This document shows, piece by piece, positions 1-64,000 of a stretch of DNA of 64,000 nucleotides. The notes under the pieces are model-generated. The model had not been told where the DNA came from, ran no database searches, and saw only the letters and a program-made list of their open reading frames with translations. The stretch's first letter is position 1; each line of letters begins with the position of its first letter. The DNA is taken from contig CAXXUA010000015.1 of NCBI GenBank assembly GCA_963663765.2, forward strand, positions 256,001 to 320,000, read 5' to 3'. The stretch is from Candidatus Poribacteria bacterium. GTDB lineage: Bacteria > Poribacteria > WGA-4E > WGA-3G. The position numbers were made by a program, and so were the translations under genes.

Positions 1-1316
1 GTGGTAGCGTATGAAGCGTGCGGCTCCAGTCTCTCCTCAAAACGGTTATAGAGTGTAACGGTGGTCCATTGAGCCGTTTCATAATTTGGTGCTGGTAGGC
101 CGAGGTTTTCCATTTCTTGTCGCATTTTCCTTGTGCCTTCACTTAAAGCCCGGACCATAGGTTCACCGCGTTCATCTTTCATAATGCGCATCCAATCAAC
201 AATCTTCTGATTTCGCAGCACAGAACTAAGCACTGTATCTGCAAGGCTAAAGTGCCGTGGTACTTCCTGGGGGATGCCACCCGGATTTTCCACCACTAAA
301 CCATTCCGATATGCAATGCAATGAATCGGTGCGTTGACTCCATAATCTCTATGAATAACAGCGTTCACGACTGCTTCATCAACAGCAAAGAGTGGATATT
401 CGGGATCTTCAATGAATCCACCGTTAGAACTCCGTCTTATCATTGTGCGGAAGAGGGCAGAATCTCTAAAAAAGGTTCGCAATTTACGAATAATGTTTGG
501 AAGTGCGCCGTCGAAATCCTTATCAAAGGTTGTCGTGCCACGGTGCCCTGCCTCTTCAACGTCAACTTCAAAACGTAAAACTCTAACATGCGCTGTTGGA
601 AACTTCTTACGAGGATTTGAAGCAAAAAAGAGGTAACCTGCATTAGTGAAAGCGCATTTTTCACCCTCTATTTGCATAATGGCATCTATGTTTAAGAGAA
701 ATGCCTCTGTACTATATTCATATTGGGCCCCTCTTGTTTCAAGAAACGCATTTTTGAATTCCTCAACTACTCCGTTATCAAGTTCATCGGGGTTGTAGGG
801 ACAGCAGTAGGACGTTTCAAAATCAACTACCTTTTTTTCACGTTTAAGTTGTTCACGATCTTGTTCAGTTAATGCAAGGTTTTGTGCGCCAACCCTTTTC
901 CATGCTTTTGGAAAATCTGCGAATGTTTCACAAATAGCATACGGTGTCCACGGGGTATAAAGTAGATGCAATCGTTTTCCATCCGAATTAGGTAATTCCA
1001 CGTCTTGCACCTGTGTTGCGTGGTTACGTAAATCCAATGTGCCTTGTAGGATGCTATTCATCGTTTGTTCATTAACATGCTGTGTGCCTTTGATGGTGCC
1101 ATCGTCATCGATACCAAGAACCAAGAGTCCGCCTTCTCTGTTGCGGTTCGCAAAGGCAGAGATGCACTGCTTAATCTTGTCTCTCAGTGTGCTGATTTGA
1201 TTGTTGGTATCTATCCGAATCTCTTTTCGTTCGAAATACTGCCCCTCAAAATCAGCAGATTGTAGAAAATCAAGATACTCTAAAGGATTATCAAAAACAT
1301 CTTTTGGGTTTGGCAT
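1..1316 (-). CDS. Schlafen/AlbA_2 DNA-binding domain + HATPase_c_4-like (RecG-C type) protein, runs off window edge
   Basis: Manual translation from ATG 1316 (RBS AGAGGT): MPNPKDVFDNPLEYLDFLQSADFEGQYFERKE...ISAFANRNREGGLLVLGIDDDG (AlbA motif), later EYPLFAVDEAVVNAVIHRDY...VENPGG. Confidence 0.85.
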   Translation of the reverse strand, partial: MPNPKDVFDNPLEYLDFLQSADFEGQYFERKEIRIDTNNQISTLRDKIKQCISAFANRNREGGLLVLGIDDDGTIKGTQHVNEQTMNSILQGTLDLRNHATQVQDVELPNSDGKRLHLLYTPWTPYAICETFADFPKAWKRVGAQNLALTEQDREQLKREKKVVDFETSYCCPYNPDELDNGVVEEFKNAFLETRGAQYEYSTEAFLLNIDAIMQIEGEKCAFTNAGYLFFASNPRKKFPTAHVRVLRFEVDVEEAGHRGTTTFDKDFDGALPNIIRKLRTFFRDSALFRTMIRRSSNGGFIEDPEYPLFAVDEAVVNAVIHRDYGVNAPIHCIAYRNGLVVENPGGIPQEVPRHFSLADTVLSSVLRNQKIVDWMRIMKDERGEPMVRALSEGTRKMRQEMENLGLPAPNYETAQWTTVTLYNRFEERLEPHASYAT

Positions 1317-1453
1317 TATGACACCTCTTTGGCGTGTTTTCAAAATTGCGGTAAATTAGTTTATCGTATGCCCACAATTTTAGCACAAACTGTATGCGAA
1401 TTCAAGCGTTTTAGACAGGCAATAGCGACCTGAGGCGCTTATATAAAGCGAAA

Positions 1454-3874
1454 TTAAGAAACTAATTTCTCTGTGAGATCCGTTAGCATATCGTCTAAAT
1501 CATCTCCGAAGAGTTGCATGGCTCTTGCTACACCGCCGCGCTGCGCGAAAGGTGTGAACTCAAAATCATTTATTTGAAAACCGAGTGATGTGGCAATGCA
1601 TTCCTGAATCAATTGAAGCCAGTTTACTTGTTCTGGTGTGAAGTATTTACCCTCTAACCATTCTTCAAAATGTCGGTTGACGATTAAACTAAAAGGTTCT
1701 AAAATACTTGTATATTCCATAGCAAAACGGACTAATGATATGAAGTCTGTTAGCAGTATTGTAGATCCATGAACTCTTTCTGGTGACCTTCTTTGATAAG
1801 CCATCCATAATGACTCACGACTGAGACTGCTGGAATGCTGTTGCAATGCTTGTTTAAGTTCTTTTAAGTTGTCTTCACTCAGTGTACCTTGTAATACTGG
1901 AAGTTCACACAATATTTGTAATGCTGTCAAGTCATCTACATTTTCATGTATAAACCTTTTAAAGTCGTTGATAACATTAGCAGCCTGTGTGAAACTTTCA
2001 GGATCAAATCCTGTTTCAATAACTCTGTCTCTGCTTACATCATCCATGAGTTGGTTAGGGTCTCTTGGAGGAGGTCCGATTGGTTCATTATTTGAAGGTT
2101 CACCTTGTCGCGCTTGTGAATCAGTTTTAACGGATTCATAGACACCGATAGCATCAACGATAATGAAATGGGTTTTTGCAGTCGCATCACTCGTCACAGA
2201 ACGTAGATCGTCGTTATTGATCGTCCGTACCCCTCTCCCGATCATCTGCTCAAAATATCCACTTGATCGGACAGACCGCATAAAGACTAAACACTCAAGC
2301 GGTTTAATATCGGTGCCGGTAGAAATCATGTCTACACTTACAGCAATACGTGGATTGAATTGTGTGCGAAATTGCCTGATCAGATCCTCAGGTTTATCGC
2401 TTGTGTAGGTGATCTTTTGGCAAAAATCATCGCCTCTTGCAAAAACTTCACGGACAATCCTGACAATATCTTCTGCATGGAAATCGTGTTTTGCAAAAAT
2501 AAGTGTTTTCGGCACTTTCACCCTACTTTGAAAGAGTTCTGTGAAGAGTACGTCCTTGAAAGTCCGAATAACTGTACGAATCTGGTCTTCTGCTACTACC
2601 TCCCGATCTAATTGATTTCCTGTATACGTTTCATCTTCAACTAACTGCTCCCATGTAAGTCTGCGCGTCTCTCGATCCCGTCTTGCGACATAACTTCCCT
2701 CCGCAACTGTGCTACCGCTTTCCGTGATTTCGGTTTTAATCCGATAAACGTAATAACCGACATTTACTTTGTCTTCAATAGCCTGTTCGTGTCGGTATTC
2801 ATAAACAAGATTCTGATTGAAAAAGTTGAGCGTTTGTGAGTATGGTGTTGCTGTGAGACCGAGAATGAAAGCGTCAAAATATTCTAATACATGCCGCCAT
2901 TTACCGTAAATAGAACGGTGGCATTCATCAACGATGATAAGATCAAATGTATCAATAGGAATGTTCGGATTATAGATAACTTCTTGGGATGGTGATTCTT
3001 CTGTTTCCTGTTCAAAAGTGGAACTTTCCTCATCATCCGACTCGTATTCAGTGTCATCTGTCAGCATTGAGTAGAGACGTTGGATAGTGGTAATACAGAC
3101 AGCACTTGCTTCGTCAATTACGTTGCTGGAAAGGTGTTGAACGATATATAAATCAGTAAATTTCCTGACATCATCGGGGGTTGTGTAATTTTGAAACTCA
3201 CGTAGTGCTTGTCTACCAAGATTGTTGCGGTCTACTAAAAAAAGAACGCGTTTGACATTAGCAAATTTGATAAGTCGGTATACACTGCTAACTGCGACAT
3301 AGGTTTTTCCGCTGCCTGTTGCCATTTGGATTAAGGTGCGTGGGTGAGATTCTAAAAAGGATTTTTCAAGTACAGTAATTGCGTTAAACTGGCAATCCCA
3401 GAGATTACCTTGTACTAATTCATGTTCAAGGAGATTCTCTTTAAGTCTCTGCCGAAGGGTTTTGGGTTGAAGTGCGTCTCGGAGTGCCTGTGGAGTATGG
3501 AATGTAAATACTGGTCGGGAACTGGAGTCTGGGTCACGTTTATCCTGAAAATAGGTCTCCACGCCAGTAGATGCGTATAGAAAAGGGCATCCCTGTAACG
3601 TTGGCAAAGTATCGGGTAGACTGGCGTGATACCGTTCTGCTTGTTGGAGTGCACCCCCAAGCGTCTTGCCTTCTTTTTTTGCTTCTATGATGCCAACTGC
3701 AACCTCATTGATAAAAAGAAGATAATCTGCACTCTGATCGTCTTGCAACGGATATTCGCGGACAACAACACTAAGAGGAGCATCTGTTGCACGTTCAGCA
3801 TAATTCTGGATCTGCCATCCTGACGCTTCCAGCATGCTATCAATGTTTTGGCGTGCGTCACGTTCATTTTTCAT
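1454..3874 (-). CDS. hsdR: Type I restriction enzyme R subunit (EcoAI-like)
   Basis: ADYLL...IIEAKK nuclease motif, MATGSGKT Walker A, DECH box, QMIGRGVR motif VI, EcoEI_R-like C-terminus. Confidence 0.9.
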   Translation of the reverse strand: MKNERDARQNIDSMLEASGWQIQNYAERATDAPLSVVVREYPLQDDQSADYLLFINEVAVGIIEAKKEGKTLGGALQQAERYHASLPDTLPTLQGCPFLYASTGVETYFQDKRDPDSSSRPVFTFHTPQALRDALQPKTLRQRLKENLLEHELVQGNLWDCQFNAITVLEKSFLESHPRTLIQMATGSGKTYVAVSSVYRLIKFANVKRVLFLVDRNNLGRQALREFQNYTTPDDVRKFTDLYIVQHLSSNVIDEASAVCITTIQRLYSMLTDDTEYESDDEESSTFEQETEESPSQEVIYNPNIPIDTFDLIIVDECHRSIYGKWRHVLEYFDAFILGLTATPYSQTLNFFNQNLVYEYRHEQAIEDKVNVGYYVYRIKTEITESGSTVAEGSYVARRDRETRRLTWEQLVEDETYTGNQLDREVVAEDQIRTVIRTFKDVLFTELFQSRVKVPKTLIFAKHDFHAEDIVRIVREVFARGDDFCQKITYTSDKPEDLIRQFRTQFNPRIAVSVDMISTGTDIKPLECLVFMRSVRSSGYFEQMIGRGVRTINNDDLRSVTSDATAKTHFIIVDAIGVYESVKTDSQARQGEPSNNEPIGPPPRDPNQLMDDVSRDRVIETGFDPESFTQAANVINDFKRFIHENVDDLTALQILCELPVLQGTLSEDNLKELKQALQQHSSSLSRESLWMAYQRRSPERVHGSTILLTDFISLVRFAMEYTSILEPFSLIVNRHFEEWLEGKYFTPEQVNWLQLIQECIATSLGFQINDFEFTPFAQRGGVARAMQLFGDDLDDMLTDLTEKLVS

Positions 3875-3926
3875 CTATGGTATGGTTTTGGACGGGTACA
3901 AAGACCCGTCCCTAAGGTTATTATAT

Positions 3927-4082
3927 AGGACTTACGCAGTTTTCTTGATTTAATCAAGAATTATGATGAAAATGATGTAATTATCAGCATTTTTATAGGG
4001 TTACAGCGCGCTTACAAAGCACCAAATCAACGGTATGAATGCCATTTAGGCATTCACCGCCTACCGTTTTTGCGTAAGTCCT
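3927..4082. mobile_element. MITE-like repeat family A, copy 1 (TIR AGGACTTACGCA)
   Basis: AGGACTTACGCA...TGCGTAAGTCCT ends; interior homologous to copies at 10565, 20885, 57231, 59807. Confidence 0.8.
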
Positions 4083-4096
4083 GTTATAGGTAGAAC

Positions 4097-4852
4097 CTAT
4101 ACATTACAGACATCATAAGCATGTTGCATTGCGTCAAACGCATCACCTTTGGGACTAAACTCGTGTCCGACATAAAGGTCGTAGTCTGTCTTTGCGATAG
4201 CACGCATCACGGCAGGATAATAGATTTCCTGTTCATCATCAAGATCGCGACGTCCTGGGTTTCCTGCAGTATGGAAATGTCCGATATATTTAATGTAGTC
4301 CGTGATATTACGGATGAGGTCACCTTCCATAATCTGCATGTGGTAGATGTCGTGAAGTAGAAGTGCACGCGGTGAATCGATCCCTTTACAGACTTCAACA
4401 CCCCACACTGTTTTGTCACACTGATAATCGGGATGGTTGACTTTGCTATTGAGTAGTTCAATGCACAAGTTGACACCCTTTTCCTCAGCAGCTTTGGTAA
4501 CACGCGACATTCCAGCAATCGTATTGTCACGACCTTCTTCATCGGATCTTCCTTCTCTATTACCTGAAAAACAGATGAGACCGGGGATGTCGTTTTCCGC
4601 TGCGATGTCAATGTTTTTAAGCAGTTCATCTTCAATCCTGTCGTGGTTATCCGGATTGTTCAATCCTGATGGAAGCGATGAATGTCCAACGATGATCGCA
4701 ACCCGCATTCCATTGTCTTTCACAACGGACCAGAGATCTGCAGGTAGCATCTCAACAGATTTATAGCCGATTTCTGCAGCTTTTTTTATCACATCTACGG
4801 GGTCTCTGTCTCGACGGAAACCACCAAAACAGATGGATTGATTAATAGGCAT
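4097..4852 (-). CDS. Hydroxypyruvate isomerase-like TIM-barrel (AP_endonuc_2) protein
   Basis: IELLNSKVNHPDY, DIYHMQIMEGD, GHFHTAGNPGR, GHEF motifs; ATG 4852 preferred over the upstream GTG. Confidence 0.85.
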   Translation of the reverse strand: MPINQSICFGGFRRDRDPVDVIKKAAEIGYKSVEMLPADLWSVVKDNGMRVAIIVGHSSLPSGLNNPDNHDRIEDELLKNIDIAAENDIPGLICFSGNREGRSDEEGRDNTIAGMSRVTKAAEEKGVNLCIELLNSKVNHPDYQCDKTVWGVEVCKGIDSPRALLLHDIYHMQIMEGDLIRNITDYIKYIGHFHTAGNPGRRDLDDEQEIYYPAVMRAIAKTDYDLYVGHEFSPKGDAFDAMQHAYDVCNV

Positions 4853-4951
4853 AATAGTATCTCTCTTTGCTAAGAGGCAGCAATTCACTGCCCCAATATC
4901 TTGTTAATTGATTTTGTGTGAATTTACACACTAAGCTTGAATTATGATTGT

Positions 4952-5917
4952 TTAAAGGTCAATAGCTTTACCGGTTCTGAATGATGTACTTGCAGCCAGC
5001 ATGATGCGAAGCGTTTGTAATGCATCGCTATATGGTGATAAGATTTCTGAATCATCCCCGCTCTTGACAGCATCAATGAAGACACGGTCGCGGTCTTTTC
5101 CACCACCACCTTGTAGTGGTTCTGTTTCTCCTGAACGGTTCACGTTGTTGGGTCCACCGACGGTAACAACCAATCCTCGTGTGAATACCTCAAGATGTAC
5201 CCGTCCGAAGCCTTGCATTGCACATGCTGAAACGATATTAGCGACAGCACCATTCTCAAACTCGATGTTCACCATACTGATGTCGTCAACGTCGTAGTTT
5301 TCCACGTGGGTCATACTACCGCTGTTAGCAACACCGTGTACGGTTTTACCATCACTGTCAACGAGAAAACGGCATAGGTCAAAGATATGGGTTGTTTGCT
5401 CAACGTGCTGTCCACCAGATTGCGCACGAACACGCCACCATGGCGTTCCTGGCATACCACCTATCCAATAGCCGAGTGCACCAAGTATCTGGGGTTGTTC
5501 ACCCAGCATTTTCTTGGCGTTTTGTGCATTACCGCCATACCGCCAATGATAACCTACACTTGTGATAACACCAGTTTCTTTGATGTAGTCATTGATGATA
5601 ATTGCAGGTTCAAGTTCACTATGTATCGGTTTTTCAATGAACATTGCGATGCCTTTTTCACAAGCGATTCGTTCCTGTTCACCGTGTGCAAACGGAGGCG
5701 TGCAAATATAAACTGCATCCAGTTCCTCTTTATCGTACATCACACGGAAATCGGAGTAAGCGTTACCGCCGTACTCTTCGGCGCGTCCTTTAGCACGGTC
5801 TTCAGAAATGTCGCACATCGCGCAAAATTCAACATCTTCAAAGTTATCTTTCAGGTTACGCATGTGCGCTCCTGCCATGCCACCTGTTCCAATAAAACCG
5901 AGTTTAACTTTATCCAT
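4952..5917 (-). CDS. Gfo/Idh/MocA family oxidoreductase
   Basis: GFIGTGGMA Rossmann motif, ICTPPFAH, EKP, GG..VEQTTHIFD. Confidence 0.9.
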   Translation of the reverse strand: MDKVKLGFIGTGGMAGAHMRNLKDNFEDVEFCAMCDISEDRAKGRAEEYGGNAYSDFRVMYDKEELDAVYICTPPFAHGEQERIACEKGIAMFIEKPIHSELEPAIIINDYIKETGVITSVGYHWRYGGNAQNAKKMLGEQPQILGALGYWIGGMPGTPWWRVRAQSGGQHVEQTTHIFDLCRFLVDSDGKTVHGVANSGSMTHVENYDVDDISMVNIEFENGAVANIVSACAMQGFGRVHLEVFTRGLVVTVGGPNNVNRSGETEPLQGGGGKDRDRVFIDAVKSGDDSEILSPYSDALQTLRIMLAASTSFRTGKAIDL

Positions 5918-6070
5918 ACTTTCTCCTTAAAGATTAGGTCGTAACGAAAAATCCATAAAATTTTTAATAGTTTATCAAATATGAACATTTATTGCAAGCA
6001 ATATGAATATCTGATATAATAATTTAGGTGAATTATCAGACAAAAAATAGACCCCAACAGGAGATAATAT

Positions 6071-6862
6071 ATGGGTTTTAAATTTGGATATAGCACGTTA
6101 CGTTGGCAACAACCAGATTTTGAGCAGTTATTAACACAGCTAAAGGATGCTGGTTGGGATGGTTGGGAGATGCGACAATCCTTAGAGTGGGCAGGAACAC
6201 CGAGACGTATACGCCGGATGTGTGAGAATGTTGATATGCCGGTCGCAGCTGTTACAGCACGAGGGTTACCGATTGACAAAAACTATGAGCAGATGGAAAT
6301 CAATAAGCGAAGAATTGATTTTGCAGCAGAGGTAGGAGCAGATTGTTTCATGTTTATGGGGGCAGGAAAACCGAAAGACCGACCTATTGACAACGCCGAG
6401 CTTGCGAAACTCGCTGATGTTTCCGAAGAATGGGCAGAATATGCATCACGATACGGATTAGAAGTCTGTTATCATATCCATACCAACACCACAGTGGATT
6501 CAATAGAAGATTGGGCAAAATATATGAGCCTACTTCGTAAATGCAAACTGTGCATAGACGTGTCACATTCAGCACTATGGGGATTTGATCCGATTGAATC
6601 AATTCAGCGATATAAAGATGTACTTGTGTATGTTCATCTACAAGATTATTCAGGTTACACAGGTGGGAATGGAAGTACCTACAATGTGGATTGGGTTGAT
6701 GTGGGTGGAGGAGATGTGATGGATTTTCCCGGTATTATGTCAACATTGGAAGAGCTAAACTTTGACCGATGGATTACTGCATGTCCGGGCACAGTGGAAG
6801 ACCGCACAGATGAAGAACGTATGACAGTTAATCGTGAATATTTGCAGCAATTGGGATATTAA
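6071..6862 (+). CDS. Sugar phosphate isomerase/epimerase (IolE-like TIM barrel)
   Basis: YHIH, CIDVSH, YVHLQD, VGGG..DF motifs; RBS GGAG. Confidence 0.8.
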   Translation: MGFKFGYSTLRWQQPDFEQLLTQLKDAGWDGWEMRQSLEWAGTPRRIRRMCENVDMPVAAVTARGLPIDKNYEQMEINKRRIDFAAEVGADCFMFMGAGKPKDRPIDNAELAKLADVSEEWAEYASRYGLEVCYHIHTNTTVDSIEDWAKYMSLLRKCKLCIDVSHSALWGFDPIESIQRYKDVLVYVHLQDYSGYTGGNGSTYNVDWVDVGGGDVMDFPGIMSTLEELNFDRWITACPGTVEDRTDEERMTVNREYLQQLGY

Positions 6863-6883
6863 AAGGAATAGGAGACAAAATAC

Positions 6884-8701
6884 ATGAATGAATCGGGTGG
6901 TGAAATCCGCTCTATCCTTGCCACAGATTGTGGCAGCACAACGACAAAAGCAATTCTCATTGAAAAGCGCGGTGATGAGTATCAACTTATTGTGCGCGGT
7001 GAAGCTCCAACCACTGTTGAAGCACCTGTTGAAGATGTAACTGCAGGTGTCATCAATGCTATCACAGAAGTTGAAGAACTTGCTGGACGCAAGTTGCTTG
7101 ATAATGGTGTGATCATCAAACCACAAAACGGAGATACAGGCGTTGATATTTATATATCCACCAGTAGTGCGGGGGGTGGGTTGCAAATGATGGTTGCAGG
7201 TGTTGTACGTAATATGACTGGGGAGAGTGCTGAACGGGCAGCACTTGGCGCAGGGGCAATAGTAATGGATGTAATTGCCTCAAATGATAAACGTTTACCA
7301 CATGAAAAAATAGAGCGGATACGACAGTTACGTCCTGATATGTTTCTACTTTCAGGAGGTATTGATGGAGGTACTACCTCACATGTAGTAGAATTGGCAG
7401 AGATCATTGCAGCGGCGCGCCCACAACCACGACTCGGGATTGCGTATGAACTGCCACTGATCTATGCGGGGAATAAAGACGCTCGTGAATTGATTACTGA
7501 GCGTTTAGACGATGTGATGGCATTGCAAATAGTGGACAATCTCCGACCAGTTTTGGAACGTGAAGACCTAATGCCAACGCGTCACAAGATTCAGCAGCAG
7601 TTCCTTGAACACGTGATGGCACAAGCACCGGGTTATAAAAAACTTATTGATTGGACAGATGCCCCGATCATGCCAACCCCTGGGGCAGTCGGTGAAATCA
7701 TTCAGACCGTTTCATCACAACAGGATATTCAAGTCGTTGGTGTTGACATCGGTGGTGCTACAACCGATGTGTTTTCGGTATTCAAAAACCGTGATGCTGA
7801 AGCGATTTTCAACCGTACCGTGAGTGCTAACCTCGGCATGAGTTATAGTGTCTCCAATGTGCTTGCTGAAGCAGGGATTAACAATGTCATGCGATGGGTG
7901 CCTTTTGATATTGAAGTGGGTGACCTACGAAATCGTGTCAAAAACAAAATGATCCGTCCGACTACGATACCACAAACCTTACAGGAATTGGTTTTAGAAC
8001 AGGCAATTGCAAGAGAAGCACTCAGGTTGGCTTTTGAACAGCATAAACAGTTGGCTGTGGAATTGCGTGGTGTGCAACAGCAACGTACAATCTCTGAAGC
8101 ATTTGAACAAGCAGGGAGTGGACAGACACTCGTGAATATGCTAACCTTAGATATGCTTGTTGGTAGTGGAGGCGTTTTATCACATGCACCACGACGTCAG
8201 CAGTCAATGTTAATGATGATTGATGCATTTCAACCTGAAGGTGTAACACATCTTGCAGTAGATAGCATTTTTATGATGCCTCAACTTGGTGTGTTAGCAC
8301 AAGTCAATGTTGAAGCGGCGACACATGTTTTTGAACGTGATTGTCTGATTCATCTTGGAACTTGTATTGCACCCATTGGTACTGGTAAAGATGGAGAAAC
8401 ATGCTTGTCCTTAGAACTTAACATTCCCGATAAATCCACTGTGAGTGAAGAAATTCCGTTTGGAGAACTTCGTTTATATCCTCTCAATATCGGTGAACAA
8501 GCCTCTGTGAAACTCCAACCTTCACGTAAGTATGATATGGGGGCTGGACGGGGAACCCTTGTAGAAACAACTGCAATGGGTGGCGTGGTTGGACTGGTTA
8601 TTGATACCCGCGGAAGACCCCTTGAAATACCAACGGATTCTACAAGACGCGTGGAACAGTTGACAGAATGGCAGGAAGCATTGGACACATATCCAACATA
8701 A
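6884..8701 (+). CDS. Glutamate mutase L (GlmL/MutL) family actin-fold ATPase
   Basis: TDCGSTTTKA, TSSAGGGL, LSGGIDGG, MPTP, VDIGGATTDVFS, RTVSANLGM. Confidence 0.85.
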   Translation: MNESGGEIRSILATDCGSTTTKAILIEKRGDEYQLIVRGEAPTTVEAPVEDVTAGVINAITEVEELAGRKLLDNGVIIKPQNGDTGVDIYISTSSAGGGLQMMVAGVVRNMTGESAERAALGAGAIVMDVIASNDKRLPHEKIERIRQLRPDMFLLSGGIDGGTTSHVVELAEIIAAARPQPRLGIAYELPLIYAGNKDARELITERLDDVMALQIVDNLRPVLEREDLMPTRHKIQQQFLEHVMAQAPGYKKLIDWTDAPIMPTPGAVGEIIQTVSSQQDIQVVGVDIGGATTDVFSVFKNRDAEAIFNRTVSANLGMSYSVSNVLAEAGINNVMRWVPFDIEVGDLRNRVKNKMIRPTTIPQTLQELVLEQAIAREALRLAFEQHKQLAVELRGVQQQRTISEAFEQAGSGQTLVNMLTLDMLVGSGGVLSHAPRRQQSMLMMIDAFQPEGVTHLAVDSIFMMPQLGVLAQVNVEAATHVFERDCLIHLGTCIAPIGTGKDGETCLSLELNIPDKSTVSEEIPFGELRLYPLNIGEQASVKLQPSRKYDMGAGRGTLVETTAMGGVVGLVIDTRGRPLEIPTDSTRRVEQLTEWQEALDTYPT

Positions 8702-9037
8702 TAAGAAACCTTTGATTGACACCTATTGAACGGTACAATAGATTGCTAAGGTTTGTGAATCGGTGAACACATCTAAGAATTATAATTTATTACTTTACAA
8801 AATATCAGATAAATGGTATTATACTGTTGTATTCAACAAATCATAATATATACCTACATATTATGGTAGTCACCCCAAAACAAGAATACAATATTGGGAC
8901 GATTTTCCCATCTACAGAAGTGAAAATTATCATTTACGACAGATATTGTTTTCACTTCATACTCTTTATTCATAGGGGATAATTTTATATTCAATTATTT
9001 TGATTGTAGTTCTAACATATTATTAAGGAGAAAAAAT

Positions 9038-9868
9038 ATGAAACTTAAACACTTTTTTTTCATAACAATTGTGTTTTGTATTGGTTTGGGATTAAGTGTC
9101 ACGGACTTTGTATACGCTGTAGGTGAAGCGAATGTTAAAGGTGGACCTTTGGAAGAAGCTGAATTTTTCCAAAATCCACCAGGTATAATCGACGAAGACC
9201 ATTCAGGTTTTAACACATGGATCAGCAAATGGTACGGCCCTAGTGGTAACTACACAGAGAGTGGTGGTCCGGGGTCAGTCATAAAGCGGGATCTTATTGA
9301 TGAGGGAACTAACGGAGAACTGACGCAGGAAGAACTCTCCACACTTGCCGGTTTGCAGAAGACACAAAACAAAGTTACAGATATTAATTGGGATAATCAC
9401 GGAGGTACCCGTGAATGGACTGTCTTTGAACTGGATCCAAACAGTGATAACAACATGAATAGAGGTGGTCCTGCTGATAACATAGACATCTATGGGATCA
9501 TAGTGATTGACTCACCCAAGACTATGACATCTGTGATGTCCCCCGCACACGATAATAACGCCCAGATATGGATCAATGGGGAAAAATGGTACTACCATTC
9601 TGAATGGACTGGTGCTGCAAAAAAGGTTGACTATAACGTTGAAATTGAGTTACAAAAAGGAGCTAATGTACTTCTATATCGCGTGAGTGAAGGTGGTGGC
9701 GGTGCATACATGAATTTGCATTTTGACGATGCAACACATGATGCAGTTGATATCTATCCGGACAAAGCTACAGATAAAGCAAGTTTTTTCACTGAAATCG
9801 CTGGTGTGCTTCCAGTAGAACCCAGAGGAAAACTTACTTCAATTTGGGCAGATATTAAGAGAAAATAG
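9038..9868 (+). CDS. Secreted protein with C-terminal VEPRGKLTSIWADIK tail
   Basis: N-terminal signal peptide; RBS AAGGAG; WING..ELQKGANVLL beta-sandwich segment; C-terminal motif shared with 36233. Confidence 0.75.
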   Translation: MKLKHFFFITIVFCIGLGLSVTDFVYAVGEANVKGGPLEEAEFFQNPPGIIDEDHSGFNTWISKWYGPSGNYTESGGPGSVIKRDLIDEGTNGELTQEELSTLAGLQKTQNKVTDINWDNHGGTREWTVFELDPNSDNNMNRGGPADNIDIYGIIVIDSPKTMTSVMSPAHDNNAQIWINGEKWYYHSEWTGAAKKVDYNVEIELQKGANVLLYRVSEGGGGAYMNLHFDDATHDAVDIYPDKATDKASFFTEIAGVLPVEPRGKLTSIWADIKRK

Positions 9869-9953
9869 TTTACATTCAATTACTTTACTGTAATTGGACA
9901 ATCACAAGTTAATTCTGTGTGTCCATTTCTACAGTAACGTATGAACTAAACAA

Positions 9954-9990
9954 AATTGGGCAACATACGACACACTTATGTTGCCCAATT
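9954..9990 (+). terminator. Stem-loop downstream of 9038-9868, probable terminator
   Basis: AATTGGGCAACATA-N9-TATGTTGCCCAATT perfect 14-bp stem. Confidence 0.55.
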
Positions 9991-10391
9991 CTATGTTGAA
10001 TAAAAGAAAATTTTGGAAAAGTTTTGTGTGCATTACCTTACCCATCCTAAAATCCTTGGTTTTGCAGTGTTTTTAGCACGATATTGTCATAATCACCAAA
10101 TCAAGGGAATGAAAGCCTTTTGGTATACCTACCCTTGAATTGACATAATCAGTGCCTTCAAAGCATTCAGTGTTCTTGACAATACAGTATTCAGCCGTAA
10201 GAAATCAAATAATTGATAGCAGATAGCCGATAACCGATCTCACAAACCCATTGTAAACCTATTGAAAATCCTGGTTCAGATAAAGAATGAGTTAATTCCC
10301 AAAAAATAAGAAAACTCAATGAATAACGAATGTGATAGAATTTATTCAATAAATTGAAGACTGAATAACCCTGCCCAATAATTTAGATTAA

Positions 10392-10420
10392 TTGACTTCA
10401 AGCTATAGACCATGTATAAT
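10392..10420 (+). promoter_or_regulatory. sigma70-type promoter
   Basis: TTGACT-N17-TATAAT. Confidence 0.55.
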
Positions 10421-10564
10421 AAACAATAATAAACACAAACTTAAATGAGGCGGACGTATGTCAGGTTAGAATACCTATCTATCGGATTGAGTTCTGCATG
10501 TGTCCCAACTCATAAAACCAGCAAGTAATTACAATAGATTTATTACATCCATCATAAAACCTAT

Positions 10565-10685
10565 AGGACTTACGCAATTTTCATGATTTGATGAAGAATT
10601 ATGACGAAAATGTTGTAATTTTCAGCATTTTTTCGGTTTCCAGCGCGCTTACAAAGCACGCCTACCGTTGGGGAGCGTAAGTACT
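10565..10685. mobile_element. MITE-like repeat family A, copy 2 (lacks the 36-nt insert)
   Basis: AGGACTTACGCA...AGCGTAAGTACT; contains uninterrupted GCGCGCTTACAAAGCACGCCTAC. Confidence 0.75.
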
Positions 10686-10706
10686 GACTTAAAAAATGAG
10701 AAAAAT

Positions 10707-12734
10707 ATGCAACAACAGAAACCTCAAGATCAGACTTTCACTAACACTATTGGCATGCAATTCGTTAGAATTGAACCAGGAACCTTTATGATGGGGTCTG
10801 CAGATGCAAATCTCTCAGATGAACTAATAGAAGGCAGGACGCATTTGAGAGATGGAGATTGGGACGAACAGCCAATTCATCAAGTCACCCTTACTACACC
10901 ATTATATCTGGGTATGTTTCAGGTGACGAATGCACAATACGAGGAATTGATACCAAATCATAGGAAACTACGCGGCAAATTAGGCTTCTCAAGGAACGAT
11001 GATGAAGCTGTTGTTTTCGTAGATTGGCACGAAGCAACACATTTTTGTGAATTGCTATCTGAAAATGAGGGTATTCACTATAGGCTACCCACTGAAGCAG
11101 AATGGGAGTATGTATGTAGAGCAGGAACGACTTCGCATTTTCATACAGGTGATACTTTACCGGATGTATTTCGCAAGAACATCTGTGAAAGTTGGTATCC
11201 TGATGAAGGTCGCAGTCGAGGAGAAGATGAAATAGTACCTTTACACGTCGGTAAAACACATCCGAATGCATGGGGTATATACGACATGCATGGAAACGTT
11301 GAGGAGTGGTGTCAAGATTGGTATGGGGCTTATGAACAACAATCGCAGATTGATCCTGTAGGTCGCGAAAGTGGTTTGTATCGTGTGACCCGAGGTGGTA
11401 GCCATTCAACTTTACTATGTTATCTACGTTCGGCAAATCGCATGGGAGCATTACCTGAAGATAAACACTGGTACATTGGATTTCGAGTCGTATGTGGGGA
11501 ACTACCAAAAACATCTTCACTACATCCTACACCAAAAGTAGCGTTATGGGGTCGTAATGTTAAACAGGATTCAGCAAGTGCGTCAACACCTGAAACCCCT
11601 TACTTTGCAGAACCCATACCTTTTGTCCGAATTCCAGAAGGATCAAATGGTCCACTGTTTTCAAATCACAATCACGTACCTGGTATTGTGGAATGTCCAA
11701 ACGGTGATATGTTTGCAGCGTGGTATTCTTGTGTAACCGAACGGGGACGCGAGTTGACAGTCGCTGCAAGTCGGTTACGTTATGGTGAAACGGAATGGGA
11801 TCCTGCTGAACCTTTTTGGGGTGCTCCAGATAGAAACAATCACGCAACATGTTTGTGGTGCAATGAGAATGGTAGGATATATCATTTTAACGGCATTTCT
11901 GCTGCAGCGACATGGGGTCCTTTAGCGTTAGTGATGCGTTATTCTGATGACAATGGAGCAACATGGTCTGAACCACGCTTTATTTCACCTGAACATCGTT
12001 TGCGGCACATGCCGATTGCCTCTGTGTTCCGAAGACAAGACGGCTCAATACTTCTGGCATGCGATGCAGTCAGTGGAGGTAACGGAGGGACAGCAATTTG
12101 GATTAGCGAGGATGATGGTGAAACCTGGTTTGATCCAGGTGAAGGACAACCAATGCCTGAATTTGCTTCGGGCAAAACAGGGGGATGGATTGCGGGGATT
12201 CACGCTGCTGTAGTGGAATTATCGGATGGTAGGTTAATGGCGTATGGACGAGGAGATACAATTGAAGGTCGTATGCCAAAAAGTCTATCTGCAGATGGTG
12301 GCAAAACTTGGCATTACAGTCCAAGTCCATTTCCACCTATTTCTGGGGGGCAGCGCTGTGTGTTCTTACGTCTAAAAGAAGGACCTATTTTCCTTGCATC
12401 TTTTACAGGTAGCCGAAAGACACCTGAAACGATGTCTATTGTTGATGAAACTGGTAATGAACGTCCTGTTACAGGACTATTCAGTGCGCTCTCTTATGAT
12501 GATGGCGAAACTTGGACACATATCCGCATGATATCCGATGATGGACCTGACCGAGAAGTTGAGACGATGGATGGACGTCCATTCATAATGGGTCTGAATA
12601 GTGCTGAACCCGGAGGTTATCTCGCTGTCTGTCAAGGAAGAAATGGGATTATACATCTCATAAGTAGTAAACAGCATTACAGATTTAACTATAAATGGTT
12701 ACAAGAAGTTCCGCCAGCAGGTGTCAGGAAATAA
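10707..12734 (+). CDS. SUMF1/FGE-sulfatase-fold domain fused to BNR/sialidase-like propeller
   Basis: RLPTEAEWEY, PNAWGIYDMHGNVEEW, IGFRVV; four Asp-boxes (SDDNGATW, SEDDGETW, SADGGKTW, SYDDGETW); the track's TTG start lies inside the MITE, so ATG 10707 is used. Confidence 0.85.
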   Translation: MQQQKPQDQTFTNTIGMQFVRIEPGTFMMGSADANLSDELIEGRTHLRDGDWDEQPIHQVTLTTPLYLGMFQVTNAQYEELIPNHRKLRGKLGFSRNDDEAVVFVDWHEATHFCELLSENEGIHYRLPTEAEWEYVCRAGTTSHFHTGDTLPDVFRKNICESWYPDEGRSRGEDEIVPLHVGKTHPNAWGIYDMHGNVEEWCQDWYGAYEQQSQIDPVGRESGLYRVTRGGSHSTLLCYLRSANRMGALPEDKHWYIGFRVVCGELPKTSSLHPTPKVALWGRNVKQDSASASTPETPYFAEPIPFVRIPEGSNGPLFSNHNHVPGIVECPNGDMFAAWYSCVTERGRELTVAASRLRYGETEWDPAEPFWGAPDRNNHATCLWCNENGRIYHFNGISAAATWGPLALVMRYSDDNGATWSEPRFISPEHRLRHMPIASVFRRQDGSILLACDAVSGGNGGTAIWISEDDGETWFDPGEGQPMPEFASGKTGGWIAGIHAAVVELSDGRLMAYGRGDTIEGRMPKSLSADGGKTWHYSPSPFPPISGGQRCVFLRLKEGPIFLASFTGSRKTPETMSIVDETGNERPVTGLFSALSYDDGETWTHIRMISDDGPDREVETMDGRPFIMGLNSAEPGGYLAVCQGRNGIIHLISSKQHYRFNYKWLQEVPPAGVRK

Positions 12735-12735
12735 G

Positions 12736-13626
12736 ATGATACTACCGTTTCAAAATCAGAATGTTGAGGTCAAAACAGAACTTAGGGAAAGTAATGATAT
12801 AATAGAATATCCAGGAAAGCTGCACGAAAGGATAGAAGAAGATGGATATTTGTTAATTCGTGGATTACATGACAAGGATACTGTCCTTGCGGCGCGGCGA
12901 CAAATTCTGGAAAAGCTGAACCAAAAAGGAATGATTGCACCTGATAAACCCTTAATGGATGGCGTTTTCAATACGGATTATCCTGAACCCACATCAACAG
13001 GTTCCATGTTAAATAAAGACATGACTCAGATATCTTCTTTTAAAGCAGTGGTTGAAGGTTCACCTATTTTGAACTTTTTTAAGTTTTTTCTTGGTGGTGA
13101 AGTGAGGACGTTTGATTTCAAATGGTTGCGCACTGCCGGTCCCGGCTCCAGCTCTCCAATCCATTACGATATAGTTTTTATGAGTAGAGGCACGCAAAAC
13201 CTATATTCCTGTTGGACTCCTTTTGGTGATGTCGCGTTGGAAATGGGACCAATAGTCTTTTGTCTGGGATCACACAGATTTGAAAAGGTTCGACAAACCT
13301 ATGGACAATCTGATGTTGACCGAGACTTGATTGAGGGGCATTTCAGTGACAATCCGCTTGATATTGTTGATACCTTTGGAGGAGAATGGGCAACGACTAC
13401 ATTTTCTGTTGGTGATGTTGTCATATTTAGTATGTATTTAATGCATGCTTCTCTCGTTAATACATCTGACAAAATCCGAATAACTGCGGATACACGTTAT
13501 CAACTTGCATCCGAACCTATTGATGAACGTTGGATTGGTGAAAAACCGAAAGGCCATTACGCTTGGAAGCAACCAGATGCAAAGATTGAGTCGTTGGATG
13601 AATCACGTCGTCGGTGGGGTATTTAA
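12736..13626 (+). CDS. Phytanoyl-CoA dioxygenase (PhyH) family protein
   Basis: IHYD, CWTPFGD, GDVVIF..YLMHAS..N...RITADTRYQ. Confidence 0.85.
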   Translation: MILPFQNQNVEVKTELRESNDIIEYPGKLHERIEEDGYLLIRGLHDKDTVLAARRQILEKLNQKGMIAPDKPLMDGVFNTDYPEPTSTGSMLNKDMTQISSFKAVVEGSPILNFFKFFLGGEVRTFDFKWLRTAGPGSSSPIHYDIVFMSRGTQNLYSCWTPFGDVALEMGPIVFCLGSHRFEKVRQTYGQSDVDRDLIEGHFSDNPLDIVDTFGGEWATTTFSVGDVVIFSMYLMHASLVNTSDKIRITADTRYQLASEPIDERWIGEKPKGHYAWKQPDAKIESLDESRRRWGI

Positions 13627-13780
13627 TACCAATTCAAATAAATCTTGTCTCATTAAGGAATTCTAATGTTTACTGGCAGGGGGTTACTCTCTTCGGTAGG
13701 AGCGACCTCCCGGTCGCGACCGTGAGGTCGCTCCTACCAGATTTCCGCTGCTAATGAGACATTATCACATGAAAATGGTA
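13627..13780. repeat. Small inverted-repeat element enclosing a GTAG-type REP palindrome
   Basis: Ends TACCAATTCA / TGAAAATGGTA, inner TGTCTCATTA / TAATGAGACA, core GGTAGGAGCGACCTC...GAGGTCGCTCCTACC. Confidence 0.6.
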
Positions 13781-13828
13781 TAAGTTTTATTTCTACCATT
13801 TCTCATAAATAAACATGGGTTTGAGTTT

Positions 13829-14917
13829 ATGAATAGCGATTCATTAGAACAAACAAAAAGCAGAAATGCAAAATTTGTTCCATTTTTTCTCATTTTAATA
13901 GCAGCGCTCGCGATTGGTCTTGTGATAAGGCATTTCACGAGCAATCCTCAAGAAACCATTGGTGGATCTTGGGAAGTATACTTTAGTGATGTATATGCAG
14001 GTGAACTTGCACCTGATACGCCGAATACACTGGACAAGCGATTGATTGAAAAGCTTGCTTCAGCACAAACGCAAATTGATGGTGCTCTATACGATCTGGA
14101 TTCAACGCCAATTGCAACTGCTTTGATCAATGCACATCACCGTGGTGTTAAAGTTAGAATTTTTACAGAGAATGACAATGCGGATGAAGATGAAATTAAG
14201 CGATTGTATTCTGCGGGGATTCCCGTTCGTGACGATGCTGATAATGACGGGTATATGCATCATAAGTTCTTTGTAATTGACGAAAGGTATGTTTGGACCG
14301 GTTCTTACAACACAACCTATAATGGTGCATATAAAAACAATAATAACGTTCTGTGGTTTGACTCAATTCCTTTAGCAATCAACTTCTCAAAAGAATTTCA
14401 TAATATCTACTTTTCTGAAGAAAACGGTAATATCACTGATGCGAATGTTCCACATCCGCATGTGACTCTGAGCGATGGGACACAGATTTTTACATATTTT
14501 TCTCCTGAAAGTGATACAGTTACACCGATATTGCAGGAGATAAATTCTGCGATCAAGTCAATTCATTTCATGGCTTTCTCTTTTACACAAGATAGCATTG
14601 GACAAGCGATGTGTGACCTTTTTCAAAATGGAATTCTGGTGGAAGGTATTTTTGATGAAAGTGGAATAAACAAATATTCAGAAAACGAGAAAATGAAAAA
14701 CGCAAACATGTCAGTAGTTATTGATACTGGAGCAGGTGTAATGCATCACAAGGTAATTATTATTGATGCAGACAGAGTTATAACTGGTTCGTATAATTTC
14801 TCAAAAAATGCAGCGACTCGTAATAGCGAAAACCTTCTGATTATCAAGGGAAATAACAAAATTCCTGAAATGTTTCTTGAGGAGTTTCATAGAATAAGAG
14901 GGAGTATATCACAATAG
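13829..14917 (+). CDS. Membrane-anchored phospholipase D superfamily protein with two HKD motifs
   Basis: MHHKFFVID...TGSYN and MHHKVIIID...TGSYNF; N-terminal TM helix. Confidence 0.88.
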   Translation: MNSDSLEQTKSRNAKFVPFFLILIAALAIGLVIRHFTSNPQETIGGSWEVYFSDVYAGELAPDTPNTLDKRLIEKLASAQTQIDGALYDLDSTPIATALINAHHRGVKVRIFTENDNADEDEIKRLYSAGIPVRDDADNDGYMHHKFFVIDERYVWTGSYNTTYNGAYKNNNNVLWFDSIPLAINFSKEFHNIYFSEENGNITDANVPHPHVTLSDGTQIFTYFSPESDTVTPILQEINSAIKSIHFMAFSFTQDSIGQAMCDLFQNGILVEGIFDESGINKYSENEKMKNANMSVVIDTGAGVMHHKVIIIDADRVITGSYNFSKNAATRNSENLLIIKGNNKIPEMFLEEFHRIRGSISQ

Positions 14918-14948
14918 TTAGAAATAAAATCATCGTAAAGTCGACTCA

Positions 14949-16079
14949 TTACCGTTCTCCCAATTTTATAGAATAAGACTTCACATGATTGTTTCTTTGA
15001 ATCTTTAACTTTATTCTTGTGTTAGGTGATTCGCTCCCAACACACCTTAGCAGGTCTGGAAATTTCTGCACAGGAGTGTTATTAAATTGAAGTATTACAT
15101 CTTTTGGTAATATTCCACTTTTGTGTGCTGGACCGTTTGTTACAACACTCGTAACAAAAACACCGAATTCATTTGTATCAGTTTCAACCCCCAACCAACC
15201 CCGTGGCACTTTACCATGCTTTATTATTTCAGATGAAACGAATTTTACTGTCTCTATAGGCACAGCAAAAGTAATTTCAGGACGATTTAATAAATCAATA
15301 GGAAGTTGGAAAGGAATAGTGAATTCACCCTTGGTTTCAGCAGTAATTTTCGGATGATTCAATATTTGCATGGGTAACTGTAGGGGAAACGAGGGTTGAT
15401 TATGGGGTTCGGAGAGAACTGCAAGTATCATTCCTACGACCTCACCTGAGGTATTTACAACAGCACCACCACTGTTTCCTGGAGAAATTGGAGCATTGAT
15501 TTTAATCAATTCATTACAAGGGTGTGCTGGTAAGGTTTCCTTACCACTAACAATGCCGAATGAAATGATTGGATTTACCCCATGCGATCTACCTATCGTA
15601 ACGACCCATGAACCTGTATCAATTCGTTTTGAATTACCAGACTTTATCTGCATCGGCAATTTCTTCTCTGTCTTAAGCACAACAAGATCCGTCAATTCAT
15701 CCATACCTACAATTTTGGCTGGAATACTCACGTTATTGTTTAAAGTAACTACAATCTTATTGGGTTTCAAATTAAACGTTGTCGTTGCAATGTGTCCCTC
15801 TTTATCAAGAACAAGTCCTGAACTAATGTTTTGAGAGATGGTTTTCATCTTGTTGTTTTTGCCTGGAAGTTGTGTAGTTTTTGTTTGTGTTGCAATGACC
15901 TTGACTACGTTGGGGCGCGATGTAGTGACAACTTTCTTGAATTCATTTTCAAGCTGCTGCAATACAGTTTCAATTGCGTAAATTGTTGAAGCACTACTCA
16001 AGAGAACAATTAGGATACATGCACAAAAAATGCTGATTGTATTAAAAATGTTTTTCTTTAAATATCGTTTTGCTTTCAT
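14949..16079 (-). CDS. HtrA/DegS-like trypsin domain + PDZ protein (catalytic His apparently absent)
   Basis: TDLVVLK, ISPGNSGG, RGWLGV PDZ, signal/TM segment. Confidence 0.85.
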   Translation of the reverse strand: MKAKRYLKKNIFNTISIFCACILIVLLSSASTIYAIETVLQQLENEFKKVVTTSRPNVVKVIATQTKTTQLPGKNNKMKTISQNISSGLVLDKEGHIATTTFNLKPNKIVVTLNNNVSIPAKIVGMDELTDLVVLKTEKKLPMQIKSGNSKRIDTGSWVVTIGRSHGVNPIISFGIVSGKETLPAHPCNELIKINAPISPGNSGGAVVNTSGEVVGMILAVLSEPHNQPSFPLQLPMQILNHPKITAETKGEFTIPFQLPIDLLNRPEITFAVPIETVKFVSSEIIKHGKVPRGWLGVETDTNEFGVFVTSVVTNGPAHKSGILPKDVILQFNNTPVQKFPDLLRCVGSESPNTRIKLKIQRNNHVKSYSIKLGER

Positions 16080-16083
16080 TGAC

Positions 16084-16638
16084 CTATAATCCTCCAGCTA
16101 AAGATGGGGTGGTGTAACTTACTCGTTTTAGGATATATTGCTGTTGCATGGGTTGATTTGAATTTGTTCCAATCAAATCAGATCCTTCCATACCCCTTGG
16201 AAAAAATTGGTCAGTTATAACATTTTGTAGTTCTTTTGCACTAATGTTATCAGGATAAACTATAGTATCATTAGACTGTGTTTCAGCATTAAAAATGGCA
16301 TCATAATAATAGAAGGTACCTGCACCTGCTAAAACCAAAATTAGCACACTACCAATTGCCCATTTTGGTATTTTAAACAGATCATATACTCGCTGCCAAA
16401 ATGGTATGTTTTTTATTGTTTCCTCTGAGATTCGTTGCAATAATAACGGTACGAAATTGGGTGCGGGATCAATCTCTGGTAGTTGTTGGGTTGCTTTCAC
16501 AGATGCTTGAAATAGATTATATTCTTTCTGACATGAGGCGCATTCTGCCATGTGAGACTTAAGTTGGTGTAAAATCTGTTTGTCAAGGGTGTCCTCAAAA
16601 TGTGCAGAGAAGTATTCCTTAGCCTGTAAGCAGTTCAT
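16084..16638 (-). CDS. zf-HC2 anti-sigma factor with one TM helix
   Basis: MNC...HMAECASC zinc motif; TM WAIGSVLILVLAGAG; ATGA overlap with sigma gene. Confidence 0.88.
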   Translation of the reverse strand: MNCLQAKEYFSAHFEDTLDKQILHQLKSHMAECASCQKEYNLFQASVKATQQLPEIDPAPNFVPLLLQRISEETIKNIPFWQRVYDLFKIPKWAIGSVLILVLAGAGTFYYYDAIFNAETQSNDTIVYPDNISAKELQNVITDQFFPRGMEGSDLIGTNSNQPMQQQYILKRVSYTTPSLAGGL

Positions 16639-17243
16639 AATAACTCCATAAATGATTTTAGTTTATCTTTCAACATCAATCGTGCTCTGTTGATACGTGA
16701 TTTTGTTGTTCCGTTAGGCAGTTCAAGTATTTTGCTGATTTCATGGTAACTTAGTCCTTGTATATCTCGTAGAATCAGCGGAAAACGATATTTTTCTGGT
16801 AATTCCGCTATAGCTTCTTGCGTAGCTTTTAGGAGTTCCTTCCGTTCAATAGCAACTTCTGGTTGGAAGGCAGCGTTTGCTGGTGCGGTTGCGATAAGGT
16901 CAATTTGATCTTCATTACCACCAGATATTTGTTCGCTTGTAATGACATTATCAATACGGTACCTGTCTCGTCTTCCTCTGTTACGAATTTCATTCTTGCA
17001 TAGGTTTTTCGCGATGAAGTACATCCATGTTTTAAACTGTGCGCGACCCGGTTTGTATCTATTTGCAGCCTTGAACATACGTATAAACGTATCCTGTGCT
17101 AAGTCTTCAGCATTATCCCTATCCCCGATAAACCTTGCTATGAAATTAACAAGTGGTTTATGATGCCGTCGTACTATGCTGTTAAACGCGTCCTCATCAC
17201 CTTTTTGAAAGCGTTGCATTAGTTCATCATCTGATTCTGCCAT
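16635..17243 (-). CDS. ECF RNA polymerase sigma factor (SigW/RpoE-like)
   Basis: AEDLAQDTF, FKTWMYFIAKN, GLSYHEISKIL..PNGTTKSRINRAR; RBS GGAGGT. Confidence 0.93.
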   Translation of the reverse strand: MAESDDELMQRFQKGDEDAFNSIVRRHHKPLVNFIARFIGDRDNAEDLAQDTFIRMFKAANRYKPGRAQFKTWMYFIAKNLCKNEIRNRGRRDRYRIDNVITSEQISGGNEDQIDLIATAPANAAFQPEVAIERKELLKATQEAIAELPEKYRFPLILRDIQGLSYHEISKILELPNGTTKSRINRARLMLKDKLKSFMELL

Positions 17244-17435
17244 TCGGCACCTCCGGCGATGCTTTCATAAATATACACACCAAACAGTATATTTAGTTGC
17301 AAGTTATTTCAACTATATTGTTTGGAACGTAAATTAATGGCAGACGCTTACAACTTGACATCAGGTTGTTTTTTGTTTATGATTATCACATTAATATCGT
17401 TATTCTTGGTTAAAATGATAACAGCATTTACAAAA

Positions 17436-17476
17436 TAATATATTATTGTCAAATTCAATCTGACAATAATATATTA
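17436..17476. promoter_or_regulatory. Perfect 16-bp inverted repeat in divergent intergenic region
   Basis: TAATATATTATTGTCA-N9-TGACAATAATATATTA. Confidence 0.45.
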
Positions 17477-17538
17477 CCATAAAAGGTTTAAGAGTGTCAA
17501 ATTCATGTAGATAGTATCAGTTTGAAAGGGAGGTCTTA

Positions 17539-18108
17539 ATGTTCGATCAGGTATTACAAGAGGTAGAATCACAGTGTAGAGAACAGCGGATTCCTATGTT
17601 GGGTCCGGAAAAAGCGAAATTTCTCGCTGAGAGTGTCAGGAAGGCAAAACCGTCTCTGATTGTTGAATGTGGAACAGCAATCGGTTATTCTGGAATGTGG
17701 ATGTTACGGGAGTTAAAAGCTGCTGGTTCTGGACGTGTAATTACAATTGAAATAAACGTTGACCGTGCAGAACAAGCACGCGGGAATTTTGAACGAGCAG
17801 GGGTTGCTGAACTCATAGATTCTCGTATCGGTGATGCACAAGAAATACTAAAAACTATCAACGATCCAGTGGATTTCCTATTTCTTGACAACAACTTTGA
17901 TAACTATTATCCATGTTTTCAGGTCATAGAACAACAACTGACGAATCCTGCTACAGTATTGGCAGATAACGTTGGAATCGGTGCAGATGCCATGGCGGAT
18001 TATCTTGAACATGTCCGCAAAAACTATGTTTCGGAAACACATTGGTTTGATATTGATCTACCTTGGGTTAAAAAGGATGCAATTGAGGTAAGTATATACC
18101 GTCGTTAG
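17539..18108 (+). CDS. Class I SAM-dependent O-methyltransferase
   Basis: VECGTAIGYSG, DFLFLD, LADNV; RBS GGAGG. Confidence 0.88.
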   Translation: MFDQVLQEVESQCREQRIPMLGPEKAKFLAESVRKAKPSLIVECGTAIGYSGMWMLRELKAAGSGRVITIEINVDRAEQARGNFERAGVAELIDSRIGDAQEILKTINDPVDFLFLDNNFDNYYPCFQVIEQQLTNPATVLADNVGIGADAMADYLEHVRKNYVSETHWFDIDLPWVKKDAIEVSIYRR

Positions 18109-18128
18109 GTTTTTTGTAAGGAGGACCT

Positions 18129-20831
18129 ATGACATACATTTTAAATAATGTCGCGAGATTAACTTCACCAGATGATAATGTTGCTATTGCAACGCAAAAA
18201 TTAGATGCAGGTTTAGATATACATCATAACAGCAAGAGTTTCAGTTTGTCCCATACAATTTTGGAGGGACATCGTTTTGCAATTCAACACATAGCAGAAG
18301 GAACTCCATTGCTTTCTTGGGGGTTACCATTTGGTTACGCTTCCTGTTCAATTGTTCCCGGTAATTATGTTTGCAATCAGAAGATGCTTGATTCGTTGTC
18401 AATAAGAAATTTGGATTTTGCATTGCCATCCACCCCAAACTTTACTGATTCTATGCAACCCTATCGTATTGATGAAACTAAGTTTCGTGCGGGTAGACAG
18501 GTAGAACGTTATGCTGTTCAACGAAATTATATGGGGTTTCGACGGGAAGGTAATCGTGGTGTAGGAACACGGAACTACATTGTAGTAATGGGAACAACTG
18601 CACGAACCTCCAGTTTCGCTAGAAAACTTGCGGATAAATGTTCAGGTGATACCCAAAACTTATCCAATATAGATGGTATTGTTCCTGTTACGCATACTGA
18701 AGGTGGAGAGGGTATTACACCGAATAACATTGAGATGCTACTTCGGACGCTTGCTGGATTTACTGTACATCCAAATATCGGTGCTATTCTCTTAGTAGAC
18801 TACGGAACAGAAGCAGTCAATAACGACATCCTAAAGGAATATATGCTGCGGCAGGGATACGATCTTAACAATGTTATACATAATTTCTTTAGAATTGAAG
18901 GTAGTTATGACGACAACTTAGCGATTGGAACACAGATTATTTCTGGTTGGTTGGATCCTGTAAATAGCTTTACCCGTACTGAAGAGTCATTAGAAAACAT
19001 CAAGATTGCTTTGCAATGTGGTGGTTCAGATGCTTTTTCAGGTGTATCTGGTAATCCACTGGCAGCTTATGTCGCGAAGGAGGTAATCCGTTACGGTGGA
19101 TGTGCGAATCTTGCTGAGACAGATGAACTCATTGGTGCGGAAGCATATCTGCTTCAGAACGTTCGTGACTTACATACAGCGAAGAAGTTTCTTGATACCG
19201 TTGAGCAGTTTAAGGAACGTGTGGAGTGGCATGGACATTCAGCAGAAGGGAATCCATCTGGCGGAAACAATTTCAGAGGATTATATAACATTGCAATTAA
19301 GTCTATAGGTGCTGCAATGAAACGTCATCCTGATGTCTGTCTTGATTATGTCATAAATTACAGTGAGTTGATGGACAAACAGGGTTATTATTTTATGGAT
19401 AGTCCTGGCAACGATTTAGAAAGTATAGCAGGGCAAGTTGCATCTGGTTCAAATATGATTTACTTTGTCACTGGCAATGGTTCCATCACAAATTTCCCTT
19501 TTGTACCTACAATTAAAATCGTTACGACGACTGGACGGTATAAGATGCTTGAAAAAGATATGGATGTAAACGCTGGTGCGTATCTTGATGGAACACCCAT
19601 GGAACAACTCGGTGAAGAGATGCTTGATCTCACCGTGAATGTTTCCTCAGGGGAACGTTCAGTTGGAGAAAAAGCTGGACATTCTCAAGTTTCGTTGTGG
19701 CGTGATTGGAAACAGACAGCTATTATTGATCTATTACCAGTACTTGAAGAAACTAAGCTGATGTCGGGTGAACCAGTGCATATAGAACCTATAGATAACG
19801 AAGAGATTTCTACAAAAGATTATACTTTTCGTGCATTTCAAACACCAGATGGGTTTCGCAGTAATCAACTGGGTTTAATCTTACCAACAAGTCTCTGTTC
19901 AGGTCAAATTGCACAGATGATTGCAAATAGATGCAACAATCAACTCATTACTACATCGCAAGAAACTAGTGCATCAAGCATACAGAAACAGCATCAGATC
20001 ACACGTTTTGTGGCGCTTGCACATACAGAAGGTTGCGGCGTTTCAAGTGGACGCACGGAAGAGATTTACAACCGTACAATGATCGGACACTTGACACATC
20101 CAACAGTTGCACTCGGTCTGCTTCTTGAACACGGTTGCGAAAAAACACACAACGATCATGTTCTATATGAAATACAGAAATTGGGTATCTCACCAGAAAA
20201 GTTTGGATGGGCAAGTGTGCAAATGGATGGCGGTATTGATGCTGTTATAGAGAAGGTGCAAAGCTGGTTTGTGAATAAACTTGTAGAAAAACCTGCAATT
20301 CCCGTTGTTGATGCTGGAATGGAACATCTACGTATTGCTTTAACTTCAACCGGGGAGGTAACAGAACAGATTTCACAAGCTCTGATGCAAGTTCTAAATG
20401 TTATCGTCAATGCGGGAGGTACTGTCGTTGTCCCCGCAAATGCCACATTTCTTACAGATAATTTTGCATCTTTCCCAACCTTAGCTTATGGACAACGTGT
20501 TGAGAAAAAAGGTTTTCATATCATGGAAACACCTTCCAATCAACCGACAGAAACCTTGACTGGGTTAGGTGCGACTGGAGTTGAATTGGCATTAGCACAC
20601 ATTGTCGATGCACCGTTGCAGTCACATGTGATGGTGCCACTTCTTCAGATTACAACTGATTTGCCAACACAAACACGGTTTGAAGCAGATATGGACTTAA
20701 CATCGGTTGATACTGAACAAGTGTTGAATTTAATTATGTCAACTGCATCACGACAGTATACCCCAAAGTTACACGGAAAAGGTAATACTGATTTTCAATT
20801 GACACGTGGTCTGTTAGGTGTTTCAATGTAA
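18129..20831 (+). CDS. UxaA/GarD family dehydratase with an extra C-terminal partial repeat (900 aa)
   Basis: DNVAIA SAF domain, GVGTRNY, QCGGSDAFSGVSGNP, NPSGGN..GL, FVTGNG; second HTEGCG...LEHGCEK segment. Confidence 0.85.
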   Translation: MTYILNNVARLTSPDDNVAIATQKLDAGLDIHHNSKSFSLSHTILEGHRFAIQHIAEGTPLLSWGLPFGYASCSIVPGNYVCNQKMLDSLSIRNLDFALPSTPNFTDSMQPYRIDETKFRAGRQVERYAVQRNYMGFRREGNRGVGTRNYIVVMGTTARTSSFARKLADKCSGDTQNLSNIDGIVPVTHTEGGEGITPNNIEMLLRTLAGFTVHPNIGAILLVDYGTEAVNNDILKEYMLRQGYDLNNVIHNFFRIEGSYDDNLAIGTQIISGWLDPVNSFTRTEESLENIKIALQCGGSDAFSGVSGNPLAAYVAKEVIRYGGCANLAETDELIGAEAYLLQNVRDLHTAKKFLDTVEQFKERVEWHGHSAEGNPSGGNNFRGLYNIAIKSIGAAMKRHPDVCLDYVINYSELMDKQGYYFMDSPGNDLESIAGQVASGSNMIYFVTGNGSITNFPFVPTIKIVTTTGRYKMLEKDMDVNAGAYLDGTPMEQLGEEMLDLTVNVSSGERSVGEKAGHSQVSLWRDWKQTAIIDLLPVLEETKLMSGEPVHIEPIDNEEISTKDYTFRAFQTPDGFRSNQLGLILPTSLCSGQIAQMIANRCNNQLITTSQETSASSIQKQHQITRFVALAHTEGCGVSSGRTEEIYNRTMIGHLTHPTVALGLLLEHGCEKTHNDHVLYEIQKLGISPEKFGWASVQMDGGIDAVIEKVQSWFVNKLVEKPAIPVVDAGMEHLRIALTSTGEVTEQISQALMQVLNVIVNAGGTVVVPANATFLTDNFASFPTLAYGQRVEKKGFHIMETPSNQPTETLTGLGATGVELALAHIVDAPLQSHVMVPLLQITTDLPTQTRFEADMDLTSVDTEQVLNLIMSTASRQYTPKLHGKGNTDFQLTRGLLGVSM

Positions 20832-20884
20832 TCCAACATCACAGAAATTTACAATTCCTTTATATGACCTAGTATTTTATTTAC

Positions 20885-21041
20885 AGGACTTACGCAAAAA
20901 CGGTAGGCGGTGAATGCCTAAATGGCATTCATACCGTTGATTTGGTGCTTTGTAAGCGCGCTGGAAACCTATAAAAATGCTGATAATTATATCATTTTCA
21001 TCATTATTCTAGATTTAATTAAAAAATAATGTGTAACTCCT
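20885..21041. mobile_element. MITE-like repeat family A, copy 3 (opposite orientation to copy 1)
   Basis: Near-identical reverse complement of 3927-4082, including the 36-nt insert. Confidence 0.8.
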
Positions 21042-21086
21042 GATTTAATCAATGTATATTAATGTATATTATAGGGAGAATGACAA

Positions 21087-21764
21087 ATGAGCTACAAAGC
21101 AATAGAATCAAAGTTTATCGCAACACCAGAAAAGGGTGAGGTTTCTTCACTGTTGATCAGACCTGAAAATGCAAAATGGATTTTAGTATTGGGACATGGA
21201 TCAGGTACGAACATGCGCAGTTCAACGCTCCAAACTATTGCCGAAAGATTAGCAGATATAGATTTTGCCACGTTCCGCTATCAGTTTCCATACATGGAAC
21301 GTGGCGGAGGCGGGAGAGAATCAGAGGCGGTTGCGTTGCAAACTGTCCGTTCTGCTGTAGCTGCTGCACATGAGGTTGCAAGCGACCTACCCATCTTTGT
21401 CGGTGGACATTCCTATAGTGGACGCATGTCCTCAATGTCCGCTGCGAAGGAACCTATTGAGCATGTCAAAGGTCTTGTGTTTTTTGCATTCCCGTTACAT
21501 CCTTCAGGTAGAGAAGGAATAGAACGTGCTGAGCATCTTAGTGATGTCACTATCCCAATGTTGTTTTTATCTGGAACTCGCGACAAGTTGGCAAAGCTTG
21601 AATTGTTAGAACCTGTATGCGAGAAACTTGGTGACATAGCAACGTTACATCTATTGGATACCGCTGATCACGGATTTAAAACGCTCAAACGTCGTAATAC
21701 GGAGGAAGACGTTTTTGTTGAAATGGCACGGGTCTTGAGTGAATGGGTGGAGAATCCGTATTAG
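21087..21764 (+). CDS. Alpha/beta hydrolase (KANL3/Tex30-like)
   Basis: GHGSG, GGHSYSGR nucleophile elbow, FPLHP, GTRD, ADH. Confidence 0.85.
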   Translation: MSYKAIESKFIATPEKGEVSSLLIRPENAKWILVLGHGSGTNMRSSTLQTIAERLADIDFATFRYQFPYMERGGGGRESEAVALQTVRSAVAAAHEVASDLPIFVGGHSYSGRMSSMSAAKEPIEHVKGLVFFAFPLHPSGREGIERAEHLSDVTIPMLFLSGTRDKLAKLELLEPVCEKLGDIATLHLLDTADHGFKTLKRRNTEEDVFVEMARVLSEWVENPY

Positions 21765-22725
21765 TCACAGATGTCTCTTGCGAATTTAGAGTGCTAATTT
21801 CTTTGTCAGTGTGTCCATCTCGGATACTAATTGTTCCATTTTTGTCACCTACAGCAAAGGCAAAGATTACGTCAATACCGTTTTCTAAACTGACATGAGC
21901 ATCAGTTTCAAGATTCCACTTATCTGGAGTTGGAAGCTTCTCCATTTGTAGCCAAATCTTATATTTTTCAAGTTTAGGGATTGGCAGCTTTGGACTGTAT
22001 GTAGCAATTTGTTTGTTAGTAGTAATATCCCAAAGCCAAATGGTACCCCTCAAATTCTGAATCATCAACGTTTTGCTGTCGTTTAAGAATTTTAAAAACT
22101 TAAGTGATCCGCCTGGGATAATGTGTATTGATCCAGTTTCACCTTCGCTAAAAAAATCACCAATTCTCACATCTTGGTTAGCAGGAACAATGTGAGTAGA
22201 CCAAGTGCCATCAGAAAGAAATTTATATAACCTTGCAGGACTGATAGGCATTTTAATTGTCAGCAATTGTTCTCCTGTCTTTCCGTTCCAAATTCGGATT
22301 TTGGTATCATAACCGCTGCTTGCAATATAATTGCTGTCAGGCGAAAACTTAACGTTTGGAATAGCGTATTCGGTTTTATCTTCAAATCCTGTTAGCAGTG
22401 CGATTTCGGACTCTGTTTCAACATCAATAAGCCATACCCCTAAAGGTCCCGCAATTGCCAAACGAGTACTGTTGGGTGACAGCACCATATCAGTTACTGC
22501 ACCTTTCCCAAGTCTACGTTTTGCACCTTTCGGTAAATTCCACCGAGTATAATCTGCTTGATCATCTATGACTTGATTGGATTCTTGTACATTTTTTTCA
22601 CCTGTTTCAGACTGTGCTTCTAATCTGTTTTGACTGCTAATTCCAAACATTAGCACAATCAAAACTAAACAAAATGTACCTATAATCAACGGGTTCAAGG
22701 TAATTATATTTCTTACTTGTATCAT
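21685..22725 (-). pseudogene. Truncated secreted WD40-repeat protein
   Basis: Signal peptide, LPKGAKRRLGKG leader, FSPDSNYIASSGYDTKIRIW; only a few repeats; last ~80 nt read antisense through the convergent hydrolase gene. Confidence 0.6.
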
Positions 22726-22950
22726 TGACTCATCCTAATCTTGATTAGACTTTTCCAATAAAGTACTTTACAATATACTCAGACATACGACGTTAATTCC
22801 TGTGCATTATTTTATTGTAAAGCATCACTTAAGTCAATTAGAGTTTTATGTAGGAAATGGGGTGTGTAAAGTTATGGTTACGGGACGTAGGGGCGGGAGT
22901 CTCCCCGCCCGAACAGAAGTTTTACGCGGGCGAGGAAACCTCGCCCCATA

Positions 22951-23084
22951 GGCGTCAATTTAAGAAAAAAGTGTTGGTGTTTCTCTTGTGTTAGGGGTTT
23001 TCAACCCCGATTTGAGAGGAAAAGCGCGTAAAATCGGGGTTGAAAACCCCTAACACAAGAGGTCAAAATCCTTAAATTGACGCT
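22951..23084. mobile_element. MITE-like family B (TIR RGCGTCAATTTAAG), TA-flanked
   Basis: GGCGTCAATTTAAG...CTTAAATTGACGCT flanked by TA on both sides; long internal palindrome AGGGGTTTTCAACCCCGATTT...AAATCGGGGTTGAAAACCCCT. Confidence 0.75.
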
Positions 23085-23087
23085 TAT

Positions 23088-23714
23088 GGGGTGCGCTTAC
23101 AAAGCACTCCTACCAGCGGGGGCGCGGCTTACAAAGCATGCCTGCAGGTGGGGGTGAGGATGGCGCGCTTACAAAGCACGCCTGCAGGTGGGGGTGAGGA
23201 TGGCGCGCTTACAAGCACGCCTGCAGGTGGGGGGTGCGCTTACAAAGCACGCCTGCAAGAGGGATAAGAGGGGTGCGCTTACAAAGCACGCCTGCAGGTG
23301 GGGGGCGAGGATGGCGCGCTTACAAAGCACGCCTGCAAGGGAGTGCAGTTGAGGGGTGCGCTTACAAAGCACGCCTGCAGGTGGAGGGTGGGGATGGCGC
23401 GCTTACAAAGCACGCCTGCAGGTGGGGGGTGCGCTTACAAAGCACGCCTGCAAGAGGGATAAGAGGGGGGCGCTTACAAAGCATGCCTGCAGGTGGGGGG
23501 TGAGGATGGTGCGCTTACAAAGCACGCCTGCAGGTGGGGGTGAGGATGGCGCGCTTACAAGCACGCCTGCAGGTGGGGGGTGCGCTTACAAAGCACGCCT
23601 GCAAGGGAGTGTAGTTGAAGGGTGCGCTTACAAAGCACGCCTGCAGGTGGGGGGCGAGGATGGCGCGCTTACAAAGCACGCCTACCAGCAGGGGCGCGCT
23701 TACATAGCACGCCT
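23088..23714. repeat. Array of 17 REP-like hairpins GGYGCGCTTACAAAGCACGCC with recurring G-rich linkers
   Basis: 17 copies counted; linkers fall into a few recurrent types. Confidence 0.9.
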
Positions 23715-23715
23715 A

Positions 23716-23818
23716 TCTCTTGTGTGAGGGGTTTTCAACCCCGATTTGAGAGGAAAAGCGCATAAAATCGGGGTTGAAAACCCCTCACACAAGAGGTGAA
23801 AATCCTTAAATTGACGCA
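23716..23818. mobile_element. MITE-like family B, 5'-truncated copy
   Basis: Direct repeat of ~22982-23084 ending CTTAAATTGACGCA-TA. Confidence 0.7.
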
Positions 23819-23955
23819 TATGGGGCGAGGAAACCTCGCCCCTACGATGTCCACAGTTCCGTAACGTCAAGTAAGCTTTAATAGAAACTGGACGGACTTC
23901 TTTTAAAATCTGGGTTTCTACAAAAACTTTACACACCCTAGGAAATGAAGCATTC

Positions 23956-23984
23956 TTGACAAAAAAGAAAAACATGTATAGAAT
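23956..23984 (+). promoter_or_regulatory. sigma70-type promoter of GH32 gene
   Basis: TTGACA-N17-TAGAAT. Confidence 0.65.
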
Positions 23985-24075
23985 CTCCATGAAAGAACTG
24001 GGATAGAGATTGAATTCAAATCAATAAGCTTTTATCTCCATGAGTCACACTGACTACATTAGAAAGGAACAGATT

Positions 24076-25422
24076 ATGATTCAAACAGCATATAGAGAAA
24101 AGTATCGTCCGCAATATCACTTCACACCGAAGACAAATTGGACCAACGATCCGAACGGTTTGATTTTCTACAAAGGTGAATATCATCTCTTTTTTCAGCA
24201 CAATCCATTCGGTATCAATTGGGGTAACATGACGTGGGGTCATGCCGTGAGTCCCGATCTTGTTCATTGGAAACAACTGCCCCACGCTATCCATCCTGAT
24301 GAACTTGGTACGATATTCTCAGGTTCTGGTGTTGTGGACTGGAACAATACTGGTGGTTTCCAGACTGGTGACGAGTCAGTGCTGGTTGTCTTCTATACGT
24401 CAGCAGGAAGTCATGCACCAGAGAAGGTGCCGTTTACACAGAGCATTGCATATAGCAACGACCGTGGACGCAGTTGGACGAAATATGAAGGTAATCCTGT
24501 GATTGAGCATATTGTTGCAAGCAACCGCGACCCGAAGGTAATCTGGCACGAACCTACACAAAAATGGGTGATGACACTTTTTCTTGATGGAAATGACTTT
24601 GCCTTTTTTGGTTCTACAAACCTAAAGGAATGGGAACGACTCTCAGACATTAAGATTCCAGATGGTGAATGTCCAGATATATTTGAACTTGCTGTTGATG
24701 ATGACCCTAATAATACCAAATGGGTATTCTGGGGTGCAGGTGGCAAGTATTATATCGGTGAATTTGATGAAACGACGTTCACACCAGATGGCGAAGCACT
24801 ACGAGCAGATTATGGCAGAAACTTTTATGCTGCACAGACTTGGAGTGACATTCCAGAATCTGATGGTCGTCGCATCCAAATTGCTTGGATGAACGGTAGC
24901 AATCCACCTGACATGCCTTTTAATCAGCAGATGAGTTTCCCGTGTGTTTTAACGCTTTGCACTACTTCAGATGGTATACGACTGTTTCGTGAACCTGTCG
25001 TAGAAATTGAGAACATCCATAACTATACACATGCATGGAGCAATGTTACCCTTAATCCTGATGAGAATCTTCTTGCTGGATTGACAGGTGAGTTGTTTGA
25101 TATTCGTGCTGAGATAGAACTCAATGATGCCACTGCTGTAGGGTTTAATATACGCGGTCAAGATGTCAGGTACGATGTTGCAGAAAAGCAGTTGACATTC
25201 CTTGAAAGGAGTGGCCCTCTCTCACCGCAAGATGGCAAAATCCAGTTGCAGATTTTGGTTGATCGTATTTCCATAGAAGCTTTTGGCAATGCTGGTGCAC
25301 TTTCTATGACATCATATTTTTTGCCAGATTTAGAGAACGCTGATATCAAGATTTATTCGGAGGGTGGTCCAGTGACTTTGACTTCGTTGAAGGTTCATGA
25401 ACTTAATTCATCGTGGGTGTAA
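24076..25422 (+). CDS. Glycoside hydrolase family 32 (levanase/beta-fructofuranosidase)
   Basis: WTNDPNG, FSGS, RDP, ECP, FYAAQTW; ATG 24076 has RBS AAGGA. Confidence 0.93.
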   Translation: MIQTAYREKYRPQYHFTPKTNWTNDPNGLIFYKGEYHLFFQHNPFGINWGNMTWGHAVSPDLVHWKQLPHAIHPDELGTIFSGSGVVDWNNTGGFQTGDESVLVVFYTSAGSHAPEKVPFTQSIAYSNDRGRSWTKYEGNPVIEHIVASNRDPKVIWHEPTQKWVMTLFLDGNDFAFFGSTNLKEWERLSDIKIPDGECPDIFELAVDDDPNNTKWVFWGAGGKYYIGEFDETTFTPDGEALRADYGRNFYAAQTWSDIPESDGRRIQIAWMNGSNPPDMPFNQQMSFPCVLTLCTTSDGIRLFREPVVEIENIHNYTHAWSNVTLNPDENLLAGLTGELFDIRAEIELNDATAVGFNIRGQDVRYDVAEKQLTFLERSGPLSPQDGKIQLQILVDRISIEAFGNAGALSMTSYFLPDLENADIKIYSEGGPVTLTSLKVHELNSSWV

Positions 25423-25447
25423 TTAGTCATCAGTTTTGACAAATAGC

Positions 25448-25858
25448 CTATGAAAAAACCGTCGCTGTTAGGTTGCGTTTTCCACCATGATTACGGAATT
25501 CACACAGATAGATTCCCTGCCAAACACCTATATTTAGACTATGGTTAGTAATAGGGATGGAAACATCAAAGCCTACAAGCGACGCTTTGATATGTGCAGG
25601 CATGTCGTCATCACCTTCTATTGTGTGTTTATAGTATGCTTCACGTTCCTTGATGAGACGATCGAAACTATTTGCGAAATCCTCACGTACTGTGGGATCA
25701 GCATTTTCGTTGATTGTAAGTCCAGCTGATGTGTGCTTTAAAAAGAGATGGAGAATTCCTGTTTCTGGTAGATTCTCAAGCGATTTCACAATTTCGTCAG
25801 TGATTAGATAAAAACCACGTGGGTATTCAGGTAGGGTTATCTCAATTTGTTGGATCAT
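25448..25858 (-). CDS. yjbQ: YjbQ/UPF0047 family protein
   Basis: HTSAGLTINENADPTV, EGDDDMPAHIK, GVWQGIYLCEFR. Confidence 0.9.
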   Translation of the reverse strand: MIQQIEITLPEYPRGFYLITDEIVKSLENLPETGILHLFLKHTSAGLTINENADPTVREDFANSFDRLIKEREAYYKHTIEGDDDMPAHIKASLVGFDVSIPITNHSLNIGVWQGIYLCEFRNHGGKRNLTATVFS

Positions 25859-25974
25859 TTGTGTGACTCCGAGACGGTAAAACCAATATTGATTTATGAT
25901 TTGGATCGTTACTAAATTCATGCAATCATAACACATTTCAGTGTAATTTCAAGGAAAATTGGTGATTGAACTGT

Positions 25975-26003
25975 TTGACAATTAAATTGTTGTAGGATAT
26001 AAT
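25975..26003 (+). promoter_or_regulatory. Consensus sigma70 promoter of TA locus
   Basis: TTGACA-N17-TATAAT. Confidence 0.7.
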
Positions 26004-26041
26004 AGTGTATCACTATAAGTTCTAATTATAGAGGTAATATT

Positions 26042-26352
26042 ATGGATAAACAGATTACTTATTGGTCAAAAAAACAAGGAATTGGAGAATCTTATACCTT
26101 CCAAATTCAAGAGAACGGTCAAGGATGGGTAGGATGGATACAAGAATATCCAGAAGTAAATGCAATGAAAAGAACGAGAGAAGAATTGTTAAGTACATTG
26201 GCAATTCAGTTTGGAAAAGTTTTAAAAGTATACGAGAAGCAAGAAAAATGTGGGATAAGCAATTTGAAGAAGACGTAAAAACTGGAAAACTTGACCGATT
26301 CGCTGAGGAAGCACTTGAAGATTTTAAAACGGACAGATGCGAAGAGATTTAA
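26042..26352 (+). pseudogene. HicB-like antitoxin, frameshifted in A-run 26244-26248
   Basis: GWVGWIQEYPEVNA..TREEL; adding one A joins it to MWDKQFEEDVKTGKLDRFAEEAL. Confidence 0.65.
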
Positions 26353-26603
26353 GACATGTAAAAACCCAACGATTTAGGGTACTTTATAACGATCTTCCAA
26401 GTTATATCCAGCAAATTGCAGATAAGAATTTTCATCTCCTTAAACAGAATCCATGACATCCATCTCTAAACTTTAAGAAAGTTAATACATATTAGTCCGT
26501 AAGAGTAGGAATAAATTATCGTACACTTGCTTATGAAAAAGAAGGAACTTACTTCTGGTTTTGGATTGGAAAGCATGATGAATATATACGGTTAATACAA
26601 TAG
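26349..26603 (+). pseudogene. ParE/RelE-like toxin pseudogene
   Basis: LRHVKTQRF...IADKNFHLLKQNP*HPSLNFKKVNTY*SVRVGINYR...WFWIGKHDEY; stops at 26454 (TGA) and 26493 (TAG); no intact start. Confidence 0.8.
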
Positions 26604-26634
26604 TAATAAGTATTTCTGTTTTTCTCAATCCAGT

Positions 26635-27366
26635 TTAACCTCGACCAATATAGAGTTGTCCGACAGGTAACACCGTTGCTTCCAACATATTGATATTCGG
26701 AGGCAGTGTCGCCATAAGGACAGCAGCTTTTGCAAGTTCGTCAACTTCCATCATCGGTTCAGAAGGTGGATATGGCTTGTCCTGAACACGTTCAACAAGC
26801 GTATTACCCGGTTGCAGGCAGCTTGCAGTTATCCCGTGTGGTCTTCCTTCAAGTGCTATGACCTGAGTCAATCCCCATATACCAAACTTACTTGCACTGT
26901 AGGGCGCACTTCTTGGACGGACTCGGTGTGCAGAGATACTGCCAACGTTTATGATCCGTCCCCCTTGACCTTGTACCTTCATAATCCGCATCGCTTCTCT
27001 TGAACAGAGAAAAGGTGCACGTAGATTTACTCCGATCACCTTGTCCCATGCTTCTGTTGAAAGTTCATCTATCGGACCGCCATCAAACGCACCAGCATTG
27101 TTGACAAGAATATCCAAACGTTCATATTTTGACATCGCTTTTTCAAAGAGTGCGATTATTTGATCTTCCTCGGTGACATCAGTAGGCACAGCAAGTACTT
27201 CTGTTCCTATTTCGCGAAGTTCATCCGCAGTTTTTGTCAGTAATTCAGTATTTCTTGCAGCAATTGTTAGCTTAGAACCTTCCGTAGCAAAACCCTTTGC
27301 AATTGCTTTCCCAATTCCTCTGTTGCCACCTGTTACAATCGCAACTTTTCCATCTAATTTTCCCAT
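26635..27366 (-). CDS. SDR family oxidoreductase
   Basis: TGGNRGIG, NNAG, YSASK. Confidence 0.93.
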   Translation of the reverse strand: MGKLDGKVAIVTGGNRGIGKAIAKGFATEGSKLTIAARNTELLTKTADELREIGTEVLAVPTDVTEEDQIIALFEKAMSKYERLDILVNNAGAFDGGPIDELSTEAWDKVIGVNLRAPFLCSREAMRIMKVQGQGGRIINVGSISAHRVRPRSAPYSASKFGIWGLTQVIALEGRPHGITASCLQPGNTLVERVQDKPYPPSEPMMEVDELAKAAVLMATLPPNINMLEATVLPVGQLYIGRG

Positions 27367-28077
27367 ATAGATTTCTCCTTTACCAATTCCAACAAGTAAC
27401 CTTCCGTTCTATTTGCTTGTACCTTTTCATTTGCAAGCCGCATTGACTTGAGATGTGCATGTAGAAATGCTAAATCATCAGGTGTATCAACATCGTACCA
27501 AGGCGGTAGCAGCGTTAACTTCGCTGATACTGTATGGACGCGCTCAACTGTCTGCAGGAATACATGCTCAGTACTCCAAGCAATGTCTTCAAAAGTGTAT
27601 GGCACCATTGTATTTAATTTGTTTGTAGAAAATCCGATGAGGTAATAGCCACCATCCATACTTGGTCCCAGAACAACATCAGAAGTGTTAAGGCTGTCAA
27701 TCCCTTGTGATACATAAGATAGTGGAAGTGTAGGACTGTCAGAACCTACAAATAGTATTTTATAATAACCTTTCTCAGCTGCCCACAGTGTTGTGTTTGT
27801 TAGACGTTCACCAAGGTCAGTGCCTTTTTGTGGAACATAGGTAAAACCATCACCAATTAAATGCTGTAAATCAGATAAACCTTCCGGTGGTGCATAAGCA
27901 ATGATGAAATCTACATTACAAAGCATCTTGATAGTCTCACACCAATCTAATAGAAATGTACGATACAATGACGCTGCTTGTATTGGAGATAATGTTGGAA
28001 TTAATCTTGTTTTGACTTGATTCGGTTTCGGGTTTTTGGCAAAAAACGATCAAGCATGTATCAGCTATTATTTTCAT
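27354..28077 (-). pseudogene. TIGR04282/DUF2064-type nucleotidyl/glycosyltransferase with +1 frameshift in T6 run
   Basis: Removing one base at 28041-28046 gives MKIIADTCLIVFAKNPKPNQVKTRL; downstream QKGTDLGERL, GSDSP, DGGYYLIG, WYDVDTPDDL. Confidence 0.8.
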
Positions 28078-28097
28078 CGTATGTGACAATCAAAGAG

Positions 28098-28814
28098 TCA
28101 AACATTGGTAAAATACTCTGGATGATTTGATGTAATACCTTGAACACCATATTTCAACAATTCACGCATTCTTCTTACGTCGTCTACTGTCCAACTCCAA
28201 AGAGATATTCCACGTCTGCGGACTTCAAAAGCGAATTCCGGTGTAATTATTTGGTGATTTACGTTTAGTAAATTACTTCCAATTGAACCGAGTTTTTGAC
28301 AAAGATGAACAGGATTTGTGTTACCATTTCCACTTCCAATTAACCATCCCGTTGGTATTTGTGGTTCCATTGCGCGTGCTGTTTCTATTACTCCTATTTG
28401 AAATGATATGATAACAACCATCTCAAGTAACTTCATTTCAGTAATCTTGTGGACAACCGATTTAGTAATTGCACTATCCTTTATTTCCAAGACAGCAATT
28501 GTTGTGCCTGTAATACATTTTAATGCTTCTTCCAGTGTAGGGATTGTTTCATCCGCGAATTGTGGACTAAACCAAGTTCCTGCGTCTGCTTGTTTGATAG
28601 TGTTTAGAGTAGTTTGGTTTATATGTCCAGTGATGTTTGTAGTTCGGTCTAATGTTGGGTCGTGAATTGCTACGATTTCACCGTCAATTGTTCCATGCAA
28701 GTCAAGTTCAATTGCATCTACACCAATATCAATAGCTTGTTTGAAAGCAGCACAAGTATTCTCTGGTGCGATTCCAGATGCACCGCGATGTGCAATCCGA
28801 ATCCACGAGTACAT
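28098..28814 (-). CDS. Glycerophosphodiester phosphodiesterase
   Basis: IAHRGAS..PENT, IELD, HDPTLDRTT, WTVDD. Confidence 0.92.
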   Translation of the reverse strand: MYSWIRIAHRGASGIAPENTCAAFKQAIDIGVDAIELDLHGTIDGEIVAIHDPTLDRTTNITGHINQTTLNTIKQADAGTWFSPQFADETIPTLEEALKCITGTTIAVLEIKDSAITKSVVHKITEMKLLEMVVIISFQIGVIETARAMEPQIPTGWLIGSGNGNTNPVHLCQKLGSIGSNLLNVNHQIITPEFAFEVRRRGISLWSWTVDDVRRMRELLKYGVQGITSNHPEYFTNV

Positions 28815-28820
28815 AATTTC

Positions 28821-30260
28821 TTAATCCTTTTTAGTAGTAATGTTGTGTTGTTTTATCTTTTTTATGAGTGTGGTTCGACTCATTCCAATTAATTCTGCTG
28901 TTTTACTGTGGTTATTTGAACATTCATCTAATGCAAGTCTTATGATGGTCTTATCTAATAATGTGATGACACTGTCATAGATTTTTTCTCCACCGTTTGC
29001 GATAGCTGCTTTAGAAATGTCTTGAATGACAGATTTAAGTAATGTTTCCAACTGAAGCGACTCAGGTATGGTTTCTGTTATATTTGTATGGATTTCTGTG
29101 GGTAAGTCTTCTGGTAGTATTACATCTGAGCGTGAGAATGCAGCAGCACTTCTAAGGCAATTCTCCAACTCGCGAACGTTACCGGGCCAAGAGTAATTTT
29201 GTAAGAGTTCCATACCTTCATCAGAAATTCCCCGTATAGGTTTACCGATGTCATTTTGTATTAATTGCAGGAAATGGGTAATAAGTAAAGGAATATCCTT
29301 TTTTCGCTCTCTTAGGGGAGGAAGATGAAGTGAGATACGTTTGAAACGGTAGTATAAATCAGGTCGGAACTGACCAACATTTACCAATTGTCTTAATTCC
29401 TGATTGGTAGCAGCAATGACTCGGACATCAACTTTTAAGTTGTGAGTTGCGCCTAATCTTTCAATTTCATGTGTCTGTAATACCCGCAGTAATTTCACTT
29501 GCAATGCTGGACTCATATTTGCAATTTCATCAAGAAAAAGTGTGCCGCCGTCTGCGAGTTCAAACCTTCCGGGTTTACCTTCTTTTTTTGCATCTGTAAA
29601 TGCTCCAGGTTCGTAGCCGAACAGTTCGCTCTCTAAGAGTTCATCTGGTAGCGCCCCACAGTCAACGGGAATAAACGGCATATCTTTACGTTCGCTACCT
29701 GCATGAATTGCGCGTGCAACAAGGTCTTTTCCGGTGCCGGTTTCTCCTTCAATAAGGACTGTTGTGGTATTACTTGCTAACACACCGATGAGTTTGTAGA
29801 TTTCACGCATCTGTTCGCTTTTTCCAACGAGGTGATGTCCGCGTTTAACCGATGATGTATCAAGTTCTGTTTCAATCGGTAAAGTGCTTCTGACAGACTG
29901 CGTTTTAAATGCGCGTTCAAGAACGCTTTTCACGACATTCAAGTCAATCGGTTTTGGAACAAAATCAAATGCATGTAGACGCATCGCTTCAATAGTTGTC
30001 TCAACATCATCGTATGCAGTAATGATGACTACAATGACTGATGGATGATGTGTTCTAATCTCTGCTAAAGCGTCTAAGCCGCTCATTCCAGGTAAATTCA
30101 CATCGAGGAAAACGATATCAGGTTTGTCTGCTGCGATGCGGCGCAATCCTTCTTCGGCGTTGCTTGCGATGCTGGCAGCATGCCCTGCATCCTCAAGAAA
30201 CTGCTTAAATGCCCAACAGATTTTCTCATCATCGTCAATCACCAACACATTTTTCATCAT
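28821..30260 (-). CDS. sigma54-dependent response regulator (NtrC family)
   Basis: REC domain, GETGTGK, ESELFG..GAFTDA, WPGNVREL, Fis-type HTH. Confidence 0.93.
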   Translation of the reverse strand: MMKNVLVIDDDEKICWAFKQFLEDAGHAASIASNAEEGLRRIAADKPDIVFLDVNLPGMSGLDALAEIRTHHPSVIVVIITAYDDVETTIEAMRLHAFDFVPKPIDLNVVKSVLERAFKTQSVRSTLPIETELDTSSVKRGHHLVGKSEQMREIYKLIGVLASNTTTVLIEGETGTGKDLVARAIHAGSERKDMPFIPVDCGALPDELLESELFGYEPGAFTDAKKEGKPGRFELADGGTLFLDEIANMSPALQVKLLRVLQTHEIERLGATHNLKVDVRVIAATNQELRQLVNVGQFRPDLYYRFKRISLHLPPLRERKKDIPLLITHFLQLIQNDIGKPIRGISDEGMELLQNYSWPGNVRELENCLRSAAAFSRSDVILPEDLPTEIHTNITETIPESLQLETLLKSVIQDISKAAIANGGEKIYDSVITLLDKTIIRLALDECSNNHSKTAELIGMSRTTLIKKIKQHNITTKKD

Positions 30261-30278
30261 AGTCACCGTGTAATGTCA

Positions 30279-31562
30279 TTATGTCTTTTTTCGTGGTCCA
30301 CCTTCTATTGAGAGTAGAAAGTTTTTTCCATCTTCACTCATCTCAGGTTCTGTCGGTTCAGTTACTTTTTCTTCAAGTTTTTTCTTTAGTACCGGGTAAG
30401 AATCAACAATTGGTGTTGAATGAAGAGTAGTTAAAGCGGGTATATTTGATTTTGCAGCTGTGATTGCAGCTTCAAGTCGCTTGTATTTTTGTTCAATTTG
30501 TGTTGCGTCCCGTTTTTTAAAATCAGGTAAGATTTTATCAGCAAAGAGTTCTAAAGATTCACATATATCTTCATGGCGATTCATTCCTGCTTGTTGAATA
30601 AACACTACCTGATCTACTCCTGCATTTTCCATTATTTCTAAATGTTCTCTGACTTGGTCAGGTGTCCCGATTCCTGCCCGGGCTTCTGCTGGTCCTTGTT
30701 CGGATTGTTTATACAAACTCCATATATCAGTTTCACCGGGAATTTGTGATCCGTTGTAGTAGTAATGTGCAAGTGCAAACCGGAAGAAACGCAAACCATC
30801 TAAACCGCGTTCAATTGCAGTTTCTTCGTTTTCATGGCATGAGAAACCTGAGACCATCGCAATGTTAGGGTTGACCCTCTGTGTCAAAGGTGTGCATTCC
30901 TTCTCAAAAATCTCGTAGTATTCTTCAACCCAGAATTTAGCATCGTTGGCATCAATAAAGGCGAATGTCAGTGCGCCTAACCCGTATCTTGCAGCAAACC
31001 GGATGCTGTCTCTGCTTGAACAAGCTACCCAAGGTGGGGGATGTGGCGTTTGCAGCGGTTTAGGTACAACATTGCGAACTGGCATTGAGAAGTGTTTTCC
31101 ACCATATCCTGCATAAGGTGATTGCACCATCATTTTTGCGGTTTCACGAGTACATTCTTCCCACATCTCTCGTTTACACTTTGGATCAACGTTGAAACCA
31201 CCAAGTTCCATGTGAGATGCAGATTCACCTGTTCCCCATTCTACACGTCCGTTTGACACCAAATCAAGCGTTGCGATCCGTTCTGCGACTCGTGCGGGAT
31301 GGTTGTAAGCAGGTGGCATCAGGACTATACCATGCCCAAGTCGTATCTGTTTTGTGCGTTGGCTGCATGCGGCGAGGAATACCTCTGGTGCGGATGAGTG
31401 TGAATATTCCTCAAGGAAATGGTGCTCTACCTCCCAAATATAGTCAAATCCGATTTTGTCCGCTAATTCCACTTGGTCTAAGGCATCTTGAAATATTTTA
31501 TGTTCTGCCCCCTCGTGCCATGGTCGTGGGAATTGGTGTTCATAAAACAACCCAAATTTCAT
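30279..31562 (-). CDS. LLM class flavin-dependent oxidoreductase
   Basis: WEVEHHF, HPARVAERIATLDLVSNGR. Confidence 0.92.
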   Translation of the reverse strand: MKFGLFYEHQFPRPWHEGAEHKIFQDALDQVELADKIGFDYIWEVEHHFLEEYSHSSAPEVFLAACSQRTKQIRLGHGIVLMPPAYNHPARVAERIATLDLVSNGRVEWGTGESASHMELGGFNVDPKCKREMWEECTRETAKMMVQSPYAGYGGKHFSMPVRNVVPKPLQTPHPPPWVACSSRDSIRFAARYGLGALTFAFIDANDAKFWVEEYYEIFEKECTPLTQRVNPNIAMVSGFSCHENEETAIERGLDGLRFFRFALAHYYYNGSQIPGETDIWSLYKQSEQGPAEARAGIGTPDQVREHLEIMENAGVDQVVFIQQAGMNRHEDICESLELFADKILPDFKKRDATQIEQKYKRLEAAITAAKSNIPALTTLHSTPIVDSYPVLKKKLEEKVTEPTEPEMSEDGKNFLLSIEGGPRKKT

Positions 31563-31618
31563 GTGATATTGATGTTTCCTTTCATTATACTTTTATGACA
31601 TTCTGAATGTATCAACTA

Positions 31619-32383
31619 CTATCCAAGTGCTTGCATTTCTTCTTCCGTTAACTCCCATTCAAAGATGTCTAAATTCTCACGTAAGTGTGCTTCTGAACCA
31701 GATTTTGGAATAGTAATGATACCTTTCTGTACCAACCACCGCAATGCGACTTGTGCTCCGGTCTTACCGTACCGATTACCGATTTCTGCTAATTTCGTGT
31801 CACCTACGATATTCCCTGCGCCGAGTGGTCTATGTGCAGTTATGGGAATATTAAGAGTTTCACAAAATATACGTAGCTCTTCTTTATTATGACGAATATT
31901 GTATTCGACCTGATTTGTACAAATCGGAAGATCAGAAATCTCACATGCCTGTTTTACCTGTTCAATACTGAAATTACTGATGCCGATGCTTCTCACCTTA
32001 CCGGTTTCATAGATTTCATGAAACGCATCAAATGTTTCCTCAAAAGGCACGGACTCACTTGGCCAGTGAATCAGCAGAAGATCAACGTAGTCCATCTGCA
32101 AATCTTTTATACACACATCAAATTGTGAGAGTACTTCGTCATGTTTCAAATGTGTGTGCCATATTTTTGATGTAATGAATAGTTTTTCGCGATCAACGCG
32201 CATGTCCCGTAAGGTATTACCGATCTCACGTTGGTTTTTGTACATCCACGCAGTATCAATGTGTGTATATCCCAAGTCTATAGCAACTCTAACAATATCT
32301 TCACACTGTCTACCATTGAGTTTCCAAGTACCTAAGCCAAAAATCGGTATTTCGTATCCAGATGCAAGTTTAATATTTTCCAT
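31619..32383 (-). CDS. Aldo/keto reductase
   Basis: GLGTW, HIDTAWMY, LLIHWP, IGISNF, IPKS. Confidence 0.93.
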   Translation of the reverse strand: MENIKLASGYEIPIFGLGTWKLNGRQCEDIVRVAIDLGYTHIDTAWMYKNQREIGNTLRDMRVDREKLFITSKIWHTHLKHDEVLSQFDVCIKDLQMDYVDLLLIHWPSESVPFEETFDAFHEIYETGKVRSIGISNFSIEQVKQACEISDLPICTNQVEYNIRHNKEELRIFCETLNIPITAHRPLGAGNIVGDTKLAEIGNRYGKTGAQVALRWLVQKGIITIPKSGSEAHLRENLDIFEWELTEEEMQALG

Positions 32384-32562
32384 ATATTCATGTTGGGAAT
32401 CTAAATATACCCAGACCCTCCTTTCTTATTAGCATGATAGTCAATTCATGAAAAATGTCAAGAGAAATGATGAAGGAGGTTGTGTAAATGTGATTTGACA
32501 TTTTGTCTTAGAATATGTTATTATGTGAATATTGAGATTCAGAATTAAAAGGTGAAGAAAAA

Positions 32563-34233
32563 GTGAACGATGGGTTTGATGGTGAACAGGACTTATCGCA
32601 AGTCCCAAGTGACACTCAAGATCCTGATATAGAGTTGACTGCTCATCAGGCTGAAATTCACCGCAACTTAGAATCTATTGGACCTGAGGTAGCTGCCTAT
32701 TATCTGGATGGAATCAGGATTTTAAATAACGAAAACTTAGAAACTGCGGCGAGTCTTTTGGCACATGTTGCCCGAGAGATTGATGGAGGTTTAAGAGATA
32801 TCCTGTCAGAAGATATAAAAGAAGAACTTGAGTTTACCGTTCATACACCTAATGATGAAATCTTGCAATATACAATGAAAAAGAAAGACAATTTTGATTT
32901 CACTGTTAATACTACTGGCCAGGTTAAAGTATACCATAAACCAATTGAAGGAAAACATCAAGCATCAATCTTACAATCGTTAGGAATTGTTAAGCCATCA
33001 CCATTAGCTGAAAGATGGATTAAAGTCACTAAACATTTTGCCAGATTTGCTCATCGGCGAGGAGCATGGAAGTCTCCCCGAAGAATAGAAGAATTTATAG
33101 GACTTTGGCTTGAGTTTGAAGGCGTATTGCGCGACTTAGTGGGAAATTACCTTAATCTGCTTGACAGGTTGGATCGAATTCGGACTGCTGAACCAAATAC
33201 AAGAAGAAGAGGTACTCTGCACAACTTGTTAAAATCCGAAGCAAGACAAGCGTATTTTTTCAGTAAACTTGAATCTCTGCTGTGGTTGGAACCTCTCAAA
33301 ATGGATGGCTGGTTTGATCCAGTTCGCAATCCGGTCCCTCAAGAGGCCCCAGATCAACCTGGTGCCTTTCGCGTACCTACTTGGCATGCTTTGGAATATG
33401 TAGCAAAGGTTTCTACTCATTCAGAGATCCCTTTTGGTGTACTTGTGGACATCGTTAACCCCATCATAAATTACACTGATAACAATGGAGAACGGATCGA
33501 AAATGATCGAACAGACCTACAGATTATCAAAATTATTACTACACTTCCAACGGACAGGATAGAACCTCTGCATATCGCTTTTATGGGAATAGTGTTGAAA
33601 TTCAAATGGAAGTATGGACTTGTGGATCAAGAAATAGGTCAAACAATACTTCCTAAGCTTCTTGATGGAGGCAGACAAGAGTTAACCCTTGAACTACTTG
33701 CAATAATGCTTGAAGTCAGAATCGTTGATGGACGAATCCGTCCTATAATGGATGAGCATTGGCTTGAAGATGCCCTCAAAAAACATGGGAAAGCCATTTC
33801 GAATTTATGCGGTTTTGAGGTAGCACAGATTACACTTGAACAAATCCGAACACTTGCCAATGGTGATACATATTTGTTTAATTTCATACAACTGGTTGAA
33901 AGCGATCTTTCTCTGCTTTCACATGCAGATTATACGGAATTAGTGGTAAGTTTTACGAGTTGTCTCTTTCAATTTGCTGAACCTGAAAGTATCAGGAAAA
34001 CAGTCCAAGAACTACTAAATGAACCACATGCTATTATCAGACGGATTGCAGTTAAAGCTATATACCAGCACTATAGCGATTTGAAACACCTATTTTGGAA
34101 GTGGGAAGGCAATCCCCTTGATGAATATGAATTGAAACCTGAAATGTACCAATTGATTCAAACCAATAGTTCTACTTTTGACAATGACGAAATGGAGCAG
34201 ATGTTACAATGGATAGAATCAACCCAGGACTAA
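32563..34233 (+). CDS. Large uncharacterised helical protein, N-terminal half (probable frameshift at ~34230)
   Basis: 556 aa ORF overlapping the next ORF by 25 nt in a shifted frame. Confidence 0.55.
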   Translation: MNDGFDGEQDLSQVPSDTQDPDIELTAHQAEIHRNLESIGPEVAAYYLDGIRILNNENLETAASLLAHVAREIDGGLRDILSEDIKEELEFTVHTPNDEILQYTMKKKDNFDFTVNTTGQVKVYHKPIEGKHQASILQSLGIVKPSPLAERWIKVTKHFARFAHRRGAWKSPRRIEEFIGLWLEFEGVLRDLVGNYLNLLDRLDRIRTAEPNTRRRGTLHNLLKSEARQAYFFSKLESLLWLEPLKMDGWFDPVRNPVPQEAPDQPGAFRVPTWHALEYVAKVSTHSEIPFGVLVDIVNPIINYTDNNGERIENDRTDLQIIKIITTLPTDRIEPLHIAFMGIVLKFKWKYGLVDQEIGQTILPKLLDGGRQELTLELLAIMLEVRIVDGRIRPIMDEHWLEDALKKHGKAISNLCGFEVAQITLEQIRTLANGDTYLFNFIQLVESDLSLLSHADYTELVVSFTSCLFQFAEPESIRKTVQELLNEPHAIIRRIAVKAIYQHYSDLKHLFWKWEGNPLDEYELKPEMYQLIQTNSSTFDNDEMEQMLQWIESTQD

Positions 34234-35933
34234 CAGACAATAAAGAGGACGAAACGCAGGCAAAATATGTGGCTTACAGAAGGCGCGAATGGCTTTCTGC
34301 GCTGATGGAAACTGGCAATGAAAAAGTCATTACTGCATATAGAAAGTATGAAAAGATTAATCCTGAACCAATTGAACATCCAGGTTTTAATCATTGGAGT
34401 GAATTTTGGGCAGGAAGTACCAGTCCCTTAACAGTTAAAGAAATATCCAGTTTGTCGAATGTACAGATTGCTAAGTATCTTTCAAATTTCAAGGAAACAG
34501 AAGTCTTCCGGAAGTCCGACCCAACAGAACGTGGCTTAGCACAGACGTTTGAGAAATGTGTGGCGGAAAACCCACATAAATTTGCGGACAATCTACTTCC
34601 TTTTGAAAATGTCTCAAATTTCTACCAATCTTCTCTATTGCACGGGTTCTTAAAAGCTTGGCGTGAAAAAAAATCGTTTAATTGGTGTGCGTTACTGGAA
34701 TTTATACTCAAGATTCTTTCGTTTGAACACTTCTGGAGTGTGCAGTATAAAGTTGGTTTCAACTATAGGAATTGGATTCTTTCTACTGCGGCAGATTTGA
34801 TAAGAGAGGGAACAAAAGATGATAAACACGCATTTGATGTCCAATTTTTGCCTTTTGCTGAAGAAATCCTGTTGATTCTTGTGGAGAAAGCTGAACCAAG
34901 TGTGTTTGCACCGACAGATTCCTCTCTTAATACCTTAAACTCAGATAGAGGGAAAGTGTTTTCAGCAATGGTTAACTACGCGTTAAGGTTTGCCCGGACC
35001 AACGAAGATAAACTTGAAGATTACCGATGGCCACAGTCCATCAAAGCAGATTTTACTAAAAGGTTAGATAGAAACTTTGAACCATCGCTTGAGTTTTCTT
35101 ATATACTTGGGTTTTACTTACCATATCTATCATATCTTGATAAAAAATGGGTTGACGACAACATAAACCATATTTTCTCACAACATAATGAAGATCATTG
35201 GCAAGCTGCCTTTTCTGGTTATTTGCTGCATCCTAATGTCCACAAGGAATTTTTCTCACTGCTAAAGACACACGGACACTATCATAAGGCATTGAGTACT
35301 CATTTTGCTGATGCTGAAGTATTGGATAAACTTGTTAAACATATCTGTACCAGCTGGATAGAAAATAGCGAAAGCCTGTCTGATAAAAGCAGTCTAATTT
35401 ATCAGTTGATACATAGCGGCAACCCTAATCTTCTTTCTGGTGTGGTCTATTTTTTCTCGCGCCGCAAGGATAACTTATCTGACAAAGTGAAAGTAAAGGT
35501 TATGCCAACATGGCGTGCCTTGTTTGAAGTCCTTTCACAGCATAGCGGAGAAAAGGAATATCAGGCAGTTTTAAGTCCGCTGTCCATGTGGTTAGGGTTA
35601 ATTGATAAAATAGATGATGAAGTGCTTATTTGGGTAAGAGTATCTATGAACTATCTTGACAAAGTTCCAGGGTGCGCTTTTACTTTATCACGCGTTATTG
35701 AGGCTTTGCAGAAACATGTGTTGATAACACCTGAGAAAGTTGGGAAAATTTATCTGGAAATCCCTACCCGGGAAATGTGGTTTCTCGGACAAACACAAAA
35801 AGACGAAGTTGGGGAAACCGTTCGAGTTCTATACAAAAATGGGTATAAGGATATCGCCGATAAAATTTGCAATCGATTCGGAAAGGCTGGCGTTGACTTC
35901 TTAAGATCCGTTTATGAAGAATCTCAACATTAG
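34209..35933 (+). CDS. Large uncharacterised helical protein, C-terminal half
   Basis: 574 aa ORF, helical-repeat-like composition continuous with the upstream ORF. Confidence 0.55.
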   Translation: MDRINPGLTDNKEDETQAKYVAYRRREWLSALMETGNEKVITAYRKYEKINPEPIEHPGFNHWSEFWAGSTSPLTVKEISSLSNVQIAKYLSNFKETEVFRKSDPTERGLAQTFEKCVAENPHKFADNLLPFENVSNFYQSSLLHGFLKAWREKKSFNWCALLEFILKILSFEHFWSVQYKVGFNYRNWILSTAADLIREGTKDDKHAFDVQFLPFAEEILLILVEKAEPSVFAPTDSSLNTLNSDRGKVFSAMVNYALRFARTNEDKLEDYRWPQSIKADFTKRLDRNFEPSLEFSYILGFYLPYLSYLDKKWVDDNINHIFSQHNEDHWQAAFSGYLLHPNVHKEFFSLLKTHGHYHKALSTHFADAEVLDKLVKHICTSWIENSESLSDKSSLIYQLIHSGNPNLLSGVVYFFSRRKDNLSDKVKVKVMPTWRALFEVLSQHSGEKEYQAVLSPLSMWLGLIDKIDDEVLIWVRVSMNYLDKVPGCAFTLSRVIEALQKHVLITPEKVGKIYLEIPTREMWFLGQTQKDEVGETVRVLYKNGYKDIADKICNRFGKAGVDFLRSVYEESQH

Positions 35934-36232
35934 TCAATATTGACGACCTACCCAATTTTCAGACTCAACCTGAATGACACTAACCCTCAATCTCCCACGA
36001 ACCCATACCCAGGCTAAACTTTTCGCAATTTCTTGATTTATCTATTTTTTACGTTGACCCTGAAAACTCATAAACTTCCGATCCTTTTTTCATAATATTC
36101 TTATTGAAGATACCAATTTAGATAACAAATATCCGTAATATTAATTCCCATCCAAACATGACTTCATGGTATAATATTAACATAACTTTAAGATGAAATT
36201 TATATGTCTAATATTCAAATGAAGGGGTTGAA

Positions 36233-36979
36233 ATGATAAAAGTTACCTGTTTATTATCGCTATGTTTGCTGCTTGTGATTTCAAGTTTTGTATATGCCAA
36301 TGTAGCTGAGGACGGTTTAGTTGCATATTGGCCTTTTGATGAAGAATCTGGTAATCTCGCAAGAGATGTTACTGGAAATGGACATGATGGAAGATTTGAA
36401 GGAGCACCAACATGGGTTGCAGGGAAATTCGGTACTGCGCTTGAATTTGATGGGGTAGATGACTATGTTGCCGTTGAGGACAACGATGCCTTAGATATTG
36501 AAGAGAATATTACCCTAATGGCATGGTTTAGTCCAAATGATGACCTGACGAGTCGGCGTTTGATGGTTAAAAATGATTCAATCTTCGTGATTTTTGATTA
36601 CAACAATAATACAACCATAGATTTCCTTGTGAAACCAAACAACGACAATGCAGAATCAACAACGACAGAATGGACGATAGGTGAATGGTATCACTTCGCT
36701 GGAACATTTGACGGGAGTACACTAAAGGTATATGTGAACGGTAAACTTGAAGGAGAAGCTCCTAATAATACACCGATTGCACCATCAAATTTAGAATTAT
36801 GGATTGGTGGTGATGATTATGGTCGTCCAACGGATTTCTTTCCAGGGAAGATTGATGAGGTGCGACTTTACAATAAGGTGTTAACTGAAGCAAACATCCA
36901 AAGTGTCATGGAAACTCCGCAGGATGTTGTTCCTCAAGGGAAACTTGCTACCACTTGGGGGAAACTAAAAGGTCTATAG
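36233..36979 (+). CDS. Secreted LamG-like jellyroll protein with GKLATTWGKLK tail
   Basis: GLVAYWPFDE, ALEFDG, WYHFAGTFDG, GKIDEVRLY. Confidence 0.88.
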   Translation: MIKVTCLLSLCLLLVISSFVYANVAEDGLVAYWPFDEESGNLARDVTGNGHDGRFEGAPTWVAGKFGTALEFDGVDDYVAVEDNDALDIEENITLMAWFSPNDDLTSRRLMVKNDSIFVIFDYNNNTTIDFLVKPNNDNAESTTTEWTIGEWYHFAGTFDGSTLKVYVNGKLEGEAPNNTPIAPSNLELWIGGDDYGRPTDFFPGKIDEVRLYNKVLTEANIQSVMETPQDVVPQGKLATTWGKLKGL

Positions 36980-36990
36980 AAGGAAATTAT

Positions 36991-38610
36991 ATGGTAAGCC
37001 TACACAGACGCCCTGTCGTTCTCATTATCCGGGATGGATGGGGCAGCAATCCGTATCCTGAATATCAGAAATCTAACGCTGTTCATTTGGCTAATACACC
37101 TGTAGATGACTGGTTAAGGGCAAACTATCCACATGTCCTAATTAAAACTTCTGGTGAAGATGTCGGTTTACCCCCTGGTGTAATTGGTAATAGTGAAGTT
37201 GGACATCAGAATATAGGAGCTGGTCGTATAGTCAACCAAGAACTTCTTCGTATCAGCACAATGATTCGTTCCGGTGAATTCTATCGGAACGATGTGCTTT
37301 TAAACGCTATTACCCATGCTAAAAAGAACAAAACAAACTTACACTTGTTAGGTTTAGCAAGTGATGCTGGTGTTCACAGTTCACTTGAACATTTATTTGC
37401 GTTACTCACTCTAGCGAAAAAACAAGGATTGGAAAAAGATCATGTCCTGATTCATAATTTCAGTGATGGTCGTGATTGCCAACCGGATCTCGGTATTAAA
37501 TTCTGTGATGAAATTGAAGAAAAAATAAGAGAAATCGGTGTTGGTCAGATTGCATCCGTTATCGGTAGATTTTATGCAATGGATCGTGATGATCGCTGGG
37601 AACGTGTTGAGACGGCATATAGACTTTTGACCGATGGTTTAGGTAGCAAAGTTCATACTGCTTCGCAAGCCTATAGTGATTATTACAGAAACCCAAATGA
37701 TAAAAATCGCAAAGGCGATGAATTTATTAGACCTTCAGTTGTAGTTGACAGTCAAGGTCATGCACTTCCAAGAATATGTGATGGAGATGCTGTTATATTC
37801 TACAACTTTAGAGGGGATAGACCCAGAGAACTGACAAAAGCCTTTTGCTTAGATACATTTCCATTTCAAGCAGAGGGTAAAGACGGTGTTTCACGTTTAA
37901 TGGGTTTTAAACGGAATTCTAAATTAAGCGTTAAGTTTGTTACGATGACTGAATATGAACAGAATTTACCTGTTGAATCAGCAGTTATAAAACCACCGAA
38001 AATGCTTAATACACTTGGTGCTTACGTCAGTGAATTAGGATTGTCACAATTCCGTTGTGCAGAAACTGAGAAATTCCCACATGTCTCCTTCTTTTTCAAT
38101 GATTACCGAGACGAACCCTATGTGGGTGAAGACCGTCAAATCATTCCATCTCCGCGGGAAGTCACGACGTATGACCAGAAGCCAGAAATGTCAGCTCCGG
38201 GAATTACAGATGAAATGTTGAGACGAATTGCATCAGAGAAATACGATCTCATGGTTCTCAACTATGCAAATGGTGACATGGTAGGTCACACAGGTTCATT
38301 ATCAGCAGCGATCAAGGCGGTAGAAGCAGTTGACATGGGAGTAGGACGTGTCATAAACGAAACGTTAGAAAAAGGTGGTTCCCTCATCGTCACGGCAGAT
38401 CACGGGAATTGTGAACAGATGATCGACCCTGAAACGGGTGGAATCCATACTGCACATACGACTTATGATGTTGATCTTGTAGTTGTTGATGATAGATATA
38501 AAGGAAAGCAACTACGGACTGGCGGTCGTCTTGCTGATATTGCTCCGACAATGTTGCATCTTCTCGGTTTACAACAACCTACTGAGATGACAGGTGAATC
38601 CTTAGTATAG
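36991..38610 (+). CDS. gpmI: 2,3-bisphosphoglycerate-independent phosphoglycerate mutase
   Basis: GNSEVGH, GRFYAMDRD, AETEKFPHV, DMVGHTG, TADHGN. Confidence 0.96.
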   Translation: MVSLHRRPVVLIIRDGWGSNPYPEYQKSNAVHLANTPVDDWLRANYPHVLIKTSGEDVGLPPGVIGNSEVGHQNIGAGRIVNQELLRISTMIRSGEFYRNDVLLNAITHAKKNKTNLHLLGLASDAGVHSSLEHLFALLTLAKKQGLEKDHVLIHNFSDGRDCQPDLGIKFCDEIEEKIREIGVGQIASVIGRFYAMDRDDRWERVETAYRLLTDGLGSKVHTASQAYSDYYRNPNDKNRKGDEFIRPSVVVDSQGHALPRICDGDAVIFYNFRGDRPRELTKAFCLDTFPFQAEGKDGVSRLMGFKRNSKLSVKFVTMTEYEQNLPVESAVIKPPKMLNTLGAYVSELGLSQFRCAETEKFPHVSFFFNDYRDEPYVGEDRQIIPSPREVTTYDQKPEMSAPGITDEMLRRIASEKYDLMVLNYANGDMVGHTGSLSAAIKAVEAVDMGVGRVINETLEKGGSLIVTADHGNCEQMIDPETGGIHTAHTTYDVDLVVVDDRYKGKQLRTGGRLADIAPTMLHLLGLQQPTEMTGESLV

Positions 38611-38673
38611 TTAGTTCCTATAATTGTCCCAATACCAACTCAGTTGGTATTAACAAAATAAGGAGAATTTGGT

Positions 38674-39675
38674 ATGTCCGTTCTGATAGACCAAAACCGC
38701 CATGTTCGCTCCGATTTCAGACTATTTGCTGGACGTGCGAATCCGGCATTAGCAAAAGAGATCGCAGCAATTTTAGGGGTTGAATTAGGTAGAATAACAA
38801 TTGGTCCGTTTCCCAACAGCGAAACTCGAGTGCAAATAGAGGAAAGTATTCGTGGTACTGATATCTATATAATTCAGCCAACATGTGAACCCGCTAACGA
38901 AAATCTGATGGAATTACTTATCACAATTGATGCGATGAAACGTGCGTCAGCACGACAAATCACAGCGATTATTCCATACTTTGGATATGCGCGACAAGAC
39001 CACAAAACCACCGGACGTGAACCAATAAGTGCCAAGCTTGTTGCAAATCTCTTGACGACAGCAGGTGCAAGTCGTGTCATGGCAATAGACTTACATGTTC
39101 CACAAATACAAGGCTTCTTTGATATCCCTATGGATCATCTCACAGCTCTAACAACCTTAGCAAATTTTTTTCATGAAAAAGAGATAGAAAACGGTGTTAT
39201 CGTAGCACCAGATGTAGGTCGTGCAAAGCTTGCAGAAAAATATGCAAAGATTCTACGTCTACCGTTAGCTATAATGCACAAACGGCGTAATGGAGCAGAT
39301 GGTCAGGATGTGGAATTCGTAGAACTTGTTGGAGATGTTAAGGATAAAACTCCGATTGTTATTGATGACGAAATAGCGACAGGTGGCAGTATCTTCCAAC
39401 AAGCTCAAGCATTGGCTGAAGCGGGTGCAAAACCCGCCTATGTTAGTATTGTGCATGCGGTTCTTGTGGGTCCTGCATTAGAAAGACTTAGTCATCCATC
39501 AATCCGTGAAGTAGTCACTACTGACACAATACCAATACCAGCACAAAAACGTCTTGATGGAAAAATAATAGTGCTTTCAATTGCACCTTTACTGGCAGAA
39601 GCCATATTGAGAGTACATCAACACAGATCTGTGAGTCAAGTATTCAGAGAACAACATCTTGATTTTGCAGTATAA
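38674..39675 (+). CDS. prs: Ribose-phosphate pyrophosphokinase
   Basis: PYFGYARQD, DLHVPQIQGFF, DDEIATGGS. Confidence 0.96.
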   Translation: MSVLIDQNRHVRSDFRLFAGRANPALAKEIAAILGVELGRITIGPFPNSETRVQIEESIRGTDIYIIQPTCEPANENLMELLITIDAMKRASARQITAIIPYFGYARQDHKTTGREPISAKLVANLLTTAGASRVMAIDLHVPQIQGFFDIPMDHLTALTTLANFFHEKEIENGVIVAPDVGRAKLAEKYAKILRLPLAIMHKRRNGADGQDVEFVELVGDVKDKTPIVIDDEIATGGSIFQQAQALAEAGAKPAYVSIVHAVLVGPALERLSHPSIREVVTTDTIPIPAQKRLDGKIIVLSIAPLLAEAILRVHQHRSVSQVFREQHLDFAV

Positions 39676-39705
39676 CACAAGATTTCGTTCCTACCAATAC
39701 AGCAG

Positions 39706-40809
39706 ATGATACCTATTCTCTACCTTAGTCATTATCGTTCAACTATTGGTGGGAACGAAAAACAACTTTATTACCTTGTTACACATTTGGATAAAGACAA
39801 GTTTCAACCCATCGTCATTTGCCTTAATGACGGTACTTACGTTCATCAATTAAGAAAAGCGGGTATCTCTACCGTTATTCTCAAACTCCCACCTTGGCGT
39901 AAAGTACTTTCTTATCCCGCTCGCTATATTGCTGTATTTAAGCTCACTAACCTCGCAAAGAAATATAAAATAAAAATAATACATTCATCTGATGCTTGGC
40001 TTAACCCTTACGCAAGACGCATGAAAAAACATTTATTAGATATACCAGTCATTTCACATGTGCCTAATCTTCTAACACCTGAGCAGGTAGCAAAATACGA
40101 TTTTGAATACATGAATCGTATTATTGCTATCTCTGAACAGAGTAAAGCACCAATCGTTAAGGCTGGTATTTCTTCTCAAAAAATAGATGTTATAATCAAC
40201 TGTGTTGATCTATCTGAATTTACACCATTATCTCAAAAAAAAGTTTTAAGGACAGACAAATTTGTAGTTGGTTTGGTCGGGAGAATTGAACCATTTAAGC
40301 GTCAAGATACTTTTGTTGAAATAGCAAATCTTGTCAACCGACAATGTCAGAATGTAGAGTTTCAAATTATTGGTGCTGCCCTTGATACACCAAAACATCG
40401 TACGTTTGCTAAGCAAGTACGTGAATTAGTAACAAAGTATAATTTGAATGATAGAATACACTTCACAGGACATCGGGACGATATACCAAAAGTCATGCAG
40501 GAACTTGATCTATTAGTGACCCTATCTGCTGGTAGTGTTATTGCAGAAGCGATGGCATCAGGTTTACCTGTTTTCGGCACCTCCATTGGGAGTACTGAAG
40601 AGATGATTATAGATGGTGTGACAGGTTACATTTTTACTACTGACAAAATTGACGATATTTCTGAAAAGATTATCCAACTTGCTAAGTATCCTGAGTTATG
40701 TGTACAGATGGGGAATGCAGCCAGAAATCACGCAGAATCAACATTTGGTATTGATAGGCATGTTCAAAAAATACAGGACATATATATGGAGTTTCTTAAT
40801 AAACATTGA
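39706..40809 (+). CDS. Glycosyltransferase family 4
   Basis: GGNEK, VGRIEPFKRQ, EAMASGLPV. Confidence 0.88.
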   Translation: MIPILYLSHYRSTIGGNEKQLYYLVTHLDKDKFQPIVICLNDGTYVHQLRKAGISTVILKLPPWRKVLSYPARYIAVFKLTNLAKKYKIKIIHSSDAWLNPYARRMKKHLLDIPVISHVPNLLTPEQVAKYDFEYMNRIIAISEQSKAPIVKAGISSQKIDVIINCVDLSEFTPLSQKKVLRTDKFVVGLVGRIEPFKRQDTFVEIANLVNRQCQNVEFQIIGAALDTPKHRTFAKQVRELVTKYNLNDRIHFTGHRDDIPKVMQELDLLVTLSAGSVIAEAMASGLPVFGTSIGSTEEMIIDGVTGYIFTTDKIDDISEKIIQLAKYPELCVQMGNAARNHAESTFGIDRHVQKIQDIYMEFLNKH

Positions 40810-40833
40810 CGGAATATATTCAAGACTAAAACG

Positions 40834-40863
40834 TTGACAGTATTCATAGATTTAGAGTATAAT
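40834..40863 (+). promoter_or_regulatory. sigma70 promoter placed for a leaderless Rpn transcript
   Basis: TTGACA-N18-TATAAT ending 7 nt before ATG 40871; no SD. Confidence 0.6.
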
Positions 40864-40870
40864 TATCAAT

Positions 40871-41776
40871 ATGAGTCAACACTATGACAATGTCACCAAA
40901 TATGTAACTACTGAATATACTGAACCTTTTGCTGGACTCATTCTTGGTTATAAAGATGTAAAAGTATTAGAAAATTTACCAACTGAACATGTTACACTCA
41001 AATCGCGAGAGACAGATTGTACAATAAAGGTTGAATTTCCAGATCACACAGCCATACTTCATAATGAAGTTCAGGCTTACGATAGTCAGGAACCTATGCC
41101 TTTCCGTATTGCGGGTTATAATGGATTTCTCATCAGAGAATATCAGCTAAATGTCTATTCAAGTGTTCTTTACCTACATCCGCAAGCAGGTAAAAATGAC
41201 CCAGGATTCTATAAATACAGTAGGTATGGTTGTGAATATAAACTAAAGTATCAAGTAATACGATTAATTGATATAGATGGACAGTCAATTTTAGAAGCAA
41301 AAGTTCCAGGTTTATTGCCATTAACACCATTAATGAAACCCCCATCAGGAGTGAATCCGGATCGTTGGTTGGAGACTTGTGTTGATGCAACATTTACCGC
41401 AAGAATAGACTCAGAGAATAGACAGTTGCTATTAGGAGCTTTAGGTATCTTTTGTGGTTTAGTATATGATGCGCAATTGATAAGACATATTTTACCGGAG
41501 GGCATTATGCAAGAAAATCCTTTTATCCAGGAAATACTAAAGGAAGCAAGAGAAGATGCTATGGCGAGTGGTATAGAACGCGGGCAAAAAAAATGTGCAA
41601 TTGACTTAATTTTGGATATGTTAATTGAGCAATTTCCTCATGATGATGAAATTAATGAAATAATACCAACGCTTGAGGAAATCGATGAATTGGAAACACT
41701 GAAACAGATACATCGTACAGTACCTAAAATAAGGAGTATGGAAGAATTCAAAAATATTCTTCTACAAGAGTATTAG
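40871..41776 (+). CDS. Rpn/YhgA-like recombination-promoting PD-(D/E)XK nuclease
   Basis: YDNVTKY, RETD, ILHNEVQ, MPFRIAGY, LLPLTPLM, E.RE..GIERGQ C-terminus. Confidence 0.82.
   Translation: MSQHYDNVTKYVTTEYTEPFAGLILGYKDVKVLENLPTEHVTLKSRETDCTIKVEFPDHTAILHNEVQAYDSQEPMPFRIAGYNGFLIREYQLNVYSSVLYLHPQAGKNDPGFYKYSRYGCEYKLKYQVIRLIDIDGQSILEAKVPGLLPLTPLMKPPSGVNPDRWLETCVDATFTARIDSENRQLLLGALGIFCGLVYDAQLIRHILPEGIMQENPFIQEILKEAREDAMASGIERGQKKCAIDLILDMLIEQFPHDDEINEIIPTLEEIDELETLKQIHRTVPKIRSMEEFKNILLQEY
41507..41776 (+). CDS. Putative internally initiated RpnS small protein (89 aa, in frame in Rpn)
   Basis: GGAGGG SD directly upstream of in-frame ATG 41507 (CCGGAGGGCATTATG). Confidence 0.6.
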   Translation: MQENPFIQEILKEAREDAMASGIERGQKKCAIDLILDMLIEQFPHDDEINEIIPTLEEIDELETLKQIHRTVPKIRSMEEFKNILLQEY

Positions 41777-41993
41777 AATTTTGTCAATAGAACAAATCTC
41801 ACAGTACATCGTGTGTTAATAATACTTCTGCATAATGCAATTTCAAGATTAAATAGTTGCACATCAAAATTAGATGCGGACTTTAAAATGATGTTGAACT
41901 TACCAACAAGATTACATCCTGATCGTTTGTTGAAAACTTGTGTTAACGCAACATTGCTATAAGTGTTGATCCAGACAGTAGTTAGAGAACATT

Positions 41994-42266
41994 ATGCAAG
42001 AAAATCCTTTTATCCAGGAAATACTAAAGGAAGCAAGAGAAGATGCTATGGCGAGTGGTTTAGAACGCGGTTTAGAACGCGGTCAGAAAAAGTGTGCAAT
42101 TGACCTAATATTAGATATGTTAAACGAACAATTTCCAGACGATGAAGTTCATGAGTTGGAACCAGCGCTTGAGGAAATTGATGAATTGGATAAATTAAAG
42201 CGGTTGCATCGCAGAGTGTCAAAGGTGCGAAGTTATAAGGAATTCAAACAAATACTTGAAAATTAG
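41994..42266 (+). CDS. Stand-alone RpnS-like paralog (90 aa)
   Basis: Starts at the same Met (MQENPFIQEIL); ~70 nt identical to 41503-41572, then diverges. Confidence 0.7.
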   Translation: MQENPFIQEILKEAREDAMASGLERGLERGQKKCAIDLILDMLNEQFPDDEVHELEPALEEIDELDKLKRLHRRVSKVRSYKEFKQILEN

Positions 42267-42335
42267 AATAGATATGAATAATACGTTTAATGTATTAGTT
42301 GTAGAGTTTTTATTTGACAGCAGGGAGAGATAGTC

Positions 42336-43196
42336 ATGCTCACTCAGGAACAAATTGATTTATATAATGAAAACGGTTATATCGGGGTTGAGGCAGTACT
42401 ATCCGAAGAGGAAGTAGCTGCTCTGAGACGTGTAACAGACGAATTTGTAGATAAGTCAAGAGAAGTTGTGGAACATAATGACATTTTTGATTTGGAACCG
42501 GGACATTCACCTACATCTCCACGTGTTAGACGCATCAAGAACCCTTGTCTGTATCATACAATCTATGACCAAACCTTGCGTCATCCGAATATACTTGGTA
42601 TAGTTGCTCAACTTATCGGATCTGGAATTCGGTATAATGGACACAAACTTAACATGAAGTATCCTGAATTTGGTAGTCCTGTTGAATGGCATCAGGATTG
42701 GGCGTTTTATCCACACACGAACGATGACCTACTTGCTGTTGGCGTGGTAATTGATGATATGACTGTAGAGAATGGTGCATTGATGGTATTGCCGGGTTCT
42801 CACACAGGTCCGACTTTGGATCATCATCAGAACGGTGCTTTTGTGGGTGCAGTAACTGAACCAGACTTTACTCCTGAAGGAGCTGTTCCGATAGAGATAA
42901 AGGCAGGTGGAATCACGATTCATCATGTTCGTACGTTACATGGGTCTGCACCGAATACTTCAGATAAACCGCGTCGCTTGTTACTCTTCCAATATTGTGC
43001 GGTGGATGCATGGCCATTGAAAGGAATTCCAGATTGGGACACATTCAACGAGTTTATTATCCAAGGAGAACCCACTAACCAACCGCGTATAGTTTCAACA
43101 CCAATTCGCATGCCACAACCTTATTCTGATAAGAAGGGGTCAATCTATGAGGTACAATCTATCCTTGAGAACCCTATGTATGGAAATAAGGAGTAG
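42336..43196 (+). CDS. PhyH family dioxygenase
   Basis: WHQD, ENGAL.VLPGSH, HGSAPN...RR. Confidence 0.92.
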   Translation: MLTQEQIDLYNENGYIGVEAVLSEEEVAALRRVTDEFVDKSREVVEHNDIFDLEPGHSPTSPRVRRIKNPCLYHTIYDQTLRHPNILGIVAQLIGSGIRYNGHKLNMKYPEFGSPVEWHQDWAFYPHTNDDLLAVGVVIDDMTVENGALMVLPGSHTGPTLDHHQNGAFVGAVTEPDFTPEGAVPIEIKAGGITIHHVRTLHGSAPNTSDKPRRLLLFQYCAVDAWPLKGIPDWDTFNEFIIQGEPTNQPRIVSTPIRMPQPYSDKKGSIYEVQSILENPMYGNKE

Positions 43197-43238
43197 AAGT
43201 AAATACCTTTCACACTAACTATTTCAACGGTCTAATCC

Positions 43239-43278
43239 AAAAAAAAATAATCCTCATTTGCACGATGCGAATGAGGAT
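43239..43278 (-). terminator. Rho-independent terminator after the HMA selenoprotein pair
   Basis: Minus strand: ATCCTCATTCGCA-TCG-TGCAAATGAGGAT followed by a T-run. Confidence 0.75.
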
Positions 43279-43345
43279 ATATAATATTATAGTAAATACT
43301 GATTTTAGATTCTTTTTAAAAAGAATAACAACAAACTAAAACTAT

Positions 43346-43684
43346 TTATTCTTCAAATAGTTGTGCTGTAAATCGTGGTTTTTTATCTACTTCTTCAACA
43401 GCTTCAATTGTGCTAATCAATGTTTCTATTTTGACCTTGTCTTTGTCAACCATGAGTACGACTTTGTTGTCTGAGTGTGAAACACTTAATACCTCAGTAA
43501 CGCCTGTCACCTTTTTGAGTGCATCCTGCACTTTTCCAGTACACACGCTTCAGACCATACCATTTACAGATAGACTTACTTCCTCAACCGATGCGTTTTT
43601 TGTGTCTTCTTTCTGTTGGTTCGCACAACCTATAACGATAAATACCATGAATAAACAGAATAATGACTTATTTAATATTTTCAT
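43346..43684 (-). CDS. HMA-domain lipoprotein, predicted selenoprotein (GMV-U-SVC, Sec45), 112 aa
   Basis: RBS GAGGA, lipobox VIGC, ...SLSVNGMV-TGA(43552-43550)-SVCTGKVQDALKKVTGV...; SECIS-like hairpin. Confidence 0.85.
43518..43532 (-). promoter_or_regulatory. SECIS-like hairpin
   Basis: AGTGCA-GGA-TGCACT at +18..+32 after the UGA. Confidence 0.7.
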
Positions 43685-43758
43685 GACTTCCTCTTATTGA
43701 ATATACTTTGTAATCTATAGAAAAGATGAAGGGCGAGTTTCCTCGCCCTTACAAGTCG

Positions 43759-44145
43759 TTAGTTAACGAGAGATGCTGTGAAGCGAGGATCTGCATCATC
43801 AATAGTCTTAATCAGAGCATCGTTTGTAATTTTACCCTTTTCAACTTTAACGACGACTTTCTTTGTTTGTCTGGAAACACTGAGTACCTCTACACCCGTG
43901 ACCTTTTTAAGCGCGGACCGCACTATACCAGGACACGATCCTCACGTCATGCCCTCAACATTAAAGGTCACTTCCTGATAGGTAGCTTTCTTAGGAGTCG
44001 AAACCGAGGTTTCACTCATCGCTTTTTCTCCTGTCGTAGACATAGCAGTTTCTTCAGCCATTTCTGTCTGTTGTCCGACCATGCCACAGCCTATCACGAA
44101 TGTAAAGGCAAACAGTGTAATCAGCGATAATCTTGCAATATACAT
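43759..44145 (-). CDS. HMA-domain lipoprotein, predicted selenoprotein (GMT-U-GSC, Sec68), 128 aa
   Basis: RBS TAAGGAGG, lipobox VIGC, ...VTFNVEGMT-TGA(43944-43942)-GSCPGIVRSALKKVTGV...FTASLVN-TAA. Confidence 0.87.
43910..43924 (-). promoter_or_regulatory. SECIS-like hairpin
   Basis: AGTGCG-GTC-CGCGCT at +18..+32 after the UGA. Confidence 0.7.
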
Positions 44146-44177
44146 TGTTTTACCTCCTTAATTATATACAATACTAT

Positions 44178-44205
44178 ATTATCATATACTTAAGTTAGTT
44201 GTCAA
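44178..44205 (-). promoter_or_regulatory. sigma70-type promoter for the HMA pair
   Basis: TTGACA-N16-GATAAT on the minus strand. Confidence 0.5.
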
Positions 44206-44246
44206 GAAAAAAACAATTGGTATTTATGAGAAATAGGGTGAATGTA

Positions 44247-44996
44247 TTAATTGGATTTTTCTCTATGTGCATCAAGGAAAGGAAATACCTTTTGTAGTCT
44301 TTCAAGTTGTTTTTGTATAGCTGCTGCCCGTTCAAATTGTAGCAGGACGGCTGCGTTGTTACGTCTGGTAACAAGATTTTGCTGAACTTTTTCATATTCA
44401 CCATCAAGTAGATTGATAATGTTCATTATCATCTCTCTATAGAGTTCGCGTGTAATAAGTGCAGCACATGGTGCATAACAACGTTTCATGTCGAATTGTA
44501 GACAAGCGCGGTAGTCCTCTTGAGGGGTAATGGTTCCTTGACAGGTTCTAACCATAAAGATGCGTTGTAGTACATCTATTGCTTCATCAGTCCATTTACG
44601 ACTTGAAAGTGGACCGAAGTATCTTGCTTTATCTGATTGAATTTTTGGTACTCTTTCAAGTCGCGGAAAATCTTCAGCGACATTGATACGAATATACCAA
44701 GTTTGTGTACCATACTTTAAAGCAGAATTATAGGAGGGTTGATGTTGCTTGATGAGACGAGATTCTAAGAAGAGGGCTTCCTGTTCTGATTGGCAAATCT
44801 GATACTGTATAGTAGTCGTCCATCTTATCAGTCGTTTGATTTTTGACCGTCGGTTTTTGACTTTATGAATGTATGAACGTACTCGCTTATGTAGACATTT
44901 TGCTTTGCCGATATATAGAATTTTTCCTGTTGATCCGTAAAAGAAGTAGACACCTGGTACTGAAGGGATGTCTTCTACCATATCTTTCGTTAACAT
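44247..44996 (-). CDS. GIY-YIG nuclease, UvrC N-terminal/Cho-like with UVR domain
   Basis: PGVYFF...LYIGKAK.L..RVRSY, LES.LIK..QP.YN, YFGP, Cys cluster, QFERAA. Confidence 0.88.
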   Translation of the reverse strand: MLTKDMVEDIPSVPGVYFFYGSTGKILYIGKAKCLHKRVRSYIHKVKNRRSKIKRLIRWTTTIQYQICQSEQEALFLESRLIKQHQPSYNSALKYGTQTWYIRINVAEDFPRLERVPKIQSDKARYFGPLSSRKWTDEAIDVLQRIFMVRTCQGTITPQEDYRACLQFDMKRCYAPCAALITRELYREMIMNIINLLDGEYEKVQQNLVTRRNNAAVLLQFERAAAIQKQLERLQKVFPFLDAHREKSN

Positions 44997-45369
44997 TATG
45001 TTTCCCAACTACGTTACGATTGTTGTATATAGAGTTTTAGCAGGTTTAGATAGCAAAATCACTGATGAATTGAACCTGAAAAAACGACTTGACTTTGTAT
45101 CACATTTCTGCTAATTTACCGATATCTCTGACAAACAAACAATATATAAAATTAGGTGTTAACATAGAATTTTATATTGTCAATCTGATTAATTGCTTGC
45201 CGACTCTTTCGCAGCATAGTTTATCAACAATTTTGCTATTGACCTATATTAAATGACTACGTATAAAACACAGATGTGGTTACAAGTTGAGGTGTTTTTT
45301 TCAATAATTGTATTATCTTGTAGTTGTATTCATCAAATTAGCAGAATTTGATAGGAAGGATATAAGTTT

Positions 45370-46227
45370 ATGGTAAAATGGGAACCGACCCGTGAACAGA
45401 AAGAACTATATGAGACGAATGGTTATTTGGTTCTACGTAATGTTATTCCCACTGATCTTGCAGCTGAGATGCGTGGCGTAATTCGCAATGTGATATTGTC
45501 GCCGGAACCAGGAACAAATGCCGATATTGATCCGATGGATCCGATGGAGGATTCGCTTCAAGGCAGGATTGCACGTTTTCGGAAATTAGCGAATTTTTGT
45601 GTATCTGCACCTCTAATCTGGCATAATTTTCATGCGGGTGAGAAAATCCTTTATCATGTTCGGTATTTTCTTGGTGACGATATTATCGTCAAGTTTAACA
45701 GTTGTTTTTTGAAACCTGCGCGGACAGGTAGTGCTACACCGTGGCACCAGGACAATGGTTTGTGGCGTGATGGTGAGACAGACCCTGCGAACTGTTGGAT
45801 GCCGCTTGAACCTGCAACGCGCGAAAATGGTTGTTTGCAGTTTATTCCCGGTAGTCATAAATCAGGCATTGTTGAGCATGTCTTGTATCCTGATAGTATA
45901 CACGGAGAATTGCCGAGAGAACATGTAAAGGATATGGTGTCAAGACACGGTATAGACCATATTGAAATGGGAGCAGGTGATATTGTTTTTTGGCATAGTA
46001 GTATGATGCATTATAGTCCACCTAACAAGAGTGAAAAGGGTCGTATTGCGATTGCGGGAGTTTGGACAAATCCTCAAATTGTCAAGACGAGTAAGCGTTT
46101 CTGGAATAAGTTCCGTTGGGCAATGAAGGATGGTAAGGTCTGTACGCAGTTTCCACCTGAACCTGTTCAGATAGAGAATCAGACTGGTAATAAACCTAAA
46201 CCCTTTCGTGTTGCCAAGGATTATTAG
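45370..46227 (+). CDS. PhyH family dioxygenase
   Basis: TPWHQD, ENGCLQFIPGSH, HYSPPN...R. Confidence 0.92.
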   Translation: MVKWEPTREQKELYETNGYLVLRNVIPTDLAAEMRGVIRNVILSPEPGTNADIDPMDPMEDSLQGRIARFRKLANFCVSAPLIWHNFHAGEKILYHVRYFLGDDIIVKFNSCFLKPARTGSATPWHQDNGLWRDGETDPANCWMPLEPATRENGCLQFIPGSHKSGIVEHVLYPDSIHGELPREHVKDMVSRHGIDHIEMGAGDIVFWHSSMMHYSPPNKSEKGRIAIAGVWTNPQIVKTSKRFWNKFRWAMKDGKVCTQFPPEPVQIENQTGNKPKPFRVAKDY

Positions 46228-47541
46228 ATGTCAAAACCGAACATCGTTGTTTATCTTTCTGATGATCATGGTTGGGAATATCTCGGTTGCTACGGAAATA
46301 CACACATCCAAACCCCACATTTGGATGGTATTGCTGAGGAAGGTTTACGTTTTACGCATGCGTTCACCCCGACACCGACTTGTGCCCCTTCCCGTTCTAC
46401 ACTTTATACTGGACTGTATCCAGCGCGGCATGGAGCTATGGGGAATCATACGGAATGTCACCCATCACTTGAAACATTACCAAAAATGTTAAGAAAACTT
46501 GGATATCGTGTAGCAATTGCAGGTAAGACCCATGTGAGACCTGAGTCGCTTTTTGATTTTGAATATGTCGGTGGATTCCTACCGAAAAACCCAGATCATC
46601 AAAGGAAATATCGTAGAGAAGGACTTGATTTAATTCCAGTTGAACGTTTTCTTGCAGACCATCGTCATGAGAACCCCGAACAACCAGTCTGCTTGATTCT
46701 TGGTGACAGCAATCCGCATGTCACATGGGAACCGAACAAAATCTACGATCACGAAGTTTTACCCCTTCCCCCATATATTGGTGATACTCCAGTTGCGCGA
46801 AAGGCACTTGCCAACTATTATCAGGACATAACGACAATGGATTCTCGTATAGGTGAAGTAGACAAGATGTTGGAAGATCAGGGTTATGCTGATAACACGT
46901 TATTTATCTATACAACTGACCATGGATCCGAGTGGCCGCATTGTAAATGGACATTGTATGACACAGGTATTCGTGTGCCGTTCATTGCACGGTGGTGTGG
47001 AGTAATACCTGCTGCAACTGTTACAGATGCGATGATTTCCCATGTTGACTTTCTACCAACGTTGATTGATGTTGCTGGTGGTGAACCGTCATCGGATTTG
47101 GATGGTATGAGTATTCAAGACGTTTTATGTGGTAAAAAATCATCGTTTCGTGATAAAATATACGGAACGCATACCAGAGATGGTAATATGAATGTATTTC
47201 CGCAACGGTGTGTTCGAGATAACAATTACAAATACATATTGAACTTAAATCCCGAAAATGTTTGGACGACCCATTTTACAGAGGTTGAGGGGATTCCAGA
47301 AAGTCATGCAGAAGTGTGGAACAGTTGGGTTGAAAAGGCAAAAAACCACCCTAATTCTGCAGAACTTGTATATTTAACACAACACCACCCTGTTGAGGAA
47401 CTGTATGATGTGTTAGCAGATCCTTTCGAATTCAATAATATAGCATTTGATGCAGCATATAGTCACATACTTGAAGAGATGCGTGAGTATGTTTGCAGAT
47501 GGATGCAATCACAAGGAGATAAAGGAAAACCAGAAGAATGA
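46228..47541 (+). CDS. Sulfatase (formylglycine type)
   Basis: SDDHG, CAPSRSTLYTGLYP, GKTH, TDHG. Confidence 0.93.
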   Translation: MSKPNIVVYLSDDHGWEYLGCYGNTHIQTPHLDGIAEEGLRFTHAFTPTPTCAPSRSTLYTGLYPARHGAMGNHTECHPSLETLPKMLRKLGYRVAIAGKTHVRPESLFDFEYVGGFLPKNPDHQRKYRREGLDLIPVERFLADHRHENPEQPVCLILGDSNPHVTWEPNKIYDHEVLPLPPYIGDTPVARKALANYYQDITTMDSRIGEVDKMLEDQGYADNTLFIYTTDHGSEWPHCKWTLYDTGIRVPFIARWCGVIPAATVTDAMISHVDFLPTLIDVAGGEPSSDLDGMSIQDVLCGKKSSFRDKIYGTHTRDGNMNVFPQRCVRDNNYKYILNLNPENVWTTHFTEVEGIPESHAEVWNSWVEKAKNHPNSAELVYLTQHHPVEELYDVLADPFEFNNIAFDAAYSHILEEMREYVCRWMQSQGDKGKPEE

Positions 47542-48146
47542 AGTTAAAAAGAAAAAACTATATCGCTTATAGTATATTGATTGTGAGTACGGTAGTGTGT
47601 CTTTCATGTTTGGATTCAGTTGATATTATGATAGATGATGTAACCACCGAAACGACGGTTACACAACCCGATCCGTTGCCTGCTGGTCAAGGTTTGGCGC
47701 CTGGTACAACAGCACCTGATTTTTCGCTACCCGATGCTAGTAATAATACAGTATCACTTTCCGGTTATTTGGATAAAATAGTAGTTATTCAGTTTTTTTC
47801 GACTGCATTGTGACCCAACTGTATAAACCAACTCAGTGAGTTGGATGGTGGTTATCAAGGCATTTTAGATGCGGGTGCAGATGAACTATTTGCTATAAGT
47901 GGTGATACAGTGTTTGGTCTAAATAGGGAATTAGGACATTTATCATTATCTTACCCAGTGCTTTCGGATTCAGATTTTTCGGTTGTTGACACATATAATG
48001 TGCGTGATGAGAGCAATCCAAATCAGGCAAATCCGACTGCATTTATTGTTGATGCAGATGGAGTTATCCAGTGGAAAGACTCTGGTCAAAGGTTTGGTCA
48101 TCGGACTACATCAACACAGATTATTAATGCGTTGAATGGATTGTAA
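47538..48146 (+). CDS. AhpC/TSA-type redoxin lipoprotein, predicted selenoprotein (U-P-N-C), 202 aa
   Basis: APDFSLPD...VVIQFFSTAL-TGA(47811)-PNCINQLSEL...FAISGD..YPVLSD..PTAFIVDADG is one thioredoxin fold across the TGA; ATGA overlap with sulfatase. Confidence 0.88.
47828..47844 (+). promoter_or_regulatory. SECIS-like hairpin
   Basis: CCAACTC-AGT-GAGTTGG at +15..+31 after the UGA. Confidence 0.65.
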
Positions 48147-48195
48147 GGTATTTTTGATAGTGTTACTCAATATTTTGATGTTGTAAGAAAGTTTC

Positions 48196-48489
48196 ATGTT
48201 AACCAACCGAATTGCAGAAAATTCTTTGATTACTCAGGAGTGTCGAAAAACACTCAACTCTCTACATGAAGAAATCAAGAAAATAACGGATCAGTTGAAA
48301 AACGGCAACCTGAATCCTGGGATAGGTAATAAAACAATTGGTAGCGGCATTGTTGAATCGCGTACTCGCGGTGGTTGCCGTGTTTATTGGAGATTTAGAG
48401 AGGGACAAATTGAAATCTTAGGAATTTCTGGTAAGTTTAACCAACACAAGGTAATAAAGGAAGTGTTAAATCATTTTGGAGGAAAATAA
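48196..48489 (+). CDS. Small RelE-like toxin domain protein (polymorphic-toxin tip type)
   Basis: GNLNPGIG...ESRTRGGCRVYWR...IEILGIS.K.NQ..VI, recalled as a RelE-like toxin tip. Confidence 0.5.
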   Translation: MLTNRIAENSLITQECRKTLNSLHEEIKKITDQLKNGNLNPGIGNKTIGSGIVESRTRGGCRVYWRFREGQIEILGISGKFNQHKVIKEVLNHFGGK

Positions 48490-48491
48490 AG

Positions 48492-48884
48492 ATGGATAAA
48501 CCGTACACTATAGTTCAACACAATGATTATGAACTGACTATATTTCATGGTATTTCTCCACTTGATTATAACAACGATAATGTTAACGTTGAAGTCACTT
48601 TTCCAAACGGAGAGAGTTTCTCTGCTGTCTTTTTTACGCTTCAAAATATTGAAACTTTAATGAAGCGTTACAAAAAGACAGGAGAATGTGCGGATGGTCT
48701 CTATTTTTGGGCATCTGATATGGTAATTGTTCAACAGATTTCTGAAAAAACTATCTGTGCGACAATTGACAAATTATTGGCTGAAGCTGAGTTTGCATCT
48801 GTCTTTTCCAAAAATCAAGAAACCACAAAAATTTCTTCTGACAAAGAAGAAAATTATTTCAGAAGTTTCAATGAATCGTTGTAA
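48492..48884 (+). CDS. Putative immunity protein
   Basis: Acidic 130 aa protein 2 nt after the toxin-like gene, RBS GGAGG; NDNVNVEV..FFTLQNI..TGEC..GLYFWASDM. Confidence 0.5.
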   Translation: MDKPYTIVQHNDYELTIFHGISPLDYNNDNVNVEVTFPNGESFSAVFFTLQNIETLMKRYKKTGECADGLYFWASDMVIVQQISEKTICATIDKLLAEAEFASVFSKNQETTKISSDKEENYFRSFNESL

Positions 48885-48993
48885 AACATGTTATGCAATT
48901 TACTGGTCCGTAAAACGCATGTAAACGGCGCCCGGCAATCTTTGAGATTATGTGACTTTATGGTTTGCCCGCGCTTCATTTCAACCGAATAAC

Positions 48994-49909
48994 TTACTCG
49001 TGAAAAAGATCTCTTCCACTTTTCAACTCACCATTTTTCAAGTATTTGAAGTCAAGATTTGAACAGTAAATCTGTTTTGTGGTGATATGTATAGTCCGCG
49101 CGTTGATTTCGGCTACACTCTTCTCGTCCGCTGCTATAATACAAGATTCGTTCTCAAAAGTAGCAATTTATGTCATACGGCGATTTAACGGTAAAGTTAG
49201 TTCGGTATTTTTCTGGGCAAGTCCAAGTCCTCCAGCATTGTAAGGATGTTGTGGATTCTCAGGAGGATCTCCAAGTGAAATCAAGTCAACTGGACGATCA
49301 GAACATACAAAATCACTTGCGCCATCTTCAGAGATCAATAATATCCACTTTCTTTGAACAAGGAGTGGGAATACAGAATTATTGATGCTTTCCAACTCAA
49401 ACTTCAATTGATGACCGTGTCCATACTTTATATTGTAATCTTCATCTTCCACAAATTGCTTCACCGCTTCATATTCTGGTAATTGCTGATCTATAGAGAT
49501 TACACGCTGCTTTTGAGATTCATAAACTTCGCGGCTTGAGGTTAAGCACCTCAATATTTGTTTTCTAACTGTGGTCTCAAAGTTGCTGAGGTTTGTGCGA
49601 ATTTGTGGATTATGCATGTATAGCAAAGCGACAAAATATATTAGTGTTTTTATGTCATTTGCATCTTCAGGCAATGCTGATTTTTTTTTCTATCCATTTA
49701 AGGACTCGTGCAACCTCTCCTTCAATTTGAGCAAAATATTTTTCCACTACATCAATTGGATGTCCGGGGATATCTACTCGATTGAAATCTTTTTCAAAAC
49801 CTACATTCCGAGGAATATTAATGAAATATCTTCTCTCAACCTTATCAATGACGTGGAGCTGTTCATTTTGCGGGGTAGGATCTGAGAAACCTCGTAAATA
49901 GAACTTCCG
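48994..49909 (-). pseudogene. DUF4238-like pseudogene
   Basis: KFYLRGFS N-terminal remnant, FVCSDRPV, LPLNRR; +1 frameshift in A9 (49681-49689); in-frame TAA at 49168-49170; start lost. Confidence 0.75.
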
Positions 49910-50349
49910 TCGATCCAATTCTCACTATCTACTACCTGAGTAAGAAGTGGCAGCATCTCACCAAGTGAATTCGGATTAACTTTTAGATGGAAAAACATTG
50001 CTGAAGCAGCGCTATCTTTAATATGCTGCTTTCCAAATTCCAATTTCCTTTGAAGGTAATTAGAAAAACTCCCGTCAATTGCTTTCAATTGTTCGTCAAT
50101 GGTTGAGTCATCAGCCAGAAATGTTCGGAGATCTGTACTTTCCTCTTCACCTCGCAATAAACTGTGACAATTTCCACAAAGTGTAAGACCGTTATCAAGT
50201 TAAGTAGCAAACTCAGGATATTTCTTAAACGGTTTGATGTGATGAACGTGCAGGTTGTTTTCAAACCCACATCTTCGACAAGCGTTGCCATCAGGACTAT
50301 TAACTTCGTTTTTCCATTGGTTGTACTCGGGTGAATTTCTTACATCCAT
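49801..50349 (-). pseudogene. HNH endonuclease pseudogene, 3' end fused into DUF4238 remnant
   Basis: MDVRNSPEYNQWK...CRRCG...HVHHIKPF...*LDNGLTLCGNCH; TAA at 50200-50202. Confidence 0.8.
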
Positions 50350-50602
50350 ATAGTTTTACTCATACTCTAAATAAGGTGTTGTATGTTATATTGTAACAGC
50401 TTAGTAATAATTTTACAAATTGAAGTGAATTTATAATTTTGAGCATCCTGAAATTTTTCCAATGGTTCGAATTTCACTTTTTTACAGACAATAGTTTTCC
50501 GTCAAATTAGAACTCTTACGATATTGCAAAGTTGCAAAACTATGGTAAATTATCTGATTAATTACACAGTCTACACCAGTTTGGTTAGGAAACCGCACTA
50601 TA

Positions 50603-50728
50603 AGCGTCAATTTAAGGATTTTGACCTCTTGTGAAGGTGTAACCCTGATTTATTTACTTTCCTCTCAAATCGGGGTTGAAAACCCCTCCCACAAGAGAAC
50701 ACCAACACTTGTTTCTTAAATTGACGCC
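50603..50728. mobile_element. MITE-like family B, inverted copy, TA-flanked
   Basis: AGCGTCAATTTAAG...CTTAAATTGACGCC with TA on both sides. Confidence 0.75.
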
Positions 50729-50774
50729 TATGGTTCGGTTAGGAAACCGCAAAAAACTGTCGCGACCGGGAGGT

Positions 50775-51138
50775 CGCTCCTACCGTAATATAGGGTTCGC
50801 TCCTACCGTAATATAGGGTTCGCTCCTACCGTAATATAGGGTTCGCTCCTACCGTAATATAGGGTTCGCTCCTACCGTAATATAGGGTTCGCTCCTACCG
50901 TAATATAGGGTTCGCTCCTACCGTAATATAGGGTTCGCTCCTACCGTAATATAGGGTTCGCTCCTACCGTAATATAGGGTTCGCTCCTACCGTAATATAG
51001 GGTTCGCTCCTACCGTAATATAGGGTTCGCTCCTACCGTAATATAGGGTTCGCTCCTACCGTAATATAGGGTTCGCTCCTACCGTAATATAGGGTTCGCT
51101 CCTACCGTAATATAGGGTTCGCTCCTACCGTAATATAG
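50775..51138. repeat. Perfect 23-bp tandem repeat, ~15.8 copies (CGCTCCTACCGTAATATAGGGTT)
   Basis: 15 identical units plus a 19-bp partial unit. Confidence 0.95.
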
Positions 51139-51144
51139 AGGTAT

Positions 51145-53292
51145 TCATTCTGATGTGTCAAACAATGAATCGTCTATGTCGGTGTTTACTTTGAGCGCGC
51201 TGACATTGTTTTGGGTGTGTTGTTCTTCGTCTATGTATTGAACATAACTAAATGGAAACATTACTCCTTCAATTTCTCGATAGTCAGAGTATATTGTTTC
51301 AAGATTTTCAGTCATTCCTTGTCGTGTCTGTCGGTATGCAGTTTTTACAACTAAGTGTGTTTCTTCGCTGATGAAGAGTTTTAGCATTTCACCTGAAGGT
51401 TGTTTTACAAGTAAGACTGAAGATTTTTCATTATTCACGTCTTCTGTTCCAGTGTATTGAACAACAGTATCATTCTGTGAAAGATGTATTAGGAGTGGAA
51501 CAGTGTCTCTAAAAACAGCATCTTTCAATTCAGCAGTTGTTTCTGGAGGAACTGGTTGCATGCCGTTGGGTGAGAAGAAAACTGTTGTTTCTCCATCAAA
51601 CACAATACTCACTTTACCTTGTGGATTGTTCATATCCTGTCTGAATTTATCTGGGTATATTTGGGTTATTTCAACGTTCATGTTGAATGGTCCTGATAGT
51701 GTTTTGAAGGTGACAATTTGATTTGTGACAACATTTTTCACAGCTTTCAGTTTTTCAAGTCCACCGTATGCTTGGATGGTAGCAGCAATGATTTCCTTTG
51801 CTTTTGCTATGTCGGTCTCATTTGCTTCTGGTATTGGTTCTGTTGGTGGCGGTTCTGGTTGCTTTATCTCTATTTCATTGACTTCGCCAAATTCGGTCAA
51901 GGGACGATCGAAGTTGTCCTGATTACCGACGGTGACGATGGTCAGTGCATCAGGATGTAAGTATTTTTGTGCGACTGTTTGAACATCTTCAGCAGTTACT
52001 TTTGCGATGTGATCAGTGAAGGTTTCAAGGAAGTCGGGTGCAAATCCACGATATGCAAGCATCATTTGTTGAAATGCGATTTGTGAACTGCTTTCAAAAC
52101 CGAAGACAAATGAATTGATTAGGGAGTCCTTTGTGCGATTGAGTTCTTCTTCTGTAACAGGATTTTCTCGTATGTCTTTTATGAGGCTGATGATGAGTGC
52201 GATTGCTTCAGAAGTTTTCTCGGATCGTGTTTGACAGTATGCAAACCATTCACCTGGATTGGTGTAAAAGCTTGTTTGCATGAGACTTCCGACCATGTAA
52301 GCGAGTCCGTGTTTTTCGCGTACTTCCATCATCAATCGTGAGGTAAATCCACCCTCTCCGAGTATATCGTTCATGACCCGAAGTGCGAAGAAATCGGGGA
52401 AATCAGGAGTGCGTTTTATTCCGTAGTGTCCGATTAACATTGTTGTTTGTGGTAAATCCTTCTGGATATGGTTGACAGACGGTTTTGGCATGTTTTCCAC
52501 TGGTTCAATTGCTGGGAAGTCTGTTTTCGTATTTTCCCAACCTTCAAATACTTTTTCAAGTTGGTTTATTAGAGTGTCTGTGTCAAAGTCACCAGTGATT
52601 GCCAGCATTATATTTTCAGGTTTGAAGAACTTTGTGTGAAATGCTTTAAGGTCATCTACAGTGATACTTTCTACCCCATCAATTTCAGAATACCAACCGA
52701 ATGGGTGATCTTTTCCATAGAGTATCTCGGAGAAGTTCCGCCATGCTAATTGGATTGGGTTGTCATTTCTCCTTCGGATTGCTTCAATTGCTTGCTGTTT
52801 TCTGAGTTGCAGTTTTTCTTCTCTGAATGCAGGGTTTCCCAAGACATCTGCGAAGATTTCTAATCCCTTTTGAATATCTTCAGCCATTGTAGATAGATTG
52901 ACTGAGCCGTATTCGGGAGACATTCCGATTTCGACGGATGCTGCCATAGATTCCAGTTGTTCATTTAATGCATCTGGTTCTCTGGTCTCAGTTCCACCAG
53001 TTCGCATGACACTTGCGCAGATAGAAGCTAATCCGATTTTGTCCTTTGTGTCATAGATTGTACCTGTTTTTACTAATCCACTAATGTTAAATACCGGTAG
53101 TTCGTGATCCTCAAGTAGATACAGAGTCATGCCGTTTGACAGAACACGTTTTTCTGGGACCGGAGGATTAAATTCAATTGGTTCAAAGGTCAGTTCTTCA
53201 TGTGGTTTTGCAATTAGTGTTGTGCTGCTAACAGACATCAAACATGTGATGAGAATGAGTAAAATTAATTTGGTTCTATTTTGTGTCAGCAT
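51145..53292 (-). CDS. M16 family peptidase, non-catalytic subunit with extra C-terminal beta domain
   Basis: LSNGMTLYLLEDHELP, no HxxEH, SRL..EVREKHGLAY; signal peptide. Confidence 0.85.
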   Translation of the reverse strand: MLTQNRTKLILLILITCLMSVSSTTLIAKPHEELTFEPIEFNPPVPEKRVLSNGMTLYLLEDHELPVFNISGLVKTGTIYDTKDKIGLASICASVMRTGGTETREPDALNEQLESMAASVEIGMSPEYGSVNLSTMAEDIQKGLEIFADVLGNPAFREEKLQLRKQQAIEAIRRRNDNPIQLAWRNFSEILYGKDHPFGWYSEIDGVESITVDDLKAFHTKFFKPENIMLAITGDFDTDTLINQLEKVFEGWENTKTDFPAIEPVENMPKPSVNHIQKDLPQTTMLIGHYGIKRTPDFPDFFALRVMNDILGEGGFTSRLMMEVREKHGLAYMVGSLMQTSFYTNPGEWFAYCQTRSEKTSEAIALIISLIKDIRENPVTEEELNRTKDSLINSFVFGFESSSQIAFQQMMLAYRGFAPDFLETFTDHIAKVTAEDVQTVAQKYLHPDALTIVTVGNQDNFDRPLTEFGEVNEIEIKQPEPPPTEPIPEANETDIAKAKEIIAATIQAYGGLEKLKAVKNVVTNQIVTFKTLSGPFNMNVEITQIYPDKFRQDMNNPQGKVSIVFDGETTVFFSPNGMQPVPPETTAELKDAVFRDTVPLLIHLSQNDTVVQYTGTEDVNNEKSSVLLVKQPSGEMLKLFISEETHLVVKTAYRQTRQGMTENLETIYSDYREIEGVMFPFSYVQYIDEEQHTQNNVSALKVNTDIDDSLFDTSE

Positions 53293-54827
53293 TATTCAAA
53301 ATCCTCCTCAGAATCTGACTGTTCTACATTATCGGTTTCTTTCTTAACGAGTGTTGCGACGGTGCGATTGCTTTTCTTGAAGTATGTGTTTGCGGCTCTC
53401 ATGATGTCTTCGGGTGTGATTTCATACATTTTTTTGCGCCAATCCAGTATGTATCGCCAATCATTTGCGATACCTTCATAGAATGCAAGTTGATAAGCCA
53501 TACCTGAATTTGAACTCAACCCACGGATAAAACCTGCATCAATTTGTTTTAGTATACGTTTGAATTCCTTTTCTGCGACAGGTTCGGTTTTCAGTTTTTC
53601 CAGTTGTTCATAAATTACTTTTTCCACATCAATAGTTGTGTTTGGAGATTGTGGAGTAGCACTAATGACAAAAAGATTATCGTATCTTGCGCCTGGGTAA
53701 CCGTTGATTGAGTCAACAGAGAGAGCGATACTTTCTTCAACGATGTTTTTGTAAAAACGTGAGGTGCGTCCATCAGAGAGGATGGCACTAATCATATCTA
53801 ATACATAATCATCAAAATGAGGGATTGTAGGTTTATGAAAACCGATCATTAGTTGGGGTTCAGCATCAAATTCTACCTCAATGCGTCTTTCGCCTTCCTG
53901 TTTGGGTTCTTTGGAGGTGACTTCTTGGGGGAGAGGTTGGGAAGGGATGTCTCCGAAGTATTTTTCAATCAACGTGATTGTTTTTTCAGTGTTTATATCA
54001 CCGACAATGACCATAACAGAGTTATTTGGTGCGTAGTGTATTTTGAAAAATTCTTCAGCTTTGTTTCTGTTGAGCATTGCGATGTCAGATGGGAAGCCGA
54101 TGATAGGAATACCGTAAGGGTGTGCGGTGAAAGCTGCTGCCATAAACTGTTCATATAGCTTACCACCTGGGCGTGAATCCACAGCCATTCTGCGTTCTTC
54201 TTTTACAGCTTCGCGCTCCACATAGAATTGGCGTAGGACAGCATTTTTCAGTCTGTCAGATTCAAGCATTGCCCAGAGTTCTAATTTGTTTGAAGGCAGT
54301 TCTACGGTATAGATTGTATAGTCAACAGATGTGCCTGCGTTGAATCCGGAGCTGCCGTGTTGTGTATAGATTTCGGTATATTCACCAGAAACGACCCACT
54401 GTTTTGCAGCATCTTGTTGCGTTTTGAGTGCTGTTTCTAATTCAGCGATTTTTTGATCGTTTGCTCTATTGCCTTTAGCCTGTTCCTTGTCTAAAGCATC
54501 ACCGATTTTGTCGATTTCTGCGAGTACGACTTTTTCCTTTTCATAGTCGGTTGTACCGATAGTCTTTGTGCCTTTGAACAGCATGTGTTCAAGCATGTGC
54601 GCGATACCGCGTGCATCGTTTGATTCGTCCACAGAACCTGCTTTGAATAGGATGTACGGTGCGACGGTAGGGGAGTTATGACGTTCAATCATCAATAGTT
54701 TTAGACCGTTTGGGTAAGTGTGTTCTACCACGCGGTCTTCAAGGTTTTGTGCTGATGCTATTCCGTGAAATGTTAGGATGAATAGGATCAGTGTAATTTG
54801 AATCTTTTTCATTGATTTATTCAGCAT
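53292..54827 (-). CDS. M16 family zinc peptidase, catalytic subunit
   Basis: HMLEHMLFKGT, NAGT, EER, HPYG; signal peptide. Confidence 0.92.
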   Translation of the reverse strand: MLNKSMKKIQITLILFILTFHGIASAQNLEDRVVEHTYPNGLKLLMIERHNSPTVAPYILFKAGSVDESNDARGIAHMLEHMLFKGTKTIGTTDYEKEKVVLAEIDKIGDALDKEQAKGNRANDQKIAELETALKTQQDAAKQWVVSGEYTEIYTQHGSSGFNAGTSVDYTIYTVELPSNKLELWAMLESDRLKNAVLRQFYVEREAVKEERRMAVDSRPGGKLYEQFMAAAFTAHPYGIPIIGFPSDIAMLNRNKAEEFFKIHYAPNNSVMVIVGDINTEKTITLIEKYFGDIPSQPLPQEVTSKEPKQEGERRIEVEFDAEPQLMIGFHKPTIPHFDDYVLDMISAILSDGRTSRFYKNIVEESIALSVDSINGYPGARYDNLFVISATPQSPNTTIDVEKVIYEQLEKLKTEPVAEKEFKRILKQIDAGFIRGLSSNSGMAYQLAFYEGIANDWRYILDWRKKMYEITPEDIMRAANTYFKKSNRTVATLVKKETDNVEQSDSEEDFE

Positions 54828-55176
54828 TATTTCTTAGTGTGTTCACACTAAAATGCTGTTCCTTTCTTTTTTGTTTATACTAAGAAGTTGCAATAATAGT
54901 AACGTATCTCAAAAATGCAATTTTGTCCAAATTCACAGAATCGCGTGTCCGGTAATTCGGGGTTAGAAACCCCTCCTACGATTTGTGAGATAGGTTGTAG
55001 CGTATCTGTTGTTGTCTGAACCAGGATTTTCAGGATTATTAGATTTGCAGGAATACCTTGTCAAGGATTTTTTATTTACATAGGTGCGTTTGGCTCAATT
55101 ATAGCAAAATAACGACGTGTGTTAGTTAACAAATATTTTTACAGATATTGAGATCAACCATTTGCAAACAAATTTG

Positions 55177-57171
55177 CTAATTTGAACCGTTAATTAAAGT
55201 AGCAAAATCCCATACAAGTACTGCACCATCACCGCTTGTTATGAGTGTTTTTCCGTCTTGACTAAATGCTATACCACTTATCCTATGCGAAAATCCTTTA
55301 ATTGTTTTGACTAACTTACCAGTGTCAGCATCCCAAATACTTAGGGTAAAGTCAAAACTTCCAGCAAGAAGATATTTTCCATCAGGACTAAACTCGCAGC
55401 TTAGTAAAAACCCATTATCTTTTAGCAGAATAAATATGTCTTTAAGAGTGTGTTTGTGAACACCAGTTGCAACATCCCACAAATTAATCTTTTTGCTATA
55501 TGTACGAAAACTAGCGAATGACTTTCCATCTGGACTAAAGACGAGATCGTTTATATTCTCCGAATTATGCTTGAGATCCAAGGTTCTCAAGTGGCTTCCA
55601 GATGCAACATCCCACATGTTAATGATCTTAAACCCGTCGGTACTTGCAATGATTTTGCCATCAGGACTGAAAGATAGCCTTACGATTTTGGTTGACGACT
55701 CATGTGTAATCGGTGCGTACTTTTGTTGCATCGTGTCAAGCTCACATATATGTATATTTTTCTCTGTCACACCTGCAAGCAGCTGAGTCTTAGGACTAAT
55801 CACTACTTTACTCATATTTTTTGGATGTATACTTGGTCTATTTTTACTTTTACCTGTTTTCGCGTCCCATTGACGAATAGTAATTTCCCTTGCCCTTTTT
55901 TTATTATTGCCAGTTATCGCGTTCCATAGACGAGTAGTATTTTCCATACTTTCGCTTACTATTGTTAACCCGTCCGAACTATATGAAACGGCATAAACTT
56001 CAGATTTGTGTCCTCTAAGTATCTTTTTGTGTTTCGCTGTTGTAACATCCCACAAATGAATGTAACCATTCGTACTTCCACTCACCAGAGTTAATCCATC
56101 CGGACTCAATGATATGCTTGTTGCAATATCAACATGGTCTCTTAGGCTATACTTTTGTTTTCTGGAATTTACATCCCATAGCATAAGAAGACCAAATCGG
56201 TCAAAACTTAATAGTGTATTACCATCAGGACTAAAGACGACTTTTCGAATTTCATTAGAATGCTCATTTAGAGTCGCTTTCCGTGTTCCTTTATTGATAT
56301 CCCACAATATGATGGAATAGTCTGTACTTCCACTTGCAAGTGTATTTCCATCAGGACTAAAAGCGAGACATTCTATTCTCTTTTCATGTCCTTTTAGCGT
56401 TTTCTTGTGTTCACCTTTTTCAATATCCCATACTTCGATTGTTTTGTATTGAATCCCTGATGCAACTGTTTTCCCATCTGAACTTAATGCTAAACATTTA
56501 TCTACATGTGAATTAATCTTCATTTCTTGCAATACCTTTTCTTCCACAACATCAACTACAAGGATAACATCACTACGGCTACTTGCCAATATTCTTCCAT
56601 CCGTGCTAAAGGCAATATTATCAGCACTGTGGAAAGCTTGAAGTTCAAAGTGATGTGTACCTGTTGTCACGTCCCACAAATCAATCTTACCTGACTTTGT
56701 ACTTACGAGGCTTTTGCCATCACCGATGAACGATACAGAATCAAAATCAAAATCATAATATGGTTCTGAGTCACGTATGAATGTGGTTTTGTGCTTAAAT
56801 GTCTCTATATCCCATATAAGGATTACTTTATTATTACTTATAGTTGCCAGTTTTTCTCCATCCAAACTGAATGACATCATTTTTGCTGCGGGTTTATCTG
56901 TTGCTATGAGTGCTGTTTCCTCATACGTGTTTGCATCATAAAACCAAATTCCTGTAGAACTTGCGACAGCAAATTGTGTGCCATCAGGCAGGTAGATAAC
57001 ATCATGAATCATCCCTTTACCTATTCTTGCTTTTAGACCTTTGGGTAAATTAATCTGTGGTGTTTCAATCGGAAATGTGTCTGAACTGGCAATATTCGGG
57101 AGAAAATGTAAAACTAAGAAAATTGAAATGATGCTGATTACCAAAAAAGTAAAGTGCATTTTATTTTTCAC
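55177..57171 (-). CDS. Secreted WD40-repeat protein
   Basis: Many FSPDG..LASGS.D..I.LWD repeats; LPKGLKARIGKG leader. Confidence 0.92.
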   Translation of the reverse strand: MKNKMHFTFLVISIISIFLVLHFLPNIASSDTFPIETPQINLPKGLKARIGKGMIHDVIYLPDGTQFAVASSTGIWFYDANTYEETALIATDKPAAKMMSFSLDGEKLATISNNKVILIWDIETFKHKTTFIRDSEPYYDFDFDSVSFIGDGKSLVSTKSGKIDLWDVTTGTHHFELQAFHSADNIAFSTDGRILASSRSDVILVVDVVEEKVLQEMKINSHVDKCLALSSDGKTVASGIQYKTIEVWDIEKGEHKKTLKGHEKRIECLAFSPDGNTLASGSTDYSIILWDINKGTRKATLNEHSNEIRKVVFSPDGNTLLSFDRFGLLMLWDVNSRKQKYSLRDHVDIATSISLSPDGLTLVSGSTNGYIHLWDVTTAKHKKILRGHKSEVYAVSYSSDGLTIVSESMENTTRLWNAITGNNKKRAREITIRQWDAKTGKSKNRPSIHPKNMSKVVISPKTQLLAGVTEKNIHICELDTMQQKYAPITHESSTKIVRLSFSPDGKIIASTDGFKIINMWDVASGSHLRTLDLKHNSENINDLVFSPDGKSFASFRTYSKKINLWDVATGVHKHTLKDIFILLKDNGFLLSCEFSPDGKYLLAGSFDFTLSIWDADTGKLVKTIKGFSHRISGIAFSQDGKTLITSGDGAVLVWDFATLINGSN

Positions 57172-57230
57172 TGTTACAATTTCCTATTTATAGCGGGTTT
57201 CCATAATTCAGTTATTGTGAAATTCTGAAA

Positions 57231-57342
57231 TCCAGCGCGCTTAAAAAGCGCCAAATCAAGAAATCAACGGTATGAATGCCTTTTGGCATTCACCGGGTAT
57301 GAATGCGCCTATGGCATTCACCGCCGACCATGGTGCGTAAGT
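57231..57342. mobile_element. Partial family A element carrying two GAATGC hairpin modules
   Basis: CAGCGCGCTTAAAAAGCG-CCAAATC...GGCATTCAC(x2)-CGCCGACC..TGCGTAAGT. Confidence 0.6.
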
Positions 57343-57353
57343 TTCATTATTTT

Positions 57354-58970
57354 CTATTCATTTGTCACATTCGTTATCTTACTCATATTCCATAGTAGTA
57401 TTGTATCGTCAGCACTATAACTTGCAAGCGTTTGCATATCAGTACTCAGTGAAAAACATCTAAGAAAGTATGCATGTCCTATCAAGAAATGGTAGAATTG
57501 TCCAGTGTTGACATTCCAGAAGTGAATTACACGTGTTTCACTATTAATTGCAAGGAGATTTCCATCTTGCGTAAACAGCAATTCCTTCCAATAGTCGTCT
57601 TTTTCAGGACTAGTTCTTTCCATTGGTGCTGAGAGTGTTTTTAGCAGTTCTTCAGTCTCTATATCCCATAAACGTGCACTTCTATCCCAATCAGTACTTG
57701 CGAGTTGTTGACCGTCAGGACTGAACATTATCCGACTTACGCTTTTTTTATGCCCTTTGAAAATCCTTATTGGGATACCTATTTCCACATCAATCAGATA
57801 AATATTACCATTTTTGCTACCAACCGCCAGTAAACTTCCATCCTGATTAAAGGAAAGGCAAGAAATAGAAGACATCCGTTCATCATGGAAAGTTTCATGT
57901 TTCCAAGATTCTGTATTCCACAGAAGGATGCTTCCATCATCACTTCCAGTTGCAAGGTGTTTTCCATCGGAACTGAAAACTATGCTATTAACAAACCCAA
58001 TATGACCATTTAATTTCGTTTTGAGTTTCCCGTTGTTGAGATCCCATAGCCGAATCGTACCGTCCATACTGCCACATGCAAGTGTTTTTCCATCCGGACT
58101 GAAGGCAACACCTTCAAAAACGAATGGTTGATCATAATGCCTGTGTTCTTGATTTGGTAATGTTGTCATAAGGTGTCCAATAAGTTTATACTTTAGTTTT
58201 CCCGTATTGGTATCCCACACATGAATAGGTAATTTATTCTGCAACATTATAATCAGTTTTCCATTTGGACTTAGCAAAAGTTCGCTTGAATAGTCAAGTT
58301 GCAAAAAGTCATTAATTCTTTTTATCTGTTTTTCTGTTTGGGTATCGTGTATTGAGAAGCCATTTTCATCATTTGTTGTGGCGTAGGTCTTCCCATTCGG
58401 ATTAAATGCAATTTTAACTTTTTCCTTTTCATCATCGTCATCTTTCAATGGTTGATTGGCGTTATCATCAGGATCTTGCCATAATTCTATAGTCTTATTC
58501 TCTTTTTTAATAGTGAGTTTTTGTCTATCTGGACTATATGTCACGTCATATTTCACATTTAATTCTTTACATTCTCCAGTATTAACATTCCACACCAGAA
58601 TTAGATCGGTTATGCTACTCTTTGATTCACCCATAATCGTCTGTCCATCAGTGCTAAATCTGACATTCTTGAGTTCGCGTCCTAAAGCATAGTATGAATT
58701 ATACAATGGTATAGGAAGTAACTTGATCTCATTGTACGTTTCTGTGTCATATAACCAAATTCCGATGGTACTTACAACTGCTAACACATTCCCGTCTGGG
58801 GAATACAAGAAATCCTTTATTTTACCTTTTCCAAGTCGTGCTATAGCACCTTCTGGTAGACTCATTTGTGTGTAATTTTGCGCATAACTGCTCTGTAGAA
58901 AAACAGTTGTAATGATGCTGAGTAATAAAACTCTCAGAAATAAAATAGCATGAGATTTCTTGGCTTGCAT
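57354..58970 (-). CDS. Secreted WD40-repeat protein
   Basis: FSPDGKTLACGSMDGTIRLWD repeats; LPEGAIARLGKG leader. Confidence 0.92.
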   Translation of the reverse strand: MQAKKSHAILFLRVLLLSIITTVFLQSSYAQNYTQMSLPEGAIARLGKGKIKDFLYSPDGNVLAVVSTIGIWLYDTETYNEIKLLPIPLYNSYYALGRELKNVRFSTDGQTIMGESKSSITDLILVWNVNTGECKELNVKYDVTYSPDRQKLTIKKENKTIELWQDPDDNANQPLKDDDDEKEKVKIAFNPNGKTYATTNDENGFSIHDTQTEKQIKRINDFLQLDYSSELLLSPNGKLIIMLQNKLPIHVWDTNTGKLKYKLIGHLMTTLPNQEHRHYDQPFVFEGVAFSPDGKTLACGSMDGTIRLWDLNNGKLKTKLNGHIGFVNSIVFSSDGKHLATGSDDGSILLWNTESWKHETFHDERMSSISCLSFNQDGSLLAVGSKNGNIYLIDVEIGIPIRIFKGHKKSVSRIMFSPDGQQLASTDWDRSARLWDIETEELLKTLSAPMERTSPEKDDYWKELLFTQDGNLLAINSETRVIHFWNVNTGQFYHFLIGHAYFLRCFSLSTDMQTLASYSADDTILLWNMSKITNVTNE

Positions 58971-59135
58971 ACCGTGAGATCCTTTGTGTTTATTTCATTT
59001 TGAATATAATACCATTTCTAAAAATTATTGTCGCATTCGAACGGTTGTTATGGTAGTCATTCTTTAGGCACAAACTTCCAGTTTGTGCTACAGAAATAAG
59101 AAACCCCGATTTTGGCAATCAGGGTTTCAATTTTT

Positions 59136-59393
59136 TTATTTTTTCTGTAGGTCACCGAGTAATCCAACTAATGCGAATCTGATATGTGAAGAGAGTGCGG
59201 AGTTTTCAGCTCTTAGGTCAGCACCTTCTTCGTCGGGATACATGACGTGGGCTGCAACAGCCTTTTTGACCCAAGTTTCAGCTCTGTTATCGTAAGGGAT
59301 ATATTTTTCTTTGGGTGCTGTGCAGGCGGGACATTCATCTGGGGGTTCATTGGCTTCTTTCCACAAATAGCCACAAGCAGTACATACAAACAT
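59136..59393 (-). CDS. Rubredoxin-like domain protein
   Basis: CTACGY...PPDECPAC.APKEKY; RBS AAGGA. Confidence 0.75.
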   Translation of the reverse strand: MFVCTACGYLWKEANEPPDECPACTAPKEKYIPYDNRAETWVKKAVAAHVMYPDEEGADLRAENSALSSHIRFALVGLLGDLQKK

Positions 59394-59554
59394 AGTTAAT
59401 TCCTTTCTTATTGTAAGTGTATATATGTATTCATAGCGTAATTAGAAGGTTATTATCTGATAGTAATCATTCTATCAAATATTATTTTGAAAATCAACTG
59501 TAATTTTGCCTGTAATTTTGTAAGGGTGATTGAAAATATTTTGGTATAGTGTTG

Positions 59555-59632
59555 TCTGAATCGCGGATTACGCGGATGGGTATCGGAATCGCAGATTACA
59601 CGGATTACGCGGATTACATTGATTACATGGAT
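59555..59632. repeat. Degenerate 9-bp tandem repeat (CRCGGATTA-like)
   Basis: CGCGGATTA/CGCAGATTA/CACGGATTA/CATTGATTA units after TCTGAA; related TCTGAACCAGGATT motif at ~55015. Confidence 0.6.
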
Positions 59633-59806
59633 AAGACATCTGCACCAGATCTGTTTGCTTAGGTGCATCTAATCATCAGCAAAGGATGTTGATGCGAAGG
59701 ACACATTTTTCATTTTAATATTGCGTGTTAACACAGTTATAGTAAGGGTTTATAGCCGAATTTTATTGTATATTTTTAGATAGTAACGTAATTTTTTGTA
59801 ATTGAC

Positions 59807-59927
59807 AGGACTTACGCACACAATGGTAGGCGTGCTTTGTAAGCGCGCCGGAAACCCAGAAAAACGCTGATAATGGCATCATTTTCATCATAATTTTTGA
59901 TTAAATCAAGAAAACTGCGTAAGTCCT
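59807..59927. mobile_element. MITE-like repeat family A, copy 4 (lacks the 36-nt insert)
   Basis: CAGGACTTACGCA...TGCGTAAGTCCTG perfect TIR. Confidence 0.8.
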
Positions 59928-60276
59928 GATTGAAAAATATATTTTACTTGAAAGTGTAACATTTTGTTTTCTGTTTCAAAAAGTATTAGATTGAGGTAGT
60001 AATGCAATTATAAAAATGTAAATATTAACTTATTAGATTGAATGTAATATATTTTGTAATACAATACCTTCGCCAATAATAGACATTCTTCCAGATTGTG
60101 CGGGCAGTTGTAGCACATTCTGCCAGATTGTGCCTATAAATTATTCTGTCAGATTGCTGATATAGTCATTTCTATTGTCAAATTAGAGGATGTGATAACA
60201 GGGTTATTCAGTTTTCAATATTATTGATAATATTTTGCTATGTCGTTAATTTTATGTGTTGCCATCTTGTCCATGT

Positions 60277-60421
60277 CTTTAGTCCCGTAGGGACGATATG
60301 TTTATAGAAACATGTTATCTATCCCTCTTGAGTTCCGTAGGAACGACATAGAAAAATAAACATATCGTCCCTACCAAATCAACGCCAAATGCGCCAAATC
60401 AACGGTATGAATGCCATTAAG
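60277..60421. repeat. REP-like cluster left of IS (GTAGGGACGATATG family) with nested hairpin module
   Basis: CTTTAGTCCCGTAGGGACGATATG plus inverted CATATCGTCCCTA interrupted by a CCAAATC module. Confidence 0.65.
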
Positions 60422-62141
60422 CCTACACTCCGCAGTTGTTTAATCAGATTTTAAGTATTTATGTTATACTCTTTATATCTTTATATTAGGAGTATAACAT
60501 CATCACTCAATCTACTTTTACAACACAACGTTTAGATCACCTCGGCATAGTAGCTGGTGTATGTGATCGTATTGACTTGATAAACACTATTGATACTTGT
60601 ATTTCCCCAACGAAACGGAAAGTTTCAGTGGGTGAATCTGTTGTTGCTATGATCTTGAATGCTTTAGGCTTTGTCTCACGCCCACTCTACTTGACACCTG
60701 AGTTTTTTTCAAATAAACCGGTGGATCTATTGATACGCCCTCATCTCTGTGCTGCCGATTTCACGGACGATTGTCTTGGGCGTGCTTTAGATACACTTTA
60801 TGAAAATGGTGTTACCGAACTTTTTGCGACAGTTGCTTCTAAAGCATTATCAACTTATGAGATTGACCATCGTTTTGTTCATCTGGATAGCACCACGTTT
60901 AGTTTTCAGGGGAACTATGATACCGAAACAGTTGATGAACACGCTATTCACATTACCCACGGGTATAGTCGGGATCAGCGTCCGGATCTCAAACAAGTGG
61001 TAGTTCAACTTCTCTGTTCTTATCGGTCTCAGTTCCCTGTATGGTTCGAAGCACTTGATGGAAATCAGTCTGATAAAACAAGTTTTCCCAACACGATCCG
61101 AGAATATTTGTCTCAACTGCGTGGCAGTGATGCCCCTTATTTTGTAGCGGATAGTGCGCTTTATACAGCACAAAACATTGCGAAGCTGCGTGATGTGCGT
61201 TTTATTACGCGTGTGCCGGAAACACTCAAAGCTGTCAAAGAACTCTACCAAACTATTTCGACTGAAGATATGCAGCCAGCATCTCTTGATGGATATAGTT
61301 ATCTATCAGTAGATAGCACCTATGCGGATGTTCCACAAAGGTGGTTAGTTGTTTATTCACAAGCTGCGTATCATCGTGAAGTGGCAACTTTAGTAAAAAA
61401 GATTGCCAAAGCACAGACAGCCGCACAAACATCACTCAATCGTTTACAAAATAAAACGTATGAGACCGATACAGCTGCGGCATCTGCGGCAACAGTCCTT
61501 GCCAAGTCATGGAAATATCATAAACTTCGTTTCTCCATTATTTCTGTTCCACATTACACTACATCGGGACGCCCCAAAAAGACAGCTAAACCGACACATT
61601 TTCGTTATCGGGTTGAAGGTGAAGTTATTGATGATATAGAAACGATTGAAAAACTCAAACGCAGCAAAGGCCGATTTGTCTTAGCTACCAATGAACTTGA
61701 TACAACTTTACTTGACGATGCGACTATCCTTGAAGCATATAAAGCACAGAACGTGTCTGTAGAACGCGGTTTTCGGTTTTTGAAAGACCCCTTATTCTTT
61801 GCCGATAGTCTATATCTTGAAAAACCCCAGCGGATTATGGCATTACTGATGGTGATGGGACTTTCTTTACTTGTTTACGCTCTTGCCGAACGATGGGTTC
61901 GGCAAGAGCTAAAAAAACAAGAACAAACAATACCTAACCAAGTTGGTAAACCCACGCAAAAACCAACACTCAGGCGTATTTTTCAAATGTTTGAAGGCGT
62001 TGATGTATTATTGATAGAACAAAACGAACATATACAACGGTCTATTGTAAATTTAAATGAAATACACACACAAATCATCAACATTTTAGGCATAGAAGTA
62101 AAAAATGTCTATTTTCCAGATCCATAACTGCGGAGTGTAGG
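60422..62141 (+). mobile_element. IS1634-family insertion sequence
   Basis: Perfect 16-bp TIRs CCTACACTCCGCAGTT / AACTGCGGAGTGTAGG; 6-bp TSD ATTAAG (60416-60421, 62142-62147). Confidence 0.93.
60499..62127 (+). CDS. IS1634 family DDE transposase (apparent ATC start)
   Basis: RLDHLGIVAGVC N-terminus, HLDSTT, GYSRDQRPDLKQ, VADSALY, YKAQ..VERGFRFLKDP. Confidence 0.92.
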   Translation: MITQSTFTTQRLDHLGIVAGVCDRIDLINTIDTCISPTKRKVSVGESVVAMILNALGFVSRPLYLTPEFFSNKPVDLLIRPHLCAADFTDDCLGRALDTLYENGVTELFATVASKALSTYEIDHRFVHLDSTTFSFQGNYDTETVDEHAIHITHGYSRDQRPDLKQVVVQLLCSYRSQFPVWFEALDGNQSDKTSFPNTIREYLSQLRGSDAPYFVADSALYTAQNIAKLRDVRFITRVPETLKAVKELYQTISTEDMQPASLDGYSYLSVDSTYADVPQRWLVVYSQAAYHREVATLVKKIAKAQTAAQTSLNRLQNKTYETDTAAASAATVLAKSWKYHKLRFSIISVPHYTTSGRPKKTAKPTHFRYRVEGEVIDDIETIEKLKRSKGRFVLATNELDTTLLDDATILEAYKAQNVSVERGFRFLKDPLFFADSLYLEKPQRIMALLMVMGLSLLVYALAERWVRQELKKQEQTIPNQVGKPTQKPTLRRIFQMFEGVDVLLIEQNEHIQRSIVNLNEIHTQIINILGIEVKNVYFPDP

Positions 62142-62340
62142 ATTAAGGCATTCCCCGTATGGCATTTGTCGGGACTAAAGAACTGGGGAGGGTAGTCGTT
62201 TTCTATAAACATATCGTCCCTACCAAATCAACGCCAAATGCGCCAAATCAAGAAATCAACGGTATGAATGCCATTAAGGCATTCCCCGGGTATGAATGCC
62301 ATTAAGGCATTCCCCGTATGGCATTTGTCGGGACTAAAGA
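62142..62340. repeat. REP-like cluster right of IS with intact GAATGCCATTAAGGCATTC hairpins
   Basis: Second CATATCGTCCCTA^CGGGACTAAAG interrupted by module 62223-62328. Confidence 0.65.
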
Positions 62341-62662
62341 GCGATATTCATTTTTCAATAATCTAAAACTGATGCAGAAAGTTCGGTTAGGAAACCAAAC
62401 CTGGGTATTAACTTTCAGTAAATCTCAAGAACAGAAAACTCTTAAAACTAAATAATCCTGCTATGATAAAAAATTCTTCAACGAAAACCTGAAGTTATTT
62501 TTATTTATATAATCCTAACAATATCACAGAGCAATGGTAGATCAACACTATATACTCATTCAACTGAAGCACTCAAAAATGGCGAAGGTATTGGTAATAT
62601 ATAAAATATTGTTTGTCAAGTCTTTCTTCAATTTTTATTTTGGATGAGTTTTTATGCTTTTT

Positions 62663-64000
62663 CTATTCATCTGGTGCGTCTAATATCTGAATATCATTCA
62701 TAGGTTTACCATCTGGATCAGTAAGACGTAGATAAAATCCGCATTTATCATTCTCATTGCAAACCTTGACCAGAAATGAGTTTATACCTGATTTTAATGT
62801 AACTGGAATAATGGAGTTGTCTATACCTGCAGGTTGGTTTTTTGTCTTTTCGAATAACAGTTCGCCATTAAACCAAATTTTTGCTTGGTTATCACTACCA
62901 AACCGGACTTGTGCTTGTTGTTCTTCGGTGGCGTGAAGAGCTGTCCATGCATAGGAAACAGATTGAGTGATATCTGAACTGAGATGAATAAACCCGTTGA
63001 GAGTATCATCTGTATGTTTTTTCCAACCAATTTGTTCGTCAATTCCATCATATAGTTTCTTTAACTCAATCAAAGATGATTCTTCGGATATGTACTCAGT
63101 GTTGTATCCGATTCCCGCAGTGTTATCAAATGGTCCGATAGCATACCATGCGTCTTCATGAATGAAACCTGTATTTTGCAATTGTTTCATTGCTTTGTTA
63201 TGTTTGTTGTTTTTGCTGTAGAATTCTGCTAATTTGAGTTGGAGTTTAACCCTGAAGTTTTCAGCGTGTGAATTAGTATATTCAGCGGGTAACATCTTTG
63301 TTAAATTTTGTAGTTTTTGTAGGTATAATTCTTCATCGTTGACTTTTTCGCTAATATCAGTGATTTGTCTCCAGAAAAAAATCAATGTGCGTTCATTGCT
63401 TATTTGACTCAAAGCGTATTTGTAGTGCCTTATTGCCTCATCAAATAAACCTTTGACAGCGCATACCTTACCGAGTGTTGTTGGAAAACCGTATCCTGAA
63501 TGTGCCTCTTTGTAATATGAATATTTTGCTAATGTTAGTGCTGCATCTGGGAATAAATCTTTCTCAAGGAGTTCGTCTATAAGACTTAGATATTGCCAAG
63601 GGTTATGTTGATTGTTGAGTGCCTTCTTTTTTAATTTTAACCATTTGGTGTATGCGGAATCTGCATTTTCTTGGTCGCCAGCAATTTTGTAATGGTCGCC
63701 TAATAGTTCGTAGAGGACAGTACTATTTTGCATAATAGGTTTGATTTCTTCAAGGAAAGGAATGATTTCGTTTTCTTGTCCTTGTTGAGTGTAATAGGTA
63801 GTAATTTTTTGAATAATCAAATCGTGATCAATTTGTCTGAGTGGTGCTTCTAATGCCTGGTGATAGGTCGTGATGGCATTTGGATACTGCATTGCTCTAA
63901 TATAAGATGAAGCTAATAGGTCATATAGTTGGTATGATGTAGGATTGAGTTGGATAGCAGTTTCATAAGCGTTGATTGACTTTTCCAGTTGTTCGGATCT
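62663..64000 (-). CDS. TPR-repeat protein with C-terminal beta-sandwich domain; 5' end outside window
   Basis: Frame open to 64000; TPR-like helices; WYAIGPFDN, GSDNQAKIWFNG, LKSGINSFLVKV. Confidence 0.8.
   Translation of the reverse strand, partial: RSEQLEKSINAYETAIQLNPTSYQLYDLLASSYIRAMQYPNAITTYHQALEAPLRQIDHDLIIQKITTYYTQQGQENEIIPFLEEIKPIMQNSTVLYELLGDHYKIAGDQENADSAYTKWLKLKKKALNNQHNPWQYLSLIDELLEKDLFPDAALTLAKYSYYKEAHSGYGFPTTLGKVCAVKGLFDEAIRHYKYALSQISNERTLIFFWRQITDISEKVNDEELYLQKLQNLTKMLPAEYTNSHAENFRVKLQLKLAEFYSKNNKHNKAMKQLQNTGFIHEDAWYAIGPFDNTAGIGYNTEYISEESSLIELKKLYDGIDEQIGWKKHTDDTLNGFIHLSSDITQSVSYAWTALHATEEQQAQVRFGSDNQAKIWFNGELLFEKTKNQPAGIDNSIIPVTLKSGINSFLVKVCNENDKCGFYLRLTDPDGKPMNDIQILDAPDE

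Follow-up and report, generated by a model that had tools for sequence, protein, structure and literature searches.

The window (the whole 64-kb stretch of DNA that was analysed) carries a tandem pair of small genes, which we call A and B. Each gene has a single in-frame TGA, and the lengths given here, 128 aa for gene A and 112 aa for gene B, count that TGA as U. The coding features are as follows.

43759..44145, minus strand: gene A, predicted 128-aa lipoprotein precursor, C-terminal HMA domain with putative Sec68 (GMTUGSC)
43942..43944, minus strand: putative Sec codon (UGA) of gene A, codon 68, at the first Cys of GMxCxxC
44086..44145, minus strand: predicted signal peptide and lipobox of gene A, MYIARLSLITLFAFTFVIGC, Cys20, read from the translation
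43346..43684, minus strand: gene B, predicted 112-aa lipoprotein precursor, HMA domain with putative Sec45 (GMVUSVC)
43550..43552, minus strand: putative Sec codon (UGA) of gene B, codon 45, at the first Cys of the HMA motif
43625..43684, minus strand: predicted signal peptide and lipobox of gene B, MKILNKSLFCLFMVFIVIGC, Cys20, read from the translation

The original prediction stated that the ORF track breaks both genes, that the TGA falls on the first Cys of GMxCxxC in each, and that reading through it gives complete HMA domains. We found all of this to be correct. Table 11 splits gene A into ORFs of 67 and 54 aa and gene B into ORFs of 44 and 66 aa. With the TGA read as U, the surrounding residues are VTFNVEGMTUGSCPGIVRSALKKVTGV in gene A and VSLSVNGMVUSVCTGKVQDALKKVTGV in gene B. 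The Pfam HMA model (PF00403) matches residues 60 to 117 of gene A with 44.9 bits and residues 38 to 95 of gene B with 32.7 bits; both matches run across the TGA and exceed the gathering threshold of 24.8 bits. The two genes are paralogs with 42% identity. We also searched the 6.35-Mb genome for a TGA followed by 6 nt, TGY, 9 nt, and a hairpin. This pattern occurs three times, in each case in one of three Sec-HMA genes, and the reversed control pattern occurs 0 times, which indicates that genes A and B are more than a chance arrangement. The third of these genes encodes a paralogous Sec-HMA domain fused to a cytochrome-c (PSCyt1, 37.5 bits)/WD40 protein.

Both precursors begin with a hydrophobic segment that ends in VIGC, with Cys20 as the lipobox cysteine in each, as had been predicted. 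These N termini match the classical lipobox, [LVI][ASTVI][GAS]C after a positive and hydrophobic region. All 55 family genes checked show a lipobox-like Cys downstream of a hydrophobic stretch, as counted with a regular expression looser than the classical lipobox rather than with a dedicated predictor. Thus, judging from the N-terminal residues, the mature proteins are probably lipid anchored in the periplasm via Cys20.

The genes flanking the pair encode PhyH, GIY-YIG, and sulfatase proteins, with no functional partner among them, and the GIY-YIG gene lies directly upstream in 5 of the 6 relatives' loci examined. As the original prediction held, no P-type ATPase or mer genes are adjacent; we found none within about 7 kb of genes A and B. 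In this genome, a gene for an exported Prx-like UxxC selenoprotein lies 3.4 kb away. The candidate expression signals are as follows.

44178..44205, minus strand: sigma-70-like promoter candidate, TTGACA-16-GATAAT
44153..44158, minus strand: RBS-like AGGAGG (in AAGGAGG), 7 nt 5' of the gene A ATG, read from the sequence
43729..43750, minus strand: terminator-like G+C-rich hairpin with a T-rich tail, between genes A and B
43688..43695, minus strand: RBS-like AAGAGGAA, 5' of gene B, read from the sequence
43238..43278, minus strand: probable bidirectional terminator, stem ATCCUCAUU / AAUGAGGAU, 11-nt loop and U-run, read by eye

The purine-rich AAGGAGG and AAGAGGAA agree with the claim that both genes have an RBS. 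The promoter candidate, the only such site that the scan found upstream of either gene, matches the consensus at 11 of 12 positions, and this is a consensus match only, from a scan that gave 6 sites versus 4.2 expected in shuffles. The idea of one shared terminator did not hold up, since a terminator-like hairpin sits between genes A and B. The probable terminator 3' of gene B is common to the convergent PhyH gene; its 11-nt loop exceeds the scan's loop limit of 8, and it is thus outside the scan's list. RNA-library contigs from 4 of 4 runs (2 studies; two of the runs are identical records) cover positions 43350 to 44107, with both TGAs and both hairpins downstream of them unchanged, and they bridge the terminator-like hairpin. 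These contigs show presence only and are no proof of transcription, strand, or a single transcript. Parts of the stretch beyond 43350 to 44107 had no cover in the four runs, which says nothing about transcript ends.

We next consider how well the TGA is conserved. Gene A orthologs have exactly one TGA in all 25 genomes of the genus, at identities of 63 to 99%. At the 25 gene B loci of the genus, we found TGA in 23 and Cys in 1, and the gene was not found in 1. Apart from that one Cys copy, the close orthologs thus do not carry TGY. The TGA is conserved over four families of one Candidatus Poribacteria order. In a phylum-level genome set, 113 of 121 genomes gave a match, with 112 of 112 matching in families f1 to f4; among the matches listed, with 67 more lying outside that listing, all but 4 had exactly one TGA. 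The TGA is also present in 11 of 11 Poribacteria MAG loci. One and the same TGA column is common to 53 Sec sequences, down to about 35% identity; these sequences are related, and counts over them are not independent.

The TGA column of both genes aligns with Cys in PDB HMA proteins, and Cys stands in this column in gene B of locus L034, in L050, and in 6 further copies. We counted pairwise differences by codon position over the 17 codons after the TGA and found 576/971/1624 for gene A and 1231/1000/1694 for gene B. The differences peak at codon position 3, which suggests that translation continues past the TGA. A related-locus search of genome contigs gave 69 loci outside Poribacteria, with CxxC only; one back-translated pattern in this search held Cys codons, so Sec forms there could be missed, and the result gives no evidence that only Poribacteria have the Sec form.

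A short hairpin follows the UGA in each gene.

43910..43924, minus strand: SECIS-like hairpin of gene A, AGUGCG-GUC-CGCGCU, +21 to +35 from the U of UGA
43518..43532, minus strand: SECIS-like hairpin of gene B, AGUGCA-GGA-UGCACU, +21 to +35 from the U of UGA

It has a 6-bp stem and a loop of 3 nt, with G first, G or U second, and any base third, and the loop is 23 nt 3' of the UGA. Its stem sequence may resemble the apex of the Escherichia coli fdhF SECIS. The hairpin lies within the codons for the conserved V-(Q/R)-x-A-L with which helix 1 begins, and in gene A it codes for part of I-V-R-S-A-L. The RNAalifold consensus over the 53 Sec sequences is exactly this 6-bp hairpin, with 99% of cells paired. 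The closing pair is AU in 43, GC in 5, GU in 2, and other in 1; five of the six pairs are nearly invariant, so covariation rests on one pair. The codons that form the hairpin are strongly biased relative to the rest of the same genes: Val is GTG in 53/53 Sec copies versus 94/762 (12%) elsewhere, Ala is GCA in 52/53 versus 233/605, and Leu is CTN in 53/53 versus 86/175. Judged by this codon usage, the hairpin is under synonymous-site constraint.

The hairpin also goes with Sec rather than with Cys. In a further domain set, all six pairs are present in 7 of 7 Sec copies, and 2 to 5 of the six are present in 8 of 8 Cys copies. At locus L136, two Cys copies and a neighbouring Sec copy all code for SKVQDAL, and the sole difference between them in that stretch is a synonymous GTG>GTT change in the Cys copies, which breaks one pair. 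Pairs of this kind, a Sec copy with the hairpin beside a Cys copy without it, offer a clean natural benchmark for methods that predict bacterial SECIS elements. The bacterial SECIS (bSECIS) model of bSECISearch, as set out in PMC13188914, has a 3-nt apical loop, a 6-bp stem, a loop with G first and then G or U, a UGA-to-loop spacing of 16 to 37 nt, and an energy threshold of -7.5 kcal/mol. In loop size, stem length, placement of the G, and spacing, the hairpins of genes A and B fit that description (PMC13188914). Taken by itself, the core hairpin has a folding energy of -5.5 to -6.4 kcal/mol, which is weaker than the threshold, and only the 60-nt folds, at -18.4 and -17.7 kcal/mol, pass it. 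We do not claim the lower stem of the 60-nt fold, which is absent from the alignment consensus. An Rfam scan of positions 43300 to 44200 with E values up to 10 returned two chance-level matches and no SECIS family.

The original prediction called for Sec machinery in the genome, and we found it there. The genome has a tRNA-Sec (78.5 bits; ARAGORN call tRNA-SeC(tca)), selA (620.8 bits), selB (361.6 bits), which adjoins the tRNA-Sec, and a Sec-type selD (367.6 bits) with an in-frame TGA of its own. All four matches are above the curated cut-offs. Because the Sec machinery, the conserved TGA, the SECIS-like hairpin, and the constrained hairpin codons occur together, we conclude on comparative evidence, as distinct from protein chemistry, that genes A and B are genuine selenoprotein genes with putative UGA recoding via SelB.

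We then compared the encoded domain with known structures. The AF2 model of gene A residues 55 to 128 has a pLDDT of 96.1 and the elements E2-10, H17-26, E31-37, E42-48, H54-64, and E69-72. The predicted order is thus beta-alpha-beta-beta-alpha-beta with a CxxC-type loop before helix 1, as in the HMA fold. The top Foldseek matches are HMA chains only; the best is MerP 1osd (TM 0.90, rmsd 1.2, 35% identity), the oxidised (disulfide) form of that protein. The family profile matches ATP7B, MerP, and CopZ chains in the PDB, and all 46 PDB sequence matches are to a metal transporter domain, a metallochaperone, MerP, or NmerA.

Among Cys-containing relatives, MerP (TIGR02052; 1osd, 1afi) is the most similar. 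It too is exported and has one HMA domain with a GMxCxxC loop, and it gives the best stand-alone PDB sequence match (61.5 bits). Of the NCBIfam models, TIGR02052 scores highest with gene A (57.3 bits), and it scores 33.4 bits with gene B; both scores lie below its equivalog cut-off of 92.55 bits. MerP differs in having Cys as its first ligand and a plain signal peptide, whereas genes A and B have Sec at that position, a lipoprotein signal, and a long linker and form a tandem pair outside any mer operon. CopZ/Atx1 proteins share the fold and loop (PDB matches include 6ff2, 1cpz, 2qif, and 1fee) but are cytoplasmic with Cys ligands, and the NCBIfam CopZ models score below cut-off (47.2 versus 91).

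Comparison with selenoprotein catalogues, which had been suggested as a check, showed that Sec in HMA domains is already known as a kind. NF041115 ("UxxU_metal_bind") describes a small domain of HMA type whose metal-binding loop contains Sec. Among the NCBIfam models it ranks second for gene A (54.8 bits) and first for gene B (42.1 bits). In contrast to genes A and B, it is a 74-position domain-only model with two Sec residues (UxxU); genes A and B have a signal peptide, a lipobox, a linker, and UxxC. Their scores lie below its cut-off of 95, and UxxC is present in 53/53 aligned Sec copies. Entries in PMC13188914 and PMC9312934 show that NF041115 was earlier listed as a "putative mercuric reductase." NF045683, a MerT/CopZ fusion-like selenoprotein, has a CopZ/HMA-like part and a link to heavy-metal transport. 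It gives partial matches over the HMA part only (44.7 and 30.2 bits versus a cut-off of 375), and its MerT membrane domain is absent from genes A and B.

A P-type ATPase (E1-E2) selenoprotein with UxxC appears in the selenoprotein lists of PMC2398784, PMC13188914, and PMC9312934. As UxxC in a heavy-metal transport protein, it is a precedent for Sec at the first Cys, but it is a large cytoplasmic-membrane pump, whereas genes A and B encode the domain alone, in exported form. In such pumps, the Sec probably belongs to an HMA domain. The P-type ATPase encoded in this genome carries Cys in its HMA domain (GMHCEGC) and lacks the hairpin there. The exported UxxC lipoprotein family reaches no NCBIfam cut-off. 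We first accepted and then dropped the GOS "MerP" selenoprotein (PMC2398784, Table 2) as a direct precedent. In the supplement of that paper it is a 33-residue fragment (...AGTUCQSG...) without GMxUxxC and is thus no evidence that the UxxC lipoprotein family was described before.

Taken together, we consider it likely that genes A and B encode UGA-recoded Sec lipoproteins that act as periplasmic soft-metal chaperones with a Sec-x-x-Cys site, the chaperone role being deduced from fold and family. According to this model, each protein would be made with a Sec-type signal peptide and lipobox and anchored by a lipid on Cys20, followed by a disordered linker and one MerP/CopZ-type HMA domain whose metal-binding loop would be G-M-x-Sec-x-x-Cys. 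SelB and tRNA-Sec would read the in-frame UGA as selenocysteine, guided by the 6-bp hairpin. The selenolate/thiolate pair could then chelate a soft thiophilic ion, Cu(I) or else Hg(II), Ag(I), or Cd(II), and the bound periplasmic metal would be buffered or handed on. A Sec ligand would be deprotonated at sea-water pH, and a Sec site may be easier to keep in, or return to, the reduced state in an oxidising compartment. Since the genome gave no MerT match and no MerA match above cut-off, the choice of metal is a guess.

A redox role is the strongest competitor. The products would then be real exported selenoproteins, and Sec-x-x-Cys would cycle between selenol/thiol and selenenylsulfide in thiol-disulfide exchange, peroxide defence, or electron transfer. 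The fusion of the third Sec-HMA domain to heme-c (PSCyt1) and WD40 would suit this role, as would the nearby Prx-like UxxC gene and the oxidised state of 1osd, the closest structure. Most UxxC selenoprotein families in the survey reported in PMC2398784 are thiol oxidoreductase homologs. However, the thioredoxin-like fold is absent here, the fold and the GMxCxxC loop are of the metal-binding HMA type, and the PDB sequence matches are uniformly to metal-handling proteins. We therefore regard a redox protein in place of a metal chaperone as distinctly unlikely.

The likeness to MerP raises the narrower possibility that genes A and B serve as the periplasmic MerP of a mercury-resistance system, in which Sec would increase the affinity for Hg(II). 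MerP is exported as genes A and B are, and it leads both the NCBIfam matches of gene A and the structural matches. Against this, the TIGR02052 scores fall short of the cut-off, and a search of the genome, which is 97.8% complete, gave no match to MerT. The best match there to the MerA model, at 390.7 bits versus a cut-off of 454.45, is no true MerA, and the vicinity is free of mer genes. The order-wide conservation and the fixed setting downstream of the GIY-YIG gene are also unlike a mobile mer operon. These data make membership in a mercury-resistance system very improbable.

The public record leaves room for two more readings of the TGA. In a collection of 5.8 billion proteins, we found the family only as TGA=Trp translations and one truncated fragment, which bears out the expectation that standard annotation misses these genes. 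Metal-homeostasis and selenoproteome surveys of sponge microbiomes would thus miss the family. Some public callers give the ortholog TGA as W (GMTWGSC; P0003 to P0005 and P0007), as if a variant code or leaky read-through placed Trp, Cys, or Gly there. However, TGA works as a normal stop codon in this genome: across the window, long table-11 ORFs remain unbroken and 6 of the 39 ORFs of at least 200 aa end in TGA, so that TGA is no general sense codon here. In the loci examined, it falls only where the ligand Cys would stand, and the codon that replaces it is one for Cys and never one for Trp; the hairpin accompanies TGA and decays in Cys copies, and we give this reading almost no credence. That the TGAs are true stops, leaving pseudogenes or short N-terminal peptides, would fit the broken table-11 ORFs and the one public gene call that is a truncated 77-aa N-terminal fragment (P0006), but it is scarcely credible given a single TGA in the same column of all 53 Sec sequences, an HMA domain intact on either side of it, codon-position bias that persists after it, a synonymously constrained hairpin 3' of it, and Sec machinery in the genome.

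The soft-metal chaperone reading could be extended beyond the pair. Genes A and B belong to a larger set that is conserved in Poribacteria and includes the third Sec-HMA protein. In most species of the genus, a secreted His-rich protein of about 400 aa is encoded right after the gene A/B pair, and in one species it is fused to gene B. We speculate that Poribacteria keep a dedicated extracytoplasmic Se-dependent metal network made up of the two Sec-HMA chaperones, the cytochrome-c/WD40 Sec-HMA protein, and this His-rich protein, although we think such a network unlikely. The His-rich protein, from an unnamed family, would be a member in most species of the genus. Its selenolate sites would exchange a soft metal with a redox partner, as donor or as acceptor, and the purpose might be reductive detoxification or the loading of a secreted metalloenzyme. 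If it exists, this would be the first selenoprotein metallochaperone pathway outside the cytoplasm. Gene C (P0008) matched no Pfam family and falls only in "hypothetical protein" clusters of the Atlas, which give no family name. A search with P0008 as the query did not find it in the genome that the window comes from, so genes A and B cannot depend on it here.

To our knowledge, nearly all characterised selenoproteins use Sec as a redox catalyst. On the chaperone reading, Sec would instead serve as first metal ligand in a classical metallochaperone fold. The protein that carries it would be exported, and the Sec position is kept across a whole order of uncultivated sponge symbionts. Genes A and B would then offer a natural system for asking what selenium contributes at a metal site in the periplasm, be it affinity, soft-metal selectivity, or oxidation resistance. 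The sister genes with Cys are ready natural controls.

We found that genes A and B, two predicted HMA-domain lipoprotein genes in tandem on the minus strand, each carry a single in-frame TGA. The features of the pair are as follows:

44205..44178, minus strand: promoter-like site before gene A (consensus scan, TTGACA-16-GATAAT)
44145..43759, minus strand: gene A, 128 residues when TGA is read as U
43944..43942, minus strand: Sec codon of gene A, codon 68, motif GMTUGSC
43750..43729, minus strand: terminator-like hairpin between genes A and B (consensus scan)
43684..43346, minus strand: gene B, 112 residues when TGA is read as U
43552..43550, minus strand: Sec codon of gene B, codon 45, motif GMVUSVC
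43238..43278: second hairpin with a U-run, 3' of gene B (our own reading, absent from the consensus scan list)

The original prediction had held that ORF calls are broken in both genes by a TGA on the first Cys of GMxCxxC. This was borne out: under table 11, the TGA at codon 68 splits gene A into ORFs of 67 and 54 aa, and that at codon 45 splits gene B into ORFs of 44 and 66 aa. The Pfam HMA match runs across the TGA, scoring 44.9 bits for gene A and 32.7 bits for gene B (cut-off, 24.8 bits), and the two proteins are 42% identical. The RBS and VIGC lipobox claimed for both genes also stood. A purine-rich RBS-like motif, read directly, precedes each gene, and each N terminus has a short positive and hydrophobic segment followed by V-I-G-C, with the Cys at position 20. 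Genes around the pair encode two PhyH dioxygenases, a GIY-YIG protein, and a sulfatase, along with housekeeping functions; no P-type ATPase or mer genes are found within ~7 kb, in keeping with the earlier statement that none is adjacent.

The GIY-YIG gene (44247..45008, minus strand; ~250 to 280 aa) adjoins gene A upstream on the same strand, as it does in the related loci L054, L056, L058, L060, and L062; at L059, a GIY-YIG ORF upstream of gene A was not found. The GIY-YIG/PhyH synteny around the pair is conserved, without an evident functional link. The longest standard call at gene A is a 134-aa table 11 ORF antisense to it (43726..44130, plus strand), which is probably a shadow of gene A.

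The window's own genome (6.35 Mb in 15 contigs, 97.8% complete) encodes the four Sec machinery components, namely, tRNA-Sec (78.5 bits; ARAGORN call tRNA-SeC(tca)), selA (620.8 bits), selB (361.6 bits), which directly adjoins the tRNA-Sec gene, and selD (367.6 bits; L018, G000:C2:220603-221529, minus strand). The selD frame also contains one TGA, at the canonical site (KCAGUASKL), making it a selenoprotein gene as well. Otherwise TGA is an ordinary stop, ending 6 of the 39 ORFs of at least 200 aa in the window.

The TGA is conserved in relatives, with some alternation to Cys. All 41 related genomes have a match to the protein. Within the genus, gene A orthologs at 63 to 99% identity occur in 25/25 genomes, each with a single TGA and the GMTU..C motif. 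For gene B, 23 of the 25 genus loci encode U and one (L034) encodes Cys; the gene was not detected in L046, a 3.4-kb locus. The tandem UxxC pair is present in 11/11 Candidatus Poribacteria MAG loci. In a phylum-level draw, 113 of 121 genomes had a match (E ≤ 1e-6). By family, the counts were 81/81 (f1), 9/9 (f2), 19/19 (f3), and 3/3 (f4), and the same query gave 0/8 in families f5 to f8. Exactly one TGA was present in all but four rows among the matches listed, a count that leaves out 67 rows beyond them.

The HMA domain is intact on either side of the UGA. In the 17 codons after it, pairwise differences peak at codon position 3 both in gene A (576/971/1624 at positions 1/2/3) and in gene B (1231/1000/1694). 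RNA-seq contigs from four libraries of two studies (two of the runs yielded the same records and may represent a single data set) cover 43350-44107 at ~98% identity, with zero differences on either TGA or inside either hairpin described below. The contigs establish presence in RNA libraries; they are not proof of transcription, strand, or a single transcript.

A 6-bp hairpin occupies positions +21 to +35 in both genes, counted from the U of UGA (AGUGCG-GUC-CGCGCU in gene A and AGUGCA-GGA-UGCACU in gene B). The RNAalifold consensus over 53 Sec-containing sequences is exactly this hairpin, with 99% of cells paired, although five of the six pairs are nearly invariant and the sequences are mutually related. 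The closing pair varies (AU, 43; GC, 5; GU, 2; other, 1), and pairing is lost when the partner strand is slid as a control. Since the hairpin encodes a conserved V-(Q/R)-x-A-L, we examined synonymous sites. Val is GTG in 53/53 hairpins, against 94/762 elsewhere in the same genes; Ala is GCA in 52/53, the lone GCG retaining a G-U pair, against 233/605; and Leu is CTN in 53/53, against 86/175. A natural control, stronger than the synonymous-codon test, comes from loci with both Sec and Cys copies. We found 6/6 pairs in 7/7 Sec copies and 2 to 5 of the 6 pairs in 8/8 Cys copies. At L136, two Cys copies encode SKVQDAL, the same stretch as the adjoining Sec copy, and the sole difference within it is a synonymous GTG>GTT that breaks one pair. 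Arrays of three to five HMA copies, Sec and Cys mixed, occur in other genera of the same family (L136, L137, and L138, in genomes G073, G116, and G088).

The own genome also encodes a P-type ATPase whose HMA domain is of the Cys type and is without such a hairpin. Genome-wide, the full signature occurs three times, only at Sec-HMA genes, and a control with the pattern reversed gave 0 hits. The published bacterial consensus gives a loop of 3 to 9 nt, a stem of 4 to 16 bp, and a distance of 16 to 37 nt from the UGA (PMC13188914), with G in the first two loop positions and then G or U (PMC13188914, section 5/Fig. 2 legend). The spacing here, 23 nt, is inside that range, and the hairpin fits the bacterial SECIS consensus in loop, stem, and spacing. 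The core stem alone has −5.5 to −6.4 kcal/mol; only the 60-nt fold, whose lower stem is not conserved, reaches the −7.5 threshold. No Rfam family matches the hairpin region. On comparative evidence, sequence analysis could hardly make a stronger case for genes A and B as predicted selenoprotein genes, and the original observation is confirmed.

The novelty of the family had been left for comparison with selenoprotein catalogues, and Sec is already known from the metal loop of HMA domains. NCBIfam NF041115, "metal-binding (seleno)protein," has Sec in an HMA-type domain as UxxU, whereas genes A and B have UxxC and score at most 54.8 against its cut-off of 95. They also miss the cut-offs of NF045683, a MerT/CopZ fusion-like selenoprotein (at most 44.7 versus 375), and of the NCBIfam MerP model (at most 57.3 versus 92.55). 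Reviews list a UxxC P-type ATPase, a MerT-type "putative mercuric transport protein," and a UxxU protein (PMC2398784, PMC9312934, PMC13188914, PMC1976440). PF00403, "heavy-metal," "HMA," "lipoprotein," and "periplasm" are all absent from the main text of the 2026 review. A "MerP" selenoprotein in the GOS paper was rejected as a precedent; its supplement sequence is a 33-residue fragment without GMxUxxC. Outside the reviews' supplementary tables, we found no literature on Sec-HMA lipoproteins or Poribacteria HMA selenoproteins, and the sole paper found with both "Poribacteria" and "selenoprotein" is, in the part covered, about [NiFeSe] hydrogenases. A 5.8-billion-protein collection contains no near-length relatives beyond four TGA-as-W proteins and one truncated N-terminal fragment (P0003 to P0007), none of which carries a name. 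They come from short contigs, with TGA as Trp (GMTWGSC, GMTWGAC, GLSWGSC) or a cut at the TGA (77-aa fragment), and are mistranslations in public gene catalogues. The exported, tandem-duplicated, order-wide UxxC lipoprotein family is absent from the sources covered, review supplementary tables aside. It introduces no new principle; it is a well-supported selenoprotein family that has gone unannotated and that brings its own natural controls.

Modeled with AlphaFold from an alignment of 52 family sequences, the gene A domain has the order beta-alpha-beta-beta-alpha-beta (pLDDT, 96.1). In Foldseek, the model is closest to Ralstonia metallidurans MerP (1osd; TM, 0.90; rmsd, 1.2; 35% identity), followed by copper ATPase HMA domains and CopZ/Atx1. 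The family profile matches 46 distinct PDB sequences, every one of them a metal-transporter HMA domain, a metallochaperone, MerP, or NmerA, and 55/55 family genes have a lipobox-like Cys after a hydrophobic run. Because of this fold, these matches, and this conserved Cys, the best-supported reading is that the products would be lipid-anchored periplasmic HMA domains with a Sec-x-x-Cys metal site. Fold and family suggest a periplasmic soft-metal chaperone. Selenols have a low pKa and soft-metal affinity, and a selenenylsulfide is more easily reduced. Sec at the metal site might thus offer low pKa, soft-metal affinity, and easier reduction in an oxidising compartment. The main rival is a redox role for the Sec-x-x-Cys proteins in place of metal chaperoning. 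A mer system is disfavored because MerT has no match in the 97.8% complete own genome and the best MerA match there (390.7 bits) is under the cut-off of 454.45. If the chaperone reading holds, Sec would serve as a metal ligand outside the cytoplasm.

The third Sec-HMA gene of the own genome lies outside the window (L022:160-1743, plus strand, G000:C14). Its 527-aa product combines a signal peptide with a PSCyt1 heme-c domain (CQGCH, 37.5 bits) and a WD40 propeller and ends in an HMA domain with the motif VTGMTUGAC; the hairpin of the gene is as in genes A and B, AGTGCAGGATGCACT. Comparable matches, with one TGA in frames of 533 to 590 aa, occur in many genus genomes.

A secreted ~400-aa protein without a Pfam family is present in 30/37 genus genomes, directly downstream of gene B in most of them, and a search of the window's own genome did not find it:

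L058:6956-8188, plus strand: ~400-aa secreted protein (P0008, the "gene C" product)
L054:6468-7937; L060:6973-8166; L062:7076-8323: other copies

The protein contains a His-rich stretch (…HAEAVHNHGHQLE…), and in L054 and L024 it forms an in-frame fusion with gene B (80% identity over 375 aa).

Within the window, an exported AhpC/TSA (Prx-like) gene (47538..48146, plus strand; TGA at 47811..47813) encodes 202 aa when read through, with the UxxC motif FFSTALUPNC. It scores 83.9 bits against PF00578, versus 35.5 bits for the table 11 fragment, and a 7-bp hairpin, CCAACUC-AGU-GAGUUGG, begins 17 nt past the UGA. This is probably another selenoprotein gene split by standard ORF calling, and its product resembles already catalogued Prx-like UxxC selenoproteins.
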